A stretch of 64,000 bases of DNA, taken from the NCBI RefSeq assembly GCF_003334785.1, contig NZ_QOWV01000005.1; one strand, written 5' to 3'. The translations under genes and the position numbers were made by a program. The notes beneath the pieces were generated by a model that ran no database searches, was not told where the DNA came from, and was given only the letters and a program-made list of their open reading frames with translations. Positions 1 to 64,000 of this stretch are shown here, piece by piece; positions within the stretch are counted from its first letter, which is position 1; each line of letters opens with the position of its first letter. This stretch comes from Escherichia coli. Lineage in GTDB: Bacteria > Pseudomonadota > Gammaproteobacteria > Enterobacterales > Enterobacteriaceae.

Positions 1-11768: not shown

Positions 11769-12527
11769 TTACTTAATCCCATCCGCGCTCATGCGATCGC
11801 GAATATGCTGGGCGCGTTCGGCGGATGCAGGATGGTCGTCAAACATTGAGCTTTGGCGACCTTCTTCCAGTTTTGCCAGTTTTTCAAAGCTGGTGGCAAG
11901 ACCTGCCGGGCTGATGCCGCGTTGGCGCAGAAGATCGTAAGAATAATCATCGGCTTCTGCTTCCTGGCGCTGGGAGAATTGCGAATTGACTAATTTCTCG
12001 CCCAGATTACCAAGTTGTGATTGAGATAAACTTCCGACAATCCCGCCCGCAGAGGCCGCAGCTACTCGCACGGCATTTGTACCAAGTGCCACCTGCATTC
12101 CTTTTTTCACATGGCCTAACGCCACGTGCCCCATTTCGTGACCGATCACCGCTTCGACTTCGTTATCCGTCATCATATCCATCAGCCCGCTATAGACGCG
12201 GATACAGCCGTTAGCCATTGCAAAGGCGTTCACATCCTTCGCCATATACACTTTGTAATTTACCGGCTGACCGTTGATATTGTTGCCTAGCGCATTGGCA
12301 ATAGTTGTCAGACGTTTAGCGTATTCGCTATTGGCTGGCGCAATCGTCGCCTTGCTGTCCATCTCCTGACATGCCTGATCGCTCAGGGTTTTCACCTGCG
12401 CATCACTCAAACTGTAAGCCTGAAAAGCTTCCGCTCCTGATGAGAGCAGTCCGTTGGAGTCCATATTCTGGCAACCAGTCAGTACCGTTGCCACGCTCAT
12501 TGCTACCAATAAGGCGCGAATTTTCAT
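11769..12527 (-). CDS. loiP: Outer-membrane metalloprotease LoiP (YggG), M48 family lipoprotein
   Basis: Translation MKIRALLVAMSVATVLTGCQN... with HEMGH zinc motif; start trimmed to atg at 12527 from the 325-aa track ORF. Confidence 0.9.
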   Translation of the reverse strand: MKIRALLVAMSVATVLTGCQNMDSNGLLSSGAEAFQAYSLSDAQVKTLSDQACQEMDSKATIAPANSEYAKRLTTIANALGNNINGQPVNYKVYMAKDVNAFAMANGCIRVYSGLMDMMTDNEVEAVIGHEMGHVALGHVKKGMQVALGTNAVRVAAASAGGIVGSLSQSQLGNLGEKLVNSQFSQRQEAEADDYSYDLLRQRGISPAGLATSFEKLAKLEEGRQSSMFDDHPASAERAQHIRDRMSADGIK

Positions 12528-12804
12528 GTTTTCTCTTCCGCACAAGGTCAGGATTATTCTAAAAATGCGCCGTTTGCAGGTGAATCGACGCTCAGTCTCA
12601 GTATAAGGAAAAGCGCAGCGGACGGGCGAGTAGATTGCGCAACATGCGAGCATGATCCAGAGATTTCTGAAGCGGCAAAAGGATGTTCCATGTACATGAC
12701 GCGCGGCTTGCGGTAAATTGTTGGCAAATTTTCCGGCGTAGCCCAAAACGCGCTGTCGTCAAGTCGTTAAGGGCGTGCCCTTCATCATCCGATCTGGAGT
12801 CAAA

Positions 12805-14796
12805 ATGTCCTCACGTAAAGAGCTTGCCAATGCTATTCGTGCGCTGAGCATGGACGCAGTACAGAAAGCCAAATCCGGTCACCCGGGTGCCCCTATGGGT
12901 ATGGCTGACATTGCCGAAGTCCTGTGGCGTGATTTCCTGAAACACAACCCGCAGAATCCGTCCTGGGCTGACCGTGACCGCTTCGTGCTGTCCAACGGCC
13001 ACGGCTCCATGCTGATCTACAGCCTGCTGCACCTCACCGGTTACGATCTGCCGATGGAAGAACTGAAAAACTTCCGTCAGCTGCACTCTAAAACTCCGGG
13101 TCACCCGGAAGTGGGTTACACCGCTGGTGTGGAAACCACCACCGGTCCGCTGGGTCAGGGTATTGCCAACGCAGTCGGTATGGCGATTGCAGAAAAAACG
13201 CTGGCGGCGCAGTTTAACCGTCCGGGCCACGACATTGTCGACCACTACACCTACGCCTTCATGGGCGACGGCTGCATGATGGAAGGCATCTCCCACGAAG
13301 TTTGCTCTCTGGCGGGTACGCTGAAGCTGGGTAAACTGATTGCATTCTACGATGACAACGGTATTTCTATCGATGGTCACGTTGAAGGCTGGTTCACCGA
13401 CGACACCGCAATGCGTTTCGAAGCTTACGGCTGGCACGTTATTCGCGACATCGACGGTCATGACGCGGCATCTATCAAACGCGCAGTAGAAGAAGCGCGC
13501 GCAGTGACTGACAAACCTTCCCTGCTGATGTGCAAAACCATCATCGGTTTCGGTTCCCCGAACAAAGCCGGTACCCACGACTCCCACGGTGCGCCGCTGG
13601 GCGACGCTGAAATTGCCCTGACCCGCGAACAACTGGGCTGGAAATATGCGCCGTTCGAAATCCCGTCTGAAATCTATGCTCAGTGGGATGCGAAAGAAGC
13701 AGGCCAGGCGAAAGAATCCGCATGGAACGAGAAATTCGCTGCTTACGCGAAAGCTTATCCGCAGGAAGCCGCTGAATTTACCCGCCGTATGAAAGGCGAA
13801 ATGCCGTCTGACTTCGACGCTAAAGCGAAAGAGTTCATCGCTAAACTGCAGGCTAATCCGGCGAAAATCGCCAGCCGTAAAGCGTCTCAGAATGCTATCG
13901 AAGCGTTCGGTCCGCTGTTGCCGGAATTCCTCGGCGGTTCTGCTGACCTGGCGCCGTCTAACCTGACCCTGTGGTCTGGTTCTAAAGCAATCAACGAAGA
14001 TGCTGCGGGTAACTACATCCACTACGGTGTTCGCGAGTTCGGTATGACCGCGATTGCTAACGGTATCTCCCTGCACGGTGGCTTCCTGCCGTACACCTCC
14101 ACCTTCCTGATGTTCGTGGAATACGCACGTAACGCCGTACGTATGGCTGCGCTGATGAAACAGCGTCAGGTGATGGTTTACACCCACGACTCCATCGGTC
14201 TGGGCGAAGACGGCCCGACTCACCAGCCGGTTGAGCAGGTCGCTTCTCTGCGCGTAACCCCGAACATGTCTACATGGCGTCCGTGTGACCAGGTTGAATC
14301 CGCGGTCGCGTGGAAATACGGTGTTGAGCGTCAGGACGGCCCGACCGCACTGATCCTCTCCCGTCAGAACCTGGCGCAGCAGGAACGAACTGAAGAGCAA
14401 CTGGCAAACATCGCGCGCGGTGGTTATGTGCTGAAAGACTGCGCCGGTCAGCCGGAACTGATTTTCATCGCTACCGGTTCAGAAGTTGAACTGGCTGTTG
14501 CTGCCTACGAAAAACTGACTGCCGAAGGCGTGAAAGCGCGCGTGGTGTCCATGCCGTCTACCGACGCATTTGACAAGCAGGATGCTGCTTACCGTGAATC
14601 CGTACTGCCGAAAGCGGTTACTGCACGCGTTGCTGTAGAAGCGGGTATTGCTGACTACTGGTACAAGTATGTTGGCCTGAACGGTGCTATCGTCGGTATG
14701 ACCACCTTCGGTGAATCTGCTCCGGCAGAGCTGCTGTTTGAAGAGTTCGGCTTCACTGTTGATAACGTTGTTGCGAAAGCAAAAGAACTGCTGTAA
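12805..14796 (+). CDS. tktA: Transketolase 1
   Basis: Translation [41 protein letters not shown]... recognised as TktA; start at atg 12805. Confidence 0.97.
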
Positions 14797-14811
14797 TTAG
14801 CATTTCGGGTA

Positions 14812-14838
14812 AAAAGGTCGCTTCGGCGACCTTTTTTA
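14812..14838 (+). terminator. Rho-independent terminator of tktA
   Basis: aaaaggtcgcttcggcgacctttttt: perfect stem with ttcg loop and T-run. Confidence 0.8.
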
Positions 14839-15109
14839 TTACCTTGATATGTCCGTTTGCGGACAAGCAATAGATAAGGCGTGTTGTAGATCACAAATAT
14901 TTATATGCAATAAATATCAATTATGTAATATGCATCACGATATGCGTATTGACATTTGTTGTTATATCTATAACTCAATGTTATATAAGAAATTAATAAT
15001 TCACTGTTTTCAAAACACCGGTTTCCCTGCTCAATTGCTTTCATTAAACCGCACGAGTATTTTATTTTTACCGCCGGACGGTACCCTAAAAATAAAATAA
15101 GGATAATTT

Positions 15110-15553
15110 ATGCGGCTTAGTGATTATTTTCCAGAATCATCAATCTCAGTTATACATTCAGCAAAAGATTGGCAGGAAGCTATCGATTTCTCGATGGTAT
15201 CATTGCTGGATAAAAACTATATCAGCGAGAATTACATTCAGGCAATTAAAGATTCCACCATTAACAATGGCCCTTATTATATTCTCGCACCAGGCGTGGC
15301 AATGCCTCATGCGCGACCGGAATGTGGGGCGCTTAAAACCGGGATGTCTTTGACATTACTTGAACAAGGTGTTTATTTTCCGGGGAATGACGAACCAATT
15401 AAATTACTCATCGGACTCTCTGCTGCCGATGCCGATTCGCACATTGGCGCTATTCAGGCGTTAAGTGAATTACTGTGCGAAGAAGAAATACTCGAACAAC
15501 TCTTAACAGCATCATCAGAAAAACAATTAGCGGACATTATCAGCCGCGGATAA
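15110..15553 (+). CDS. cmtB: Cryptic mannitol-type PTS enzyme IIA component
   Basis: 147-aa ORF resembling the PTS EIIA (mannitol/fructose) domain; AT-rich gene preceded by a very AT-rich 270-bp upstream region. Confidence 0.88.
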   Translation: MRLSDYFPESSISVIHSAKDWQEAIDFSMVSLLDKNYISENYIQAIKDSTINNGPYYILAPGVAMPHARPECGALKTGMSLTLLEQGVYFPGNDEPIKLLIGLSAADADSHIGAIQALSELLCEEEILEQLLTASSEKQLADIISRG

Positions 15554-15580
15554 TTACTCTCTCCTCTACAGGATAATATT

Positions 15581-16969
15581 ATGGAAAACAAGTCTGCTCG
15601 TGCAAAGGTCCAGGCTTTTGGGGGCTTTTTGACTGCAATGGTCATCCCCAATATTGGTGCTTTTATTGCCTGGGGTTTTATTACTGCGTTATTTATTCCC
15701 ACCGGTTGGCTGCCTAACGAACATTTCGCCAAAATTGTCGGCCCGATGATTACCTATTTATTGCCCGTGATGATTGGTTCTACAGGTGGTCATCTGGTCG
15801 GCGGTAAACGCGGGGCGGTCATGGGCGGAATAGGTACTATTGGTGTGATCGTTGGCGCAGAGATCCCGATGTTCCTTGGCTCAATGATCATGGGGCCGCT
15901 CGGTGGGTTGGTCATAAAATATGTCGATAAGGCACTGGAAAAACGCATACCTGCCGGTTTTGAGATGGTTATCAATAACTTCTCATTAGGTATCGCGGGG
16001 ATGCTCCTTTGTCTGCTGGGTTTTGAAGTTATCGGCCCGGCGGTGTTAATTGCCAATACTTTCGTCAAAGAGTGTATTGAGGCGCTGGTACATGCGGGTT
16101 ATCTGCCATTGTTGTCAGTCATCAATGAACCGGCGAAAGTGCTTTTCCTCAATAATGCGATCGATCAGGGCGTCTATTATCCGCTGGGAATGCAACAGGC
16201 TTCGGTTAACGGTAAATCCATCTTCTTTATGGTGGCCTCTAACCCAGGTCCGGGCCTGGGGCTGCTGCTGGCGTTTACCTTGTTTGGTAAAGGGATGAGT
16301 AAACGTTCTGCGCCCGGGGCGATGATTATTCACTTCCTCGGTGGGATCCACGAACTGTATTTCCCGTATGTGCTGATGAAGCCGCTGACCATTATTGCCA
16401 TGATTGCGGGCGGTATGTCTGGCACCTGGATGTTTAACTTACTGGACGGTGGTCTGGTGGCTGGCCCAAGTCCGGGGTCTATCTTTGCTTACCTGGCACT
16501 GACGCCGAAAGGCTCGTTCCTGGCGACAATTGCCGGTGTTACGGTAGGTACCCTGGTGTCCTTTGCTATTACTTCGCTGATACTGAAGATGGAAAAAACG
16601 GTGGAAACGGAGAGCGAAGATGAGTTTGCTCAGTCAGCCAATGCGGTTAAGGCGATGAAACAAGAGGGTGCATTCTCGTTAAGCAGGGTTAAGCGTATCG
16701 CCTTTGTTTGCGATGCGGGGATGGGCTCCAGTGCGATGGGCGCGACCACCTTCCGTAAACGCCTGGAAAAAGCGGGGCTGGCAATTGAAGTAAAACATTA
16801 CGCCATAGAAAACGTGCCTGCGGATGCGGATATCGTCGTTACTCATGCCAGTCTGGAAGGGCGCGTGAAACGTGTGACGGATAAACCACTGATATTGATT
16901 AATAACTATATTGGCGATCCAAAACTCGACACTTTATTTAATCAATTAACCGCCGAACATAAACACTGA
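15581..16969 (+). CDS. cmtA: Cryptic mannitol-type PTS enzyme IICB component
   Basis: 462-aa ORF with N-terminal polytopic membrane domain and C-terminal EIIB-like segment (VCDAGMGSSAM). Confidence 0.9.
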   Translation: MENKSARAKVQAFGGFLTAMVIPNIGAFIAWGFITALFIPTGWLPNEHFAKIVGPMITYLLPVMIGSTGGHLVGGKRGAVMGGIGTIGVIVGAEIPMFLGSMIMGPLGGLVIKYVDKALEKRIPAGFEMVINNFSLGIAGMLLCLLGFEVIGPAVLIANTFVKECIEALVHAGYLPLLSVINEPAKVLFLNNAIDQGVYYPLGMQQASVNGKSIFFMVASNPGPGLGLLLAFTLFGKGMSKRSAPGAMIIHFLGGIHELYFPYVLMKPLTIIAMIAGGMSGTWMFNLLDGGLVAGPSPGSIFAYLALTPKGSFLATIAGVTVGTLVSFAITSLILKMEKTVETESEDEFAQSANAVKAMKQEGAFSLSRVKRIAFVCDAGMGSSAMGATTFRKRLEKAGLAIEVKHYAIENVPADADIVVTHASLEGRVKRVTDKPLILINNYIGDPKLDTLFNQLTAEHKH

Positions 16970-16983
16970 TTACAGAGGTAAAA

Positions 16984-18261
16984 ATGAAAACCAAAGTTGC
17001 TGCTATTTATGGCAAGCGGGATGTCCGTCTGCGCGTATTTGAACTGCCAGAAATTACCGATAATGAATTACTGGTGAGTGTAATTTCTGACAGCGTCTGT
17101 TTATCGACCTGGAAAGCGGCGTTACTCGGTAGTGAACATAAACGCGTACCCGACGATTTAGAAAATCATCCGGTCATTACCGGGCATGAATGTGCCGGGG
17201 TTATTGTCGAAGTGGGTAAAAATCTCACTGGCAAATATAAAAAAGGCCAGCGTTTTGTATTGCAACCGGCGATGGGGTTACCAAGCGGATATTCAGCGGG
17301 CTACAGCTACGAATATTTTGGCGGCAATGCCACTTATATGATTATTCCCGAAATCGCCATTAATTTGGGCTGCGTATTACCGTATCACGGCTCTTATTTT
17401 GCTGCGGCGTCGCTGGCAGAGCCTATGTGCTGCATTATTGGTGCTTATCATGCCAATTATCACACCACGCAATATGTTTATGAGCATCGCATGGGCGTCA
17501 AACCTGGCGGCAATATTGCACTGCTGGCGTGTGCAGGTCCGATGGGCATTGGCGCTATCGATTACGCCATTAACGGCGGCATACAACCGTCGCGGGTGGT
17601 GGTGGTCGATATCGACGACAAACGTCTGGCGCAGGTACAGAAGCTGCTGCCGGTGGAACTGGCGGCCAGTAAAGGCATTGAGCTGGTGTATGTGAATACC
17701 AAAGGGATGAGCGATCCTGTCCAGATGCTGCGGGCGCTGACAGGAGATGCCGGGTTCGATGACATTTTTGTTTATGCGGCGGTGCCTGCTGTCGTTGAGA
17801 TGGCTGATGAATTACTGGCGGAAGATGGCTGTCTGAACTTCTTTGCCGGGCCGACGGATAAAAACTTCAAAGTGCCGTTTAATTTCTACAACGTCCATTA
17901 CAACAGCACGCACGTCGTCGGTACATCTGGCGGTTCAACGGACGACATGAAAGAGGCGATTGCCCTTAGCGCCACTGGGCAGTTACAGCCGTCGTTTATG
18001 GTGACCCATATCGGTGGCCTGGATGCGTTGCCAGAAACCGTGCTCAATCTGCCGGATATCCCTGGCGGTAAAAAACTCATTTATAACGGCGTGACCATGC
18101 CGCTCACTGCCATTGCCGATTTTGCCGAAAAAGGCAAAACCGATCCGCTGTTTAAAGAGTTGGCGCGGCTGGTTGAGGAAACGCACGGCATCTGGAATGA
18201 ACAGGCCGAGAAATATCTGCTGGCACAATTTGGCGTTGATATCGGGGAGGCCGCGCAATGA
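16984..18261 (+). CDS. yggP: Zn-dependent medium-chain dehydrogenase/reductase-like protein (putative polyol dehydrogenase)
   Basis: 425-aa ORF; GHECAG zinc-ligand-like motif; 4-nt ATGA overlap with yggF. Confidence 0.85.
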   Translation: MKTKVAAIYGKRDVRLRVFELPEITDNELLVSVISDSVCLSTWKAALLGSEHKRVPDDLENHPVITGHECAGVIVEVGKNLTGKYKKGQRFVLQPAMGLPSGYSAGYSYEYFGGNATYMIIPEIAINLGCVLPYHGSYFAAASLAEPMCCIIGAYHANYHTTQYVYEHRMGVKPGGNIALLACAGPMGIGAIDYAINGGIQPSRVVVVDIDDKRLAQVQKLLPVELAASKGIELVYVNTKGMSDPVQMLRALTGDAGFDDIFVYAAVPAVVEMADELLAEDGCLNFFAGPTDKNFKVPFNFYNVHYNSTHVVGTSGGSTDDMKEAIALSATGQLQPSFMVTHIGGLDALPETVLNLPDIPGGKKLIYNGVTMPLTAIADFAEKGKTDPLFKELARLVEETHGIWNEQAEKYLLAQFGVDIGEAAQ

Positions 18262-19223
18262 TGTCCCTGGCGTGGCCATTATTTCGCGTTACGGAACAGG
18301 CAGCGTTGGCTGCCTGGCCGCAAACCGGATGTGGCGACAAAAATAAAATTGATGGCCTGGCGGTCACCGCGATGCGCCAGGCATTAAACGACGTCGCTTT
18401 TCGTGGACGAGTGGTTATCGGCGAAGGAGAAATTGACCATGCGCCGATGCTGTGGATTGGCGAAGAGGTGGGCAAAGGCGATGGGCCAGAAGTCGATATC
18501 GCGGTTGATCCCATTGAAGGCACGCGGATGGTGGCGATGGGGCAGAGCAATGCGCTGGCGGTCATGGCTTTCGCCCCTCGAGATAGCCTGTTACATGCGC
18601 CCGATATGTATATGAAAAAGCTGGTTGTTAATCGGCTGGCGGCGGGCGCGATTGATCTGTCTTTGCCTCTGACGGACAACCTGCGCAACGTGGCGAAAGC
18701 GTTAGGCAAACCGCTGGATAAGCTGCGCATGGTTACGCTGGATAAACCGCGCCTGAGTGCCGCGATTGAGGAAGCAACACAGCTGGGCGTGAAGGTTTTT
18801 GCCCTGCCGGATGGCGATGTCGCCGCCAGCGTGCTGACCTGCTGGCAGGATAATCCTTACGATGTGATGTACACCATCGGCGGTGCGCCAGAAGGCGTGA
18901 TTTCTGCCTGTGCCGTTAAAGCATTAGGCGGGGATATGCAGGCCGAGCTGATTGACTTTTGCCAGGCTAAAGGGGATTACACGGAAAATCGGCAGATTGC
19001 AGAGCAGGAGCGCAAGCGTTGCAAGGCAATGGGCGTTGACGTTAACCGTGTGTACTCGCTCGATGAACTGGTGAGGGGGAACGATATCCTCTTTAGCGCT
19101 ACGGGCGTGACGGGCGGTGAGCTGGTGAACGGTATCCAACAGACGGCGAATGGGGTGCGGACGCAGACATTACTGATCGGCGGCGCGGACCAAACGTGTA
19201 ATATAATAGACTCCCTGCATTGA
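18258..19223 (+). CDS. yggF: Fructose-1,6-bisphosphatase class II (GlpX paralog)
   Basis: 321-aa ORF recognised as a GlpX-family FBPase paralog; start overlaps the yggP stop. Confidence 0.88.
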   Translation: MMSLAWPLFRVTEQAALAAWPQTGCGDKNKIDGLAVTAMRQALNDVAFRGRVVIGEGEIDHAPMLWIGEEVGKGDGPEVDIAVDPIEGTRMVAMGQSNALAVMAFAPRDSLLHAPDMYMKKLVVNRLAAGAIDLSLPLTDNLRNVAKALGKPLDKLRMVTLDKPRLSAAIEEATQLGVKVFALPDGDVAASVLTCWQDNPYDVMYTIGGAPEGVISACAVKALGGDMQAELIDFCQAKGDYTENRQIAEQERKRCKAMGVDVNRVYSLDELVRGNDILFSATGVTGGELVNGIQQTANGVRTQTLLIGGADQTCNIIDSLH

Positions 19224-19244
19224 TGGTGATCTATCGGAAGACCA

Positions 19245-19754
19245 ATGGCGACGCTGACAGAAGATGATGTGCTTGAGCAACTGGATGCACAGGACAATTT
19301 ATTTTCATTTATGAAAACTGCGCATACCATTTTGCTCCAGGGGATACGCCAGTTTCTGCCGTCGCTGTTTGTCGATAACGATGAAGAGATCGTGGAATAT
19401 GCAGTGAAGCCGTTACTCGCCCAAAGCGGCCCGCTTGACGATATTGATGTTGCACTGCGTTTGATTTATGCGTTGGGGAAAATGGATAAATGGTTGTACG
19501 CCGATATCACGCATTTTTCCCAGTTCTGGCATTACCTGAACGAACAGGATGAAACGCCCGGATTTGCCGATGACATGACCTGGGATTTTATCAGCAACGT
19601 CAATAGCATAACCCGCAATGCGATGCTCTATGACGCGTTAAAAGCGATGAAGTTCGCTGATTTCTCCGTCTGGTCAGAGGCGCGTTTTAGCGGAATGGTC
19701 AAAACGGCGCTGACGCTGGCAGTAACGACCACCTTAAAGGAATTAACGCCGTGA
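19245..19754 (+). CDS. fumE: MtlR-like protein YggD (also annotated as fumarase E)
   Basis: 169-aa ORF; resemblance to the mannitol repressor MtlR family is from memory. Confidence 0.8.
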   Translation: MATLTEDDVLEQLDAQDNLFSFMKTAHTILLQGIRQFLPSLFVDNDEEIVEYAVKPLLAQSGPLDDIDVALRLIYALGKMDKWLYADITHFSQFWHYLNEQDETPGFADDMTWDFISNVNSITRNAMLYDALKAMKFADFSVWSEARFSGMVKTALTLAVTTTLKELTP

Positions 19755-20464
19755 AAATTGAATTAACGGTGAATGGGCTGAAGATACAGGCACAGTACCA
19801 GAACGAAGAGATTGAAAATGTACATAAACCGTTGCTGCACATGTTGGCGGCCTTACAGACGGTAAATCCGCAGCGGCGTACGGTGGTTTTTCTTTGCGCT
19901 CCGCCGGGGACGGGTAAATCAACCCTAACCACCTTCTGGGAATATCTCGCGCAACAAGACCCGGAACTGCCCGCTATTCAGACGCTCCCGATGGATGGTT
20001 TTCACCATTACAATAGCTGGCTGGATGCGCATCAATTGCGCCCCTTCAAAGGCGCACCAGAGACATTTGACGTTGCGAAACTGACGGAAAATCTGCGCCA
20101 GGTCGTGGAAGGGGATTGTACGTGGCCGCAGTACGATCGACAAAAGCATGATCCTGTTGAAGATGCGTTGCACGTTACCGCACCACTCGTCATCGTCGAA
20201 GGAAACTGGTTGTTACTGGATGATGAAAAGTGGCTGGAGTTGGCATCTTTCTGCGATTTTTCTATTTTTATTCATGCACCTGCTCAAATTCTGCGGGAGC
20301 GCTTGATTAGTCGTAAAATTGCGGGAGGATTAACGCGGCAAGTAGCCGAAGCATTTTATGCCCGCACCGATGGCCCCAATGTCGAGCGTGTGCTGATGAA
20401 TAGCCGTCAGGCCAATCTGATAGTAGAGATGACTGAAGAAGGCCGGTATCACTTCACAAGCTGA
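19751..20464 (+). CDS. yggC: P-loop NTPase / kinase-like protein of unknown specificity
   Basis: 237-aa ORF with Walker A motif CAPPGTGKST; GTGA overlap with the yggD stop. Confidence 0.82.
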   Translation: MKIELTVNGLKIQAQYQNEEIENVHKPLLHMLAALQTVNPQRRTVVFLCAPPGTGKSTLTTFWEYLAQQDPELPAIQTLPMDGFHHYNSWLDAHQLRPFKGAPETFDVAKLTENLRQVVEGDCTWPQYDRQKHDPVEDALHVTAPLVIVEGNWLLLDDEKWLELASFCDFSIFIHAPAQILRERLISRKIAGGLTRQVAEAFYARTDGPNVERVLMNSRQANLIVEMTEEGRYHFTS

Positions 20465-20748
20465 CAATTTATTCCAGTTATTGTAGGGTTATTATTACGC
20501 CAGCCTGGAATAAAGCTTCCCACAAAAGGGGATAAAAGTGTGATGTGAGTCAGATAAATGTCTTCTTCGGCTGGACAAACATTCCTTTTATTCCACGTTT
20601 CGCTTATCCTAGCTGAAGCGTTTCAGTCGATTAAATGTTCGACAATTAACCAATCAGTCGCAGTTTGCGACAGGTAAGGTTTCCCCGGACGATTTGCTGG
20701 ATTACTCTGTCTGGCAAATTTGCTCAGGGAAAACCTTGCAGGAGATCT

Positions 20749-21768
20749 ATGACCGTACGCGTAGCGATAAATGGCTTCGGTCGCATCGGGCGTAATGTGG
20801 TTCGTGCTTTGTATGAATCCGGACGCCGGGCGGAAATTACCGTGGTGGCAATCAACGAACTGGCGGATGCTGCGGGCATGGCGCATTTGTTGAAATATGA
20901 CACCAGCCATGGCCGTTTTGCATGGGAAGTACGACAGGAACGCGATCAACTTTTTGTTGGTGATGACGCCATCCGCGTATTGCATGAACGTTCACTGCAA
21001 TCGCTCCCCTGGCGTGAACTTGGCGTTGATGTAGTCCTCGACTGCACCGGCGTATATGGCTCCCGCGAGCATGGCGAAGCGCATATTGCCGCCGGGGCCA
21101 AAAAAGTGCTCTTTTCACATCCTGGCAGTAACGATCTCGACGCGACCGTTGTTTACGGCGTCAATCAGGATCAACTTCGTGCGGAACACCGCATCGTTTC
21201 TAACGCTTCCTGTACCACGAATTGCATAATTCCCGTCATCAAATTGTTAGATGATGCGTACGGTATTGAGTCCGGCACTGTGACCACAATTCACTCCGCC
21301 ATGCACGATCAACAGGTTATTGATGCATACCATCCTGACCTGCGTCGCACCCGGGCAGCCAGCCAGTCGATCATTCCGGTCGATACTAAACTGGCCGCCG
21401 GTATCACACGATTTTTTCCGCAATTTAACGATCGCTTTGAAGCGATTGCGGTACGTGTGCCAACCATAAATGTGACGGCAATCGATTTAAGCGTGACGGT
21501 GAAGAAACCTGTAAAAGCCAATGAAGTCAACCTGTTGCTGCAAAAAGCAGCACAAGGTGCATTTCATGGTATAGTTGACTATACGGAATTGCCGTTGGTC
21601 TCTGTAGATTTTAACCACGATCCGCACAGTGCCATTGTCGATGGCACCCAAACCCGGGTCAGTGGCGCACACCTGATCAAAACGTTGGTCTGGTGCGATA
21701 ACGAATGGGGCTTTGCTAACCGAATGCTCGACACGACGTTAGCTATGGCTACTGTTGCTTTCAGGTAA
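20749..21768 (+). CDS. epd: D-erythrose-4-phosphate dehydrogenase
   Basis: Translation [37 protein letters not shown]... recognised as Epd (GapB); start trimmed 28 codons from the track ORF. Confidence 0.95.
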
Positions 21769-21817
21769 GACGCAAGCAGCGTCTGCAAAACTTTTAGAAT
21801 CAACGAGAGGATTCACC

Positions 21818-22981
21818 ATGTCTGTAATTAAGATGACCGATCTGGATCTTGCTGGGAAACGTGTATTTATCCGTGCGGATCTGAACGTACCAGTAAAAGA
21901 CGGGAAAGTAACCAGCGACGCGCGTATCCGTGCTTCTCTGCCGACCATCGAACTGGCCCTGAAACAAGGCGCAAAAGTGATGGTAACTTCCCACCTGGGT
22001 CGTCCTACCGAAGGCGAGTACAACGAAGAATTCTCTCTGCTGCCGGTTGTTAACTACCTGAAAGACAAACTGTCTAACCCGGTTCGTCTGGTTAAAGATT
22101 ACCTCGACGGCGTTGACGTTGCTGAAGGTGAACTGGTTGTTCTGGAAAACGTTCGCTTCAACAAAGGCGAGAAGAAAGACGACGAAACCCTGTCCAAAAA
22201 ATACGCTGCACTGTGTGACGTGTTCGTAATGGACGCATTCGGTACTGCTCACCGCGCGCAGGCTTCTACTCACGGTATCGGTAAATTCGCTGACGTTGCG
22301 TGCGCAGGCCCGCTGCTGGCAGCTGAACTGGACGCGCTGGGTAAAGCACTGAAAGAACCTGCTCGCCCGATGGTGGCTATCGTTGGTGGTTCTAAAGTAT
22401 CTACCAAACTGACCGTTCTGGACTCCCTGTCTAAAATCGCTGACCAGCTGATTGTTGGTGGTGGTATCGCTAACACCTTTATCGCGGCACAAGGCCACGA
22501 TGTGGGTAAATCCCTGTACGAAGCTGACCTGGTTGACGAAGCTAAACGTCTGCTGACCACCTGCAACATCCCGGTTCCGTCTGATGTTCGCGTAGCAACC
22601 GAGTTCTCTGAAACTGCACCGGCTACCCTGAAATCTGTTAACGATGTGAAAGCTGACGAGCAGATCCTGGATATCGGTGATGCTTCCGCTCAGGAACTGG
22701 CTGAAATCCTGAAGAATGCGAAAACCATTCTGTGGAACGGTCCGGTTGGCGTGTTCGAATTCCCGAACTTCCGCAAAGGTACTGAAATCGTGGCTAACGC
22801 TATCGCAGACAGCGAAGCGTTCTCCATCGCTGGCGGCGGCGACACTCTGGCAGCAATCGACCTGTTCGGCATTGCTGACAAAATCTCCTACATCTCCACT
22901 GGCGGCGGCGCATTCCTCGAATTCGTGGAAGGTAAAGTACTGCCTGCAGTAGCGATGCTCGAAGAGCGCGCTAAGAAGTAA
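21818..22981 (+). CDS. pgk: Phosphoglycerate kinase
   Basis: Translation [40 protein letters not shown]... recognised as Pgk; start trimmed 21 codons. Confidence 0.97.
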
Positions 22982-22988
22982 AAAATCA

Positions 22989-23014
22989 CAGGGCAGGGAA
23001 ACCTGCCCTTGTTT
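22989..23014 (+). terminator. Putative rho-independent terminator after pgk
   Basis: cagggcagggaaacctgcccttgttt. Confidence 0.6.
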
Positions 23015-23049
23015 CAGCGCGCTTTTAGAGCACGCAATTTTTCATACTC

Positions 23050-23170
23050 TAAATAATTCGAGTTGCAGGAAGGCGACAAGAGAGTGAATCCCCAGGAGCT
23101 TACATAAGTAAGTGACTGGGGTGAGCGAACGCAGACGCAGCACATGCAACTTGAAGTATGACGAGTATAA
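23050..23170. repeat. ERIC (enterobacterial repetitive intergenic consensus / IRU) element in the pgk-fbaA intergenic region
   Basis: Core gtgaatccccaggagcttacat + aagtaagtgactggggtgagcg matches the reverse complement of ERIC1R followed by ERIC2 (primer sequences from memory); outer boundaries approximate. Confidence 0.85.
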
Positions 23171-23195
23171 GGCCCGACGATACAGGACAAGAGAC

Positions 23196-24275
23196 ATGTC
23201 TAAGATTTTTGATTTCGTAAAACCTGGCGTAATCACTGGTGATGACGTACAGAAAGTTTTCCAGGTAGCAAAAGAAAACAACTTCGCACTGCCAGCAGTA
23301 AACTGCGTCGGTACTGACTCCATCAACGCCGTACTGGAAACCGCTGCTAAAGTTAAAGCGCCGGTTATCGTTCAGTTCTCCAACGGTGGTGCTTCCTTTA
23401 TCGCTGGTAAAGGCGTGAAATCTGACGTTCCGCAGGGTGCTGCTATCCTGGGCGCGATCTCTGGTGCGCATCACGTTCACCAGATGGCTGAACATTATGG
23501 TGTTCCGGTTATCCTGCACACTGACCACTGCGCGAAGAAACTGCTGCCGTGGATCGACGGTCTGTTGGACGCGGGTGAAAAACACTTCGCAGCTACCGGT
23601 AAGCCGCTGTTCTCTTCTCACATGATCGACCTGTCTGAAGAATCTCTGCAAGAGAACATCGAAATCTGCTCTAAATACCTGGAGCGCATGTCCAAAATCG
23701 GCATGACTCTGGAAATCGAACTGGGTTGCACCGGTGGTGAAGAAGACGGCGTGGACAACAGCCACATGGACGCTTCTGCACTGTACACCCAGCCGGAAGA
23801 CGTTGATTACGCATACACCGAACTGAGCAAAATCAGCCCGCGTTTCACCATCGCAGCGTCCTTCGGTAACGTACACGGTGTTTACAAGCCGGGTAACGTG
23901 GTTCTGACTCCGACCATCCTGCGTGATTCTCAGGAATATGTTTCCAAGAAACACAACCTGCCGCACAACAGCCTGAACTTCGTATTCCACGGTGGTTCCG
24001 GTTCTACTGCTCAGGAAATCAAAGACTCCGTAAGCTACGGCGTAGTAAAAATGAACATCGATACCGATACCCAATGGGCAACCTGGGAAGGCGTTCTGAA
24101 CTACTACAAAGCGAACGAAGCTTATCTGCAGGGTCAGCTGGGTAACCCGAAAGGCGAAGATCAGCCGAACAAGAAATACTACGATCCGCGCGTATGGCTG
24201 CGTGCCGGTCAGACTTCGATGATCGCTCGTCTGGAGAAAGCATTCCAGGAACTGAACGCGATCGACGTTCTGTAA
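23196..24275 (+). CDS. fbaA: Fructose-bisphosphate aldolase class II
   Basis: Translation MSKIFDFVKPGVITGDDVQKVFQVAKENNFALPAVNCVG... recognised as FbaA; start trimmed 28 codons (track ORF runs through the ERIC element). Confidence 0.97.
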   Translation: MSKIFDFVKPGVITGDDVQKVFQVAKENNFALPAVNCVGTDSINAVLETAAKVKAPVIVQFSNGGASFIAGKGVKSDVPQGAAILGAISGAHHVHQMAEHYGVPVILHTDHCAKKLLPWIDGLLDAGEKHFAATGKPLFSSHMIDLSEESLQENIEICSKYLERMSKIGMTLEIELGCTGGEEDGVDNSHMDASALYTQPEDVDYAYTELSKISPRFTIAASFGNVHGVYKPGNVVLTPTILRDSQEYVSKKHNLPHNSLNFVFHGGSGSTAQEIKDSVSYGVVKMNIDTDTQWATWEGVLNYYKANEAYLQGQLGNPKGEDQPNKKYYDPRVWLRAGQTSMIARLEKAFQELNAIDVL

Positions 24276-24300
24276 GATATTCCTTTCTGCTTATCTCAAG

Positions 24301-24323
24301 GCCCGCTCTGCGGGTCTTTTTTT
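24301..24323 (+). terminator. Terminator-like hairpin plus T-run after fbaA (first copy of a duplicated motif)
   Basis: gcccgctctgcgggtcttttttt. Confidence 0.55.
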
Positions 24324-24336
24324 CGCCAAAAGCAAA

Positions 24337-24450
24337 ATTGCCTGATGCGCTACGCTTATCAGGCCTACACGTATCCTGCAATATATTGAATTTGCAGGTT
24401 TTTGTAGGCCGGATAAGGCGTTCACGCCGCATCCGGCATGACAAAGCGCA
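24337..24450. repeat. REP/BIME pair in the fbaA-mscS intergenic region
   Basis: gcctgatgcgctacgcttatcaggcctac and gtaggccggataaggcgttcacgccgcatccggca. Confidence 0.8.
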
Positions 24451-24467
24451 CATTGATATCTGTCTGA

Positions 24468-24492
24468 GCCCCGCTCTGCGGGGATTTTTTCG
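24468..24492 (+). terminator. Second copy of the terminator-like hairpin plus T-run
   Basis: gccccgctctgcggggatttttt, followed like copy 1 by cgccaaaagcaa. Confidence 0.5.
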
Positions 24493-24632
24493 CCAAAAGC
24501 AAGGTGATTCAGATGAGAAATCTGTGATCTATTTGGCAAAATTATGCTTTATTGTTTACCCTTGTCAGACTGCCCGTCATAAGGCGGCGGAGTGTATTTC
24601 TCCATTTTGAGTCAGTTGAAAAGGAATATTGA

Positions 24633-25493
<861 letters not shown>

Positions 25494-25501
25494 TCAACGC
25501 T

Positions 25502-25536
25502 GAGGCCAGATAATACTCTCTGGCCTCTCTCTTATT
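25502..25536 (+). terminator. Putative terminator after mscS
   Basis: gaggccagataatactctctggcctc followed by a T-rich stretch. Confidence 0.5.
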
Positions 25537-25631
25537 AGTTTTTCTGATTGCCAATTAATATTATCAATTTCCGCTAATAACAATCCCGCGATATAGTCTC
25601 TGCATCAGATACTTAATTCGGAATATCCAAC

Positions 25632-26267
25632 GTGTTTTCTTATTACTTTCAAGGTCTTGCACTTGGGGCGGCTATGATCCTACCGCTCGGTCCACAAAAT
25701 GCTTTTGTGATGAATCAGGGCATACGTCGTCAGTACCACATTATGATTGCCTTACTTTGTGCTATCAGCGATTTGGTCCTGATTTGCGCCGGGATTTTTG
25801 GTGGCAGCGCGTTATTGATGCAGTCGCCGTGGTTGCTGGCGCTGGTCACCTGGGGCGGCGTAGCCTTCTTGCTGTGGTATGGTTTTGGCGCTTTTAAAAC
25901 AGCAATGAGCAGTAATATTGAGTTAGCCAGCGCCGAAGTCATGAAGCAAGGCAGATGGAAAATTATCGCCACCATGTTGGCAGTGACCTGGCTGAATCCG
26001 CATGTTTACCTGGATACTTTTGTTGTACTGGGCAGCCTTGGCGGGCAACTTGATGTGGAACCAAAACGCTGGTTTGCACTCGGGACAATTAGCGCCTCTT
26101 TCCTGTGGTTCTTTGGTCTGGCTCTTCTCGCAGCCTGGCTGGCACCGCGTCTGCGCACGGCAAAAGCACAGCGCATTATCAATCTGGTTGTGGGATGTGT
26201 TATGTGGTTTATTGCCTTGCAGCTGGCGAGAGACGGTATTGCTCATGCACAAGCCTTGTTCAGTTAG
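25632..26267 (+). CDS. argO: Arginine exporter (LysE family)
   Basis: 211-aa [33 protein letters not shown]... recognised as ArgO (YggA); apparent GTG start. Confidence 0.93.
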
Positions 26268-26359
26268 GCGCTATCTGATGGAAAAATAAAACAGAGGCGC
26301 TAAGCTTGCCTCCAGAGGTCCTGAATTTTGGGCAAGTCAATTAACACGGAGAGACTAAC

Positions 26360-27100
26360 GTGAAGTTCAAAGTTATCGCCCTGGCGGCATTAATGGGTAT
26401 TAGCGGGATGGCAGCGCAGGCTAACGAATTGCCGGATGGACCGCATATTGTCACCTCCGGTACGGCAAGCGTGGATGCGGTGCCAGACATTGCCACTCTT
26501 GCGATTGAAGTTAACGTGGCCGCGAAGGATGCCGCTACTGCCAAGAAACAGGCAGATGAGCGCGTCGCACAATACATTTCCTTCCTTGAACTCAATCAGA
26601 TCGCGAAAAAAGATATCAGCTCAGCGAACTTACGCACCCAGCCAGATTATGATTATCAGGATGGTAAAAGTATCCTTAAAGGCTACCGCGCTGTGAGAAC
26701 GGTGGAAGTCACGCTCCGTCAGTTAGACAAACTGAATTCCTTGCTGGATGGCGCGCTGAAGGCGGGTCTTAACGAAATTCGTTCTGTGTCGCTGGGCGTG
26801 GCGCAGCCGGATGCCTATAAAGACAAAGCGCGTAAGGCAGCGATTGATAACGCGATTCATCAGGCGCAGGAACTGGCGAACGGCTTTCATCGTAAACTGG
26901 GGCCGGTATATAGCGTGCGCTACCATGTTTCCAACTATCAGCCCAGCCCAATGGTGCGGATGATGAAAGCCGATGCCGCGCCGGTGTCCGCCCAGGAAAC
27001 TTACGAGCAGGCCGCTATTCAGTTTGATGATCAGGTCGATGTGGTCTTCCAGTTAGAACCTGTGGATCAACAACCCGCTAAAACACCTGCAGCACAATAA
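26360..27100 (+). CDS. yggE: Periplasmic/OM oxidative-stress-associated protein YggE (DUF541, SIMPL-like)
   Basis: 246-aa ORF with N-terminal signal peptide MKFKVIALAALMGISGMAAQA. Confidence 0.9.
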   Translation: MKFKVIALAALMGISGMAAQANELPDGPHIVTSGTASVDAVPDIATLAIEVNVAAKDAATAKKQADERVAQYISFLELNQIAKKDISSANLRTQPDYDYQDGKSILKGYRAVRTVEVTLRQLDKLNSLLDGALKAGLNEIRSVSLGVAQPDAYKDKARKAAIDNAIHQAQELANGFHRKLGPVYSVRYHVSNYQPSPMVRMMKADAAPVSAQETYEQAAIQFDDQVDVVFQLEPVDQQPAKTPAAQ

Positions 27101-27266
27101 TATTTGTAGCCCGACGTATTCGTCGGGCTAATGCCTTTACCCGATATTGCCTCCTTTTTCTGTAATTTTCTGTAAAACCATGACGTAATCACCTATCTTT
27201 GCTCGCGGTTTCATCAAGGATAGGCTGACTGAAACGGTTAAGCGGACAAGGATGCGGGGGAGGGGG

Positions 27267-28163
27267 ATGGACATTTTTATTTCGAAAAAGATGCGCAATT
27301 TCATTTTATTAGCGCAAACCAATAATATTGCCCGGGCGGCAGAAAAAATCCATATGACGGCTTCGCCATTTGGTAAAAGCATTGCCGCGCTGGAAGAACA
27401 AATTGGCTATACGCTATTTACCCGCAAAGATAATAATATCAGCCTCAATAAAGCCGGACAGGAACTGTATCAAAAACTGTTCCCGGTTTATCAACGGCTT
27501 TCTGCGATTGATAATGAAATCCATAACTCAGGGCGTCGTTCACGAGAAATTGTGATTGGCATAGATAATACTTATCCGACAATTATTTTCGATCAGTTGA
27601 TTAGTCTCGGAGATAAGTATGAAGGCGTGACCGCCCAGCCAGTTGAGTTCAGCGAAAATGGCGTTATCGATAATCTTTTTGACCGCCAGTTAGATTTTAT
27701 TATCTCCCCACAGCATGTATCTGCACGAGTTCAGGAACTGGAAAACCTGACTATCAGTGAACTACCACCGCTGCGATTAGGCTTTCTCGTTTCTCGCCGT
27801 TATGAAGAGCGACAAGAGCAAGAGCTGCTTCAGGAGCTGCCCTGGCTACAAATGCGCTTTCAGAACCGGGCCAACTTCGAAGCAATGATTGATGCGAATA
27901 TGCGACCTTGTGGGATCAATCCAACCATTATTTATCGTCCCTACAGTTTTATGGCCAAAATCAGCGCCGTGGAGCGCGGACATTTTCTGACGGTGATCCC
28001 GCATTTTGCCTGGCGACTGGTGAATCCGGCAACGCTGAAATATTTTGATGCACCGCACAGGCCGATGTATATGCAGGAATATCTTTATTCAATCAGAAAT
28101 CATCGTTATACCGCCACGATGCTTCAGCATATTGCTGAAGATCGTGACGGGACGAGTCATTAA
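27267..28163 (+). CDS. ygfI: LysR-family transcriptional regulator
   Basis: N-terminal HTH typical of LysR-type regulators; convergent with scpC and overlaps its 3' end by 4 nt; choice of start codon uncertain. Confidence 0.85.
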   Translation: MDIFISKKMRNFILLAQTNNIARAAEKIHMTASPFGKSIAALEEQIGYTLFTRKDNNISLNKAGQELYQKLFPVYQRLSAIDNEIHNSGRRSREIVIGIDNTYPTIIFDQLISLGDKYEGVTAQPVEFSENGVIDNLFDRQLDFIISPQHVSARVQELENLTISELPPLRLGFLVSRRYEERQEQELLQELPWLQMRFQNRANFEAMIDANMRPCGINPTIIYRPYSFMAKISAVERGHFLTVIPHFAWRLVNPATLKYFDAPHRPMYMQEYLYSIRNHRYTATMLQHIAEDRDGTSH

Positions 28164-29638
28164 CCCAGCATCGAGCCGGTTGCAATTAAATTACGGTGTA
28201 AGTCGAAGACGTGGCTAAGATCGTGGTGAATATGTCCGCCAGGCGCATTTTCCAGATAGCGATGCAGATAATCCCGATACATAGGATGTGCACAATTATC
28301 AATGATAGTGCGGGCGCGTTGAAGCGGGGAAAGACCGCGCAGATCGGCGATCCCTTGTTCGGTGATGATCACTTTGACGCTGTGTTCGCTGTGATCAACA
28401 TGGCTGCACATTGGCACGACGGTTGAGATCTTGCCTTCTTTAGCAATCGACGGGGCCATAAAGATCGACAGATACGCGTTGCGTTCAAAATCACCGCTGC
28501 CGCCGATGCCGTTCATCAGATCGACCCCGGCTACGTGTGTTGAGTTGGCATGCCCGTAAATATCAAACTCCAGGCCGACGTTCAGAGCGATGACGCCCAG
28601 ACGACGGATGATTTCCGGGTTATTGGAAATCTCCTGCGGACGCAACACAATGCGGCTGGCAAAGTAATCCATATTGTCGTAAATCTTGCGCAGGGAATCG
28701 GCCGAGATTGTCAGGCTGGAGGCGCTGGCCCCGCTGATTTTGCCGGTTTCCAGTAAATGCACCACCGATTCCTGTAGCACTTCCGAATACATCATAAACG
28801 GAGGAATTACCGGGTTTTCCCCCAGACGCGCCATTACCGCATTATTGATATTGCCCACGCCACTTTGCAGCGGCAGAAATTCCGGCGGAATACGCCCATG
28901 CGCCATTTCCTGCAATAAGAACGTGACCACGTTATCGGCAATCTGCTGGCACATGGGATTTTGCTTATCCAGCATATTACCGGCGTCGGGCAAGTTGGTT
29001 TCCACGACGGCGACAATCTTTTTCGGATCGATTTGCACATAGCGGGTACCGACGCGATCCATTGCATGGAAGATCGACACGCTATTGCGCCGCGGTGGCG
29101 CGCCAGGAATCACAATATCCGCCAGTTCTGCAACGCGCGGATCGTGATAGTGATTGAGTTCAATGATCACTTTCTTCGCCCGCAGCAGCCAGGTCGGCGC
29201 ATTACCGATCCCGCTGGTTAACCAGACTCGACCATCCGGTGCCAGTGCCGATGCTTCAATGACGGCAACATCAATGTCGCCGAAGAAACCGTAATTGACC
29301 ATTTGCGCCACTTCGCTCAAATGCAGGTCAACGAAACTCACCGCGCCCTGATTGATCTTTTTACGTAAACCGGACGATGTTTGATATGGCGCACGCCAGG
29401 AAACAGCATCGGCGTCAGAAAGTACATCGTCAGCGGCGGCGCTGATTGACGCACCCGTCAGAAGGCGAATTTGATACGGCTTTTTGGCCTCATGCTGTTC
29501 GTTAGCTCTGCGGGCAATCGCGGTGGGTAGGGCTTTCGGCGAACCCGCCGGGGTAAAGCCGCTAAATGCCACCATGTCGTTATGCTGGATAATTTCTGCC
29601 GCTTCATTGGCGGTCATCCTTGTCCACTGAGTTTCCAT
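28160..29638 (-). CDS. scpC: Propionyl-CoA:succinate CoA-transferase
   Basis: 492-aa ORF recognised as YgfH (acetyl-CoA hydrolase/transferase family); last gene of the sbm operon. Confidence 0.93.
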   Translation of the reverse strand: METQWTRMTANEAAEIIQHNDMVAFSGFTPAGSPKALPTAIARRANEQHEAKKPYQIRLLTGASISAAADDVLSDADAVSWRAPYQTSSGLRKKINQGAVSFVDLHLSEVAQMVNYGFFGDIDVAVIEASALAPDGRVWLTSGIGNAPTWLLRAKKVIIELNHYHDPRVAELADIVIPGAPPRRNSVSIFHAMDRVGTRYVQIDPKKIVAVVETNLPDAGNMLDKQNPMCQQIADNVVTFLLQEMAHGRIPPEFLPLQSGVGNINNAVMARLGENPVIPPFMMYSEVLQESVVHLLETGKISGASASSLTISADSLRKIYDNMDYFASRIVLRPQEISNNPEIIRRLGVIALNVGLEFDIYGHANSTHVAGVDLMNGIGGSGDFERNAYLSIFMAPSIAKEGKISTVVPMCSHVDHSEHSVKVIITEQGIADLRGLSPLQRARTIIDNCAHPMYRDYLHRYLENAPGGHIHHDLSHVFDLHRNLIATGSMLG

Positions 29639-29661
29639 TTTTACTCCTTCGTTCGCAGGGA

Positions 29662-30447
29662 TTAATGACCAACGAAATTAGGTTTACGTTTTTCGAGGAA
29701 AGCGTTCATCCCTTCCTGGTAATCTTCGCTGTCATACACCGCGCGGCGCATCCCCTGAATACGTTCAAATTCATCGGAGTTCATGGTGTGTGCTTCGCCC
29801 AGTACACGCAGCTCTTCTTTGATAACGGCAATGGCTAACGGCGCTTTCTCAGAGATGTGGTGCGCCATTTGTAAGGTGAAATCTTCCAGTTCTTCCACTT
29901 CCACAACATGGTTGAGGATGCCGACAGCCAGCGCGCGCTGGGCGGTGATTGGCGAAGCGGTAAAAATCAGCTCTTTGACAATGTGGAAGCCCGCGTCGCG
30001 GGTCAGGTTGTGAATGCCGACCAGGTTATACGGGACGCCGAGGTTTACAGGCGTCATTGAGAAGGTTGAGGTACTGGCGGCGATGATCAGATCGGAACTC
30101 ATGATCATTTCAAATGCGCCACCCCAAACACTACCTTCCACCATCGAAATGATCGGTTTCGGGAATTTTTGGATCATGCGGGTGATTTGACGCAATGGAT
30201 CATCATAGGAGAGCGGATCGCGACCGCCAGACGGCAGTTCGTGAATATCGTGACCTGCGGAGAAGACTTTGGATCCACTCGGTGCGCGCAAAATGATACA
30301 GCGAATTTCCGGCCGGTTGAGATCGCTTAACGCCTGCATAAGATCATCAATAAAGACTTTACTTAAGGCATTAAGTTTTCGGCCATAGTTAAACTCAATG
30401 ACCGCCACTTTGTTGATAGTGACAACGTTAACATACTGATAAGACAT
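29662..30447 (-). CDS. scpB: Methylmalonyl-CoA decarboxylase (crotonase fold)
   Basis: Translation MSYQYVNVVTINKVAVIEFNYGRKLNALSK... recognised as YgfG; start trimmed 14 codons. Confidence 0.93.
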   Translation of the reverse strand: MSYQYVNVVTINKVAVIEFNYGRKLNALSKVFIDDLMQALSDLNRPEIRCIILRAPSGSKVFSAGHDIHELPSGGRDPLSYDDPLRQITRMIQKFPKPIISMVEGSVWGGAFEMIMSSDLIIAASTSTFSMTPVNLGVPYNLVGIHNLTRDAGFHIVKELIFTASPITAQRALAVGILNHVVEVEELEDFTLQMAHHISEKAPLAIAVIKEELRVLGEAHTMNSDEFERIQGMRRAVYDSEDYQEGMNAFLEKRKPNFVGH

Positions 30448-30457
30448 AAAAATTCCT

Positions 30458-31453
30458 TTAATCAAAATATTGCGTCTGGATAAATTCACTGAGCTGCCGC
30501 AGGCCGGTGCGCGGTGAGAGCGTATTGTTTTTGACCGCTAAAAGCGTCTGGCGGTAATAGCGATCGAAATCTTCATTCGCGAACAGGTGATTCAGTACTT
30601 CTTCTTCGGTCTGCTTACGCAGCCATTCCACCGATTGTTGTTGCCGCACTTGTTGTAAACGACCACTGGCAGTTAGCGCGGTTTTGAAGTCGATGATGGC
30701 GTGCCAGATCTCATCGATTCCACGTTTTTCCAGTGCGCTACAAGTCAGAACCCGTGGCTGCCATTCGTCGTATTTACGTCGCAGAATATGCAGGGCACTC
30801 TCGTACATATGCCGGGCAATGGCGACATTGGTATGGTTATCGCCATCGTCTTTGTTGATAACGATCAGATCAGCCACTTCCATCAGCCCTTTTTTAATGC
30901 CCTGCAGATCATCGCCGCCACCGGCAATTTGCAACGAGATAAAACAGTCCACCATGCGGGCGACTTCTGTTTCCGACTGCCCGACGCCAACCGTTTCGAC
31001 AATCACTACGTCATAACCCGCTGCTTCGCATAACAGCATTAATTCCCGCGCTCGCTGACTGGCACCGCCCAGATGACCGGAGGATGGTACCGGGCGAATA
31101 AACGCCGCTTCGGCACGCGCCAGGTCATTCATGCGGGTTTTATCCCCGAGAATGCTACCGCCAGTGACCGGGCTGCTGGGATCGACCGCAATAACCGCGA
31201 CCTTTAATCCCTCTCGAATCAACAACATGCCAAAGGCCTCAAGAAAGGTACTTTTCCCCGCGCCGGGGGTGCCGGTAACGCCCAGTCGCAGGGTGTTACC
31301 GCAGTACGGCATAATGGCATCAAGCAGCTGCGTACTTAGTGCCTGATGACGCGGGTGACGGCTTTCCACCAGCGTCATGGCCTGGGCGAGTGTGGCACGC
31401 TCACCCTGACGTAAGCGGCGAATACTTTCTGCCAGCGTGGCTTCATTAATCAT
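30458..31453 (-). CDS. argK: MeaB/ArgK-type G-protein chaperone for methylmalonyl-CoA mutase
   Basis: 331-aa ORF with P-loop GTPGAGKST; overlaps the scpA 3' end by 8 nt. Confidence 0.93.
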
Positions 31454-33590
31454 GATGCTGGCTTATCAGATTCAGTACGTCGCGCACACTGTCGAGCATA
31501 GGTGTACCTGGACCATAAATCGCCGCCACGCCGCGCTCTTGCAGGAAGGCGTAATCCTGCGGCGGAATGACGCCACCCGCGACCACGCAGATATCTTCGC
31601 GTCCCCATTTTTTCAGCGCTTCGACCAGTTCCGGGATCAGCGTTTTATGACCGGCAGCCAGTGAGGATGCGCCCACTACGTGAACGTCGTTTTCTACGGC
31701 CAGGCGGGCGATCTCTTCAGGTGTAGAGAACATCGGGCTTAAATCTACGTCGAAACCGAGATCGGAATAGGCGCTGGCGATCACTTTCGCGCCGCGATCG
31801 TGTCCATCCTGGCCCATCTTAGCGATCAGAATGCGCGGGCGACGACCATTGTCGGCAAGGAACTGCTCCGTTTGCGCAACAATGGCATCGAACTCGGAGG
31901 CCGATTTCTCAGACTGATGATAGCTTTGCGCAATCACGCCGGTAACACACTGGCTTGGCACCAGATAACGGTCGAAAGCGACTTCCAGCGCATCGGAAAT
32001 TTCACCCAGGGTGGCGCGAACGCGAGCGGCATTAACAGCGGCAGCCAGCAGGTTTTCGTTATGCTGTGCGGCGTGAGTCAGGGCGTTCAACGCGGCGGTT
32101 ACGGCGGCATCATCACGGGTGGCGCGAATGCGTTCCAGCGAAGCAATTTGCTCGTTACGCACCATCACGTTGTCGATCTCAAGTACATCGGTTTCGTCTT
32201 CGTGATCCAGTTTGTACTTGTTGACACCAACGATGACACGCTTGCCCTGGTCGATCAGCGACTGTTCGCGCGCTGAGGCCTCTTCGATCATTCGTTTTGG
32301 CAGACCTGCTTCGATCGCTTTCGCCATGCCACCGGCTTCGTCGATCTGTTGGATAATAGCTCTGGCTTGTTTGACGATTTGATCGGTCAGCGACTCAATG
32401 TAATAGGATCCGGCCAGTGGATCGACGGTGCGGCAGAGTTCTGATTCTTCCTGGATGATGATCTGGGTGTTGCGGGCAATGCGTGCTGAGAAATCGGTAG
32501 GCAAACCAAGCGCTTCGTCAAAGGCGTTGGTATGCAGTGACTGAGTACCGCCCAGCGTCGCAGCCAGCGCTTCAATGGTGGTGCGGATAACGTTGTTATA
32601 CGGATCCTGTTCAGTCAGGCTCCAGCCTGAGGTCTGGCAGTGGGTACGCAGCGCCAGTGATTTCGGGTCCTGTGCGCCAAATCCACTGACCGCTTCGCTC
32701 CATAAATAACGTGCCGCACGCAACATGGCGACGTTCATAAACAGATCCATGCCGATGCCGAAGAAGAACGACAGGCGAGGAGCGAAGTCATCAATTTTCA
32801 GTCCGGCAGAGATTGCTGCTTTGATGTACTCAATCCCATCAGCGAGCGTAAATGCTACCTGCTGCACGCAGTTGGCACCCGCTTCACCCATGTGGTAACC
32901 GCTGATACTGATGGTATTAAATCGCGGCATGTTGCCGGAACACCAGGCGATGATGTCGGCGATAATGCGCATTGACGGTTTTGGTGGGTAAATATAGGTG
33001 TTGCGGCAGAGGTACTCTTTGAGAATATCGTTTTGAATGGTGCCGGTCAGTTTATCAGGTGTAACACCTTGCTCTTCTGCGGCGACGATATAAAACGCCA
33101 GTACTGGTAGCACTGCGCCATTCATGGTCATCGAAACCGACATTTTATCCAGCGGGATCTGGTCGAACAGGACTTTCATATCTTCCACGGTGTCGATAGC
33201 GACGCCCGCTTTGCCGACGTCGCCCGCCACGCGCGGGTTATCGGAGTCGTAGCCACGGTGGGTGGCAAGGTCAAACGCAACGGAAAGACCTTTTTGCCCG
33301 GCGGCCAGGTTACGGCGATAAAAAGCGTTGGACTCTTTTGCTGTTGAAAAACCAGCATACTGACGGATGGTCCACGGTTGGGCGGTATACATAGTGGCAC
33401 GCGGGCCACGAACGTAGGGCGGCAAACCAGGAAGGGTACCTGTCACCTCCAGATTATCGAGATCGGCTTCGGTATACAGCGGCTTGATGGCGATCCCTTC
33501 CGCGGTTTGATGAACCAGCGAGTCGACAGTTTTCTCCCGACGGCTCAATTCCTTGTTGGCAAGCTGTTGCCACTCCTGCACGTTAGACAT
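31446..33590 (-). CDS. scpA: Methylmalonyl-CoA mutase (coenzyme B12-dependent)
   Basis: Translation [40 protein letters not shown]... recognised as Sbm; start trimmed 7 codons. Confidence 0.95.
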
Positions 33591-33793
33591 TATTTGCTCC
33601 GTAAAACGCAATCAAAATGAGGGTATTTGCGCCTACGGTGAGCTTTTTACGTGGGTTTGTCGCCAGCAAAAAAAATGCATTCAGACGTCGTTTTTTGCCG
33701 CCTGAGATTTGTCTATTTTGTGATGTGATTCAAGGAATACAAAAAGAAGTGAGGACAACGCCTGATATGTGCTATCAGGCATTATTTGATGGA

Positions 33794-34687
33794 TTAATCC
33801 TGACGAAGGACTTTGTGACCATAATCGAGTAACGCATCAGTGACTTTACGCATCATGCGGCTTTCAGGAGCAAAGCGGTGCCAGTAGAGCATCCGTCGTT
33901 GAAATAGCCCAGGCGTTAAGTCAATCAGTTCACCGCTGGCCAGCTCTTTCTCGATTTGCAGGTGCGGGATCATACAGCAGGTGGTGCCCTGGCGAGCAAG
34001 TTGTACGAACGCTTCTGAAGAATTAACGATATGGCAGGGCACGCTGCCTGGAGGCAGATCGAAGTTTTGCTGCAAAAAGGCCTGGTGCATATCGTCAAGA
34101 TGGTCAAACGCGACCACTGGCGCTTTCAGTAATGCCGAACGCGTTACGCCGTTAGGGAAATATTTTTCGGCAAAGGGTTTTGAGCTGACGAACAGATAGT
34201 CGAGCGCACCAAGTTTATCGACAAGACAACTCGGCAGCGCCTGATGTTGAATACTCACCGCGCCGACCACTTCGCCGCGGCGCAGACGTTCCTGAGTGCG
34301 GGTTTCATCTTCTACCTGCAAGTTGAGGCGGATAGGCGAATCAGCCAACACAGGAGCCAGTGCAGGAAGCAACCACGTCGCCAGACTGTCGGCGTTGACC
34401 GCCAGTGAAAGCAGCAGCGGAGTCGAACCGGTTTGTTCATCGCCCAGCCACTCTTCTTCCAGCAACTCCACCTGGCGCAGCAGTGCCAGCAGTTTTTGCC
34501 CTTGTTCCGTCGGGCGCGGCGGTACGGTACGCACCAACAGCGGCTGCCCGAACATATTTTCCAGTTGCTTAATGCGCTGTGAGACGGCTGATTGTGTAAT
34601 GCACAGCTTTTGTGCCGCGCGCTCAAATCCTCGTTCACGTATCACCGCATCCAGTGCCTGTAATGTTCTGTAGTCCGGGCGTTTCAT
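33794..34687 (-). CDS. argP: LysR-family regulator ArgP (IciA)
   Basis: Translation [43 protein letters not shown]... recognised; start trimmed 22 codons. Confidence 0.95.
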
Positions 34688-35114
34688 TGCTGTTGTCTGC
34701 TCCTGGTAAATGCTTTTTCCTGCACTATGACACAATTTTGTGTCAGGTTGCATATACCGAAGCCGTCGGCGGGTAACATTTGTATCCGTGGTTAAAAGCG
34801 CAGCTTAAAAGATCAGGGATTTGCGCTAATGCATTTCGCTCAGCGAGTTCGCGCCCTGGTTGTGTTGAATGGCGTGGCGTTATTGCCTCAATTTGCCTGT
34901 AAACAGGGGCTTGCGAACGGTGAACTGGTGCGCCTGTTTGCACCGTGGAGCGGCATACCCAGACCGTTGTATGCTTTATTTGCGGGGCGAAAGGGGATGC
35001 CTGCCATTGCGCGATATTTTATGGATGAGTTAACCACGCGGCTTGCCAACGGGGTCTGAATCGCTTTTTTTGTATATAATGCGTGTGAAATTTCATACCA
35101 CAGGCGAAACGATC

Positions 35115-35774
35115 ATGACGCAGGATGAATTGAAAAAAGCAGTAGGATGGGCGGCACTTCAGTATGTTCAGCCCGGCACCATTGTTGGTGTAGGTACAGG
35201 TTCCACCGCCGCACACTTTATTGACGCGCTCGGTACAATGAAAGGCCAGATTGAAGGGGCCGTTTCCAGTTCAGATGCTTCCACTGAAAAACTGAAAAGC
35301 CTCGGCATTCACGTTTTTGATCTCAACGAAGTCGACAGCCTTGGCATCTACGTTGATGGCGCAGATGAAATCAACGGCCACATGCAAATGATCAAAGGCG
35401 GCGGCGCGGCGCTGACCCGTGAAAAAATCATTGCTTCGGTTGCAGAAAAATTTATCTGTATTGCAGACGCTTCCAAGCAGGTTGATATTCTGGGTAAATT
35501 CCCGCTGCCAGTAGAAGTTATCCCGATGGCACGTAGTGCAGTGGCGCGTCAGCTGGTGAAACTGGGCGGTCGTCCGGAATACCGTCAGGGCGTGGTGACC
35601 GATAATGGCAACGTGATCCTCGACGTCCACGGCATGGAAATCCTTGACCCGATAGCGATGGAAAACGCCATAAATGCGATTCCTGGCGTGGTGACTGTTG
35701 GCTTGTTTGCTAACCGTGGCGCGGACGTTGCGCTGATTGGCACACCTGACGGTGTCAAAACCATTGTGAAATGA
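35115..35774 (+). CDS. rpiA: Ribose-5-phosphate isomerase A
   Basis: Translation [40 protein letters not shown]... recognised; start trimmed 24 codons. Confidence 0.96.
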
Positions 35775-45398: not shown

Positions 45399-48272
45399 AT
45401 GACACAGACGTTAAGCCAGCTTGAAAACAGCGGCGCTTTTATTGAACGCCATATCGGACCGGACGCCGCGCAACAGCAAGAAATGCTGAATGCCGTTGGT
45501 GCACAATCGTTAAACGCGCTGACCGGCCAGATTGTGCCGAAAGATATTCAACTTGCGACACCACCGCAGGTTGGCGCACCGGCGACCGAATACGCCGCAC
45601 TGGCAGAACTCAAGGCTATTGCCAGTCGCAATAAACGCTTCACGTCTTACATCGGCATGGGTTACACCGCCGTGCAGCTACCGCCGGTTATCCTGCGTAA
45701 CATGCTGGAAAATCCGGGCTGGTATACCGCGTACACTCCGTATCAACCTGAAGTCTCCCAGGGCCGCCTTGAAGCACTGCTCAACTTCCAGCAGGTAACG
45801 CTGGATTTGACTGGACTGGATATGGCCTCTGCTTCTCTTCTGGACGAGGCCACCGCTGCCGCCGAAGCAATGGCGATGGCGAAACGCGTCAGCAAACTGA
45901 AAAATGCCAACCGCTTCTTCGTGGCTTCCGATGTGCATCCGCAAACGCTGGATGTGGTCCGTACTCGTGCCGAAACCTTTGGTTTTGAAGTGATTGTCGA
46001 TGACGCGCAAAAAGTGCTCGACCATCAGGACGTCTTCGGCGTGCTGTTACAGCAGGTAGGCACTACCGGTGAAATTCACGACTACACTGCGCTTATTAGC
46101 GAACTGAAATCACGCAAAATTGTGGTCAGCGTTGCCGCCGATATTATGGCGCTGGTGCTGTTAACTGCGCCGGGTAAACAGGGCGCGGATATTGTTTTTG
46201 GTTCGGCGCAACGCTTCGGCGTGCCGATGGGCTACGGTGGCCCACACGCGGCATTCTTTGCGGCGAAAGATGAATACAAACGCTCAATGCCGGGCCGTAT
46301 TATCGGTGTATCGAAAGATGCAGCTGGCAATACCGCGCTGCGCATGGCGATGCAGACTCGCGAGCAACATATCCGCCGTGAGAAAGCGAACTCCAACATT
46401 TGTACTTCCCAGGTACTGCTGGCAAACATCGCCAGCCTGTATGCCGTTTATCACGGCCCGGTTGGCCTGAAACGTATCGCTAACCGCATTCACCGTCTGA
46501 CCGATATCCTGGCGGCGGGCCTGCAACAAAAAGGTCTGAAACTGCGCCATGCGCACTATTTCGACACCTTGTGTGTGGAAGTGGCCGACAAAGCGGGCGT
46601 ACTGACGCGTGCCGAAGCGGCTGAAATCAACCTGCGTAGCGATATTCTGAACGCGGTTGGGATCACCCTTGATGAAACAACCACGCGTGAAAACGTAATG
46701 CAGCTTTTCAACGTGCTGCTGGGCGATAACCACGGCCTGGACATCGACACGCTGGACAAAGACGTGGCTCACGACAGCCGCTCTATCCAGCCTGCGATGC
46801 TGCGCGACGACGAAATCCTCACCCATCCGGTGTTTAATCGCTACCACAGCGAAACCGAAATGATGCGCTATATGCACTCGCTGGAGCGTAAAGATCTGGC
46901 GCTGAATCAGGCGATGATCCCGCTGGGTTCCTGCACCATGAAACTGAACGCCGCCGCCGAGATGATCCCAATCACCTGGCCGGAATTTGCCGAACTGCAC
47001 CCGTTCTGCCCGCCGGAGCAGGCCGAAGGTTATCAGCAGATGATTGCGCAGCTGGCTGACTGGCTGGTGAAACTGACCGGTTACGACGCCGTTTGTATGC
47101 AGCCGAACTCTGGCGCACAGGGCGAATACGCGGGCCTGCTGGCGATTCGTCATTATCATGAAAGCCGCAACGAAGGGCATCGCGATATCTGCCTGATCCC
47201 GGCTTCTGCGCACGGAACTAACCCCGCTTCTGCACATATGGCAGGAATGCAGGTGGTGGTTGTGGCGTGTGATAAAAACGGCAACATCGATCTGACTGAT
47301 CTGCGCGCGAAAGCGGAACAGGCGGGCGATAACCTCTCCTGTATCATGGTGACTTATCCTTCTACCCACGGCGTGTATGAAGAAACGATCCGTGAAGTGT
47401 GTGAAGTCGTGCATCAGTTCGGCGGTCAGGTTTACCTTGATGGCGCGAACATGAACGCCCAGGTTGGCATCACCTCGCCGGGCTTTATTGGTGCGGACGT
47501 TTCACACCTTAACCTACATAAAACTTTCTGCATTCCGCACGGCGGTGGTGGTCCGGGTATGGGACCGATCGGCGTGAAAGCGCATTTGGCACCGTTTGTA
47601 CCGGGTCATAGCGTGGTGCAAATCGAAGGCATGTTAACCCGTCAGGGCGCGGTTTCTGCGGCACCGTTCGGTAGCGCCTCTATCCTGCCAATCAGCTGGA
47701 TGTACATCCGCATGATGGGCGCAGAAGGGCTGAAAAAAGCAAGCCAGGTGGCAATCCTCAACGCCAACTATATTGCCAGCCGCCTGCAGGATGCCTTCCC
47801 GGTGCTGTATACCGGTCGCGACGGTCGCGTGGCGCACGAATGTATTCTCGATATTCGCCCGCTGAAAGAAGAAACCGGCATCAGCGAGCTGGATATTGCC
47901 AAGCGCCTGATCGACTACGGTTTCCACGCGCCGACGATGTCGTTCCCGGTGGCGGGTACGCTGATGGTTGAACCGACTGAATCTGAAAGCAAAGTGGAAC
48001 TGGATCGCTTTATCGACGCGATGCTGGCTATCCGCGCAGAAATTGACCAGGTGAAAGCCGGTGTCTGGCCGCTGGAAGATAACCCGCTGGTGAACGCGCC
48101 GCACATTCAGAGCGAACTGGTCGCCGAGTGGGCGCATCCGTACAGCCGTGAAGTTGCGGTATTCCCGGCAGGTGTGGCAGACAAATACTGGCCGACAGTG
48201 AAACGTCTGGATGATGTTTACGGCGACCGTAACCTGTTCTGCTCCTGCGTACCGATTAGCGAATACCAGTAA
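45399..48272 (+). CDS. gcvP: Glycine dehydrogenase (decarboxylating), glycine cleavage P protein
   Basis: 957-aa [44 protein letters not shown]... recognised. Confidence 0.97.
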
Positions 48273-48294
48273 TTCACTGATTCGACTATTTTCT

Positions 48295-48316
48295 AAAGGC
48301 GCTTCGGCGCCTTTTT
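48295..48316 (+). terminator. Rho-independent terminator of the gcvTHP operon
   Basis: aaaggcgcttcggcgccttttt. Confidence 0.8.
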
Positions 48317-48344
48317 AGTCAGATGACAAAGTACAAAAGTGCTC

Positions 48345-48470
48345 AGACAGTCCCCTCGCCCCTTTGGGGAGAGGGTTAGGGTGAGGGGAACAGGCCGGCA
48401 CTGGCGCGAATATTTACCCTCACCCCGGCCCTCTCCCTGAAAGGGCGAGGGGGAAAAGCGTGCCAACATT
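48345..48470. repeat. Large GC-rich imperfect palindrome downstream of gcvP (related in motif to the element at 45290..45365)
   Basis: Left arm cccctcgcccctttggggagagggttagggtgaggg, right arm ccctcaccccggccctctccctgaaagggcgaggggg. Confidence 0.55.
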
Positions 48471-48538
48471 GAAGATTGAGCCAGTTTGTTAGCAATCTCA
48501 AAGATACGTCAACGAATTAATTTTTCTCGGAAAAACAA

Positions 48539-49282
48539 ATGGCTATAGCACTTGTGACTGGTGGCAGTCGCGGCATCGGGCGGGCAACTGCATTACTGTT
48601 GGCGCAAGAAGGGTATACGGTGGCGGTTAATTATCAGCAAAACCTCCACGCGGCGCAGGAAGTGATGAACTTAATAACGCAAGCCGGTGGCAAAGCATTC
48701 GTGCTCCAGGCGGATATCAGCGACGAAAACCAGGTCGTTGCGATGTTTACAGCAATCGATCAGCACGATGAACCGCTAGCAGCGCTGGTCAATAACGCCG
48801 GGATCTTGTTTACCCAGTGCACCGTTGAAAACCTTACCGCAGAGCGAATCAACCGAGTACTTTCCACCAACGTGACGGGATATTTTCTCTGCTGCCGCGA
48901 GGCGGTAAAACGCATGGCGCTTAAAAATGGTGGCAGTGGCGGCGCTATCGTCAATGTCTCTTCGGTGGCCTCACGGTTGGGTTCGCCAGGGGAATATGTT
49001 GATTACGCGGCATCGAAAGGGGCGATTGATACGTTAACCACCGGACTATCGCTGGAAGTCGCCGCGCAGGGGATCCGCGTTAACTGCGTGCGGCCAGGGT
49101 TTATTTATACCGAAATGCACGCCAGCGGCGGCGAGCCTGGACGCGTCGATCGCGTTAAGTCGAACATCCCCATGCAGCGTGGTGGACAGGCAGAAGAGGT
49201 CGCGCAGGCCATTGTCTGGCTACTAAGTGATAAAGCCTCTTACGTCACGGGAAGTTTTATCGATTTGGCGGGCGGGAAATAA
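48539..49282 (+). CDS. ygfF: Short-chain dehydrogenase/reductase (SDR) of unknown substrate
   Basis: 247-aa ORF with N-terminal TGGSRGIGRA Rossmann motif. Confidence 0.9.
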   Translation: MAIALVTGGSRGIGRATALLLAQEGYTVAVNYQQNLHAAQEVMNLITQAGGKAFVLQADISDENQVVAMFTAIDQHDEPLAALVNNAGILFTQCTVENLTAERINRVLSTNVTGYFLCCREAVKRMALKNGGSGGAIVNVSSVASRLGSPGEYVDYAASKGAIDTLTTGLSLEVAAQGIRVNCVRPGFIYTEMHASGGEPGRVDRVKSNIPMQRGGQAEEVAQAIVWLLSDKASYVTGSFIDLAGGK

Positions 49283-49338
49283 AACAGGGAAGTTGTCTGA
49301 CCGGATGCAACAAGTATTGCATCCGGTACTTCATCGAC

Positions 49339-50799
<1,461 letters not shown>

Positions 50800-50816
50800 T
50801 TACAGGAAATAGTACC

Positions 50817-51128
50817 ATGCAGCCAAACGACATCACTTTTTTTCAACGTTTCCAGGATGACATTCTGGCTGGGCGTAAAACCATCACCATCCGCGACGAG
50901 TCTGAATCGCACTTCAAAACGGGTGATGTGCTTCGTGTCGGACGTTTTGAAGATGACGGTTATTTTTGCACGATTGAAGTCACCGCAACCTCAACCGTAA
51001 CGCTGGATACGCTGACTGAAAAACATGCAGAGCAGGAAAATATGACCCTGACTGAACTGAAAAAAGTCATTGCTGACATCTATCCCGGCCAGACACAATT
51101 TTATGTGATTGAATTTAAATGTCTTTAA
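50817..51128 (+). CDS. yqfB: ASCH-domain protein YqfB
   Basis: 103-aa [44 protein letters not shown]... recognised. Confidence 0.85.
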
Positions 51129-51288
51129 ATTGAACTCACGCCTGTTAGTTGAAATTTCGCATTTAATTTCATGATTTTTAGGAGATTAGTCTCAAATCAG
51201 AATTTATTTTAGCTAACAGGTGTTCACTGGAACTATTCTCAGTTACGCTGGAGAGGTATACATGTGCGTGTACGTTTCTCCGGAGTAA

Positions 51289-51951
<663 letters not shown>

Positions 51952-51962
51952 TGGGTATGCCT

Positions 51963-52121
51963 TTGTAGGCCTGATAAGACGCGCCAGCGTCGCATCAGGC
52001 ATCGGAGCACAACTGCCGGATTCGGCGTGAACGCCTTATCCGATCTACGGGCCTCGTCCCTGTTGTGATAAAGGCATCAAATCCCAGACATGATAAGACG
52101 CGCCAGCGTCGCATCAGGCGA
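51963..52121. repeat. REP/BIME cluster (three REP units) between yqfA and ygfZ
   Basis: gtaggcctgataagacgcgccagcgtcgcatcaggc, ccggattcggcgtgaacgccttatccgatctac and tgataagacgcgccagcgtcgcatcaggcg. Confidence 0.85.
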
Positions 52122-52130
52122 TAAAGAGAT

Positions 52131-53111
52131 TTACTCTTCGAGCGAATACGGCAGCGGCTCGATATGCAATGTATTCGCATCGTCGCGTACGCGGAAGATG
52201 CTATCCGGTTCCATATCGTTATTCATGACGACCTGTACCACGACCTGACCATCTTCCAGTTTTACCGCAGCCAGTACCGTACCGGTACGACGCCAGTTCT
52301 CGCCCATTTTCAGCTCTAAGTCTTCACCAGCTTCCGGCAGTCGGCTGGCGCTACCTGCCAGCAACCAGAGCGCACGTTTATTGGCACCACGGAATTTTGC
52401 TCGCGCCACCATCTCTTGTCCGGTATAACAGCCTTTCTTAAAGCTGATACCGCCCAGCGCCTGGAGATTGGTCGCCTGTGGGATAAACTGCCCGCTGTTG
52501 GCGGCATCAATCACCGGGAAACCCGCTTCAATGTTTAATGCCAGCCACTGTTGGCTATTGTTCAGTTCCGCTTCACCGCGCAGTTTATCGGTCAGCATAT
52601 TAGCAGTAGCTTCATCGGTTACGATCAGGAAACGTTCTGCCGGGTGTTCAAACCATAGCAAAGTGGTCGCGCCTTCTTTGACTACCTGTTTTTCTTTCGA
52701 AGGCAGTTCGCTAAAGAGATTTGCCAGCGCGGCGCGCGCCTGAAAACCGGCAACACCAAGCAGCACACGCTCGTCGTCTGGCGCGATGGTCACTTTAGAG
52801 AATACCGCATATTTTTTCAGTTCAGTCAGCTGCGGTTCACGCACGCTGCGCCGTTCAATCCATGCAAAGCCATCGCCGTCGCGGAACAGACGTAAATTGC
52901 TCCACATTTTACCTTTGGCGTCGCAATGGGCGGCGAGCAGGTGCTGATCTTCTGCCATCTGGCTGACATCTGCTGTCACCTGACCCTGCATATATTTTTC
53001 GCTGTCCGCGCCAGTAATGGTGGCAAGCGCCCAGTCATCAAGCGTCATCAGCGTCAGCGGTAAACGGGCAGAAGCCGTAGGCTGACGGGGAGGAAAAGGT
53101 GTAAAAGCCAT
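52131..53111 (-). CDS. ygfZ: Folate-binding Fe-S cluster repair/assembly protein YgfZ
   Basis: 326-aa [48 protein letters not shown]... recognised. Confidence 0.93.
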
Positions 53112-53341
53112 AATAGAGTCCTGAGTTGCTTAACGGCGTATTAATGACTAATGGTAAAAGAGCTATGAGGCAATGCAAGTGCTTTCACTACGCGATCTGT
53201 GCCTTCTGCGAGGCGACTTCCAAAAAAATGAAGCCATTGAATTGTTGTGAATTAATTTCGCGATCGCGATGGTGTTTACTGATATTCCCGTAAAAGAAGG
53301 CGAAAAACACGTTACAATAGCCGGGTACTGGATTTTCGTGA

Positions 53342-54008
<667 letters not shown>

Positions 54009-54047
54009 AGATGACGGCAAAGCATATGCGCTAAGCCGTCAGTGAGA

Positions 54048-54569
54048 TCAGGCGTAATGCTCTGCCATTTCGTTGAGGATTTGCTCGCACCAGCTCTGAA
54101 TACGCTCGTCGCTAAGGTCATACTGGTTAGTTTCATCCAGCGCCAGACCCACGAACAGTTGCCCGTCAGCAATCACCGGTTTCGGGCTGGTAAATTCATA
54201 TCCTTCCGTTGGCCAGTAGCCGACGAACTTCACGCCTTTGGTCGAGAGTTTGTCATGCAGCATACCGAGCGCATCGAGGAACCACTCGCCGTATCCCAGT
54301 TGATCGCCAAGCCCATACAGCGCAACAATTTTACCTTCAAGGTTCAGGTCGTCGAGCTGATCCCAGACGGCTTCCCAGTCTTCCTGGATTTCACCAAAAT
54401 CCCAGGTCGGGATACCCAGAATGAGCACATCGTACTGCTCCATTAATTTCGGGGAGTCGTCCTTGAGGTTATGTAAGGTCACCAGTTCTGGGCCGATAAT
54501 ATCGCGGATTTTTTCTGCCGCCATTTCGGTGTAACAGGTGCTGGAACCGTAAAAAAGACCCATATTCAT
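54048..54569 (-). CDS. fldB: Flavodoxin 2
   Basis: 173-aa [29 protein letters not shown]... recognised as long-chain flavodoxin. Confidence 0.95.
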
Positions 54570-54680
54570 AACGTAAGCTTCTCGATTCTGCTGTGGCTTT
54601 TGCGGCTAGTGTATCAGAATCGCTTTAGTCACGGCACAATAAGGCATAATGGATCAAATGAGTGACCATAAGGGGCGCAA

Positions 54681-55577
54681 GTGAAACAGGATCTGGCACG
54701 CATCGAGCAGTTTCTTGATGCTCTGTGGCTGGAAAAAAATCTGGCTGAAAATACGTTGAACGCTTACCGTCGCGATCTGTCAATGATGGTGGAGTGGTTG
54801 CATCACCGCGGGTTGACGCTGGCGACGGCGCAAAGTGACGATTTGCAGGCATTACTGGCAGAACGGCTGGAGGGCGGGTATAAAGCCACCAGCTCAGCGC
54901 GTTTGCTGAGTGCAGTGCGCCGATTGTTCCAGTATCTTTATCGCGAAAAGTTTCGTGAAGACGATCCCAGTGCGCATCTCGCTTCACCGAAATTGCCCCA
55001 GCGTTTGCCAAAAGATTTAAGCGAAGCGCAGGTCGAACGTTTATTACAGGCACCATTAATCGATCAGCCACTGGAGCTACGCGATAAAGCCATGCTTGAA
55101 GTGTTGTATGCTACCGGGCTGCGTGTCTCTGAACTGGTCGGACTGACAATGAGTGATATCAGCCTGCGTCAGGGCGTGGTACGGGTCATTGGTAAAGGCA
55201 ACAAAGAGCGTCTGGTGCCGTTAGGTGAAGAGGCGGTTTACTGGCTGGAAACCTATCTGGAACATGGGCGTCCGTGGCTGCTGAATGGTGTGTCAATTGA
55301 CGTGTTGTTTCCCAGCCAGCGTGCGCAGCAGATGACGCGACAGACCTTCTGGCACCGTATTAAACATTATGCTGTGCTGGCGGGTATCGACAGCGAAAAG
55401 CTGTCACCGCATGTGTTGCGTCACGCTTTTGCCACTCATTTATTAAATCATGGTGCGGATTTACGCGTGGTGCAGATGCTACTGGGCCACAGCGATCTCT
55501 CCACCACGCAAATTTATACGCATGTCGCTACCGAGCGTCTGCGGCAACTTCATCAACAGCATCACCCGCGGGCGTGA
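54681..55577 (+). CDS. xerD: Site-specific tyrosine recombinase XerD (chromosome dimer resolution)
   Basis: 298-aa ORF with the C-terminal HVLRHAFATHLLNHGADLRVVQMLLGH...Y catalytic region; housekeeping, not an island integrase. Confidence 0.96.
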   Translation: MKQDLARIEQFLDALWLEKNLAENTLNAYRRDLSMMVEWLHHRGLTLATAQSDDLQALLAERLEGGYKATSSARLLSAVRRLFQYLYREKFREDDPSAHLASPKLPQRLPKDLSEAQVERLLQAPLIDQPLELRDKAMLEVLYATGLRVSELVGLTMSDISLRQGVVRVIGKGNKERLVPLGEEAVYWLETYLEHGRPWLLNGVSIDVLFPSQRAQQMTRQTFWHRIKHYAVLAGIDSEKLSPHVLRHAFATHLLNHGADLRVVQMLLGHSDLSTTQIYTHVATERLRQLHQQHHPRA

Positions 55578-55601
55578 TGTCTGAAAAGAACGGGAAGATT
55601 T

Positions 55602-56312
55602 ATGAAGAAAGGTTTTATGTTGTTTACTTTGTTAGCGGCGTTTTCAGGCTTTGCTCAGGCTGATGACGCGGCAATTCAACAAACGTTAGCCAAAATGGGC
55701 ATCAAAAGCAGCGATATTCAGCCCGCGCCTGTAGCTGGCATGAAGACAGTTCTGACTAACAGCGGCGTGTTGTACATCACCGATGATGGTAAACATATCA
55801 TTCAGGGGCCAATGTATGACGTTAGTGGCACGGCTCCGGTCAATGTCACCAATAAGATGCTGTTAAAGCAGTTGAATGCGCTTGAAAAAGAGATGATCGT
55901 TTATAAAGCGCCGCAGGAAAAACACGTCATCACCGTGTTTACTGATATTACCTGTGGTTACTGCCACAAACTGCATGAGCAAATGGCAGACTACAACGCG
56001 CTGGGGATCACCGTGCGTTATCTTGCTTTCCCGCGCCAGGGGCTGGACAGCGATGCAGAGAAAGAAATGAAAGCTATCTGGTGTGCGAAAGATAAAAACA
56101 AAGCGTTTGATGATGTGATGGCAGGTAAAAGCGTCGCACCAGCCAGTTGCGACGTGGATATTGCCGACCATTACGCACTTGGCGTCCAGCTTGGCGTTAG
56201 CGGTACTCCGGCAGTTGTGCTGAGCAATGGCACACTTATTCCGGGTTACCAGCCGCCGAAAGAGATGAAAGAATTCCTCGACGAACACCAAAAAATGACC
56301 AGCGGTAAATAA
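55602..56312 (+). CDS. dsbC: Periplasmic disulfide isomerase DsbC
   Basis: 236-aa ORF with signal peptide and CGYC active site. Confidence 0.96.
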   Translation: MKKGFMLFTLLAAFSGFAQADDAAIQQTLAKMGIKSSDIQPAPVAGMKTVLTNSGVLYITDDGKHIIQGPMYDVSGTAPVNVTNKMLLKQLNALEKEMIVYKAPQEKHVITVFTDITCGYCHKLHEQMADYNALGITVRYLAFPRQGLDSDAEKEMKAIWCAKDKNKAFDDVMAGKSVAPASCDVDIADHYALGVQLGVSGTPAVVLSNGTLIPGYQPPKEMKEFLDEHQKMTSGK

Positions 56313-56317
56313 TTCGC

Positions 56318-58051
56318 GTGAAACAACAGATACAACTTCGTCGCCGTGAAGTCGATGAAACGGCAGACTTGCCCGCTGAATTGCCTCCCTTGCTGCGCCG
56401 TTTATACGCCAGCCGGGGAGTACGCAGTGCGCAAGAACTGGAACGCAGTGTTAAAGGTATGCTGCCCTGGCAGCAACTGAGCGGCGTCGAAAAGGCCGTT
56501 GAGATCCTTTACAACGCTTTTCGCGAAGGAACGCGGATTATTGTGGTCGGTGATTTCGACGCCGACGGCGCGACCAGCACGGCTCTAAGCGTGCTGGCGA
56601 TGCGCTCGCTTGGTTGCAGCAATATCGACTACCTGGTACCAAACCGTTTCGAAGACGGTTACGGCTTAAGCCCGGAAGTGGTCGATCAGGCCCATGCCCG
56701 TGGCGCGCAGTTAATTGTCACGGTGGATAACGGTATTTCCTCCCATGCGGGGGTTGAGCACGCTCGCTCGTTGGGCATCCCGGTTATTGTTACCGATCAC
56801 CATTTGCCAGGCGACACATTACCCGCAGCGGAAGCGATCATTAACCCTAACTTGCGCGACTGTAATTTCCCGTCGAAATCACTGGCAGGCGTGGGTGTGG
56901 CGTTTTATCTGATGCTGGCGCTGCGCACCTTTTTGCGCGATCAGGGCTGGTTTGATGAGCGTAACATCGCAATTCCTAACCTGGCAGAACTGCTGGATCT
57001 GGTCGCGCTGGGGACAGTGGCGGACGTCGTGCCGCTGGACGCTAATAATCGCATTCTGACCTGGCAGGGGATGAGTCGCATCCGAGCCGGAAAGTGCCGT
57101 CCGGGGATTAAAGCGCTGCTTGAAGTGGCAAACCGTGATGCACAAAAACTCGCCGCCAGCGATTTAGGTTTTGCGCTGGGGCCACGTCTCAATGCTGCCG
57201 GACGACTGGACGATATGTCCGTCGGTGTGGCGCTGTTGTTGTGCGACAACATCGGCGAAGCGCGCGTGCTGGCAAATGAACTCGATGCGCTAAACCAGAC
57301 GCGAAAAGAGATCGAACAAGGAATGCAAATTGAAGCCCTGACCCTGTGCGAGAAACTGGAGCGCAGCCGTGACACGCTACCCGGCGGGCTGGCAATGTAT
57401 CACCCCGAATGGCATCAGGGCGTTGTCGGTATTCTGGCTTCGCGCATCAAAGAGCGTTTTCACCGTCCGGTTATCGCGTTTGCGCCAGCAGGTGACGGTA
57501 CGCTGAAAGGTTCCGGTCGCTCCATTCAGGGGCTGCATATGCGTGATGCGCTGGAGCGATTAGACACACTCTACCCTGGCATGATGCTGAAGTTTGGCGG
57601 TCATGCGATGGCGGCGGGTTTGTCGCTGGAAGAGGATAAATTCAAACTCTTTCAACAACGGTTTGGCGAACTGGTTACTGAGTGGCTGGACCCTTCGCTA
57701 TTGCAAGGCGAAGTGGTATCAGACGGTCCGTTAAGCCCGGCCGAAATGACCATGGAAGTGGCGCAGCTGCTGCGCGATGCTGGCCCGTGGGGGCAGATGT
57801 TCCCGGAGCCGCTGTTTGACGGTCATTTCCGTCTGCTGCAACAGCGGCTGGTGGGCGAACGTCATTTGAAGGTGATGGTCGAACCGGTCGGCGGCGGTCC
57901 ACTGCTGGATGGTATTGCTTTTAATGTCGATACCGCCCTCTGGCCGGATAACGGCGTGCGCGAAGTGCAACTGGCTTATAAGCTCGATATCAACGAGTTT
58001 CGCGGCAACCGCAGCCTGCAAATTATCATCGACAATATCTGGCCAATTTAG
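56318..58051 (+). CDS. recJ: Single-stranded-DNA-specific 5'-3' exonuclease RecJ
   Basis: 577-aa ORF with DHH motifs (GDFDADG, TDHH). Confidence 0.96.
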   Translation: MKQQIQLRRREVDETADLPAELPPLLRRLYASRGVRSAQELERSVKGMLPWQQLSGVEKAVEILYNAFREGTRIIVVGDFDADGATSTALSVLAMRSLGCSNIDYLVPNRFEDGYGLSPEVVDQAHARGAQLIVTVDNGISSHAGVEHARSLGIPVIVTDHHLPGDTLPAAEAIINPNLRDCNFPSKSLAGVGVAFYLMLALRTFLRDQGWFDERNIAIPNLAELLDLVALGTVADVVPLDANNRILTWQGMSRIRAGKCRPGIKALLEVANRDAQKLAASDLGFALGPRLNAAGRLDDMSVGVALLLCDNIGEARVLANELDALNQTRKEIEQGMQIEALTLCEKLERSRDTLPGGLAMYHPEWHQGVVGILASRIKERFHRPVIAFAPAGDGTLKGSGRSIQGLHMRDALERLDTLYPGMMLKFGGHAMAAGLSLEEDKFKLFQQRFGELVTEWLDPSLLQGEVVSDGPLSPAEMTMEVAQLLRDAGPWGQMFPEPLFDGHFRLLQQRLVGERHLKVMVEPVGGGPLLDGIAFNVDTALWPDNGVREVQLAYKLDINEFRGNRSLQIIIDNIWPI

Positions 58052-58141
58052 CGTCATCTTCTCTATAAAAAAGAGCGTGGATTGGGTACAATCCCGCTCT
58101 TATCACCGCATTTTGACTAGCTCAATAAAAGAAATCAGACC

Positions 58142-59240
58142 ATGTTTGAAATTAATCCGGTAAATAATCGCATTCAGGACCTCACGGAACGCTCCGACGT
58201 TCTTAGGGGGTATCTTTGACTACGACGCCAAGAAAGAGCGTCTGGAAGAAGTAAACGCCGAGCTGGAACAGCCGGATGTCTGGAACGAACCCGAACGCGC
58301 ACAGGCGCTGGGTAAAGAGCGTTCCTCCCTCGAAGCCGTTGTCGACACCCTCGACCAAATGAAACAGGGGCTGGAAGATGTTTCTGGTCTGCTGGAACTG
58401 GCTGTAGAAGCTGACGACGAAGAAACCTTTAACGAAGCCGTTGCTGAACTCGACGCCCTGGAAGAAAAACTGGCGCAGCTTGAGTTCCGCCGTATGTTCT
58501 CTGGCGAATATGACAGCGCCGACTGCTACCTCGATATTCAGGCGGGGTCTGGCGGTACGGAAGCACAGGACTGGGCGAGCATGCTTGAGCGTATGTATCT
58601 GCGCTGGGCAGAATCGCGTGGTTTCAAAACTGAAATCATCGAAGAGTCGGAAGGTGAAGTGGCGGGTATTAAATCCGTGACGATCAAAATCTCCGGCGAT
58701 TACGCTTACGGCTGGCTGCGTACAGAAACCGGCGTTCACCGCCTGGTGCGTAAAAGCCCGTTTGACTCCGGCGGTCGTCGCCACACGTCGTTCAGCTCCG
58801 CGTTTGTTTATCCGGAAGTTGATGATGATATTGATATCGAAATCAACCCGGCGGATCTGCGCATTGACGTTTATCGCGCGTCCGGCGCGGGCGGTCAGCA
58901 CGTTAACCGTACCGAATCTGCGGTGCGTATTACCCACATCCCGACCGGGATCGTGACCCAGTGCCAGAACGACCGTTCCCAGCACAAGAACAAAGATCAG
59001 GCCATGAAGCAGATGAAAGCGAAGCTTTATGAACTGGAGATGCAGAAGAAAAATGCCGAGAAACAGGCGATGGAAGATAACAAATCCGACATCGGCTGGG
59101 GCAGCCAGATTCGTTCTTATGTCCTTGATGACTCCCGCATTAAAGATCTGCGCACCGGGGTAGAAACCCGCAACACGCAGGCCGTGCTGGACGGCAGCCT
59201 GGATCAATTTATCGAAGCAAGTTTGAAAGCAGGGTTATGA
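58142..59240 (+). CDS. prfB: Peptide chain release factor 2, expressed by programmed +1 ribosomal frameshift (join 58142..58216, 58218..59240)
   Basis: Frame 1 reads [25 protein letters not shown] then in-frame TGA at 58217..58219; the +1 frame continues [18 protein letters not shown]... (track ORF 58359..59240) and includes the GGQ motif. Confidence 0.93.
58205..58220 (+). promoter_or_regulatory. prfB autoregulatory frameshift site: internal Shine-Dalgarno-like AGGGGG, slippery CUU, in-frame UGA
   Basis: agggggtatctttgac seen directly. Confidence 0.9.
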
Positions 59241-59249
59241 GGAACCAAC

Positions 59250-64000: not shown

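What the first reader, a model, noticed from the sequence alone, without database searches (positions are those of the whole stretch)
14840..20464. Cryptic AT-rich six-gene carbohydrate locus cmtB-cmtA-yggP-yggF-yggD-yggC
Six co-directional genes are packed with 14-27 nt gaps or 4-nt overlaps (ATGA at 18258..18261, GTGA at 19751..19754), implying one operon. The operon and its 270-bp upstream region are visibly AT-rich compared with flanking tktA and epd, consistent with old horizontal acquisition and silencing. The gene set reads as a complete uptake, oxidation and phosphate-handling pathway (mannitol-type PTS EIIA and EIICB, Zn-dependent polyol dehydrogenase-like, class II fructose-bisphosphatase paralog, MtlR-like protein, P-loop kinase-like), but no substrate or inducing condition is established for it. 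This is the least understood functional unit in the window.
Basis: partly seen in the sequence, partly recalled or inferred. Interest (0 to 1): 0.45.

Follow-up and report, generated by a model that had tools for sequence, protein, structure and literature searches.

The report
E. coli orphan cmt-ygg sugar-alcohol operon
This is the long-known but still unexplained E. coli K-12 gene cluster cmtB-cmtA-yggP-yggF-yggD-yggC: a conserved, selected, CRP-activated cassette that probably imports and breaks down a mannitol-like sugar alcohol, not a silenced AT-rich foreign island.

Summary
The window is 100% identical to E. coli K-12 strains, so the locus is already annotated. The AT-richness claim holds only for the 270-bp leader (GC 0.315) and cmtB (0.423). 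The other five genes (0.48-0.57) match their neighbours.

The cluster is not a decaying relic:
- It is in 5426/5426 complete E. coli genomes.
- dN/dS against Salmonella is 0.04-0.10.
- The PTS phosphorylation sites are intact.
- Published data show CRP binding, CRP-dependent promoter activity, nucleoside induction and YggF FBPase activity.

The genes travel as a cassette through Enterobacterales, Vibrionaceae and Firmicutes, in many chromosomal contexts. The core is PTS + YggP + YggC. YggP is a full-length 45% homologue of L-sorbose-1-phosphate reductase SorE. Phosphoesterases, MtlR-type regulators and, in four architectures, transketolase are recurrent partners.

Best model, inferred rather than shown: polyol → polyol-1-P → ketose-1-P → ketose-1,ω-bisphosphate → ketose-ω-P or aldolase cleavage. 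The substrate is still unknown. The locus is known and of moderate interest, and it now comes with testable predictions.

The parts
12805..14796 (+). tktA (transketolase), upstream neighbour; probably a functional partner rather than a neutral flank
   Evidence: Annotated. Transketolase genes are adjacent to or inside homologous cassettes in Vibrio hepatarius L022, L046 and L044.
14811..14836 (+). tktA intrinsic terminator hairpin (11-bp arms, 4-nt loop, then a T run); separates tktA from the cmt promoter region
   Evidence: dG -23 kcal/mol, z = -5.42; I3.
14880..14895 (.). CRP binding site CGTGTTGTAGATCACA
   Evidence: Pattern match. Its reverse complement TGTGATCTACAACACG is the site under the CRP ChIP-seq peak at cmtB in ETEC H10407 (PMC4287617). 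cmtB is also a CRP genomic-SELEX target with lower promoter activity in a crp mutant.
14924..14939 (.). Second CRP-like site TGTAATATGCATCACG (2 mismatches), 44 bp from the first; unverified
   Evidence: Such matches are not enriched in the window as a whole (31 found, 27 expected).
15035..15063 (+). Candidate conserved core promoter: -35 TTGCTT (15035-15040), 17-nt spacer, -10 TATTTT (15058-15063); predicted start near 15070
   Evidence: Phylogenetic footprint in alignment A2 of 8 Enterobacteriaceae genera, where TTG.TTT and GTATTTTATTT are invariant or nearly so. It scores below the consensus-scan threshold, which is consistent with activator dependence. The start site has not been mapped.
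15058..15099 (+). Perfect 13-nt AT inverted repeat (TATTTTATTTTTA / TAAAAATAAAATA) enclosing a small GC stem-loop, just upstream of the cmtB Shine-Dalgarno sequence
   Evidence: I1. The left arm is conserved in 8 genera, the right arm in Escherichia, Salmonella and Citrobacter, and the inner stem varies. Function unknown.
15110..15553 (+). cmtB, PTS EIIA (mannitol/fructose type)
   Evidence: NCBIfam equivalog NF007358, 326 bits against a cutoff of 192. The active-site motif AMPHARP is present.
15581..16969 (+). cmtA, PTS EIICB of the mannitol family
   Evidence: TIGR00851 scores 480 against a cutoff of 468.4, and NF011663 scores 592.9 against 589. The EIIB motif VCDAGMGSSAMGA aligns to the phospho-cysteine region of MtlA EIIB, PDB 1vkr.
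16984..18261 (+). yggP, long Zn-dependent MDR dehydrogenase of the SorE (L-sorbose-1-phosphate reductase) subfamily
   Evidence: It is 45-46% identical over 98% of its length to sorE in bona fide sor operons. The full-length alignment A3 keeps C39, H68 and E69. It lacks the Cys-rich structural-zinc loop.
17504..17520 (+). Intragenic sigma-54 binding site CTGGCGGCAATATTGCA inside yggP
   Evidence: ChIP site IS35 in PMC4591121, located. The motif overlaps the codons for KPGGNIAL, and its GG/GC core is kept largely by coding constraint in other genera.
18258..19223 (+). yggF, class II (GlpX-type) fructose-1,6-bisphosphatase paralogue
   Evidence: TIGR00330 scores 588 against a cutoff of 259. E = 5e-111 to E. 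coli GlpX, PDB 1ni9. FBPase activity is reported by Brown et al. 2009, as cited in PMC8719807.
19245..19754 (+). yggD (named fumE by PGAP), MtlR-fold protein; probably the regulator of the cassette
   Evidence: PDB 3c8g at E = 4e-108, and MtlR structures 6kcr and 3brj. NF007455 equivalog. Its slot is filled by a PRD/MtlR-type regulator in the Firmicute cassettes. No DNA binding was seen in ChIP-exo.
19751..20464 (+). yggC, P-loop kinase of the PRK/Udk/PanK superfamily (FrcK-like); substrate unknown, proposed ketose-phosphate kinase
   Evidence: NF006742 scores 504 against a cutoff of 402, while PanK and Udk models score far below their cutoffs. The Walker A motif APPGTGKST and the DGFH and EGNW motifs are invariant. 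The best PDB match is 3c8u, deposited as 'fructokinase', at E = 5e-21. It always accompanies YggP in the cassettes.
20210..20527 (+). K-12-type haplotype segment: divergent 3' end of yggC plus a short spacer, replaced in most E. coli by another yggC 3' end and a convergent 5-gene ECF-transporter cluster
   Evidence: Identity to the other allele drops from about 98-100% to 49-73% after about 20210, and homology resumes at 20528. The K-12 type is in 2089/5426 genomes.
20749..24275 (+). epd-pgk-fbaA, downstream neighbours (E4P dehydrogenase, phosphoglycerate kinase, class II FBP aldolase)
   Evidence: A class II aldolase follows the cassette and transketolase in L046.

Best explanation
The region is the known E. 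coli K-12 locus cmtB-cmtA-yggP-yggF-yggD(fumE)-yggC.

I read it as one CRP-activated transcription unit. It has its own promoter region downstream of the tktA terminator. It encodes a self-contained, evolutionarily mobile PTS cassette for a mannitol-like polyol.

Proposed route (all steps inferred):
1. CmtA (EIICB) and CmtB (EIIA) import the polyol and phosphorylate a terminal carbon.
2. YggP, a SorE-family zinc dehydrogenase, oxidises the carbon next to the phosphate and gives a ketose-1-phosphate.
3. YggC, a P-loop kinase, phosphorylates the other end and gives a ketose-1,ω-bisphosphate (FBP for a hexitol, sedoheptulose-1,7-bisphosphate for a heptitol).
4. The bisphosphate is either cleaved by class II aldolase, or dephosphorylated at C1 by the GlpX-type YggF. 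Dephosphorylation gives a ketose-ω-phosphate (F6P or S7P) that enters glycolysis or the transketolase branch of the pentose phosphate pathway.
5. YggD is the MtlR-type regulator that couples expression to the phosphorylation state of the PTS.

Shown by sequence or by cited experiments:
- gene identities and family memberships
- intact catalytic and phosphorylation motifs
- conservation of the cassette and purifying selection on it
- CRP control
- YggF FBPase activity

Inferred: the substrate, the direction of the YggP reaction, the substrate of YggC, the regulatory role of YggD, and the single transcript.
For: Identity: 100% match to K-12 strains and to RefSeq annotation.

Functional rather than decaying:
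- The locus is present in 5426/5426 complete E. coli genomes.
- dN/dS against Salmonella is 0.04-0.10 for five of the six genes; cmtB could not be scored because its dS is saturated. tktA and epd give 0.04.
- The EIIB Cys and EIIA His motifs and the MDR Cys/His/Glu zinc ligands are intact.

Cassette:
- The same genes occur in the same order at the tkt/epd site in Escherichia, Salmonella, Citrobacter, Enterobacter, Superficieibacter and Phytobacter.
- They lie in other chromosomal contexts in Hafnia, Yersinia and Serratia.
- Rahnella and Budvicia have 5-gene forms.
- Vibrionaceae add a PHP phosphoesterase.
- Firmicutes carry a minimal EIIA-YggC-EIICB-YggP set plus a PRD regulator.

Chemistry:
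- YggP is 45-46% identical over its full length to SorE in true sor operons. SorE interconverts ketose-1-P and hexitol-P.
- CmtA passes the mannitol-family cutoffs.
- The regulators are of the two 'mannitol regulator' kinds: PF05068 MtlR in Proteobacteria, and Mga-PRD-EIIA in Firmicutes.
- In Rahnella the cassette abuts mtlA-mtlD-mtlR.
- A kinase acting after a PTS step implies a bisphosphate intermediate. Phosphoesterases recur in the cassette: GlpX-type, PHP, and one calcineurin-like.
- YggF has FBPase activity.
- Transketolase is adjacent or internal in 4 of about 13 independent contexts, and a class II aldolase follows it in L046.

Regulation: CRP ChIP site, CRP dependence, and a conserved core-promoter footprint.
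Against: - No substrate has been demonstrated. A 198-compound reporter screen found nucleosides, not polyols, to be the best inducers, and that effect is shared by many sugar transporters.
- The YggC-family member FrcK is not the fructokinase of S. meliloti and its substrate is unknown.
- Many Firmicute YggC homologues occur without YggP or a Mtl-type PTS.
- L044 carries both GlpX-type and PHP genes, so these are not simply interchangeable. Rahnella, Budvicia and the minimal Firmicute cassettes have no phosphoesterase, so the phosphatase step is not obligatory.
- YggD gave no ChIP-exo signal and is reported to have fumarase activity.
- Nac overexpression moved cmtA up 5.75-fold and yggP down to 0.036 in the same experiment. 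If this is not noise or a roadblock effect, it argues against strict co-transcription.
- SorE works in the reductive direction in its own pathway.
Confidence: 0.45

Rival explanations
1. Sorbose-like reductive route. CmtAB take up a ketose as ketose-1-phosphate. YggP reduces it to a hexitol phosphate, as SorE does. Unlinked dehydrogenases (MtlD, SrlD or GatD) then finish the job. YggC and YggF would have accessory or salvage roles.
For: - YggP is a close full-length homologue of SorE, whose physiological direction is reduction.
- Mannitol- and fructose-family PTS are related, and CmtB also hits fructose EIIA models.
- In Rahnella the cassette lies next to mtlD.
Against: - It leaves the invariant partner YggC, and the recurrent phosphoesterases and transketolase, unexplained.
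- The minimal Firmicute cassettes carry no second dehydrogenase.
- CmtA scores as a mannitol-type, not a fructose-type, EIIC.
Confidence: 0.15
2. Same cassette, but the product is plain FBP from mannitol or glucitol by way of fructose-1-phosphate. YggF is there only to supply F6P for biosynthesis, as glpX does in the glpFKX operon. The transketolase linkage is incidental.
For: - The minimal Firmicute cassette (PTS + YggP + YggC) must end in a central metabolite, and FBP fits.
- YggF is a measured FBPase.
- YggC homologues sit beside class II FBP aldolase in L023, L034 and L035, and near fruK-fruA in L025.
- The mannitol-type PTS and regulators fit.
Against: - Transketolase is inside or adjacent to the cassette in four different architectures, which is hard to ascribe to chance.
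- E. coli already has mtlADR and fruBKA, and from my own knowledge mtlA mutants do not grow on mannitol.
- Mannitol was not reported as an inducer.
Confidence: 0.2
3. One reading: an old horizontally acquired, AT-rich island kept silent (for example by H-NS), whose genes are cryptic in E. coli.
For: - The leader (GC 0.315) and cmtB (0.423) are strongly AT-rich.
- The cassette occupies different chromosomal sites in different Enterobacterales and sits beside an IS fragment in Yersinia.
- Both flanks are polymorphic in E. coli.
- The codon usage is that of weakly expressed genes.
Against: - Five of the six genes have ordinary GC.
- The 5' AT dip is a conserved feature of the cassette in Salmonella and Hafnia.
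- The locus is universal in E. coli and syntenic across Enterobacteriaceae.
- It is under strong purifying selection.
- The promoter is CRP-bound, CRP-dependent and inducible.
- The one paper the literature search returned for cmtB together with H-NS listed it only as a CRP target.
Confidence: 0.1
4. No common pathway. The genes are merely neighbours with separate jobs: CmtAB a redundant or aminoglycoside-leaky transporter, YggF a back-up gluconeogenic FBPase, YggD a fumarase, YggC a nucleoside or nucleotide kinase.
For: - Each protein has a separate published or database label: FBPase, fumarase E, 'nucleoside/nucleotide kinase family'.
- Deleting cmtA changes the tobramycin MIC.
- Deleting yggF slightly affects fermentative growth on glycerol.
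Against: - Co-occurrence and gene order are conserved from Enterobacteriaceae to Vibrionaceae and Firmicutes.
- The 4-nt overlaps are conserved in Salmonella.
- YggD has the MtlR fold and no similarity to known fumarase families.
Confidence: 0.08

Closest known systems
mtlADR mannitol PTS operon of E. coli
   Same: A mannitol-family EIICB with the same EIIB phospho-cysteine motif, a mannitol-type EIIA, and an MtlR-fold protein. In Rahnella the two systems lie side by side.
   Different: EIIA is a separate protein. There is no MtlD; instead there is a SorE-type zinc MDR dehydrogenase, a P-loop kinase and a class II bisphosphatase. YggD scores below the MltR-family cutoff (89 against 149).
sor operon (L-sorbose; SorE L-sorbose-1-phosphate reductase) of Klebsiella and Lactobacillaceae
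   Same: YggP is 42-46% identical to SorE over the full length and shares the zinc ligands and many invariant motifs. Both sit in PTS operons.
   Different: The sor operon uses a mannose-family PTS and an SDR glucitol-6-P dehydrogenase, and has no kinase or phosphatase. The direction and substrate of YggP are unknown.
fruBKA fructose PTS operon
   Same: The same logic: a PTS product phosphorylated at C1, followed by a second, ATP-dependent phosphorylation to a 1,6-bisphosphate. In Anaerostipes, YggC-YggP lie 5 kb from fruK-fruA.
   Different: FruK is a PfkB-family kinase, whereas YggC is a P-loop PRK/Udk/PanK-like kinase. The fru operon has no dehydrogenase.
glpFKX operon (GlpX class II FBPase embedded in a catabolic operon)
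   Same: YggF is a GlpX paralogue (E = 5e-111) co-located with genes for a substrate that would enter metabolism at or below FBP.
   Different: The catabolic context is different. YggF is reported to be less efficient than Fbp. Some homologous cassettes use a PHP protein or no phosphatase at all.
FrcK of Sinorhizobium meliloti (kinase in the fructose ABC-transporter operon) and PDB 3c8u
   Same: The same P-loop family as YggC. It is also linked to a fructose/mannitol-related transporter, and mutants grow poorly on fructose, mannitol and sorbitol.
   Different: It partners an ABC transporter rather than a PTS. It is not the fructokinase, and its substrate is unknown.
PTS pentitol/galactitol operons with polyol-phosphate MDR dehydrogenases and transketolase (Listeria, Enterococcus; gat operon) and glpX-fba-tkt sets of the SBPase-variant pentose phosphate/RuMP pathway
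   Same: Polyol-phosphate zinc dehydrogenases within PTS operons. GlpX-type phosphatase, class II aldolase and transketolase are linked, as in L044 and L046. The comparison with the named systems rests on my own knowledge, not on a test made here.
   Different: Those systems use galactitol-family PTS and lack a YggC-type kinase. No heptitol or sedoheptulose PTS has been described.

Membership tests
PTS mannitol family (EIICB + EIIA) | EIIC domain scores above the curated mannitol-family cutoff | tested here: met
   CmtA scores 480 on TIGR00851 (cutoff 468.4) and 592.9 on NF011663 (cutoff 589). Both are only just above the cutoff.
PTS mannitol family (EIICB + EIIA) | Phosphorylatable Cys in EIIB and His in EIIA | tested here: met
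   VCDAGMGSSAMGA aligns to the phospho-Cys region of MtlA EIIB, PDB 1vkr. CmtB has AMPHARP and is an NF007358 equivalog.
PTS mannitol family (EIICB + EIIA) | Transports and phosphorylates mannitol | not testable with these tools
   No transport data were found. Mannitol was not reported as an inducer in the reporter screen.
Class II (GlpX-type) fructose-1,6-bisphosphatase | Full-length match above the curated cutoff | tested here: met
   YggF scores 588 on TIGR00330 (cutoff 259.3). E = 5e-111 to E. coli GlpX structures.
Class II (GlpX-type) fructose-1,6-bisphosphatase | FBPase activity | not testable with these tools
   Reported by Brown et al. 2009, as cited in PMC8719807 and PMC10733421. The primary paper could not be read. 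Whether sedoheptulose-1,7-bisphosphate is a substrate is unknown to me.
Zn-dependent medium-chain dehydrogenase, SorE (L-sorbose-1-phosphate reductase) subfamily | Catalytic zinc ligands (Cys, His, Glu) and the two MDR domains | tested here: met
   C39, H68 and E69 are invariant in A3 and align to the sorbitol-dehydrogenase and ADH ligands. Homologues carry PF08240 and PF00107.
Zn-dependent medium-chain dehydrogenase, SorE (L-sorbose-1-phosphate reductase) subfamily | Full-length homology to SorE from a genuine sor operon | tested here: met
   45.8% identity over 98% of the length to K. pneumoniae sorE, which lies in a sorC-SDR-EIIABCD-sorE context. 42% to the L. plantarum sor-operon gene.
Zn-dependent medium-chain dehydrogenase, SorE (L-sorbose-1-phosphate reductase) subfamily | Acts on L-sorbose-1-phosphate | not testable with these tools
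   At 45% identity, in a different operon with a different PTS family, YggP is a paralogue and should not be named SorE.
MtlR/MltR family regulators (PF05068) | Sequence and fold membership | tested here: inconclusive
   The own-family equivalog NF007455 is met (333 against 167). The MltR-family model NF008234 scores 89, below its cutoff of 149. PDB MtlR structures 6kcr and 3brj are hit at E = 3e-12 and 5e-9, and YggD itself is 3c8g.
MtlR/MltR family regulators (PF05068) | Regulates its adjacent PTS operon | not testable with these tools
   ChIP-exo found no DNA binding. Support is only contextual: its slot is taken by PRD regulators in Firmicutes.
Fumarase (as PGAP names YggD 'fumarase E') | Similarity to class I or class II fumarase families | tested here: not met
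   The NCBIfam scan of YggD returned only NF007455 and the MltR family, and the PDB hits are MtlR-fold proteins only. The name rests on Sevin et al. 2017, as cited. I could not read that paper.
PanK / uridine kinase / phosphoribulokinase (P-loop kinases) | Walker A P-loop and the family fold | tested here: met
   APPGTGKST is invariant in A1. PDB hits are 3c8u and pantothenate kinases. Some homologues carry PF00485 (PRK).
PanK / uridine kinase / phosphoribulokinase (P-loop kinases) | Scores as an equivalog of PanK, Udk or PRK | tested here: not met
   PanK 51 against 235, Udk 37 against 180 and 32 against 220. YggC belongs to its own equivalog, NF006742.
Horizontally acquired genomic island | Atypical base composition across the island | tested here: not met
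   Only the leader and cmtB are atypical. The rest is 0.513 against 0.517 for the window.
Horizontally acquired genomic island | Patchy presence within the species, with mobility genes or a tRNA at the borders | tested here: not met
   The locus is in 5426/5426 complete genomes, and no mobility genes flank it in K-12. The flanks are nevertheless polymorphic, and the cassette lies in other contexts in other genera.
Operon (single transcription unit) | Co-directional genes, short gaps or overlaps, no internal terminators, order conserved across taxa | tested here: met
Operon (single transcription unit) | One transcript | not testable with these tools
   There is only indirect and partly discordant expression data, plus an intragenic sigma-54 site and a reported CRP SELEX signal at yggF.

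The most novel reading that the evidence does not exclude
The cmt-ygg cassette could be a previously undescribed 'phosphate-relocating' polyol pathway. The PTS puts the phosphate on C1, a SorE-type dehydrogenase makes a ketose-1-phosphate, and YggC then acts as the founding member of a new class of P-loop ketose-phosphate kinases, non-homologous to FruK/PfkB. A GlpX- or PHP-type phosphatase removes the C1 phosphate and delivers a ketose-ω-phosphate to transketolase.

The most striking version has a seven-carbon substrate: a heptitol such as volemitol or perseitol, or free sedoheptulose. This would be converted by way of sedoheptulose-1,7-bisphosphate to sedoheptulose-7-phosphate. That would explain the recurrent linkage with transketolase, class II aldolase and GlpX-type F/SBPase.

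The stated probability is for the general scheme with YggC as a ketose-phosphate kinase. I put the C7-specific version at about 0.1.
Probability: 0.27. Interest if true: 0.6.

Novelty: already known. Interest (0 to 1): 0.33.

Why it matters
The cmt-ygg cluster is one of the better-conserved orphan operons of the E. coli 'y-ome'. It is present in every complete E. coli genome examined, is under strong purifying selection, and is shared with Salmonella, Vibrio and gut Firmicutes. Even so, it has no known substrate some 30 years after it was first called cryptic (dating from my own knowledge of the first description).

Finding its substrate would do several things:
- add a carbon source, possibly a dietary or algal polyol, to the gut and marine niche map of these bacteria;
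- assign a function to the YggC/FrcK kinase family;
- test whether 'fumarase E' is a misnomer for an MtlR-type regulator;
- clarify why CmtAB affects aminoglycoside uptake.

For the genome scan itself, the result is mostly a calibration. The feature is real, but it is already annotated, and the compositional argument for foreignness and silencing does not hold.

Tried and rejected
- **Rfam scan of 12-23 kb.** Only two sub-threshold hits, both over the tktA terminator. There is no RNA element.
- **Consensus promoter and terminator scan.** No enrichment: 6 promoter-like sites against 8.9 expected, and 6 terminator-like against 7.5. The scan missed the tktA terminator and the weak conserved promoter.
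- **Terminator after yggC.** Folding of 20455-20600 is no better than shuffles (z = -1.06), so I call no terminator.
- **The 83-aa ORF at 14849-15100 in the leader.** No family hit, and it lies in a haplotype-specific AT-rich segment. I treat it as spurious.
- **PPi-phosphofructokinase as a recurrent partner.** Seen only in Lacrimispora L005 and in no other locus, so I dropped it.
- **'Non-orthologous displacement' of YggF by the PHP protein.** Weakened, because L044 has both.
- **All-against-all clustering of the neighbours of Firmicute YggC homologues.** The contexts are heterogeneous (FBP aldolase, mannose-family PTS, aldo-keto reductases, acetyltransferase), so no single conserved partner emerges outside the cassette.
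- **Sigma-54 site as a conserved internal promoter.** The GG/GC core is largely explained by the KPGGNIAL codons.
- **Literature.** The primary papers of Brown 2009 and Sevin 2017 are not held. No paper on a heptitol PTS was found. No paper was found that assigns a substrate to cmtA, yggP or yggC.
- **Not run.** I did not scan the metagenome collection, because it would probably be dominated by near-identical E. coli contigs. I did not predict structures, because a structure would not decide the substrate.

Full report
**1. What is there**

The region holds six + strand ORFs:
- cmtB 15110-15553
- cmtA 15581-16969
- yggP 16984-18261
- yggF 18258-19223
- yggD 19245-19754
- yggC 19751-20464

The gaps are 27, 14 and 21 nt. 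There are two 4-nt overlaps, ATGA at 18258 and GTGA at 19751. Each start has a Shine-Dalgarno-like motif.

The 6.1-kb stretch is 100% identical to E. coli K-12 derivatives. RefSeq annotates it as cmtB, cmtA, yggP, 'glpX' (= yggF), fumE (= yggD) and yggC, between tkt and epd-pgk-fbaA. The anatomy is confirmed. The locus is already known.

**2. Composition**

| Segment | GC |
|---|---|
| 270-bp leader (14840-15109) | 0.315 |
| cmtB | 0.423 (GC3 0.372) |
| cmtA | 0.498 |
| yggP | 0.509 |
| yggF | 0.566 |
| yggD | 0.480 |
| yggC | 0.503 |
| epd | 0.515 |
| whole window | 0.517 |
| 37 neighbouring genes | 0.520 +/- 0.031 |

- The leader is in the lowest 0.4% of 270-bp windows. cmtB has the lowest GC3 of 43 genes in the window.
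- Without the leader and cmtB the locus is 0.513.
- The same 5' dip is seen in Salmonella (spacer 0.289, cmtB 0.419) and in Hafnia (0.321, 0.414), so it is a conserved property of the cassette.
- Rare-codon use is that of weakly expressed genes and is similar to epd.

**3. Not a decaying relic, and not simply silent**

- The locus is in 5426/5426 complete E. coli genomes, and 5388 of them cover at least 80% of it.
- dN/dS against Salmonella is 0.037-0.103 for five of the six genes; cmtB could not be scored because its dS is saturated. tktA gives 0.041 and epd 0.038.
- CmtA keeps the EIIB phospho-cysteine motif and CmtB the EIIA histidine. YggP keeps the catalytic zinc ligands.
- CRP: ChIP-seq in ETEC places a peak at cmtB over TGTGATCTACAACACG (PMC4287617). 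That is the reverse complement of window 14880-14895. cmtB is also a CRP genomic-SELEX target whose promoter weakens in a crp mutant (PMC3105977).
- Induction: a PcmtA-gfp fusion is CRP-dependent and induced about 6-fold by uridine and other nucleosides in a 198-compound screen (PMC12412646).
- Aminoglycosides: in the same study, deleting cmtA raises the tobramycin MIC and overexpressing cmtAB raises aminoglycoside uptake (PMC12412646).
- cmtB rises 2-3-fold in EHEC grown in bovine gut contents (PMC6199705).
- YggF has FBPase activity (Brown 2009, as cited).

'No inducing condition is established' is therefore outdated. No substrate is established in any paper I could find.

**4. Promoter region**

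Only window 15032-15109 is shared by the two E. coli leader haplotypes. Across eight Enterobacteriaceae genera this stretch shows a footprint with three parts:
- -35 TTGCTT/TTGATT at 15035-15040
- a 17-nt spacer
- -10 TATTTT at 15058-15063, followed by a 13-nt perfect AT inverted repeat (15058-15070 / 15087-15099) around a small, variable GC stem-loop

This is a weak promoter of the activator-dependent kind. Its start, near 15070, is a prediction. The CRP site bound in vivo lies about 180 bp upstream, so a second, distal promoter is possible.

**5. The six genes are a cassette**

| Lineage | Arrangement |
|---|---|
| Escherichia, Salmonella, Citrobacter, Enterobacter, Superficieibacter, Phytobacter | tkt - cassette - (ECF cluster) - epd |
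| Hafnia | same six genes between menF and menD |
| Yersinia frederiksenii | same six genes beside an IS fragment |
| Serratia fonticola | same six genes beside hrpA |
| Rahnella, Budvicia | five-gene form without yggF; in Rahnella directly upstream of mtlA-mtlD-mtlR |
| Vibrionaceae | EIIA-EIICB-YggP-YggD-YggC plus a YcdX-like PHP phosphoesterase |
| Gut and rumen Firmicutes | minimal EIIA-YggC-EIICB-YggP next to an Mga-PRD-EIIA regulator (the Firmicute MtlR architecture, from my own knowledge) |

- The core is PTS + YggP + YggC.
- The regulator slot is filled by the two unrelated 'mannitol regulator' types.
- This conservation is the best evidence available here that the genes work together and are co-transcribed.

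**6. Clues to the chemistry**

(a) CmtA just passes the curated mannitol-family cutoffs.

(b) YggP is 45.8% identical over 98% of its length to sorE in a classical Klebsiella sor operon, and 42% identical to the L. plantarum sor-operon gene. SorE interconverts L-sorbose-1-phosphate and glucitol-6-phosphate. That is a carbonyl next to the phosphorylated carbon (established knowledge of the sor pathway).

(c) A kinase that always follows a PTS step implies a second phosphorylation. YggC has an invariant P-loop and belongs to the PRK/Udk/PanK superfamily, but fails the PanK and Udk cutoffs. Its nearest structure is the FrcK-like 3c8u. FrcK's own substrate is unknown.

(d) Phosphoesterases recur in the cassette: GlpX-type, PHP, and one calcineurin-like enzyme next to YggC-YggP in Anaerostipes. 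They are absent from some cassettes, and GlpX-type and PHP co-occur in L044, so they are neither obligatory nor strictly equivalent.

(e) Transketolase is linked in four distinct architectures:
- upstream in Enterobacteriaceae
- upstream in Vibrio hepatarius
- downstream in L046, followed by a class II aldolase in the same tightly packed operon
- as split subunits between glpX and yggC in the low-GC L044

With one or two tkt genes per genome, chance adjacency in 4 of about 13 contexts is very unlikely. My rough estimate is well below 1e-6.

**7. Model and rivals**

The best-supported scheme is:

1. polyol → (CmtAB) polyol-1-P
2. → (YggP) ketose-1-P
3. → (YggC) ketose-1,ω-bisphosphate
4. → aldolase cleavage, or (YggF) ketose-ω-P → glycolysis or the transketolase branch

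YggD would be the regulator.

- A hexitol version ends in FBP and fits the minimal Firmicute cassette.
- A heptitol or sedoheptulose version ends in SBP and S7P. It fits the GlpX, aldolase and transketolase linkage, but there is no direct evidence for it, and I found no paper describing a PTS for heptitols or sedoheptulose.

My confidence levels are:

| Claim | Confidence |
|---|---|
| Identity of the locus | about 0.99 |
| Functional cassette or operon | about 0.85 |
| Reaction order | about 0.4-0.45 |
| C7 substrate | about 0.1 |

The rivals, scored separately, are a sorbose-like reductive route, a plain F1P-to-FBP route with YggF acting only in gluconeogenesis, a silenced foreign island, and unrelated neighbouring genes.

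**8. YggD**

PGAP calls YggD 'fumarase E', following Sevin et al. 2017. However:
- It has the MtlR fold (PDB 3c8g, 6kcr, 3brj).
- It has no similarity to fumarase families.
- It occupies the regulator slot of the cassette.
- It gave no ChIP-exo signal.

I regard a regulatory role, possibly through protein-protein contacts with PTS components as described for MtlR (my own knowledge), as more likely than a metabolic fumarase role. This is inference.

**9. Polymorphic flanks**

- *Leader.* Window 14798-15031 is replaced in about a third of E. coli genomes by 1.25 kb carrying a prohibitin-family gene. The K-12-type segment is in 3595/5426 genomes.
- *yggC.* The gene is mosaic. After about 20210, identity to the commoner allele falls to 49-73%. 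The K-12-type 3' end and short spacer are in 2089/5426 genomes.
- *ECF cluster.* The other genomes carry a different yggC 3' end overlapped by a convergent ECF-transporter/PPC-domain cluster. That cluster is also present in Salmonella and Citrobacter.
- *Other Escherichia species.* The K-12-type C-terminus is shared with E. fergusonii and some E. albertii.

**10. Verdict**

The feature is real and its coordinates are correct. The pathway reading is plausible and is now better supported. The locus is already known, and the argument from AT-richness to foreign origin and silencing is largely wrong. What remains of interest is the unsolved substrate. The SorE homology, the invariant kinase and the transketolase linkage give specific experiments for finding it.

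Noticed in passing
window 20210-20527 (3' end of yggC and spacer); L002 7337-10413; L003 8354-11430: yggC is mosaic. The first ~460 nt are 98-100% identical to the commoner E. coli allele, and the last ~250 nt only 49-73%. The K-12 type is in 2089/5426 genomes. The others carry a different 3' end overlapped by a convergent 5-gene ECF-transporter/PPC-domain cluster, which is also present in Salmonella and Citrobacter. The K-12-type C-terminus is shared with E. fergusonii and some E. albertii.
   Followed up: yes
window 14798-15031; L003 1699-2949: Most of the AT-rich tkt-cmtB spacer, including the tktA terminator and the CRP site, is one of two haplotypes. In about a third of E. coli genomes, and in an E. 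fergusonii contig, it is replaced by 1.25 kb carrying a minus-strand prohibitin/Band-7 family gene. Only 15032-15109 is common to both.
   Followed up: partly
window 14880-14939: Two CRP-type sites lie 44 bp apart centre to centre, with a TGCAA motif between them (14907-11). Together with the published induction of PcmtA by uridine, cytidine and other nucleosides, this suggests a CytR-CRP type of control. The idea rests on my own knowledge of CytR promoters and was not tested.
   Followed up: no
window 15058-15099: A perfect 13-nt AT-only inverted repeat flanks a small GC stem-loop just upstream of the cmtB ribosome-binding site. It overlaps the candidate -10 element. The left arm is conserved in 8 genera, while the inner stem changes sequence but stays palindromic in most. 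It could be an operator or a 5'-UTR hairpin.
   Followed up: partly
window 17504-17520 (inside yggP): A published intragenic sigma-54 ChIP site (IS35) lies on the coding strand, 738 nt upstream of yggF. Its GG/GC core coincides with the codons for KPGGNIAL and is kept in other genera mainly for that reason.
   Followed up: partly
window 15581-18261 (cmtA, yggP): In a Nac-overexpression RNA-seq/ChIP-seq study, cmtA was among the most induced genes (5.75-fold) and yggP among the most repressed (0.036), each with an intragenic Nac peak. This could be noise at low expression, a roadblock effect, or a sign of separate regulation.
   Followed up: no
window 18258-19754: Database names are misleading. 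PGAP labels yggF 'glpX', although the true glpX lies elsewhere in the genome. It labels the MtlR-fold protein YggD 'fumarase E', although YggD shows no similarity to fumarase families.
   Followed up: partly
window 20539-20554: A near-consensus CRP site, TGTGATGTGAGTCAGA (1 mismatch), lies in the yggC-epd spacer, upstream of epd-pgk-fbaA. No convincing terminator follows yggC (z = -1.06), so read-through into epd cannot be excluded in K-12-type strains.
   Followed up: no
window 14849-15100: An 83-codon ATG ORF fills the AT-rich leader. It has no family match and lies mostly in the haplotype-specific segment, so it is probably not a gene.
   Followed up: partly
L002 6652-7365; hits H11 and H12: Some E. 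coli strains have damaged copies. Strain Ec1115 has an internal stop in yggC. One genome lacks yggF under the match (83% coverage), and one retains only tkt-cmtB-cmtA (21% coverage).
   Followed up: no
L008 9281-9495: Salmonella has a 213-nt spacer between yggF and yggD where E. coli has 21 nt. Its content was not examined.
   Followed up: no
L023, L034, L035, L027, L038: YggC-family kinases (37-44% identity) also occur in Firmicutes and Collinsella without YggP or a mannitol-type PTS. They lie next to class II FBP aldolase or to mannose-family PTS genes with a DagR-like regulator. The family is therefore wider than the cassette.
   Followed up: partly

Follow-up and report, generated by a model that had tools for sequence, protein, structure and literature searches.

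ERIC elements, also named IRU or RU-1, are a family of MITEs of the Enterobacterales that was described in 1990-91 (Sharples & Lloyd, 1990; Hulton et al., 1991; see also Wilson and Sharp, 2006), and the family properties are treated in PMC2229807 and PMC3184786. A single ERIC mechanism has been published (PMC10969869; PMC2229807). It concerns copies at gene 3' ends in Y. enterocolitica, in which decay is enhanced through the unmasking of an RNase E site that lies in the 3' inverted repeat; the orientation of the element is crucial. These B-oriented copies (De Gregorio et al., 2005, as summarised in PMC2229807 and PMC10969869) belong to the same family as the element described here, and like it they are co-transcribed between operon genes and form an RNA hairpin. 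The REP/BIME intercistronic stabilisers (Higgins et al., 1982, cited in PMC3184786) are also transcribed, repeated palindromes in operons that are able to form 3' barrier hairpins, but they are an unrelated sequence family and much shorter (~35 bp). The ERIC in the spacer between pgk and fbaA of Escherichia coli is an ordinary member of the ERIC/IRU family and is already known in kind. It shares with the family the length of ~127 bp, the exact core, the long imperfect palindrome and the intergenic and presumably transcribed position, and probably also the terminal TA. Nothing substantial distinguishes it, save that the left TA seems to have decayed to CA and that it appears to belong to an Escherichia-specific subfamily.

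The window, i.e. the whole 64,000-nt stretch of DNA that was analysed, carries here the epd-pgk-fbaA-mscS segment of Escherichia coli. The upstream gene pgk (21818-22981, plus strand, 387 aa) was taken from the ORF list and has the same 1164-nt length in the K-12 annotation, while fbaA downstream (23196-24275, plus strand, 359 aa) is supported by the ORF list, the K-12 annotation and homologues. Both ORFs agree with the E. coli K-12 MG1655 annotation in length and translation. They enclose a spacer of 214 nt (22982-23195), a value that is also quoted as the pgk-fbaA intergenic length (PMC2759082). Positions 22850-23350 are 100% identical to E. coli K-12 W3110, and a match to this region was found in all 5426 complete E. 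coli genomes. In the K-12 RefSeq record, no repeat feature is annotated at the pgk-fbaA spacer.

The 44-nt ERIC core GTGAATCCCCAGGAGCTTACATAAGTAAGTGACTGGGGTGAGCG has a single occurrence in the window (23084-23127), where it matches at 44/44 positions with zero mismatches. Its sequence corresponds to that of primer ERIC1R, reverse-complemented, with primer ERIC2 after it. The same core was matched by 0/100 shuffles. Because Rfam lacks an ERIC family, we built a consensus of our own from ~90 copies at other loci in ~60 enterobacterial genomes, including Citrobacter, Escherichia, Dickeya, Pectobacterium, Buttiauxella, Leminorella, Kosakonia, Enterobacter, Yersinia, Salmonella and others. Copies were found by scanning one genome per species with a 36-nt piece of the core, and 110 nt were taken on each side; all 90 independent copies share the core since the scan selected for it. 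Compared to this consensus the window element is identical at 115/126 positions, made up of 36/39 in the left arm, 44/44 in the core and 35/43 in the right arm. The first-pass annotation had placed an ERIC copy in this spacer and had proposed consensus alignment as its check, with poor alignment outside the primer-matching core as the result that would speak against it. The arms turned out to be 87% identical (71/82) outside the core, while 67% of the other copies have arms that lie further from the consensus, and the identification was thus upheld. The limits given earlier, 23050-23170, did not hold in the same way. The flanking 40 nt agree with the consensus at chance level (8/41 and 7/40), and column conservation among the copies rises sharply at 23045 and drops after 23169. 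From this loss of identity at both flanks we set the boundaries to 23045-23169. We conclude that the pgk-fbaA spacer contains a full-length, canonical ERIC/IRU of 125 bp.

On the plus strand, the element consists of a left arm (23045-23083), which is a terminal inverted repeat that includes the AU-rich stretch TAAATAATT and pairs with the right arm, a central core that forms the hairpin tip (23084-23127) and a right arm (23128-23169). The element proper ends with ...GAGTA at 23167, and the TA at 23168-23169, after which conservation falls, would represent the right-hand copy of a target duplication. At 23043-23044, where family columns (T, 0.49; A, 0.52) and the empty site place the left TA copy, the window reads a degenerate CA. 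The element starts with TA (23045-46) and ends with GTA-TA (23166-69), with CA as the outer left dinucleotide, and the empty site of Enterobacter reads TTTTC-TA-ACGG. These ends would be consistent with a TA target duplication of which one copy has mutated, but they are not proof of it.

A search of Rfam with the element returned RF02818, V_AS5 (Vibrio RNA AS5), as the sole matching family, with model positions 1-129 aligned over 23042-23161 (E = 1.5e-6). The alignment runs end to end and the hairpin architecture is shared. Membership is ruled out by the score of 38.9 bits, compared to a gathering score of 96, and by many non-canonical pairs in the outer stems; V_AS5 was also absent from the gathering-threshold Rfam scan of the whole window. 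The V_AS5 model was probably built on ERIC-like repeats of Vibrio.

In a distant-mode search, the median number of places occupied by the ERIC family was 11 per E. coli genome. Among the distinct ERIC copies collected, only 48/86 have the canonical length. In many copies with an exact core (L005, L007, L016, L019, L028, L030 and others) one arm is replaced or interrupted by other palindromic modules that are rich in GC, such as ...GACAAATCCGCATGGAGCGGATTTGAACGCTGCTTGCAGCGGCCCC or CCTGAAAGGGCGAGGCCTCAGGCCGAG..., and these interrupted-arm copies look like composite or long ERIC variants. One exact core lies on the 799-kb contig CACSKA010000001.1 (L095), which bears the label Chryseobacterium sp. 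18061. The project also produced a sister assembly that is a Citrobacter, and the contig probably stems from a mislabelled or contaminated assembly.

Upstream of the ERIC, the spacer contains a hairpin 3' of pgk (AGGGCAGG-GAAA-CCTGCCCT, 22990-23009, plus strand), followed by the short T-tract TGTTT up to 23014. It was identified by stem scan, fold and comparison; the scan flagged the stem solely on the minus strand, it forms a domain of its own in the spacer fold, and each of the eight species compared has it. The hairpin is separate from the ERIC and resembles a terminator, weak or partial, or else a 3' stabiliser. Trailed merely by UGUUU, it is a weak terminator at best. Downstream, the alignment places the fbaA Shine-Dalgarno sequence AGGA (23184-23187, plus strand) inside the conserved block GATACAGGAC, 15 nt 3' of the ERIC. 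The region is conserved in the five aligned species, and each of the eight spacers contains GATACAGGAC. In the predicted fold the partner of the Shine-Dalgarno sequence is the start region of fbaA and not the ERIC.

The RNA of the element is predicted to fold into one long, interrupted hairpin with -47.6 kcal/mol (z = -6.2), and no shuffled sequence was equally stable. When folded in a context of 261 nt, the ERIC again formed its own domain, located between the post-pgk hairpin and the ribosome-binding region of fbaA. Its stems are interrupted (5 bp, a 7x7 loop, 10-11 bp), and in the family structure the AU-rich UAAAUAA sits in an internal loop. The consensus hairpin is well preserved among the 48 canonical-length distinct copies, with 96% of the cells paired compared to 32-44% when the partner column was shifted, and 14 of the hairpin pairs have changed on both sides. 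We rejected this covariation as evidence for an RNA function. Inverted repeats that co-evolve as transposase sites, or the spread of subfamilies, predict the same pattern, and therefore the compensatory changes in the arms were not taken as a sign of selection on the RNA.

Co-transcription of pgk and fbaA, which the earlier annotation had assumed, agrees with what is published. Using 5'RACE with fbaA primers, no transcription start was found in the 214-nt spacer, and fbaA relies on upstream promoters (PMC2759082). Likewise, a sigma-70-like promoter was not predicted anywhere in 22800-23300. With neither a promoter nor a start in the spacer, the ERIC should be carried in the pgk-fbaA mRNA, as we infer largely from the literature. 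The hairpin of the element is followed by UAAGGCCCGACG/TAAGGCCCGACG and not by a U-run, and the terminator scan gave no hit at the ERIC. Lacking a U-tract behind it, the ERIC hairpin is not an intrinsic terminator.

We analyzed the distribution of the element within E. coli with a query of 191 nt, in which the element is bordered at both ends by ~30-35 nt of unique sequence, and required a coverage of >=80%. The complete element with its unique flanks was found in 5418/5426 complete E. coli genomes (at least 99.85%). Neither an ERIC copy from another locus nor an allele with a 72-bp deletion can reach 80% coverage, and the complete element is therefore essentially fixed in E. coli. The deletion of the type seen in E. 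albertii (see below) was absent from the best 25 E. coli matches, all of which consist of two pieces with a total span of 273-274 bp. In a draft assembly of E. coli, contig AOQR01000086.1 (L105, 1-50) starts inside the right arm of the ERIC, an example of how the element explains why short-read assemblies may break at pgk-fbaA.

Orthologous spacers from outside E. coli were retrieved via the FbaA proteins of other genera and aligned. Citrobacter youngae has a spacer of 214 nt, as in the E. coli window, with a full but diverged ERIC at the same site (L102, 1849-1973), which folds at -51.9 kcal/mol. In E. albertii the spacer is 142 nt long and contains an ERIC with a 72-bp internal deletion that takes the inner left arm, all of the core and the first part of the right arm, while both ends stay (L097, 1920-1972). 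This deletion is identical in two independent assemblies, and the remnant of 53 nt folds at only -11.9 kcal/mol. The site is empty in Shimwellia blattae (spacer of 102 nt), Salmonella enterica (101 nt), Grimontella (98 nt), Klebsiella pneumoniae (97 nt) and Enterobacter cloacae (91 nt). The ERIC thus accounts for the spacer length of 214 nt in E. coli compared to ~91-102 nt in these relatives. All five empty-site genera retain two parts of the spacer, namely the post-pgk hairpin GGGCAGGGAAACCTGCCC, in this form or a closely similar one, and the block GATACAGGAC ahead of the start codon. Since the hairpin and the ribosome-binding block are kept in genera that lack the ERIC, these are presumably the functional parts of the spacer, and the ERIC is a dispensable addition.

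The age of the insertion can be read in different ways. With the search core left aside, the window copy shares 96-99% identity with copies at unrelated loci of Escherichia, for example with a copy in an E. albertii contig (L003), from which it differs by one mismatch. Judged by these identities, the window copy appears to be a member of an Escherichia-specific ERIC subfamily. Compared to the copy of C. youngae at the same site, its identity is 74-77%, and the 4-fold sites of pgk and fbaA show an identity of 0.71-0.77 between E. coli and C. youngae. The high identity with other Escherichia loci points to a young subfamily, which would imply two independent insertions at the same TA, or gene conversion. 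The divergence of the C. youngae copy, being about that of the 4-fold sites, would instead fit orthology with neutral drift. The shared site may reflect two hits at the same TA, or one old insertion followed by concerted evolution.

Taking these data together, we propose the following scenario for the locus. An ERIC/IRU MITE would have inserted at a TA between the post-pgk hairpin and the ribosome-binding site of fbaA, and the inserted copy would now be fixed and no longer mobile. It would be transcribed within the pgk-fbaA mRNA, since fbaA seems to be without a promoter of its own in the spacer, and would fold alone into a hairpin of ~125 nt, free of pairing with the fbaA Shine-Dalgarno sequence and without a U-tract. 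Any effect of this hairpin would be modest and structural, for instance by stopping 3'-to-5' exonucleases and so protecting the pgk segment upstream, or as a 5' stem-loop on processed fbaA mRNA. On balance, we favor the reading that the element is a MITE copy in a tolerant spot, a near-neutral passenger that the mRNA carries passively. In related genera the operon functions in its absence, and hence the ERIC is at most a modulator. A role in RNA processing or stability, which the earlier annotation had put forward as a possibility, is comparatively weak as a proposal. What speaks against a passenger is that the full element is kept in nearly all complete E. coli genomes. This may reflect selection, but neutral fixation in a young species looks alike. 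The full ERIC at the same site in C. youngae could also hint at a benefit, whether through recurrent insertion or long retention. If the passenger reading is right, the pgk-fbaA ERIC has little importance beyond good annotation.

Because orientation is crucial to the published mechanism, the orientation of ERIC copies relative to stop codons bears on the remaining readings. We classified copies by their distance from the facing stop codon. At <=10 nt, 18 copies were in reverse orientation and 6 in the orientation of the window copy, compared to 8 and 23 copies, respectively, at >10 nt. The association is significant (Fisher p = 4e-4), with the caveat that it rests on mechanical ORFs and that some of the loci may be orthologous and hence not independent. 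The pgk-fbaA copy has the window-like orientation by definition, which in this sample is typical of copies far from stops. The reverse orientation would correspond to "B" of the published class. The window ERIC starts 63 nt from the pgk stop (22981 versus 23045), with the hairpin at 22990-23009 in between, and its AU-rich repeat forms the 5' arm instead of the 3' one. It therefore differs from the Yersinia B type by its opposite orientation, by lying 63 nt off the stop rather than overlapping or adjoining it, and by the conserved hairpin in between. Distance, intervening hairpin and orientation together place the window copy outside the RNase E-unmasking class.

The passenger reading has to be weighed against a selected role of the hairpin as an mRNA stabiliser, either as a block to 3' exonucleases for the pgk segment or as a 5' stem-loop for processed fbaA, which would help to set the PGK:FBA ratio. 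De Gregorio et al. reportedly suggested in 2005 that copies in the far-from-stop orientation act as upstream stabilisers, and the window copy has this orientation. Its hairpin is very stable and an independent domain, and the element is near-fixed in E. coli. Furthermore, degradational control at high growth rate has been reported for the transcripts of pgk and fbaA (PMC3936743), and given such control a stability element at pgk-fbaA would not be implausible. The comparative data are at odds with a stabiliser, however. Five related genera express the operon without the element, and most of the hairpin is deleted in E. albertii. The ends that E. albertii retained differ from those of E. coli about as much as synonymous sites do (3/~53, with a 4-fold identity of 0.91-0.93). 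In addition, a conserved hairpin is present at the 3' end of pgk in every species compared, and a stabiliser role would therefore already be filled. We consider a selected stabiliser doubtful, though it is the best placed of the functional readings. If the ERIC does modulate pgk/fbaA mRNA stability, it would be a tidy case of a MITE that tunes a core glycolytic operon.

A role of the ERIC as a processing site for RNase E (or RNase III), at which cleavage would split the pgk from the fbaA segment or initiate decay of the upstream pgk segment, as proposed for the stop-adjacent ERICs of Yersinia, appears improbable. RNase E processing of the epd-pgk-fbaA mRNA was reportedly described by Bardey et al. 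in 2005, and the family structure leaves UAAAUAA in an internal loop. The unmasking of an RNase E site by ERICs of Y. enterocolitica, reported in reviews (PMC10969869; PMC2229807), would offer a precedent. Here, the AU-rich repeat lies in the arm opposite to that of the precedent, and the orientation is the reverse of the one enriched near stop codons. Terminating ribosomes cannot open the element, since 63 nt and another hairpin precede it, and with its interrupted stems it is a poor substrate for RNase III. Finally, 5'RACE with fbaA primers gave no products from within the spacer (PMC2759082). Our literature search returned nothing relevant that ties ERIC to pgk/fbaA, or fbaA to RNase E.

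Co-option by the host strikes us as similarly unlikely. Under this reading, one TA would have been hit independently in Escherichia and in Citrobacter, and these insertions, together with near-fixation of the complete hairpin in E. coli, would be the outcome of selection for an RNA element that adjusts how stable the pgk and fbaA mRNA segments are relative to each other and, with this, their stoichiometry; if true, it would represent lineage-specific post-transcriptional control of glycolysis. That the ERIC carries or creates a promoter or terminator which gives fbaA its own transcriptional control might be suspected from the unusually long spacer of 214 nt and from MITEs that sometimes bring promoters in other bacteria (PMC3184786), but we give it hardly any credence, as 22800-23300 holds no promoter-like site, 5'RACE detected no start between pgk and fbaA (PMC2759082), and the hairpin is followed by UAAGGCCCGACG instead of a U-run, with no terminator in the scan.

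The ERIC also affects how the start of fbaA is called. The earlier annotation had stated that the fbaA ORF is spuriously extended through the element. The extension is real and indeed spurious, but it covers the right half of the ERIC only. The mechanical ORF (23112-24275) encodes 387 aa compared to 359 aa of the annotated FbaA, and the additional 28 codons (23112-23195, plus strand) begin with a GTG at 23112. An in-frame TAA at 23109-23111 precedes this GTG, and the extension therefore spans just the right half. FbaA homologues of 358-359 aa cover 99-100% of the annotated protein, and the annotated start (ATGTCTAA...) is invariant in the five aligned species, including those without the ERIC. 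Thus, the element explains the upstream over-extension of fbaA by mechanical ORF callers. Among the homologues, class II FbaA proteins of Acinetobacter (A. nectaris, A. boissieri, A. rathckeae and a MULTISPECIES entry; P0019, P0028, P0040, P0056, P0057) are 87-88% identical to E. coli FbaA and as close to it as those of Serratia or Rahnella. These identities suggest that the fbaA gene of these Acinetobacter may have been acquired horizontally from Enterobacterales.

Repeats of other types were observed on the far side of fbaA. The fbaA-mscS spacer (window 24300-24500) is 357 nt long compared to ~185-222 nt in relatives without the pgk-fbaA ERIC, and it contains a REP pair (BIME) at ~24340-24440. 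The BIME is flanked by two near-identical, terminator-like units of CCCGCTCTGCGGG, a T-run and CGCCAAAAGCAA, located at ~24302-24335 and 24470-24500. It looks as if the fbaA terminator might have been duplicated around the REP insertion. In the same spacer, Rfam ES036/CssrF scored above threshold at 24361-24403 (minus strand). Further above-threshold Rfam matches in the window, all on the minus strand, were a Sib RNA (antitoxin) at 37475-37625, 6S RNA (ssrS) at 38274-38457 and the REP-derived naRNA4 at 51968-52045; these three are ordinary K-12 features.

Follow-up and report, generated by a model that had tools for sequence, protein, structure and literature searches.

The window analysed here, a 64-kb stretch of Escherichia coli DNA, carries the gene for a class II fructose-bisphosphate aldolase (fbaA) and, downstream on the same strand, that for the small-conductance mechanosensitive channel (mscS). 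The two are separated by a spacer of 357 bp (Table 1), identical in sequence to positions 3069808-3070164 of MG1655, in which fbaA (b2925) lies at 3070165-3071244(-); coordinates were converted by taking the window position as 3094440 minus the MG1655 coordinate. The RefSeq record of MG1655 has no repeat annotation in this spacer, and a promoter scan of its + strand found none. The initial annotation had pointed out a terminator-like motif duplicated on both sides of a pair of REP units. This is confirmed here: two copies of a motif made up of hairpin, T-tract and tail flank the REP pair in direct orientation, spaced 167-168 nt.

Table 1. Features of the fbaA-mscS region, in window positions
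Feature	Position	Strand	Basis or remark
fbaA CDS (class II fructose-bisphosphate aldolase)	23196..24275	+	ORF and annotation beneath E. coli genome matches
fbaA stop codon	24273-24275	+	ORF
Direct-repeat copy 1 (hairpin, T-tract, tail)	24300..24335	+	Sequence, repeat and terminator scans, RNA fold
Copy 1, hairpin core	24300-24316	+	24298-24318 with A-U extension
Copy 1, T-tract	24317-24323	+	
Copy 1, tail CGCCAAAAGCAA	24324-24335	+	
Term-seq primary fbaA 3' ends	24321..24322	+	5th-6th U after hairpin 1
BIME-1 (RIP/RIB-type REP doublet) without the usual left-end ~21 nt	24336..24467		Inverted repeats, family consensus alignment, fold
Y-type REP, inverted orientation, GCCTGATGCGCTACGCTTATCAGGCCTAC, ends CTAC	24340..24368		Sequence; conserved across BIME-1 loci
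L linker, 35 nt	24369..24403		Exact 21-nt core once in the window
IHF-like site ATTCAATATATTG	24379-24391 (+ strand numbering)	-	12/13 to IHF consensus WATCAANNNNTTR, read by eye
Z1-type REP GTAGGCCGGATAAGGCGTTCACGCCGCATCCGGCA	24404..24438		Inverted repeat, conserved across loci, sub-threshold naRNA4 match
BIME-1 right-end motif TGACAAAGCGCACATTGATATCTGTCTGA, 29 nt	24439..24467		Family consensus ...CATGAACAAAGCGCACTTTGTCAACAATCTGAG
Direct-repeat copy 2	24468..24502	+	
Copy 2, second terminator hairpin	24469-24483	+	
Copy 2, T-tract	24485-24490	+	
Copy 2, tail CGCCAAAAGCAA	24491-24502	+	
Term-seq 3' end, copy 2	24490	+	Last U after hairpin 2
mscS CDS (small-conductance mechanosensitive channel)	24633..25493	+	ORF and annotation beneath matches

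Copy 1 (36 nt) consists of GGCCCGCTCTGCGGGTC, seven T residues and CGCCAAAAGCAA, and copy 2 (35 nt) of GCCCCGCTCTGCGGGGA, six T residues and the same CGCCAAAAGCAA. Both are preceded by an A (24299 and 24467) and end in 18 identical nt (TTTTTTCGCCAAAAGCAA), an 18-mer that was found at just two sites in the window with up to 3 mismatches permitted. The differences are confined to the hairpin part and amount to 3 substitutions and 1 T indel (32 of 36 aligned columns are identical): one stem pair differs on both sides (G.T to C-G), the outermost hairpin pair is broken in copy 2, and in this copy a single A stands between the stem and the six U residues. As RNA, copy 1 folds into a hairpin of 9 bp (-14.1 kcal/mol) and copy 2 into one of 6 bp (-11.6 kcal/mol). 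Both have the GC-rich hairpin and the following U-tract of an intrinsic terminator, and both were called by a pattern scan for terminators of the hairpin plus T-run type.

The proposal of tandem terminators after fbaA, also made in the initial annotation, is supported by the RNA 3' ends published for MG1655 (Adams et al. 2021, eLife, Term-seq, supplementary file 1). These list 3070119(-) as 'primary, fbaA' with 160,555 reads in LB at OD 0.4, 3070118(-) with 54,607 reads in LB at OD 2.0, and 3069950(-) as 'orphan' with 44,902 reads, the last in the LB OD 2.0 sheet only. Since an in vivo 3' end thus sits inside the U-tract of each copy, both copies act as tandem terminators. The first is shown to be the main stop of fbaA, dominant in growth, and in late growth the second 3' end is comparable to it, although processing or stability of the RNA, instead of termination, could account for part of the signal at copy 2.

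The DNA between the two copies had been described as about 130 bp consisting essentially of two REP units. The length (132 bp) and the two REPs stand, but there is also a linker with an IHF-like site and an end motif, so that the insert has four parts: Y REP, L linker, Z1 REP and right-end motif. It is a BIME-1, an element also called RIP or RIB, and more than two REPs. BIME-1 elements are single REP doublets with a long L linker that carries an IHF site, and they are located at the 3' ends of transcription units. The present element is likewise extragenic after a gene, has a Y and a Z1 REP that are inverted relative to each other, can be aligned with over 20 other loci and, as detailed below, is present or absent depending on the E. 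coli isolate; the IHF-like site predicted from its sequence lies in a conserved L linker, where the literature places the IHF site of BIME-1 elements. As RNA it would form one long hairpin (-51.6 kcal/mol, z = -5.1). At 24361-24403(-) the Rfam family ES036/CssrF scored 47.3 bits, above its gathering score of 37.6; the L linker is the sequence that Rfam lists as the 'ES036/CssrF sRNA' family.

The feature in which this element differs from other BIME-1 copies is its left end. The family consensus spans GAGACTGATGACAAACGCAAAACTGCC to CATGAACAAAGCGCACTTTGTCAACAATCTGAG, and its ends are imperfect inverted repeats (GAGACTGATGACAAA against the reverse complement of TTTGTCAACAATCTG, about 12/15 by eye), the element as a whole being palindromic. 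The right-end motif and the usual left end are partners by reverse complementation, and a median of 18 instances of the motif's consensus form was counted per E. coli genome. The fbaA-mscS copy aligns to the consensus from position 9-10 through the right end, with true similarity beginning only at about position 20; its right end is complete and its left end incomplete, the usual left-terminal ~21 nt being absent. The homologous element of E. whittamii scored 154 bits against a profile built from 13 other BIME-1 copies.

Alleles with a single copy and no REP, whose existence the initial annotation had predicted, are common. The full 357-bp form was found in 3,720 of 5,426 complete E. coli genomes, and in the sampled remaining genomes the spacer is exactly 167 bp shorter. 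In the aligned alleles, the short form has one terminator of copy-1 type (hairpin and T-tract both match those of copy 1), no REP and an unchanged downstream sequence. When a synthetic short-allele junction was built and searched in the 5,426 genomes, it was matched at 99% identity or more in 1,649 of them and at 95-99% in 48 more; the only ~92% identity obtained in 3,729 genomes corresponds to the long form. The single-copy, REP-free allele is therefore carried by about 1,650-1,700 genomes (~31%). That it might be an assembly artefact was rejected on the grounds of its presence in ~1,700 complete genomes. The terminator motif occurs 1-3 times per genome across the sample, which is consistent with its confinement to the fbaA-mscS spacer. 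The highest number of copies is illustrated by E. coli SW070917, whose 524-bp spacer contains three terminator copies and two identical 167-bp units. Since two-unit, three-terminator alleles arose independently in this strain and in Escherichia sp. E1V33, the repeats are shown to recombine and to give alleles with 0, 1 or 2 units. These alleles differ by exactly one repeat period, as in recombination between short direct repeats, and RecA-independent deletion between such repeats in E. coli K-12 is documented (PMC5426353).

A scan for MscS in species-representative genomes yielded 80 loci (E. albertii, E. fergusonii and Salmonella were not among them). In about 50 other Enterobacteriaceae species the spacer measures 158-194 bp and contains one GC-rich hairpin with its T-run, so that the single-terminator state is found here as well; the genera concerned include Citrobacter, Klebsiella, Enterobacter, Kluyvera, Kosakonia and others. 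What follows the hairpin in these genera is as long as in E. coli and, by reading, looks homologous to CGCCAAAAGCAA. Because the other genera carry one terminator, the family's ancestral state is the single-copy one. In the genus Escherichia, the short allele is found in two divergent lineages that bear the label E. coli (L004 and L005), E. whittamii (L007) has the long one, with a degraded second hairpin followed by an intact T-tract and tail, and E1V33 (L006) has two units and three terminators. The left junction is the same and the right junctions are similar in E. coli, E. whittamii and E1V33, and a GGGGA change in copy 2 is common to E. coli and E. whittamii. Coding-flank distances place L005 (short) beside E. 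whittamii (long), from which it shows 27/780 differences, and L004 (short) beside E. coli, so that short and long states occur in both deep Escherichia branches. On these comparisons the polarity within Escherichia is ambiguous. Since the junctions and the GGGGA change are shared and both states are present in both deep branches, the alleles point to one old insertion followed by repeated precise loss or recombinational exchange, which would not be recent. The suggestion of a REP-associated local duplication thus holds in that the duplication is tied to the insertion of a BIME, but not in that it was thought recent: its junctions are found in E. whittamii and E1V33, and copy 2 has diverged.

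We consider it very likely that a BIME-1 inserted downstream of the fbaA terminator in an early Escherichia ancestor and left the target on both sides. It falls only just short of probable, in our view, that within Escherichia the BIME-1 allele is the older one, and that the single-copy alleles are precise secondary deletions through the 35-bp repeats. Long alleles with the same junctions are found in both deep branches, the short L005 is separated from the long-allele E. whittamii by just the few differences given above, repeat recombination is demonstrated by the two independent two-unit alleles, and a crossover within the identical 18 nt would recreate exactly the short allele observed. However, all other genera are single-copy, the few short alleles that were read contain no chimeric hairpin (5' arm of copy 1 plus 3' arm of copy 2), and the listed short E. 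coli alleles are not scattered among near-identical genomes, their flanks being 1.4-2.6% diverged from the window. As regards the latter figure, a flank divergence of this size fits one old lineage as well as recurrent loss.

The flanking duplication is a pattern of several BIME-1 loci and is not peculiar to fbaA. A metagenome scan with a 20-nt linker core collected 120 stretches, 102 of them with full flanks, which were grouped into 24 flank clusters. GC-rich hairpins border both element ends at many loci. Among copies with complete left ends, 11 of 14 have a hairpin of -10.8 kcal/mol or stronger ending 0-3 nt away, and at about 10 loci a hairpin starts 0-4 nt away from the right end. The paired hairpins of one locus are alike and unlike the hairpins of other loci: at 8 of 21 loci the alignment of same-locus flanks scored above the 99th percentile of the cross-locus pairs (p<0.01). 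After a profile search, 8 of 25 loci did so (p<0.01 by the same comparison), or 8 of the 18 elements that are complete; fbaA entered this tally through the degraded E. whittamii copy, and use of its E. coli version raises the figure to 9 of 25. One locus, L103, corresponds to metE-ysgA in an Escherichia other than E. coli. The BIME-1 at glpD-yzgL (L100) is bordered by a hairpin on its left side only, and no clean unoccupied allele was found for it, since its right flank varies among strains.

Occupied and unoccupied alleles could be compared at four loci besides fbaA-mscS: yqjF-yqjG (hairpin AAAACGAGGAGCTTCCTCCTCGTTTT; unoccupied in W3110 and CFT073, occupied in GF4-3 and L196), ymdF-rutG (hairpin CACCGCCGGTAATCCCGGCGG; unoccupied in 95JB1, with a near-identical variant in UPEC132, occupied in K-12-like strains), srmB-yfiE (hairpin ATGCCGGGTTTAAGCCCGGCAT; unoccupied in 504838 and S88, occupied in K-12-like strains) and mog-satP (hairpin ATCCCCCCGAGCGGGGGGAT; unoccupied in MG1655, occupied in L090 and L188). 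At all five loci the unoccupied allele has exactly one hairpin, and in each of the five pairs the target sequence is single when unoccupied and directly repeated when occupied. For yqjF-yqjG, ymdF-rutG and srmB-yfiE, the occupied allele is 174-177 bp longer than the unoccupied one; subtraction of the 154-nt element leaves a duplication of ~20-23 bp, which is essentially the hairpin itself. Overall, the duplication measures ~20-26 bp at the four loci, in each case matching the hairpin found there; fbaA is the exception, with 35-36 bp and a repeat that extends 19 nt beyond the hairpin. In one of the hairpin copies at srmB-yfiE the stem has changed in both arms, from CCGGG/CCCGG to CCAGG/CCTGG. 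Of the two hairpins at a canonical locus, the one next to the left end lacks a T-tract and the one at the right end retains it, so a gene reading into the left end would have the BIME-1 in its 3' UTR; for ymdF and srmB, the tables of Adams et al. (2021) list no 3' ends.

These end states look like a hairpin-length target duplication of 17-36 bp, and it is from them, rather than from an insertion event, that we infer how the duplication was made. At fbaA, the element with its Y REP, L linker, Z1 REP and right-end motif would have entered just 3' of the intrinsic terminator, leaving the target as a direct repeat of 35-36 bp composed of the terminator hairpin, the T-tract and 12 more bases. The insertion itself would have produced the duplication, a target-site duplication that covers the hairpin and could come about through cuts at both feet of the palindrome, or beyond them, and subsequent fill-in; the feet, distant in sequence, would be neighbours in space if the palindrome were extruded. 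The second terminator would most likely catch the read-through of the first as well as any transcription leaving the BIME, and so insulate mscS. Copy 2 is followed directly by the upstream region of mscS, which is unchanged; through the duplication of the target this gene has kept the 36 nt of its native upstream context, including the terminator, and any regulatory effect of the insertion is probably limited as a result. Concerning the particular left junction at fbaA, the native CGCCAAAAGCAA resembles the usual left end of the element (TGACAAACGCAA), and microhomology or later gene conversion may have shaped it. A single insertion, with either a longer stagger or a microhomology-guided left junction, fits what is observed.

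Another account of this junction, which we hold to be rather unlikely, takes two steps: a 17-nt hairpin duplication with the full 154-bp BIME-1, as elsewhere, and a later conversion patch in which the T-tract and CGCCAAAAGCAA that follow copy 2 replaced the left end and so gave the hairpin proximal to fbaA its U-tract back. The 21 nt that separate the hairpin of copy 1 from the Y REP (TTTTTTTCGCCAAAAGCAAAA) are indeed similar in length to the usual left end (GAGACTGATGACAAACGCAAAA, 22 nt) and identical to it at 11/14 positions on the REP-proximal side, and the difference between the occupied E. whittamii allele and an unoccupied one, 171, equals 154 + 17. Moreover, at the canonical loci the gene-proximal hairpin is without a T-tract, and a highly expressed gene might select for its restoration. 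Nevertheless, an extra event is needed, no allele with a full left end was found at fbaA-mscS in E. coli, E. whittamii or E1V33, and the single insertion described above gives the same sequence.

That the terminator was first duplicated in tandem by slippage and that the BIME-1 landed later between the copies is very improbable. Short tandem duplications do occur, and the end structure would look alike, but a two-copy, BIME-free allele is absent from the spacers read, the counts in the 5,426 E. coli genomes fit only 190-bp, 357-bp and rare two-unit forms, and the arrangement of hairpin, BIME-1 and hairpin at four other loci with one-hairpin unoccupied alleles would require the same coincidence five times. 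Finally, although GC-rich hairpins followed by T-runs are common after genes, the idea that the copies are alike by chance or convergence, or that copy 2 was imported from elsewhere with the BIME, has practically nothing left to it, as the 18 identical nt after the hairpin are native to the spacer, are present once in unoccupied alleles and have the apparently homologous counterpart of equal length in other genera already mentioned. Chance similarity and import were also rejected from the motif counts, with at most 3 per genome (1, 2 or 3 copies at the locus) and two in the window.

Insertion with duplication of a target hairpin, the reading that we prefer, can be compared with several known systems. 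BIME-1 resembles MITEs such as ERIC/IRU and Correia elements in having a direct repeat of a target that is single when unoccupied, and may resemble them in its ends, which by eye are imperfect inverted repeats in an element that is palindromic as a whole. A 2011 review stated that REPs display no MITE signatures (PMC3184786). BIME-1 differs from MITEs in the repeats: each MITE makes short duplications of one set length, whereas those of BIME-1 are variable (17-36 bp), not the short fixed-length duplication of one transposase, and coincide with the whole hairpin at 4 of 5 loci.

The spread of REPs and BIMEs is attributed to the RAYT nuclease (TnpA-REP), related to the single-strand transposition of IS200/IS605, and BIME-1 is akin to REPINs in that its REP doublet folds as one long hairpin. 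Transposition of the IS200/IS605 type leaves no flanking direct repeats (PMC3333891); here, direct repeats were found at all five pairs. The duplication of the hairpin therefore conflicts with this property and is unexpected from the single-strand 'peel and paste' mechanism commonly invoked for REP and BIME, and the published models of BIME amplification neither predict nor mention a duplication of neighbouring hairpins. Di Nocera et al. (2013) described REP dimers as 'inserted within palindromes' in the distant species Anabaena variabilis, Thermomicrobium roseum and Halothiobacillus neapolitanus (PMC3733652). In both cases REP doublets are bracketed by palindrome arms, but in their report the palindrome is a family-wide consensus whose halves flank the REP (PMC3733652), whereas the flanks seen here are locus-specific hairpins, each of them complete, of which the unoccupied allele has only one.

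The outcome at fbaA also resembles tandem intrinsic terminators, with two signals of hairpin and U-tract in series after a highly expressed gene and mapped 3' ends. Tandem intrinsic terminators are used after strongly expressed operons. The present pair differs in that the signals stand 168 nt apart, with a structured REP doublet between them, as a by-product of the insertion of a repeat element.

Taken by itself the locus is ordinary, a presence/absence polymorphism of BIME-1 with tandem terminators; the part worth following is the hairpin-length duplication as a trait of the family. We put forward tentatively, as a possibility that we would not yet call probable, that BIME-1 as a class integrates at the foot of terminator hairpins and duplicates the whole hairpin (~17-36 bp), and that this is both general and unpublished. 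In the accessible literature, with Bachellier 1997 and Boccard & Prentki 1993 outside its scope, we found no description of a terminator-hairpin duplication around BIME-1.

For E. coli, these results mean that fbaA, a very highly expressed glycolytic gene, is followed by two terminators in series in most strains and by one in about a third, and that, through the 35-bp repeats, the spacer has become a small site of variable copy number (0, 1 or 2 units) immediately before mscS. For the family, the spread of REPs and BIMEs has been an open question for decades, and papers on TnpA-REP of 2012 and 2021 describe its mechanism as unknown or poorly understood. If the proposal is true, each BIME-1 would be bracketed by two copies of the local terminator stem-loop and would normally lie in the 3' UTR of the upstream gene, between a hairpin devoid of U-tract and the true terminator. 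The target-site duplication would then be defined by structure, for example if an extruded palindrome or cruciform were cut at its feet and then filled in, and present models of single-strand transposition would need to account for the duplication of the hairpin. Should this hold generally, the insertion of BIME-1 would have a defined target and a defined scar, which would make trap assays designable.

Paired hairpins around BIME-1 (the REP doublet Y REP, L linker, Z1 REP) are found beyond the fbaA-mscS spacer. At yqjF-yqjG, ymdF-rutG, srmB-yfiE, mog-satP, metE-ysgA and others, two similar hairpins, specific to each locus, bracket the element, as listed for the occupied loci L086, L090, L095, L096, L103, L108 and L196, the last of which carries two elements. 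Wherever an unoccupied allele of these other loci was found (L204, L206-L210 and L213), it contained a single hairpin, and the duplicated segment, of about 20-26 bp, corresponds to the hairpin itself. At L100 (glpD-yzgL), L105, L129 and L117, a strong hairpin adjoins only the left end of BIME-1, and either the second copy has decayed or it was never made. The right flank at glpD-yzgL varies from strain to strain, and a search for a clean unoccupied allele of this locus found none.

In the fbaA-mscS spacer itself, two alleles carry three terminator copies and two BIME-1 elements, one in E. coli SW070917 (L212, spacer of 524 bp) and the other in Escherichia sp. E1V33 (L006, 527 bp). Since the two 167-bp units (BIME-1 plus terminator repeat) are identical in SW070917, while the terminator copies of E1V33 differ from one another, we conclude that these alleles arose by two independent expansions. 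Across the collection of 5,426 complete E. coli genomes, the fbaA terminator motif was matched at 9,213 places. Three of these were on plasmid-labelled records, which could be replicons with a wrong label or pieces of a chromosome.

The table below lists the Rfam matches in the window at gathering level together with other features. The ES036 match falls on the L linker of BIME-1, above the gathering score and on the strand opposite to fbaA transcription. Because the core of the linker is common to other BIME-1 copies, many of these may also score as this "sRNA".

Features of the window by position
Feature	Window position	Strand
ERIC/IRU element, pgk-fbaA spacer	23050-23170	
"Orphan" Term-seq 3' end	23126	
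ES036 (CssrF sRNA)	24361-24403	-
Block 5' of mscS	24520-24565	
SIB RNA	37475-37625	-
6S RNA (ssrS)	38274-38457	-
naRNA4/CssrE, REP-derived family	51968-52045	-

The block TGTGATCTATTTGGCAAAA…TTATTGTTTACCCTT lies 5' of mscS, and by-eye inspection of Enterobacteriaceae spacers, in the homologous part of L004-L083 (the loci from the species-genome scan), suggested that it is conserved. It contains a TGTGA half-site, CRP-like in appearance, and may represent the mscS promoter region; a simple promoter scan covering the block returned no promoter on the + strand.

The pgk-fbaA spacer carries an ERIC/IRU element (…GTGAATCCCCAGGAGCTTACATAAGTAAGTGACTGGGGTGAGCG…), whose match to Rfam V_AS5 was below threshold (38.9 bits versus a gathering score of 96), and within which an "orphan" RNA 3' end has been mapped (MG1655 3071314; Adams et al. 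2021). In two loci the fbaA-mscS spacer is enlarged by other insertions, to 405 bp in Intestinirhabdus alba (L028) and to 494 bp in Entomohabitans teleogrylli (L037), and the extra DNA of the former starts and ends like this ERIC element (TAAATAATTCGAGTTGCA…GCACATGCAAC.TGAAGTATGAC). Different small repeats have therefore struck the fbaA-mscS spacer in different genera.

Follow-up and report, generated by a model that had tools for sequence, protein, structure and literature searches.

A proposed five-gene scp–srsR module with a conserved upstream element and a candidate regulator in Escherichia coli and other Enterobacterales

The scp operon of Escherichia coli appears to be part of a larger evolutionary unit. 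We infer from comparative sequence data that this unit comprises five genes, the operon and the convergent regulator gene srsR, that it is kept by selection where it is present, and that it has its own conserved upstream control element. The gene argP, on the other side of the operon, would merely be a positional neighbour outside the module. The scp operon is a textbook part of the annotated E. coli K-12 genome and is widely used for metabolic engineering (propionate, 1-propanol, odd-chain products). It has long been known and is barely expressed, and finding it again adds nothing new; what our analysis adds is the linkage to srsR, the bipartite upstream element, the purifying selection and a common deletion. 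These comparative data narrow the question of when E. coli uses the operon and what turns it on.

We analysed a stretch of 64,000 nucleotides from E. coli (GCF_003334785.1 NZ_QOWV01000005.1), here called the window, of which positions 27000–35000 have 100% nucleotide identity to E. coli K-12 MG1655 (window comparison). The four-gene set (Table 1) is almost certainly the scpA (sbm)–meaB (argK/ygfD)–scpB (ygfG)–scpC (ygfH) operon already described in E. coli K-12, and no evidence that contradicts this identity was met. Genes, order and junctions all equal those of the K-12 'sleeping beauty mutase' operon sbm-ygfD-ygfG-ygfH (Haller et al. 2000; Froese et al. 2009; both as cited in PMC3850637), with no difference between the two. 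In a profile search, all six proteins exceeded the curated NCBIfam cut-offs for their named families, for instance with 1252 bits for ScpA (cut-off 876), 494 bits for MeaB (cut-off 329), 487 bits for ScpB (cut-off 257), 753 bits for ScpC (cut-off 659) and 635 bits for SrsR (cut-off 425). The four gene identities and coordinates of the first-pass annotation are thus confirmed by the RefSeq annotation, the identity to MG1655 and the NCBIfam matches.

Table 1. Features of the scp locus, with positions counted from the first nucleotide of the window
Feature	Position	Strand	Description	Source
srsR (ygfI)	27267..28163	+	LysR-type regulator, convergent with scpC	RefSeq; NF047842 SrsR equivalog
scpC (ygfH)	28160..29638	-	propionyl-CoA:succinate CoA-transferase, 492 aa	RefSeq; TIGR03458 YgfH subfamily
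scpB (ygfG)	29662..30447	-	biotin-independent crotonase-fold methylmalonyl-CoA decarboxylase, 261 aa	RefSeq; NF008506 equivalog
meaB (argK/ygfD)	30458..31453	-	mutase G-protein chaperone, 331 aa	RefSeq; NF006958 equivalog
scpA (sbm)	31446..33590	-	adenosylcobalamin-dependent methylmalonyl-CoA mutase, 714 aa	RefSeq; NF006944 equivalog
argP (iciA)	33794..34687	-	LysR-type regulator, upstream of scpA, co-directional	RefSeq; NF002964/TIGR03298
Block C, second conserved block	33627..33648	-	AAAAAGCTCACCGTAGGCGCAA	upstream-region alignment
Bipartite non-coding element	33658..33700	-	CGGCAAAAAACGA-N14-TTTTTTGCTGGCGACA; block A 33695..33688, block B 33673..33658	
13-bp hairpin	33755..33785	-	directly after the argP stop; U-rich stretch a short distance beyond	
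Deletion repeat, left copy	28299..28313	.	TCAATGATAGTGCGG; imperfect 15-nt direct repeat	breakpoint mapping in L002, L003
Deletion repeat, right copy, inside scpA	32572..32586	.	TCAATGGTGGTGCGG; imperfect 15-nt direct repeat	

Gene identities, junctions, and cofactor and GTPase motifs were established directly in this analysis. The B12-binding DxHxxG motif of ScpA is intact (DGHDRG at residue 595), and MeaB contains the P-loop GTPGAGKS at residue 61 and the NKxD motif (NKDD) at residue 200. Solved structures exist for ScpB, which has a full-length match to PDB 1EF8/1EF9 and 6N92-97. The start codons are backed by conservation across species: the scpA ATG at 33590 and its GGAG ribosome-binding site are kept across 48 loci, the MDIF start of SrsR is kept in most species, and the start of ScpB is further backed by full-length identity to PDB 1EF8.

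The tight coupling that had been noted for the locus is borne out by the sequence at every junction. The scpA stop and the meaB start overlap by 8 nt (ATGATTAA, read from the sequence), a gap of 10 nt with an AGGA ribosome-binding site separates meaB from scpB, and a gap of 23 nt with an AAGGAG ribosome-binding site separates scpB from scpC. At the 3' end, the stop codons of the convergent genes scpC and srsR overlap by 4 nt (TTAA). The four scp genes are co-directional, with overlapping or very short junctions, and occur in identical order in 48 loci of other species. They are translationally coupled and most likely form a single transcript. Its promoter would lie in the 203-nt spacer between argP and scpA (33591..33793) and would be weak and probably dependent on an activator. 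The text of the Cappable-seq and SMRT-Cappable-seq supplements holds no entry for the scp locus. Between 27000 and 35200 we found 14 terminator-like matches where 9.9 ± 3.8 are expected, which is chance level, and none of these lies in the short intergenic gaps.

In the published cycle, CoA is passed from propionyl-CoA to succinate by ScpC. The adenosylcobalamin-dependent ScpA, with MeaB as its GTPase chaperone, isomerises succinyl-CoA to methylmalonyl-CoA, which ScpB decarboxylates to propionyl-CoA in a biotin-independent step; overall, succinate is converted to propionate and CO2. For the enzymology of the operon, its low expression and its dependence on B12 we rely on the literature (PMC3850637, PMC5512728); the cycle, the enzyme activities and cobalamin-dependent propionate formation go back to Haller et al. 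2000, as cited in PMC3850637. The module had been called complete, and the four enzymes of such a module are indeed present. Its completeness is nevertheless disputed: according to PMC5512728 the operon lacks the methylmalonyl-CoA epimerase step and propionate is formed from glucose only once an epimerase is added, whereas 1-propanol was obtained from glucose without added epimerase in PMC3850637. Inside the module we found neither an epimerase gene nor any other additional gene, be it in K-12 or in any of the 48 loci; the genes on its flanks vary by context.

The Wood-Werkman pathway of propionibacteria uses the mutase MutAB, MeaB, a methylmalonyl-CoA epimerase, a biotin-dependent transcarboxylase and a CoA-transferase. 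Both systems include a B12-dependent step from succinyl-CoA to methylmalonyl-CoA with a MeaB-type chaperone, and both recycle CoA by a succinate CoA-transferase. In contrast to the Wood-Werkman pathway, the E. coli mutase is a single polypeptide of 714 aa, decarboxylation is carried out by a biotin-independent crotonase-fold enzyme instead of a transcarboxylase, and the epimerase gene is absent from the module in all 48 loci, by which the E. coli pathway is incomplete according to the argument of PMC5512728.

When comparing the locus across species, we observed synteny of all five genes in Escherichia, Citrobacter, Klebsiella, Salmonella arizonae/diarizonae, Yokenella, Kosakonia, Yersinia, Hafnia, Sodalis, Acerihabitans and others. 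The gene srsR is convergent with scpC and abuts it in each of the 47 loci whose sequence reaches this point, and also in Hafnia, in several unrelated genomic contexts. The gene argP adjoins the module only in the context shared by Escherichia, Citrobacter, Klebsiella and Salmonella, and is not beside it in Yersinia, Kosakonia, the Sodalis group, Hafnia, Superficieibacter and others. Thus, the description of an operon bracketed by two LysR regulators holds for the flanking genes themselves, but the two do not have equal standing, as srsR accompanies the operon in every context examined and argP does not. Nor is argP divergent, as had been claimed; it lies directly upstream of scpA on the same minus strand and is co-directional, 203 nt apart.

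The scp genes are under purifying selection as strong as that on their housekeeping neighbours, judging from dN/dS ratios of 0.015–0.09 overall compared to 0.008–0.03 for argP and rpiA. The ratios are 0.015–0.06 between K-12 and E. albertii and 0.02–0.09 in the comparisons with Citrobacter and Klebsiella. As the scp genes are under selection, the pathway is probably used in nature.

In E. coli itself, we found one common junction of a 4273-bp deletion in 1114 of 5426 complete genomes (~21%), ST131 included, where most of the operon is gone and srsR is intact; the breakpoints lie at an imperfect direct repeat (Table 1). The remnant carries further small deletions, and other genomes have IS insertions or IS-mediated deletions. 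Many genomes of clinical importance, among them ST131 and O18:H1, therefore lack the operon by way of one common deletion, of which we found no relevant prior account in the literature searched. About a fifth of the complete E. coli genomes have lost the operon, so at least one major lineage can do without it. In 4276 of the 5426 genomes, 80% or more of the operon is kept, at 95–100% identity.

Upstream of scpA, 45 of 47 loci contain the non-coding bipartite element AAWAAYGA-N14/15-TTTTTTG(C/A).., which is also found in Hafnia. Its internal spacing is fixed, whereas its distance to the scpA ATG varies from 79 to 260 nt. Block B contains a dyad of the T-N11-A type (TTG-N7-CAA), and such T-N11-A dyads are typical of LysR-family sites. 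We conclude that the element is probably an operator or a promoter region. An RNA function as terminator or attenuator was rejected as a general explanation: RNAalifold predicted zero pairs for the conserved block, and folds of single species were no better than shuffles (z between -2.5 and +1.2) except in three Kosakonia species (z from -3.9 to -7.5). Control by a cobalamin riboswitch was likewise rejected, as neither this nor any other Rfam family matched at E ≤ 1 on either strand of 26500..36000 and the upstream block has no conserved RNA structure.

Block C departs in Escherichia (GTAGGC/GTAAGC) from other enterics (GTATTC); in the alignment, the block C column reads GTATTCGCAA in other enterics and TATAAT in the Sodalis group. 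The promoter scan found no consensus sigma-70 promoter on the minus strand of 33591..33793, and a relaxed scan across species found no promoter at a conserved position. The GCGACA-N17-TACTAT/TATTAT of Kosakonia and the TATAAT of the Sodalis group have no counterpart in Escherichia, Citrobacter and Klebsiella.

These observations on the promoter could be taken to mean that the operon is an evolutionary relic heading for loss, silenced by promoter decay and serving no function in a bacterium unable to make B12. The spacer without a consensus promoter and the diverged block C of Escherichia would fit such a relic, as would the common 4.3-kb deletion with the remnant deletions and IS events elsewhere, and the report that wild-type cells form no detectable propionate (PMC3850637). 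Against decay stand dN/dS ratios as low as those of rpiA and argP, four reading frames and catalytic motifs that are all intact, and the large majority of genomes that retain the operon. We thus regard it as improbable that the operon is a relic.

The position of argP immediately upstream of scpA raises the question of whether ArgP regulates the operon or whether scp is expressed by read-through from argP. The two genes are co-directional and 203 nt apart, and the dyad in block B would suit any protein of the LysR family. The hairpin that follows the argP stop (RNA fold of -17.5 kcal/mol; z = -5.2 relative to 200 shuffles) can be read in two ways. It has no adjacent U-tract and was not called by the consensus terminator scan of the minus strand, so that some read-through is possible; at the same time, a hairpin of this stability speaks against read-through. 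It is likely a non-canonical argP terminator or a REP-like element. Against a role of ArgP, the upstream element is kept in genomes where argP is absent from the locus (Yersinia, Kosakonia, Hafnia, the Sodalis group, Superficieibacter and others), and no paper linking ArgP to scpA was found in the literature searched. Control through argP thus seems quite unlikely to us, and the comparative results suggest that SrsR and the 43-nt element are the better candidates.

SrsR (YgfI) may be the dedicated regulator of the operon, which it would activate in response to an effector by binding to the bipartite element in front of scpA; we consider this a serious possibility, though one that falls somewhat short of being probable. 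It is consistent with the persistent linkage of srsR to scpC across unrelated contexts, and the genera with SrsR homologues (Escherichia, Citrobacter, Klebsiella, Kosakonia, Yersinia, Hafnia, Sodalis, Acerihabitans and others) are largely the genera with ScpB loci. The upstream element points in the same direction, with its fixed internal spacing, the absence of an RNA fold and the LysR-type dyad. Also in its favour, the published target fucAO was not confirmed by an independent group (PMC11011485), so that the physiological regulon of SrsR is unsettled. The tight, persistent link of a regulator gene to a metabolic operon resembles a typical LysR system, as does the T-N11-A-type dyad in the conserved stretch that precedes the first gene. 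LysR genes are, however, typically transcribed divergently from their targets, whereas srsR faces the operon from its 3' end: the two are convergent, their stop codons overlap, and the putative control region is about 5.5 kb away.

Further observations also argue against SrsR. When ygfI was characterised and renamed, genomic SELEX with purified SrsR gave ten target loci, and, unlike what would be expected of a typical LysR system, none of them is at the scp operon (PMC9181523). In the 1114 genomes with the common deletion, srsR has remained intact, and a homologue with 68% identity lies beside cadCBA without scp genes. The best match within the element to a weight matrix built from 13 published SrsR boxes ranks 181st in the window, which is chance level, and the published box TCAGATTTTGC has no match with two or fewer mismatches in the argP–scpA spacer; the upstream block was thus rejected as a published SrsR box. 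We also found no shared motif in the region upstream of srsR that would indicate autoregulation.

Taken one step further, the five-gene module with its own bipartite operator (AAWAAYGA-N14/15-TTTTTTGCNGGCGACA) would have moved between Enterobacterales contexts under strong purifying selection, with SrsR as its cognate, effector-dependent activator. We put this forward only tentatively. If it is true, the operon would not be dead but would 'sleep' in laboratory E. coli for want of an inducer, and because of a weakened Escherichia promoter; the 'stress regulon' published for SrsR would then be a secondary one. As a side observation, not counted as evidence, the upstream block resembles by eye the T-rich repeats of the yfdO/yfdP SrsR site.

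The genes between the two LysR-family regulators srsR and argP are the known sleeping beauty mutase operon. Protein families were assigned by curated NCBIfam cut-offs, which all six proteins of the region exceed: the methylmalonyl-CoA mutase ScpA (1252 bits, cut-off 876), the GTPase MeaB (494, cut-off 329), the methylmalonyl-CoA decarboxylase ScpB (487, cut-off 257), the YgfH-type succinate CoA-transferase ScpC (753, cut-off 659), SrsR (635, cut-off 425) and ArgP/LysG (418, cut-off 197). The mutase retains the B12-binding DxHxxG motif and MeaB the P-loop and NKxD motifs, and PDB entries 1EF8/1EF9 and 6N92-97 are the ScpB protein. For exactly these genes, PMC3850637 cites Haller et al. 2000 for the cycle from succinate via succinyl-CoA, methylmalonyl-CoA and propionyl-CoA to propionate, and other authors' work for a very low native expression; the finding is therefore already known.

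Over 27000-35000 the sequence has 100% identity to E. coli K-12 MG1655, and some part of this segment is matched in each of the collection's 5426 complete E. coli genomes. A mechanical ORF list agrees with the RefSeq genes except for longer alternative starts. The annotated starts are those kept in other species, and that of ScpB gives exactly the chain that was crystallised.

Features of the operon region (window coordinates; genes converted from the RefSeq annotation of MG1655)
Feature	Coordinates	Strand	Source
srsR (formerly ygfI)	27267..28163	+	RefSeq MG1655
scpC	28160..29638	-	RefSeq MG1655
scpB	29662..30447	-	RefSeq MG1655
meaB (argK/ygfD)	30458..31453	-	RefSeq MG1655
scpA (sbm)	31446..33590	-	RefSeq MG1655
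argP	33794..34687	-	RefSeq MG1655
Bipartite element in K-12	33700..33658	- (operon strand)	upstream alignment
Imperfect 15-nt direct repeats bounding deletion	28299..28313 and 32572..32586		breakpoint mapping
Deleted segment	28314..32571		mapped in E. coli loci L002 and L003

The first-pass annotation, made from the sequence alone, described a real feature and was almost entirely accurate. All its junctions are correct: scpA and meaB overlap by 8 nt (ATGATTAA), gaps of 10 nt (with AGGA) and 23 nt (with AAGGAG) separate meaB from scpB and scpB from scpC, and the convergent scpC and srsR share TTAA in their stop codons (28160..28163), an abutment also found in most other species. It erred in calling argP divergent, as argP lies on the strand of scpA, co-directional and 203 nt upstream.

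A scan for ScpB in one genome per species yielded 48 loci; Hafnia paralvei was added later via its SrsR protein. The order scpA-meaB-scpB-scpC followed by a convergent srsR was found in 47 of the 47 loci reaching far enough, and in Hafnia. The genes argP, rpiA, yggE and argO are flanks only in Escherichia, Citrobacter, the Klebsiella oxytoca group, Salmonella enterica subsp. arizonae/diarizonae, Yokenella and close relatives. Mutually unrelated flanks were found in Yersinia, Kosakonia, Hafnia, Superficieibacter and the Sodalis/Acerihabitans group, and likewise in two records labelled Aeromonas and Martelella. Since srsR is constant in all contexts and argP in one, the conserved unit comprises five genes including srsR and has apparently been relocated, whereas argP is, judging from gene order, a positional neighbour in one context. 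The earlier description of an operon bracketed by two LysR regulators thus holds for the family of both flanking genes, but not for their equivalence. SrsR homologues make up one compact family extending to ~61% identity, and their named genera are for the most part those that also hold ScpB loci. One exception is a 68%-identical homologue downstream of cadC-cadB-cadA on two contigs built from public sequencing runs (L057 8001..8867 and L058 4432..5298), neither of which shows scp genes or remnants in its vicinity.

Compared with E. albertii, Citrobacter youngae and Klebsiella spallanzanii (dS ~0.7-1.5), the four scp genes have dN/dS values of 0.015-0.09, resembling argP and rpiA. By this measure, the operon is not decaying in lineages that retain it. 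This bears on whether the pathway is complete, as the first-pass annotation had stated. The four genes are all there, but completeness is disputed: with the operon expressed in minimal medium, propionate was made from glucose only with added methylmalonyl-CoA epimerase, and the pathway was termed incomplete (PMC5512728), whereas sbm-ygfD-ygfG expressed without epimerase gave 1-propanol from glucose (PMC3850637). No epimerase gene lies within the module in any species examined by locus comparison. As the coupling of mutase and decarboxylase persists under strong selection without one, we infer that the module probably functions in its present form under natural conditions.

An alignment of scpA upstream regions revealed a bipartite element, AAWAAYGA-N14/15-TTTTTTG(C/A)..., shared by 45 of 47 loci and by Hafnia; in 31 of those loci the second half consists of one invariant 16-mer, TTTTTTGCTGGCGACA. 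The element lies 79 to 260 nt from the start codon, depending on the locus, and is kept with or without argP upstream. Constant spacing between the two halves, combined with a varying distance to the ATG, is the pattern expected of an operator or promoter with a variable leader, which makes the element a candidate for such a site. RNA structure was rejected as a general explanation, since RNAalifold found no consensus pairs and single-sequence folds did not exceed shuffles except in Kosakonia. Only in the Kosakonia loci (L028, L029 and L033), ~90-130 nt upstream of scpA, the first half (block A) belongs to a perfect 10-bp palindrome (CCTGCGGCAA...TTGCCGCAGG) with a T-run behind it, and the fold resembles that of a strong intrinsic terminator (z = -3.9 to -7.5). 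The second half (block B) contains a TTG-N7-CAA dyad. T-N11-A patterns are generally associated with LysR-family sites; the dyad is a generic feature that does not identify the binding protein. A further block, AAAAAGCTCACCGTATTCGCAA, is kept among enterics, with Escherichia deviating (GTAGGC or GTAAGC). Near it, -10 hexamers are recognisable in Kosakonia and the Sodalis group, and none in Escherichia, Citrobacter or Klebsiella.

Which regulator might act here? For ArgP, our literature search found no paper linking it with scpA. SrsR would be suggested by synteny and co-distribution, a case weakened by SELEX and by the convergent arrangement: none of the ten target loci obtained by genomic SELEX lies near the operon (PMC9181523), and on one of them, fucAO, SrsR had no effect in an independent study (PMC11011485). 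Our sequence tests of the link were negative or neutral: the published SrsR box has no match at up to 2 mismatches in the argP-scpA spacer, the upstream element scores at chance level with a weight matrix from 13 published boxes, and no related motif occurs upstream of srsR. A dedicated control system of the operon, made up of SrsR and the conserved element, is hence a tentative reading, which we consider somewhat doubtful. The strongest published SrsR site (yfdO-yfdP spacer of MG1655, L054 5400..5520) consists of ~15-bp units, TCAGATTTTGAYGSG, arranged in tandem. The sequence before this array, ATTTTTTGCCAG, also forms the first 11 nt of block B in Yersinia, an unquantified resemblance only.

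No Rfam family, and hence no cobalamin riboswitch, matches anywhere in 26500..36000, and the 203-nt spacer holds no consensus sigma-70 promoter on the operon strand. Terminator-like matches occur at chance frequency across the region and not in the short intergenic gaps, whose length leaves no space for one. A stable 13-bp hairpin 3' of the argP stop codon (33785..33755, -17.5 kcal/mol, z = -5.2), with a U-rich stretch several bases away, is a plausible non-canonical argP terminator. As there is no room for a terminator between scpC and srsR, it follows from the sequence that transcripts from each side must run antisense into the other gene and overlap.

At least 80% of the operon is present in 4276 of the 5426 complete E. 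coli genomes. One identical deletion junction, found in 1114 of the 5426 (20.5%), joins the 3'-terminal 153 nt of scpC to approximately the first 1 kb of scpA via a 4273-bp deletion. Carriers include O25b:H4-ST131 and O18:H1 strains, and the strain names suggest phylogroup B2. Their scpA remnant has further deletions of 53 and 28 nt, the former being absent from two genomes with the junction. Carriers have intact srsR, argP and upstream element, and their srsR differs from K-12 by 6 non-synonymous and 19 synonymous changes. The literature that could be searched yielded no paper describing this deletion, which may still have been reported elsewhere. Individual E. coli genomes (NZ_AP021946.1, NZ_CP148461.1 and NZ_CP073946.1, our L004) have IS events in the compared region, namely ISKpn26 or IS30 insertions and one IS1-associated deletion of the 3' part of srsR and all that follows, up to the first 576 nt of scpA.

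Lastly, a third LysR-family gene has left its C-terminal part in the argP-rpiA gap, as a small ORF (34829..35059, + strand; 95% identity over 63 aa) annotated as 'LysR substrate-binding domain-containing protein'. Escherichia sp. E1V33 has this gene intact (298 aa) in the corresponding position (L046 2722..3618), where it adjoins a 209-aa ORF (L046 3719..4348).

Follow-up and report, generated by a model that had tools for sequence, protein, structure and literature searches.

The gcvP-ygfF intergenic region

The element described here lies in the E. coli region gcvT-gcvH-gcvP, ygfF and bglA, within the window, the whole 64,000-nt stretch of DNA that was analysed. Wherever the two were compared, the window matches K-12 MG1655 at 100% identity. 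Both gcvP and ygfF are encoded on the + strand, and the element is located between the end of the operon and this next gene. The intrinsic terminator of the gcvTHP operon was read directly in the sequence and has a stem of GGCGC (48298-48302) and GCGCC (48307-48311), a TTCG loop, and a T-run at 48312-48316. The repeat begins immediately 3' of this terminator, and 87 nt separate it from the ATG of ygfF further downstream. Promoter and terminator scans of 48200-48650 returned no sites and also missed the obvious gcvP terminator, possibly because A/T pairs that flank its stem consume part of the T-run. RefSeq annotates no feature at the element, either in the window or in NC_000913.3. Two ORFs, one of 58 amino acids (48293-48469, - strand) and one of 41 amino acids, overlap the palindrome, and their mechanical presence is what a small protein-coding gene would have in its favor. 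The ORFs of the fepB, alx, and hrpB copies differ in frame, strand, and length, so that no frame is shared, and RefSeq annotates neither of the two. The chance that either is a gene is negligible, and the ORFs are best seen as a by-product of GC-rich repeat DNA.

A repeat search placed the arms of the inverted repeat at 48352-48390 and 48414-48452 (39 nt each, 82% complementary, 23 nt apart). G and C make up 62% of 48340-48475 and 67% of 48352-48452, compared to 37% of the remaining gcvP-ygfF intergenic DNA and 52% of the whole window. The first-pass annotation had described a GC-rich imperfect palindrome after the gcvP terminator, far more GC-rich than its surroundings and with two arms of about 36 nt. 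The position, size, and character of the palindrome are borne out, and the arms it referred to are the 36-nt units at 48353-48388 (+) and 48416-48451 (-). Folding the 136-nt span as RNA, a check proposed in that annotation, gave -78.2 kcal/mol for the + strand (z = -6.93; matched by 0 of 200 shuffles) and -75.5 kcal/mol for the - strand (z = -6.11; equalled by no shuffle). The DNA fold of the 187-nt span 48319-48505 gave -42.1 kcal/mol (z = -5.1). An intrinsic terminator was considered and rejected, as no T-run follows the stem on either strand and the scan was negative.

The firm extent of the element is approximately 48340-48465, close to the 48340-48475 given in the first-pass annotation. 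An element of approximately 186 nt, drawn by homology with the fepB copy, was also rejected. The 50-nt right flank is 54-62% identical to that of the other K-12 pairs, which is not above shuffles, and the 34-nt left flank is 68-74% identical to those of the fepB, alx, and hrpB copies, a borderline value against a shuffle mean of 53-57% and a maximum of 74%. The core was limited to the shorter span because the right flank is at chance level and the left flank is borderline. The first base of the left flank is also the left breakpoint of the variable segment that contains ygfF. The coordinates of all features are collected in Table A.

Table A. Features of the gcvP-ygfF region, in window coordinates
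Feature	Position	Strand	Details
gcvP stop	48272	+	
gcvTHP operon intrinsic terminator	48295-48316	+	AAAGGCGC-TTCG-GCGCCTTT and T-run
Variable segment	48319-49338		1020 nt; BoxC pair, ygfF, and its 3' region; in ~56% of complete E. coli genomes
Left outer flank	48319-48352	+	TCAGATGACAAAGTACAAAAGTGCTCAGACAGTC; weak similarity to the same flank in other K-12 pairs
Arm A, BoxC/PIT/TMECO unit #11, type A 'mm'	48353-48388	+	exact match to published Table 1, #11 (PMC4666352)
Arm A, C1 block	48353-48361	+	CCCTCGCCC, then loop CTTTG
Arm A, G1 block	48367-48375	+	GGGAGAGGG, then loop TTA
Arm A, G2 block	48379-48387	+	GGGTGAGGG, then G
Inter-arm spacer	48389-48415		AACAGGCCGGCACTGGCGCGAATATTT; conserved in the K-12 pairs fepB-entC and alx-sstT
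Arm B, BoxC/PIT/TMECO unit #10, type B 'mm'	48416-48451	-	exact match to published Table 1, #10 (PMC4666352)
Arm B, C1 block	48451-48443	-	then loop TTTCA
Arm B, G1 block	48437-48429	-	then loop CCG
Arm B, G2 block	48425-48417	-	then T
Right outer flank	48452-48464	+	GGAAAAGCGTGCC; by-eye likeness to other pairs, chance level beyond it
ygfF	48539-49282	+	ATG at 48539

Identity of the palindrome

String identity to the published catalogue makes it essentially certain that the palindrome is the BoxC/PIT/TMECO inverted pair #10/#11 of the K-12 gcvP-ygfF intergenic region. The name TMECO and the catalogue come from Holder et al. 2015 (Nucleic Acids Res 43:10126; PMC4666352), where the BoxC unit consensus is given as CCCTCNCCC-N3-6-GGGNGAGGG-N3-GGGNGAGGG. 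This consensus has two exact matches at the element, 48353-48387 (+) and 48417-48451 (-), with none elsewhere in the 64 kb and 0 in 100 shuffles. Each 36-nt unit consists of one C-rich 9-mer and two G-rich 9-mers, and the doublet is a convergent inverted one in which the 3' ends of the units face each other. Among the 23 MG1655 units of Table 1 in PMC4666352, arm B is string-identical to #10 (3,045,989-3,046,024, type B mm) and arm A to #11 (3,046,087-3,046,052, type A mm). Supplementary Table S2 of that paper places #10/#11 between ygfF (b2902) and gcvP (b2903), and the NC_000913.3 coordinates 3,045,989-3,046,087 fall between these two genes. In all five K-12 inverted pairs, one unit is of type A, with TTA as its second loop, and the other of type B, with CCG (PMC4666352); at that position arm A here has TTA and arm B has CCG. 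The match to the published BoxC/PIT/TMECO pair is complete, with nothing essential different.

The family has several names. The TMECO motif is the one 'earlier described as BoxC' (Bergler 1992), which was found again as PIT (potential intrastrand triplex) elements (Hoyne and Maher 2000; Hoyne et al. 2000) before it received the TMECO name (PMC4666352). E. coli BoxC also appears, as a known family with a size of 56 bp and 32 copies, in an independent survey (PMC2267715). The K-12 copies give good alignments and include the unit upstream of fabI (= envM). BoxC was reportedly first described in the envM sequencing paper, and Bachellier et al. 1999 is a further reference for it. The feature is already known, down to the exact locus and its polymorphism. 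For annotation, the correct name is BoxC/PIT/TMECO inverted pair, and not terminator, riboswitch, sRNA, or small gene. BoxC is a repeat family without demonstrated function, and the gcvP-ygfF copy by itself adds nothing new to that picture. Taken as a whole, the reading that this is the BoxC #10/#11 pair, a neutral or selfish structure-prone repeat without a dedicated role, is very probable.

Other repeat families were compared with the element and rejected. The first-pass annotation had held that the palindrome is not a REP unit, and the REP search agrees. The GCCKGATGCGRCG-type REP/BIME consensus, with up to two mismatches, has 32 matches in the window and none within 48319-48505. The nearest REP-like match (48569-48581, two mismatches) lies inside ygfF, and a search with the long-REP consensus found no match in the element. 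The same annotation had suggested membership of a dispersed family such as boxC/RIP, of which the boxC half stands on the consensus and the Table 1 identity (PMC4666352), and the element proved neither unique in the genome nor absent from the published repeat families. The RIP half fell, as the element contains no REP and no IHF consensus; WATCAANNNNTTR occurs in the window only at 30460 and 39954, with none near the element. A RIP is a REP/BIME cluster (a BIME subclass) with an IHF site. The conserved central inverted repeat of ERIC/IRU elements is GTGAATCCCCAGGAGCTTACATAAGTAAGTGACTGGGGTGAGCG. An exact match elsewhere in the window validated this core as a query, and with up to three mismatches it was found in the window only at 23084-23127, a genuine ERIC copy, and not at the element. 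In a search around the site with a permissive E-value, the best Rfam hits were eukaryotic microRNA-precursor models at 31-34 bits against gathering thresholds of 77-97, which is generic long-hairpin noise.

The BoxC pair nevertheless shares features with these families. Like REP, BIME, and REPIN sequences, BoxC consists of short GC-rich intergenic palindromes, single or in inverted doublets that give a long hairpin, and like REP/BIME it is dispersed, varies in copy number between strains, and is often found just after operon ends. The sequences are unrelated, however, and the BoxC C/G/G three-block unit has a triplex potential that REPs lack. REPINs are REP doublets that form hairpins and are mobilized by RAYT transposases. 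ERIC/IRU elements resemble the BoxC pair in being imperfect intergenic palindromes of approximately 125 nt that are present in some strains and absent from others. BoxC would differ from ERIC and other enterobacterial MITE-like repeats in that neither defined terminal repeats nor a consistent target duplication was seen at the loci compared.

Structure potential of the units

The two arms were compared with the criteria for a class II purine-motif intrastrand triplex (C:G1 Watson-Crick pairing, G2 antiparallel, and G.G-C, A.A-T, or T.A-T triads). In both arms, 8 of the 9 C-block positions can form Watson-Crick pairs with G1 (the exception is the published 'mm' mismatch), and with G2 placed antiparallel on G1 all 9 triads are of an allowed purine-motif kind. 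The register of the blocks would permit a purine-motif intrastrand triplex, which is a potential of the sequence. A G-T wobble makes the C block of 'mm' units complementary to G2 as well, and arm A alone prefers that pairing in the DNA fold. Because the C block also pairs with G2, alternative hairpins would be available to each unit besides the long inter-arm hairpin. Together, the two inverted units can, as modeled, form a hairpin of approximately 100 nt, or a cruciform in duplex DNA. The arms resemble H-DNA and G-quadruplex motifs, which are known as sources of genetic instability, in their purine-rich, mirror-compatible blocks (9/9 triads, G3N3 x4 per arm). Classical H-DNA forms in supercoiled duplex, whereas the triplex proposed for BoxC forms within one strand and requires single-stranded DNA.

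Published assays bear on which of these forms matters. By CD and NMR, oligonucleotides of each of the four TMECO types, A mm and B mm among them, form triplexes with Tm values of 70-82 °C, and NMR favored the triplex over a quadruplex for the full unit (PMC4666352). Addition of the complementary strand converted the oligonucleotide to duplex, an NMR experiment described specifically only for type B mm, and DMS footprinting in vivo gave no support for a stable triplex (PMC4666352). As summarized in the same paper, PIT elements block DNA polymerase in vitro and have no effect on conjugation, and Hoyne and Maher 2002 are quoted for PIT elements acting neither as promoters nor as terminators and leaving RNA polymerase unaffected (PMC4666352). 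The triplex thus belongs to in vitro conditions, and the form that matters may instead be the hairpin or cruciform.

Family members in E. coli

Counting copies by BLASTN had been proposed in the first-pass annotation, and the count shows a dispersed family. The 126-nt core matched 83,752 places, spread over 5409 of the 5426 complete E. coli genomes. A genome has a median of 17 such places (range 1-31), K-12 records have 21, and B2 strains carry very few (also PMC4666352). The 14 published MG1655 loci that were retrieved (19 of the 23 units) are all intergenic, and TMECO copies show no bias in orientation or in position relative to genes (PMC4666352). In K-12, the pairs at gcvP-ygfF, fepB-entC, alx-sstT, and hrpB-mrcB are convergent, the type A unit coming first and the type B unit after it in inverted orientation, and the lldD-trmL pair is divergent.

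The gcvP-ygfF, fepB-entC, and alx-sstT pairs also have a spacer in common, AACAGGCCRGCAYYGGYGCGAAHAWTWA. It is 27-29 nt long and 79-83% identical between pairs, compared to a shuffle maximum of 69%, and its first ~14 nt recur after several of the single type-A units. The unit, these ~14 nt, and a short 5' (C)GGTC/CAGTC flank together roughly explain the classical 56-bp size of BoxC. In one account of origin, what replicates is the doublet, as a non-autonomous MITE- or REPIN-like element that some enzyme would mobilize in trans; the gcvP-ygfF copy would have arrived by insertion, and the single units would be decayed halves. Arms and spacer shared by three K-12 doublets above every shuffle, single type-A units that bear the start of the spacer, and a copy number that depends strongly on lineage, from 1 to 31 per genome with very few in B2, are all consistent with this origin. 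The outer flanks are not significantly conserved, however, and give the element no defined ends. A mobile origin of this kind is fairly unlikely, and as an account of origin it is compatible with the preferred reading of a neutral or selfish structure-prone repeat rather than exclusive of it.

Strain variation at gcvP-ygfF and other BoxC loci

A 501-nt query (48150-48650) was covered over at least 80% of its length in 3026 of 5426 genomes. In the sampled rows from the remaining genomes the match stops at 48316-48318, and approximately 44% of E. coli genomes are without the BoxC pair together with ygfF. O157:H7, ST131, and strain C21 have bglA directly after gcvP. In the alignment, 119 nt with a REP stand in place of 48319-49338 (breakpoint 48318/48319), and homology past the replaced segment resumes at, or a few nucleotides from, the bglA stop codon. 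A goat isolate keeps ygfF and has REPs where the BoxC pair would be, along with a second copy of the terminator hairpin. Since approximately 44% of genomes are without the pair and one strain has ygfF with REPs in its place, the element is dispensable; neither gcvTHP nor ygfF needs it. The roughly even split found here agrees with Table S3 of PMC4666352, which for TMECO 10/11 lists 28 strains as 'no change' and 28 as 'region missing'. That the missing region is the whole BoxC and ygfF segment, swapped for 119 nt that bear a REP, is a small addition to that paper.

The same strains bear on a role at the RNA level. Some REP elements have been shown to act in this way. Either read-through from gcvTHP or the 5' leader of ygfF could carry the hairpin as a 3'-exonuclease barrier, a back-up terminator, or a translational or processing signal. 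The predicted -78 kcal/mol hairpin is on the + strand, which is the sense strand for both gcvP and ygfF, the element stands between the operon end and the next gene on the same strand, and the scan found no promoter-like site between the element and the ygfF ATG, so ygfF transcripts might begin upstream and contain the element. Against this, the element is downstream of a strong intrinsic terminator and has no T-run on either strand, one strain has ygfF minus the element, and 44% of genomes have gcvP minus the element. The published data argue in the same direction, as copies are unbiased in orientation and position relative to genes and PIT elements are reported to be devoid of terminator and promoter activity (PMC4666352). 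An RNA-level role is accordingly improbable, and a neutral or selfish repeat remains the favored reading.

Other BoxC loci vary in different ways. At fepB-entC, ST131 has a clean 186-nt absence; the K-12 insert is bounded by TAA...TAA, and ST131 has a single TAA. Internal deletions at alx-sstT and hrpB-mrcB leave a short hairpin. These deletions match the published 'palindrome effect'. The intergenic DNA is wholly replaced at alx-sstT in B strains and at adk-hemH. A search for target duplications at 'empty' sites (B2, O157, and other strains) gave one suggestive 3-nt TAA, at fepB-entC, which is too little for a claim of mobility. No clean empty site with target duplication was seen at hrpB-mrcB, adk-hemH, or alx-sstT, and gcvP-ygfF is a replacement.

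An origin by insertion of the doublet draws support from the exact 186-nt absence at fepB-entC and from the left edge of the gcvP-ygfF copy, which coincides with the 48318/48319 breakpoint. It is weakened by a possible target duplication at only one of three examined empty sites, where 3 nt is weak, by boundaries that are not clean at hrpB-mrcB and adk-hemH, and by alternative haplotypes at gcvP-ygfF that are replacements rather than empty sites.

Distribution beyond E. coli chromosomes

The convergent pair pattern was scanned in one genome per species, which gave at least 120 loci (125 doublets). Among the matches listed, the isolates include Pseudomonas, Sphingomonas, Bradyrhizobium, Azospirillum, Methylibium, Ramlibacter, and Sulfuricella, and the MAGs include ones labeled Acidobacteriota, Planctomycetota, Chloroflexota, and Clostridium. 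The published survey counted 3610 units in 262 proteobacterial genomes, and Enterobacter asburiae LF7a is given there as a genome with over 100 copies (PMC4666352). The C block, which is outside the search pattern, has at most one mismatch in 227 of 250 units among the matches listed, and the loops and spacers are lineage-specific. The invariance of the blocks is partly forced by the search pattern, in which only C1 and the first 4 nt of G1 were free. A mirror or direct comparison of G2 with G1 across taxa, meant to tell triplex constraint from plain repetition, is without power, given a dominant G1 that is mirror-symmetric and positions that are mostly fixed by the pattern. Near-invariant 9-mers in very distant bacteria sit badly with purely neutral DNA and suggest either constraint (protein or structure) or active spread.

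Constraint of this type could mean that the G-rich blocks are the recognition site of a DNA- or RNA-binding protein, or a G-quadruplex, and serve as a cis element in, for example, nucleoid organization or replication pausing. Among the matches listed, GGGAGAGGG / GGGTGAGGG and the C block are near-invariant in Alpha-, Beta-, and Gammaproteobacteria and in MAGs of other phyla while the loops vary, and each arm is a canonical G3N3G3N3G3N3G3 quadruplex-type motif, the only two in the 64 kb. We know of no protein that binds the BoxC blocks. The invariance is in part imposed by the search pattern, the NMR data argued for triplex over quadruplex (PMC4666352), close to half of E. coli lack the element at this locus, and B2 strains carry almost none. 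A protein or quadruplex site is very improbable, and the structure-prone repeat without a dedicated role is again preferred.

Among 368 plasmid records with matches, a few are genuine E. coli plasmids that carry 70-76% of the composite, whereas Holder et al. found no copies on plasmids (PMC4666352). The phage collection contained essentially none (three records, two of them Campylobacter phage entries). Clustering of the 1906 ORFs within 1.5 kb of the 125 doublets yielded only ABC ATPases and LysR regulators, both abundant housekeeping families, and spurious repeat ORFs, with no recurrent transposase or RAYT-like gene, a comparison of low power where one locus per genome is expected. Copies on some real E. 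coli plasmids and a doublet that is multicopy in many distant genomes fit mobilization in trans; the absence of a transposase-like gene recurring beside the 120 loci goes against it, within the same low power. It is doubtful that the convergent A+B doublet with its spacer, and not the 36-nt unit, is the replicating entity across Proteobacteria and possibly beyond. If it were, the left end of the gcvP-ygfF copy would define the junction of ygfF presence and absence, and the 30-year 'no known function' puzzle of BoxC would become a tractable problem of transposition.

Proposed origin of the variability at gcvP-ygfF

The preferred explanation is that the element encodes nothing and would not be needed for gcvTHP termination or for the presence of ygfF, and that it would persist in intergenic DNA as a neutral or selfish structure-prone repeat. 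A hairpin or triplex, formed while the DNA is transiently single-stranded for replication, would promote slippage, deletion, or replacement. The gcvP-ygfF site would be a hotspot of variation between strains because the repeat favors these events. This mechanism, together with the absence of a dedicated function at the locus, is somewhat favored by the evidence. We infer the absence of function from the dispensability of the element and the published negative assays. Excess variability at TMECO loci has been reported (PMC4666352). The association of the repeat with variability is a correlation, and variable spots may simply accumulate repeats, as REPs have done in the alternative haplotypes here. 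The gcvP-ygfF copy is a convenient natural test case, with approximately half of E. coli carrying the pair and ygfF and approximately half carrying neither. The spacer common to three K-12 pairs and the same paired architecture in distant bacterial groups are additions to the published description of BoxC.

BoxC pairs and the ygfF segment among E. coli haplotypes

The gene ygfF is variably present among E. coli genomes. In about 44% of the complete ones, O157:H7, ST131, and C21 (L015, L016, and L018) among them, a 119-nt stretch with a REP occupies the place of window 48319-49338, which begins at the first base past the gcvP terminator and ends at the bglA stop codon. A third haplotype at gcvP-ygfF was found in a goat isolate (NZ_CP074749.1; L017, 1110-1380). 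This genome retains ygfF, and its gcvP-ygfF spacer contains REP-type palindromes and no BoxC pair. The gcvP terminator hairpin is duplicated, with the second copy immediately 5' of ygfF, and a GATGACAAAGTGC-like motif flanks both sides as inverted copies.

The BoxC pair at fepB-entC is a clean 186-nt presence/absence difference, present in K-12 (L004) and absent from ST131 (L019). The insert sits between the two genes, which are divergent in K-12. It is bordered by TAA...TAA, and ST131 has a single TAA. The repeated triplet could have arisen by target duplication of 3 nt, or it may simply be microhomology.

BoxC sequences on plasmids, in phage records, and in other bacteria

The motif was not found on plasmids by Holder et al. 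(PMC4666352). In contrast, our search detected the BoxC composite on E. coli plasmids of 113-354 kb; NZ_MG591698.1 (H234), H235, and NZ_CP110860.1 (H237) match 70-76% of it at 85-86% identity. Several further plasmid matches are megabase-sized records and are probably chromosomes or chromids. The Campylobacter phages A18a and A11a (H256 and H257), both unannotated 174-kb records, have three matching places each that cover the type-A arm plus its left flank at 86% identity. Such matches would not be expected in phages of Campylobacter, and contamination or misassembly may account for them.

Among the matches listed in the genome contig scan (L025-L144), the full convergent doublet, in the order C block, G1, G2, spacer, and inverted unit, is present in alpha-, beta-, and gammaproteobacterial isolates and is often multicopy within one genome. 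One Rhodoferax metagenome-assembled genome (MAG) has about 20 copies among these matches, with a constant pattern span of 65 nt. The listed matches also include MAGs assigned to Acidobacteriota (L038), Planctomycetota (L085 and L107-108), and Chloroflexota (L115 and L117), and a Clostridium-labelled MAG (L040) has three tandem-spaced copies. The non-proteobacterial occurrences could be binning errors.

Hairpin alternatives and a degenerate palindrome in gcvTHP

The G of the C block (CCCTCGCCC) in 'mm' units is mismatched to G1 and forms a G-T wobble with G2 (GGGTGAGGG), and the predicted DNA fold of an isolated unit therefore joins the C block to G2. This was the pairing obtained for isolated arm A (window 48353-48388). 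The triplex model assumes a C block hairpin with G1, and the modeled C block-G2 hairpin of arm A is an alternative to it.

A 2-mismatch block search identified a degenerate BoxC-like palindrome in the gcvH-gcvP intergenic region, with the layout CCTCTTC-tgcg-GGAGAGG-atc-AGGGTGAGG-aaaatttatg-CCTCACCCT-ca-CTCTCTTC-gtaa-GGAGAGAG. Three adjacent hairpins are predicted (DNA fold -18 kcal/mol, z = -4.3). It differs from the canonical BoxC pair in being single-copy and universal, found once in 5426/5426 E. coli genomes at an identity of at least 95%. Its position within the gcvTHP operon indicates that it is transcribed.

Other repeat families in the window

The ERIC/IRU site matches the family's central consensus exactly, so it is a genuine ERIC element, and it lies in an intergenic region other than that of the BoxC pair. 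The units of the REP/BIME clusters are exact or near-exact and arranged as inverted pairs. The REP consensus has 32 matches in the window compared to about 9 expected.

Positions of the additional repeat features in the window
Feature	Window position	Location	Description
Degenerate BoxC-like palindrome	45287-45362	gcvH-gcvP intergenic region	
ERIC/IRU	23084-23127	intergenic	
REP/BIME clusters	391-474, 6503-6515, 11604-11729, 24408-24437, 51969-52119		GCCKGATGCGRCG units

Follow-up and report, generated by a model that had tools for sequence, protein, structure and literature searches.

The prfB recoding site of an Escherichia coli genome segment: agreement with the textbook +1 frameshift element and consequences for annotation

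The prfB locus and its recoding site

The window analysed here, a stretch of 64,000 nucleotides of Escherichia coli DNA, carries the RF2 gene prfB between recJ and lysS, and the coordinates of these genes, of the parts of the recoding site and of the RNA genes found elsewhere in the window are collected in Table 1. Frame 0, read from the prfB ATG at 58142, comprises 25 codons, the last of them CTT, and is then closed by TGA followed by C. An earlier note on this DNA had claimed that the first 25 codons of RF2 lie in a different frame from the body of the gene and that an in-frame UGA at codon 26 is preceded by AGGGGG and CUU, and all these elements were found at the bases where it had placed them. 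The span that it marked for the feature, 58142-58225, starts correctly at the ATG, but its end at 58225 corresponds to no feature and falls a few bases beyond the site. The frame of the gene body is open from 58164, and a search of that frame from 58164 to 58358 for ATG, GTG or TTG found none, the first methionine being Met73 (58359). It was correctly noted earlier that open reading frame calling reports the RF2 body only from this internal methionine, as the program-made list gives just two frames here, 58142..58219 (25 aa) and 58359..59240 (293 aa). The joined reading frame (58142..58216 plus 58218..59240) is 1098 nt long and contains 365 codons and a stop.

Table 1. Coordinates of prfB, its recoding site, its neighbours and RNA genes in the window
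Feature	Position	Strand	Basis
recJ, upstream neighbour	56318..58051	+	ORF list; RefSeq annotation
prfB ORF0, RF2 codons 1-25, frame 0	58142..58216	+	Residues 1-25 as in solved E. coli RF2 chains; RefSeq start at same base
Internal Shine-Dalgarno-like AGGGGG, frameshift stimulator	58205..58210	+	3 nt before CTT and 6 nt before TGA; spacing as in PMC12421855
Spacer TAT between AGGGGG and CTT	58211..58213	+	Sequence; spacing equals canonical element
Slippery CTT-T (CTT 58214-58216 and T 58217)	58214..58217	+	CTT TGA C also in L009 and L010
RF2-specific in-frame stop TGA (58217-58219, codon 26) and C 58220, weak termination context	58217..58220	+	Definition in PMC12421855
prfB ORF1, RF2 codons 26-365, +1 frame, stop TGA 59238-59240	58218..59240	+	TIGR00020; PDB RF2 chains
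SPF in ORF1	58755-58763	+	
Ala246 codon in ORF1	58878-58880	+	
GGQ in ORF1	58890-58898	+	
lysS (lysine--tRNA ligase), starting 9 nt after prfB stop	59250..60767	+	ORF list; RefSeq annotation
ES036/CssrF	24361-24403	-	Rfam, above gathering score, 47.3 bits
Sib antitoxin RNA	37475-37625	-	Rfam, above gathering score, 133.8 bits
6S/SsrS RNA	38274-38457	-	Rfam, above gathering score, 139.8 bits
naRNA4/CssrE	51968-52045	-	Rfam, above gathering score, 75 bits

The locus combines an in-frame TGA near the 5' end of the gene, a CTT directly before that stop, a Shine-Dalgarno-like run 3 nt upstream of the CTT and a C after the stop; the gene encodes RF2, the +1 frame has no start of its own and across the junction the joined product matches unshifted RF2 without a break. 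Even when two mismatches are tolerated, the 64-kb window contains a single copy of the 16-nt core, AGGGGGTATCTTTGAC, against a chance expectation of 0.01. In a computed duplex between the AGGGGG region and the 3' tail of 16S rRNA (GAUCACCUCCUUA) the segment UUAGGGGGUAU pairs with the tail over 7 bp at -10.7 kcal/mol, the corresponding value for the initiation region of prfB itself being -1.3. A scan of 57800-59500 against Rfam at E<=1 returned no RNA family, and none would be expected for an element of this kind, a short linear motif rather than a structured RNA. When 57900-59400 was scanned for consensus promoters and terminators, counts were not above those obtained with shuffled sequences, and the scan is uninformative with regard to prfB expression.

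The joined RF2 product

The joined protein aligned over residues 1-365 with RF2 chains of known structure, with a single substitution relative to PDB 1gqe_A (L298V) and a single substitution relative to the K-12 chains (A246T). It scored 525.9 bits against the NCBIfam model TIGR00020 (prfB), for which the cutoff is 370 bits, and covered profile positions 2-353 of 353; the frame beginning at Met73 reached only positions 64-353. In a RefSeq record with 100% identical DNA (NZ_CP025903.1) the prfB coding sequence is given in two pieces and described as a 'programmed frameshift', with ends that correspond to 58142 and 59240 of the window.

The paralogue from which this protein has to be told apart is RF1, the product of prfA, which shares the PCRF and RF-1 domains and whose E. 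coli chains align to residues 28-360. The joined protein fell below the cutoffs of both RF1 models (305.7 vs 400 and 303.8 vs 423.25), and it carries GGQ at residue 250 and, at residue 205, SPF, the tripeptide of RF2. Unlike prfB, prfA involves no frameshifting in the synthesis of its product (PMC12421855).

Comparison with uninterrupted prfB genes

The earlier note had supposed that the joined translation would align across the junction with RF2 proteins whose genes contain no frameshift, and this was borne out. Among the 1.84 billion cluster representatives searched, many RF2 relatives align with the window protein from its first ~15 residues straight across residue 25/26, and the DNA was fetched for six of them. 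In four (L006, L007, L008 and L011, with a GC content of 62-71%) prfB is uninterrupted and its DNA translates directly into the protein on record. The joined protein aligned with all four without a gap across residue 25/26, with Leu25 conserved. These uninterrupted genes, which are GC-rich and for example of the Actinomycetota type, are orthologous to that of the window, with 40-48% identity over nearly the full length, but at the homologous codons they have no Shine-Dalgarno-like run, no stop and no CTT, the leucine being encoded by CTC or CTG. These differences are in line with the published survey of prfB, and no translational autoregulation of the prfB type is expected in genes of this kind (PMC12421855).

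A scoring profile was built from these four proteins. The joined protein (1-365) scored 452.2 bits against it, the body frame extended upstream 440.3 bits, residues 26-365 437.2 bits, the frame from Met73 to 365 406.1 bits and the frame-0 read-through product 2.2 bits. The N-terminus encoded in frame 0 contributes 15 bits, and when residues 2-25 were shuffled none of 500 permutations equalled the observed score (mean 438.8, sd 1.5, max 447.0). One representative, P0121, was set aside; its peptide upstream of the junction is that of the body frame and it looks like a gene call on an indel-bearing contig.

In the two other relatives (L009 and L010) the fetched ranges were of 1,099 nt and a +1 shift is required to read the gene, the sites being GGGTAT CTT TGA C in L009 and GGGTCT CTT TGA C in L010. 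They share with the window, as do prfB sites of other bacteria generally, the Shine-Dalgarno-like purine run, 3-nt spacer, CTTT, TGA and then C (PMC12421855), and differ from it in the length of ORF0, the stop being at codon 18 in L009 and codon 25 in L010, compared with codon 26 in the window. In the protein recorded by NCBI for L010 (GCA_002835675.1, 601-1699) the frames are joined two codons before the slip site, giving RG-LFD where joining at the slip site gives RGSL-D. This mismatch stems from an annotation convention rather than from biology, and it follows that the junction residues annotated for frameshifted prfB genes are not always those that a ribosome would produce.

Conservation and context in E. 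coli

The 1301-nt stretch 58000-59300 had a single match in every complete E. coli genome searched (5,426/5,426) at 95-100% identity, and in every case the locus lies between recJ and lysS. One of the 5,426 loci is on a record labelled as a plasmid rather than a chromosome. Of these genomes, 4,411 have an identical 66-nt region around the site, and the other 1,015 differ from it at one or two positions. Two variants that retain the frameshift, GF131 and DETEC-S586, were examined, and their changes all lie downstream of the core (TAC>TAT, GCC>ACC and CCC>CCT).

From a point upstream of the ATG to the end of the site the K-12 gene is identical to that of the window, with the same 25-codon ORF0, AGGGGG, 3-nt spacer and CTT TGA C, and has the same recJ-prfB-lysS order. 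The K-12-type laboratory strain ME8067 has an identical site, and its sole difference over 58100-59300 is ACG (Thr246), the one coding difference in prfB between K-12 and the window, where codon 246 is GCG (Ala), the canonical non-K-12 allele. The DNA of the window is therefore not that of a K-12 strain. For the Thr246 form of RF2 found in K-12, lower activity and a dependence on methylation have been reported (PMC5373646). Since the K-12-type site is identical, published experiments on E. coli prfB apply directly to the sequence of the window.

At the other end of the gene (59238-59252), prfB finishes with TGA, a codon read by RF2 only, followed by G, and a GGA stands just upstream of the lysS start. 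This motif and the short spacing between the two genes are compatible with co-translation of the pair.

Mechanism and alternative explanations

The feature in the window is almost certainly the E. coli prfB gene with a programmed +1 ribosomal frameshift that autoregulates RF2. The anatomy of the sequence, the identity of the joined product with RF2 that has been purified and solved, its unbroken alignment with unshifted homologues and the conservation of the site are direct observations, and nothing that contradicts frameshifting appeared in this analysis of the sequence. Translation would begin at the ATG at 58142 and proceed for 25 codons, after which the ribosome would pause, its P site occupied by tRNA-Leu on CUU and its A site by the weak UGA-C. 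Where RF2 is plentiful, termination at the UGA would release a 25-residue peptide; where it is scarce, the pause would be prolonged, AGGGGG would pair with the anti-Shine-Dalgarno of 16S rRNA and the P-site tRNA-Leu would re-pair from CUU to the overlapping UUU, so that base 58217 would be skipped, GAC decoded next and the full-length RF2 of 365 residues made from the +1 frame. The kinetic competition, the role of Shine-Dalgarno pairing and the autoregulation are expected in the window by analogy with the literature on the identical sequence. Frameshifting at that E. coli sequence, with an efficiency inverse to the level of RF2, is experimentally established (PMC12421855 and work cited there), and stop codon, stop context and Shine-Dalgarno spacing each affect the efficiency (PMC12421855). 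The prfB frameshift has been called a 'textbook example', was found in 64% of 12,753 genomes and is probably ancestral to bacteria, although missing from Actinomycetota (PMC12421855).

An important consideration is whether the broken frame could be produced in some other way. If it were a sequencing or assembly indel in the window, the true gene would be single-frame, as it is in three RefSeq E. coli records that carry one-base homopolymer deletions at the site. Against this, the 66-nt region is unchanged in 4,411/5,426 complete genomes, the version lacking a T is matched at an identity of at least 99% by only 2 genomes, CTT TGA C preceded by a GGG run is seen again in distant relatives and the element is present in nearly two thirds of the bacterial genomes surveyed (PMC12421855), and an indel is therefore extremely unlikely. 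A reading of prfB as a pseudogene was also rejected. A second possibility is that there are two products and no frameshift, a 25-codon leader frame being followed by a shorter RF2 initiated downstream, for example at Met73 (58359); these are exactly the two frames of the program-made list, and AGGGGG could in principle serve as the Shine-Dalgarno sequence for initiation. But the body frame offers no ATG, GTG or TTG from 58164 to 58359, residues 26-72 are themselves homologous to RF2 (437.2 bits for 26-365 vs 406.1 for Met73-365), a protein starting at Met73 leaves the NCBIfam profile uncovered before position 64, and the solved E. coli RF2 chains hold residues 1-365 contiguously, so that this arrangement too has a very small probability.

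Reading through the UGA in frame 0, by selenocysteine insertion or suppression and without any frameshift, would be favoured by the following C, which makes for a leaky stop context; frame 0, however, continues for only 31 more codons to a TAA at 58313 and the product has no similarity to RF2 (2.2 bits), which makes read-through the least probable of the readings weighed here. The frame might instead be restored in the RNA, if the polymerase slipped on the G5 or T3 run during transcription, with no shift by the ribosome. The site does contain these two short homopolymer runs, but at 3-5 bases they fall short of the lengths known to allow efficient slippage by RNA polymerase, and loss of a G would give ...RGIFDYD..., as in the record for strain BH100 discussed below, in place of the ...RGYLDYD... 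of the RF2 chains, GYL-DYD being the junction peptide reported for E. coli RF2. The dependence of efficiency on stop codon, context and Shine-Dalgarno spacing likewise indicates a ribosomal event (PMC12421855), and slippage is scarcely credible. The programmed ribosomal frameshift of prfB is already known, and the site in the window shows no departure from the textbook case.

Single-frame and broken prfB records

Three complete E. coli genomes carry prfB in a single frame. The O157:H7 strains SS52 (NZ_CP010304.1) and SS17 (NZ_CP008805.1), at 1258-2355 in both, lack one T of CTTTGA and read CTTGAC; they are exact matches to a T-deleted query, and are the only two of the 5,426 genomes to match it at an identity of at least 99%. 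Their prfB is an uninterrupted gene of 1,098 nt encoding the same protein (WP_001701073.1) and carries no 'programmed frameshift' note. The weakest match to the normal site was in BH100 substr. MG2014 (NZ_CP024650.2, 1158-2255), which lacks one G of AGGGGG; its gene is annotated as an ordinary single-frame one (WP_105166511.1), with the peptide altered to ...RGIFDYD.... The deletions in SS17, SS52 and BH100 all fall in homopolymer runs and are probably artefacts of sequencing, polishing or curation. It is improbable either that these in-frame genes represent real natural losses of RF2 autoregulation or that the 25-residue peptide released on termination is functional in itself, the peptide being the second and weaker of these two possibilities.

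A different kind of lesion is seen in NIPH17_0036 (NZ_AP024561.1), where about 60 nt at ~985-1045, corresponding approximately to 58482-58546 of the window, are scrambled inside prfB with a net deletion of 26 nt. The gene is annotated as a pseudogene ('internal stop; incomplete') and its frameshift site is intact. An assembly error is likelier than a true loss, because RF2 is the sole factor that reads UGA.

The earlier note had warned that a naive annotation would truncate RF2. This holds for a plain ORF caller, which splits the gene into frames of 25 aa and 293 aa, the latter without most of domain 1, but does not hold for current pipelines such as NCBI PGAP, which join the two parts correctly. 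The opposite error is also public, in that the frameshift has been 'repaired' by homopolymer deletion in the three complete E. coli RefSeq genomes. As both types of error occur, the prfB site is a useful control when gene callers and assembly polishing are assessed. The locus is a classic case of recoding and translational autoregulation to which nothing new is added biologically, and the practical value of these observations lies in annotation quality.

Other features of the window

The 90-nt spacer between recJ and prfB contains, just after the recJ stop (58071-58101), an imperfect 13-bp hairpin (AAGAGCGUGGAUUG...CAAUCCCGCUCUU), and the spacer as a whole folds at -22.1 kcal/mol (z = -3.4 vs shuffles). 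The hairpin scores as a terminator on the minus strand only, because the T-run is on the minus-strand side. An open frame of 334 aa runs antisense to nearly the entire body of prfB (58203-59207, minus strand), most probably a shadow ORF cast by the coding strand.
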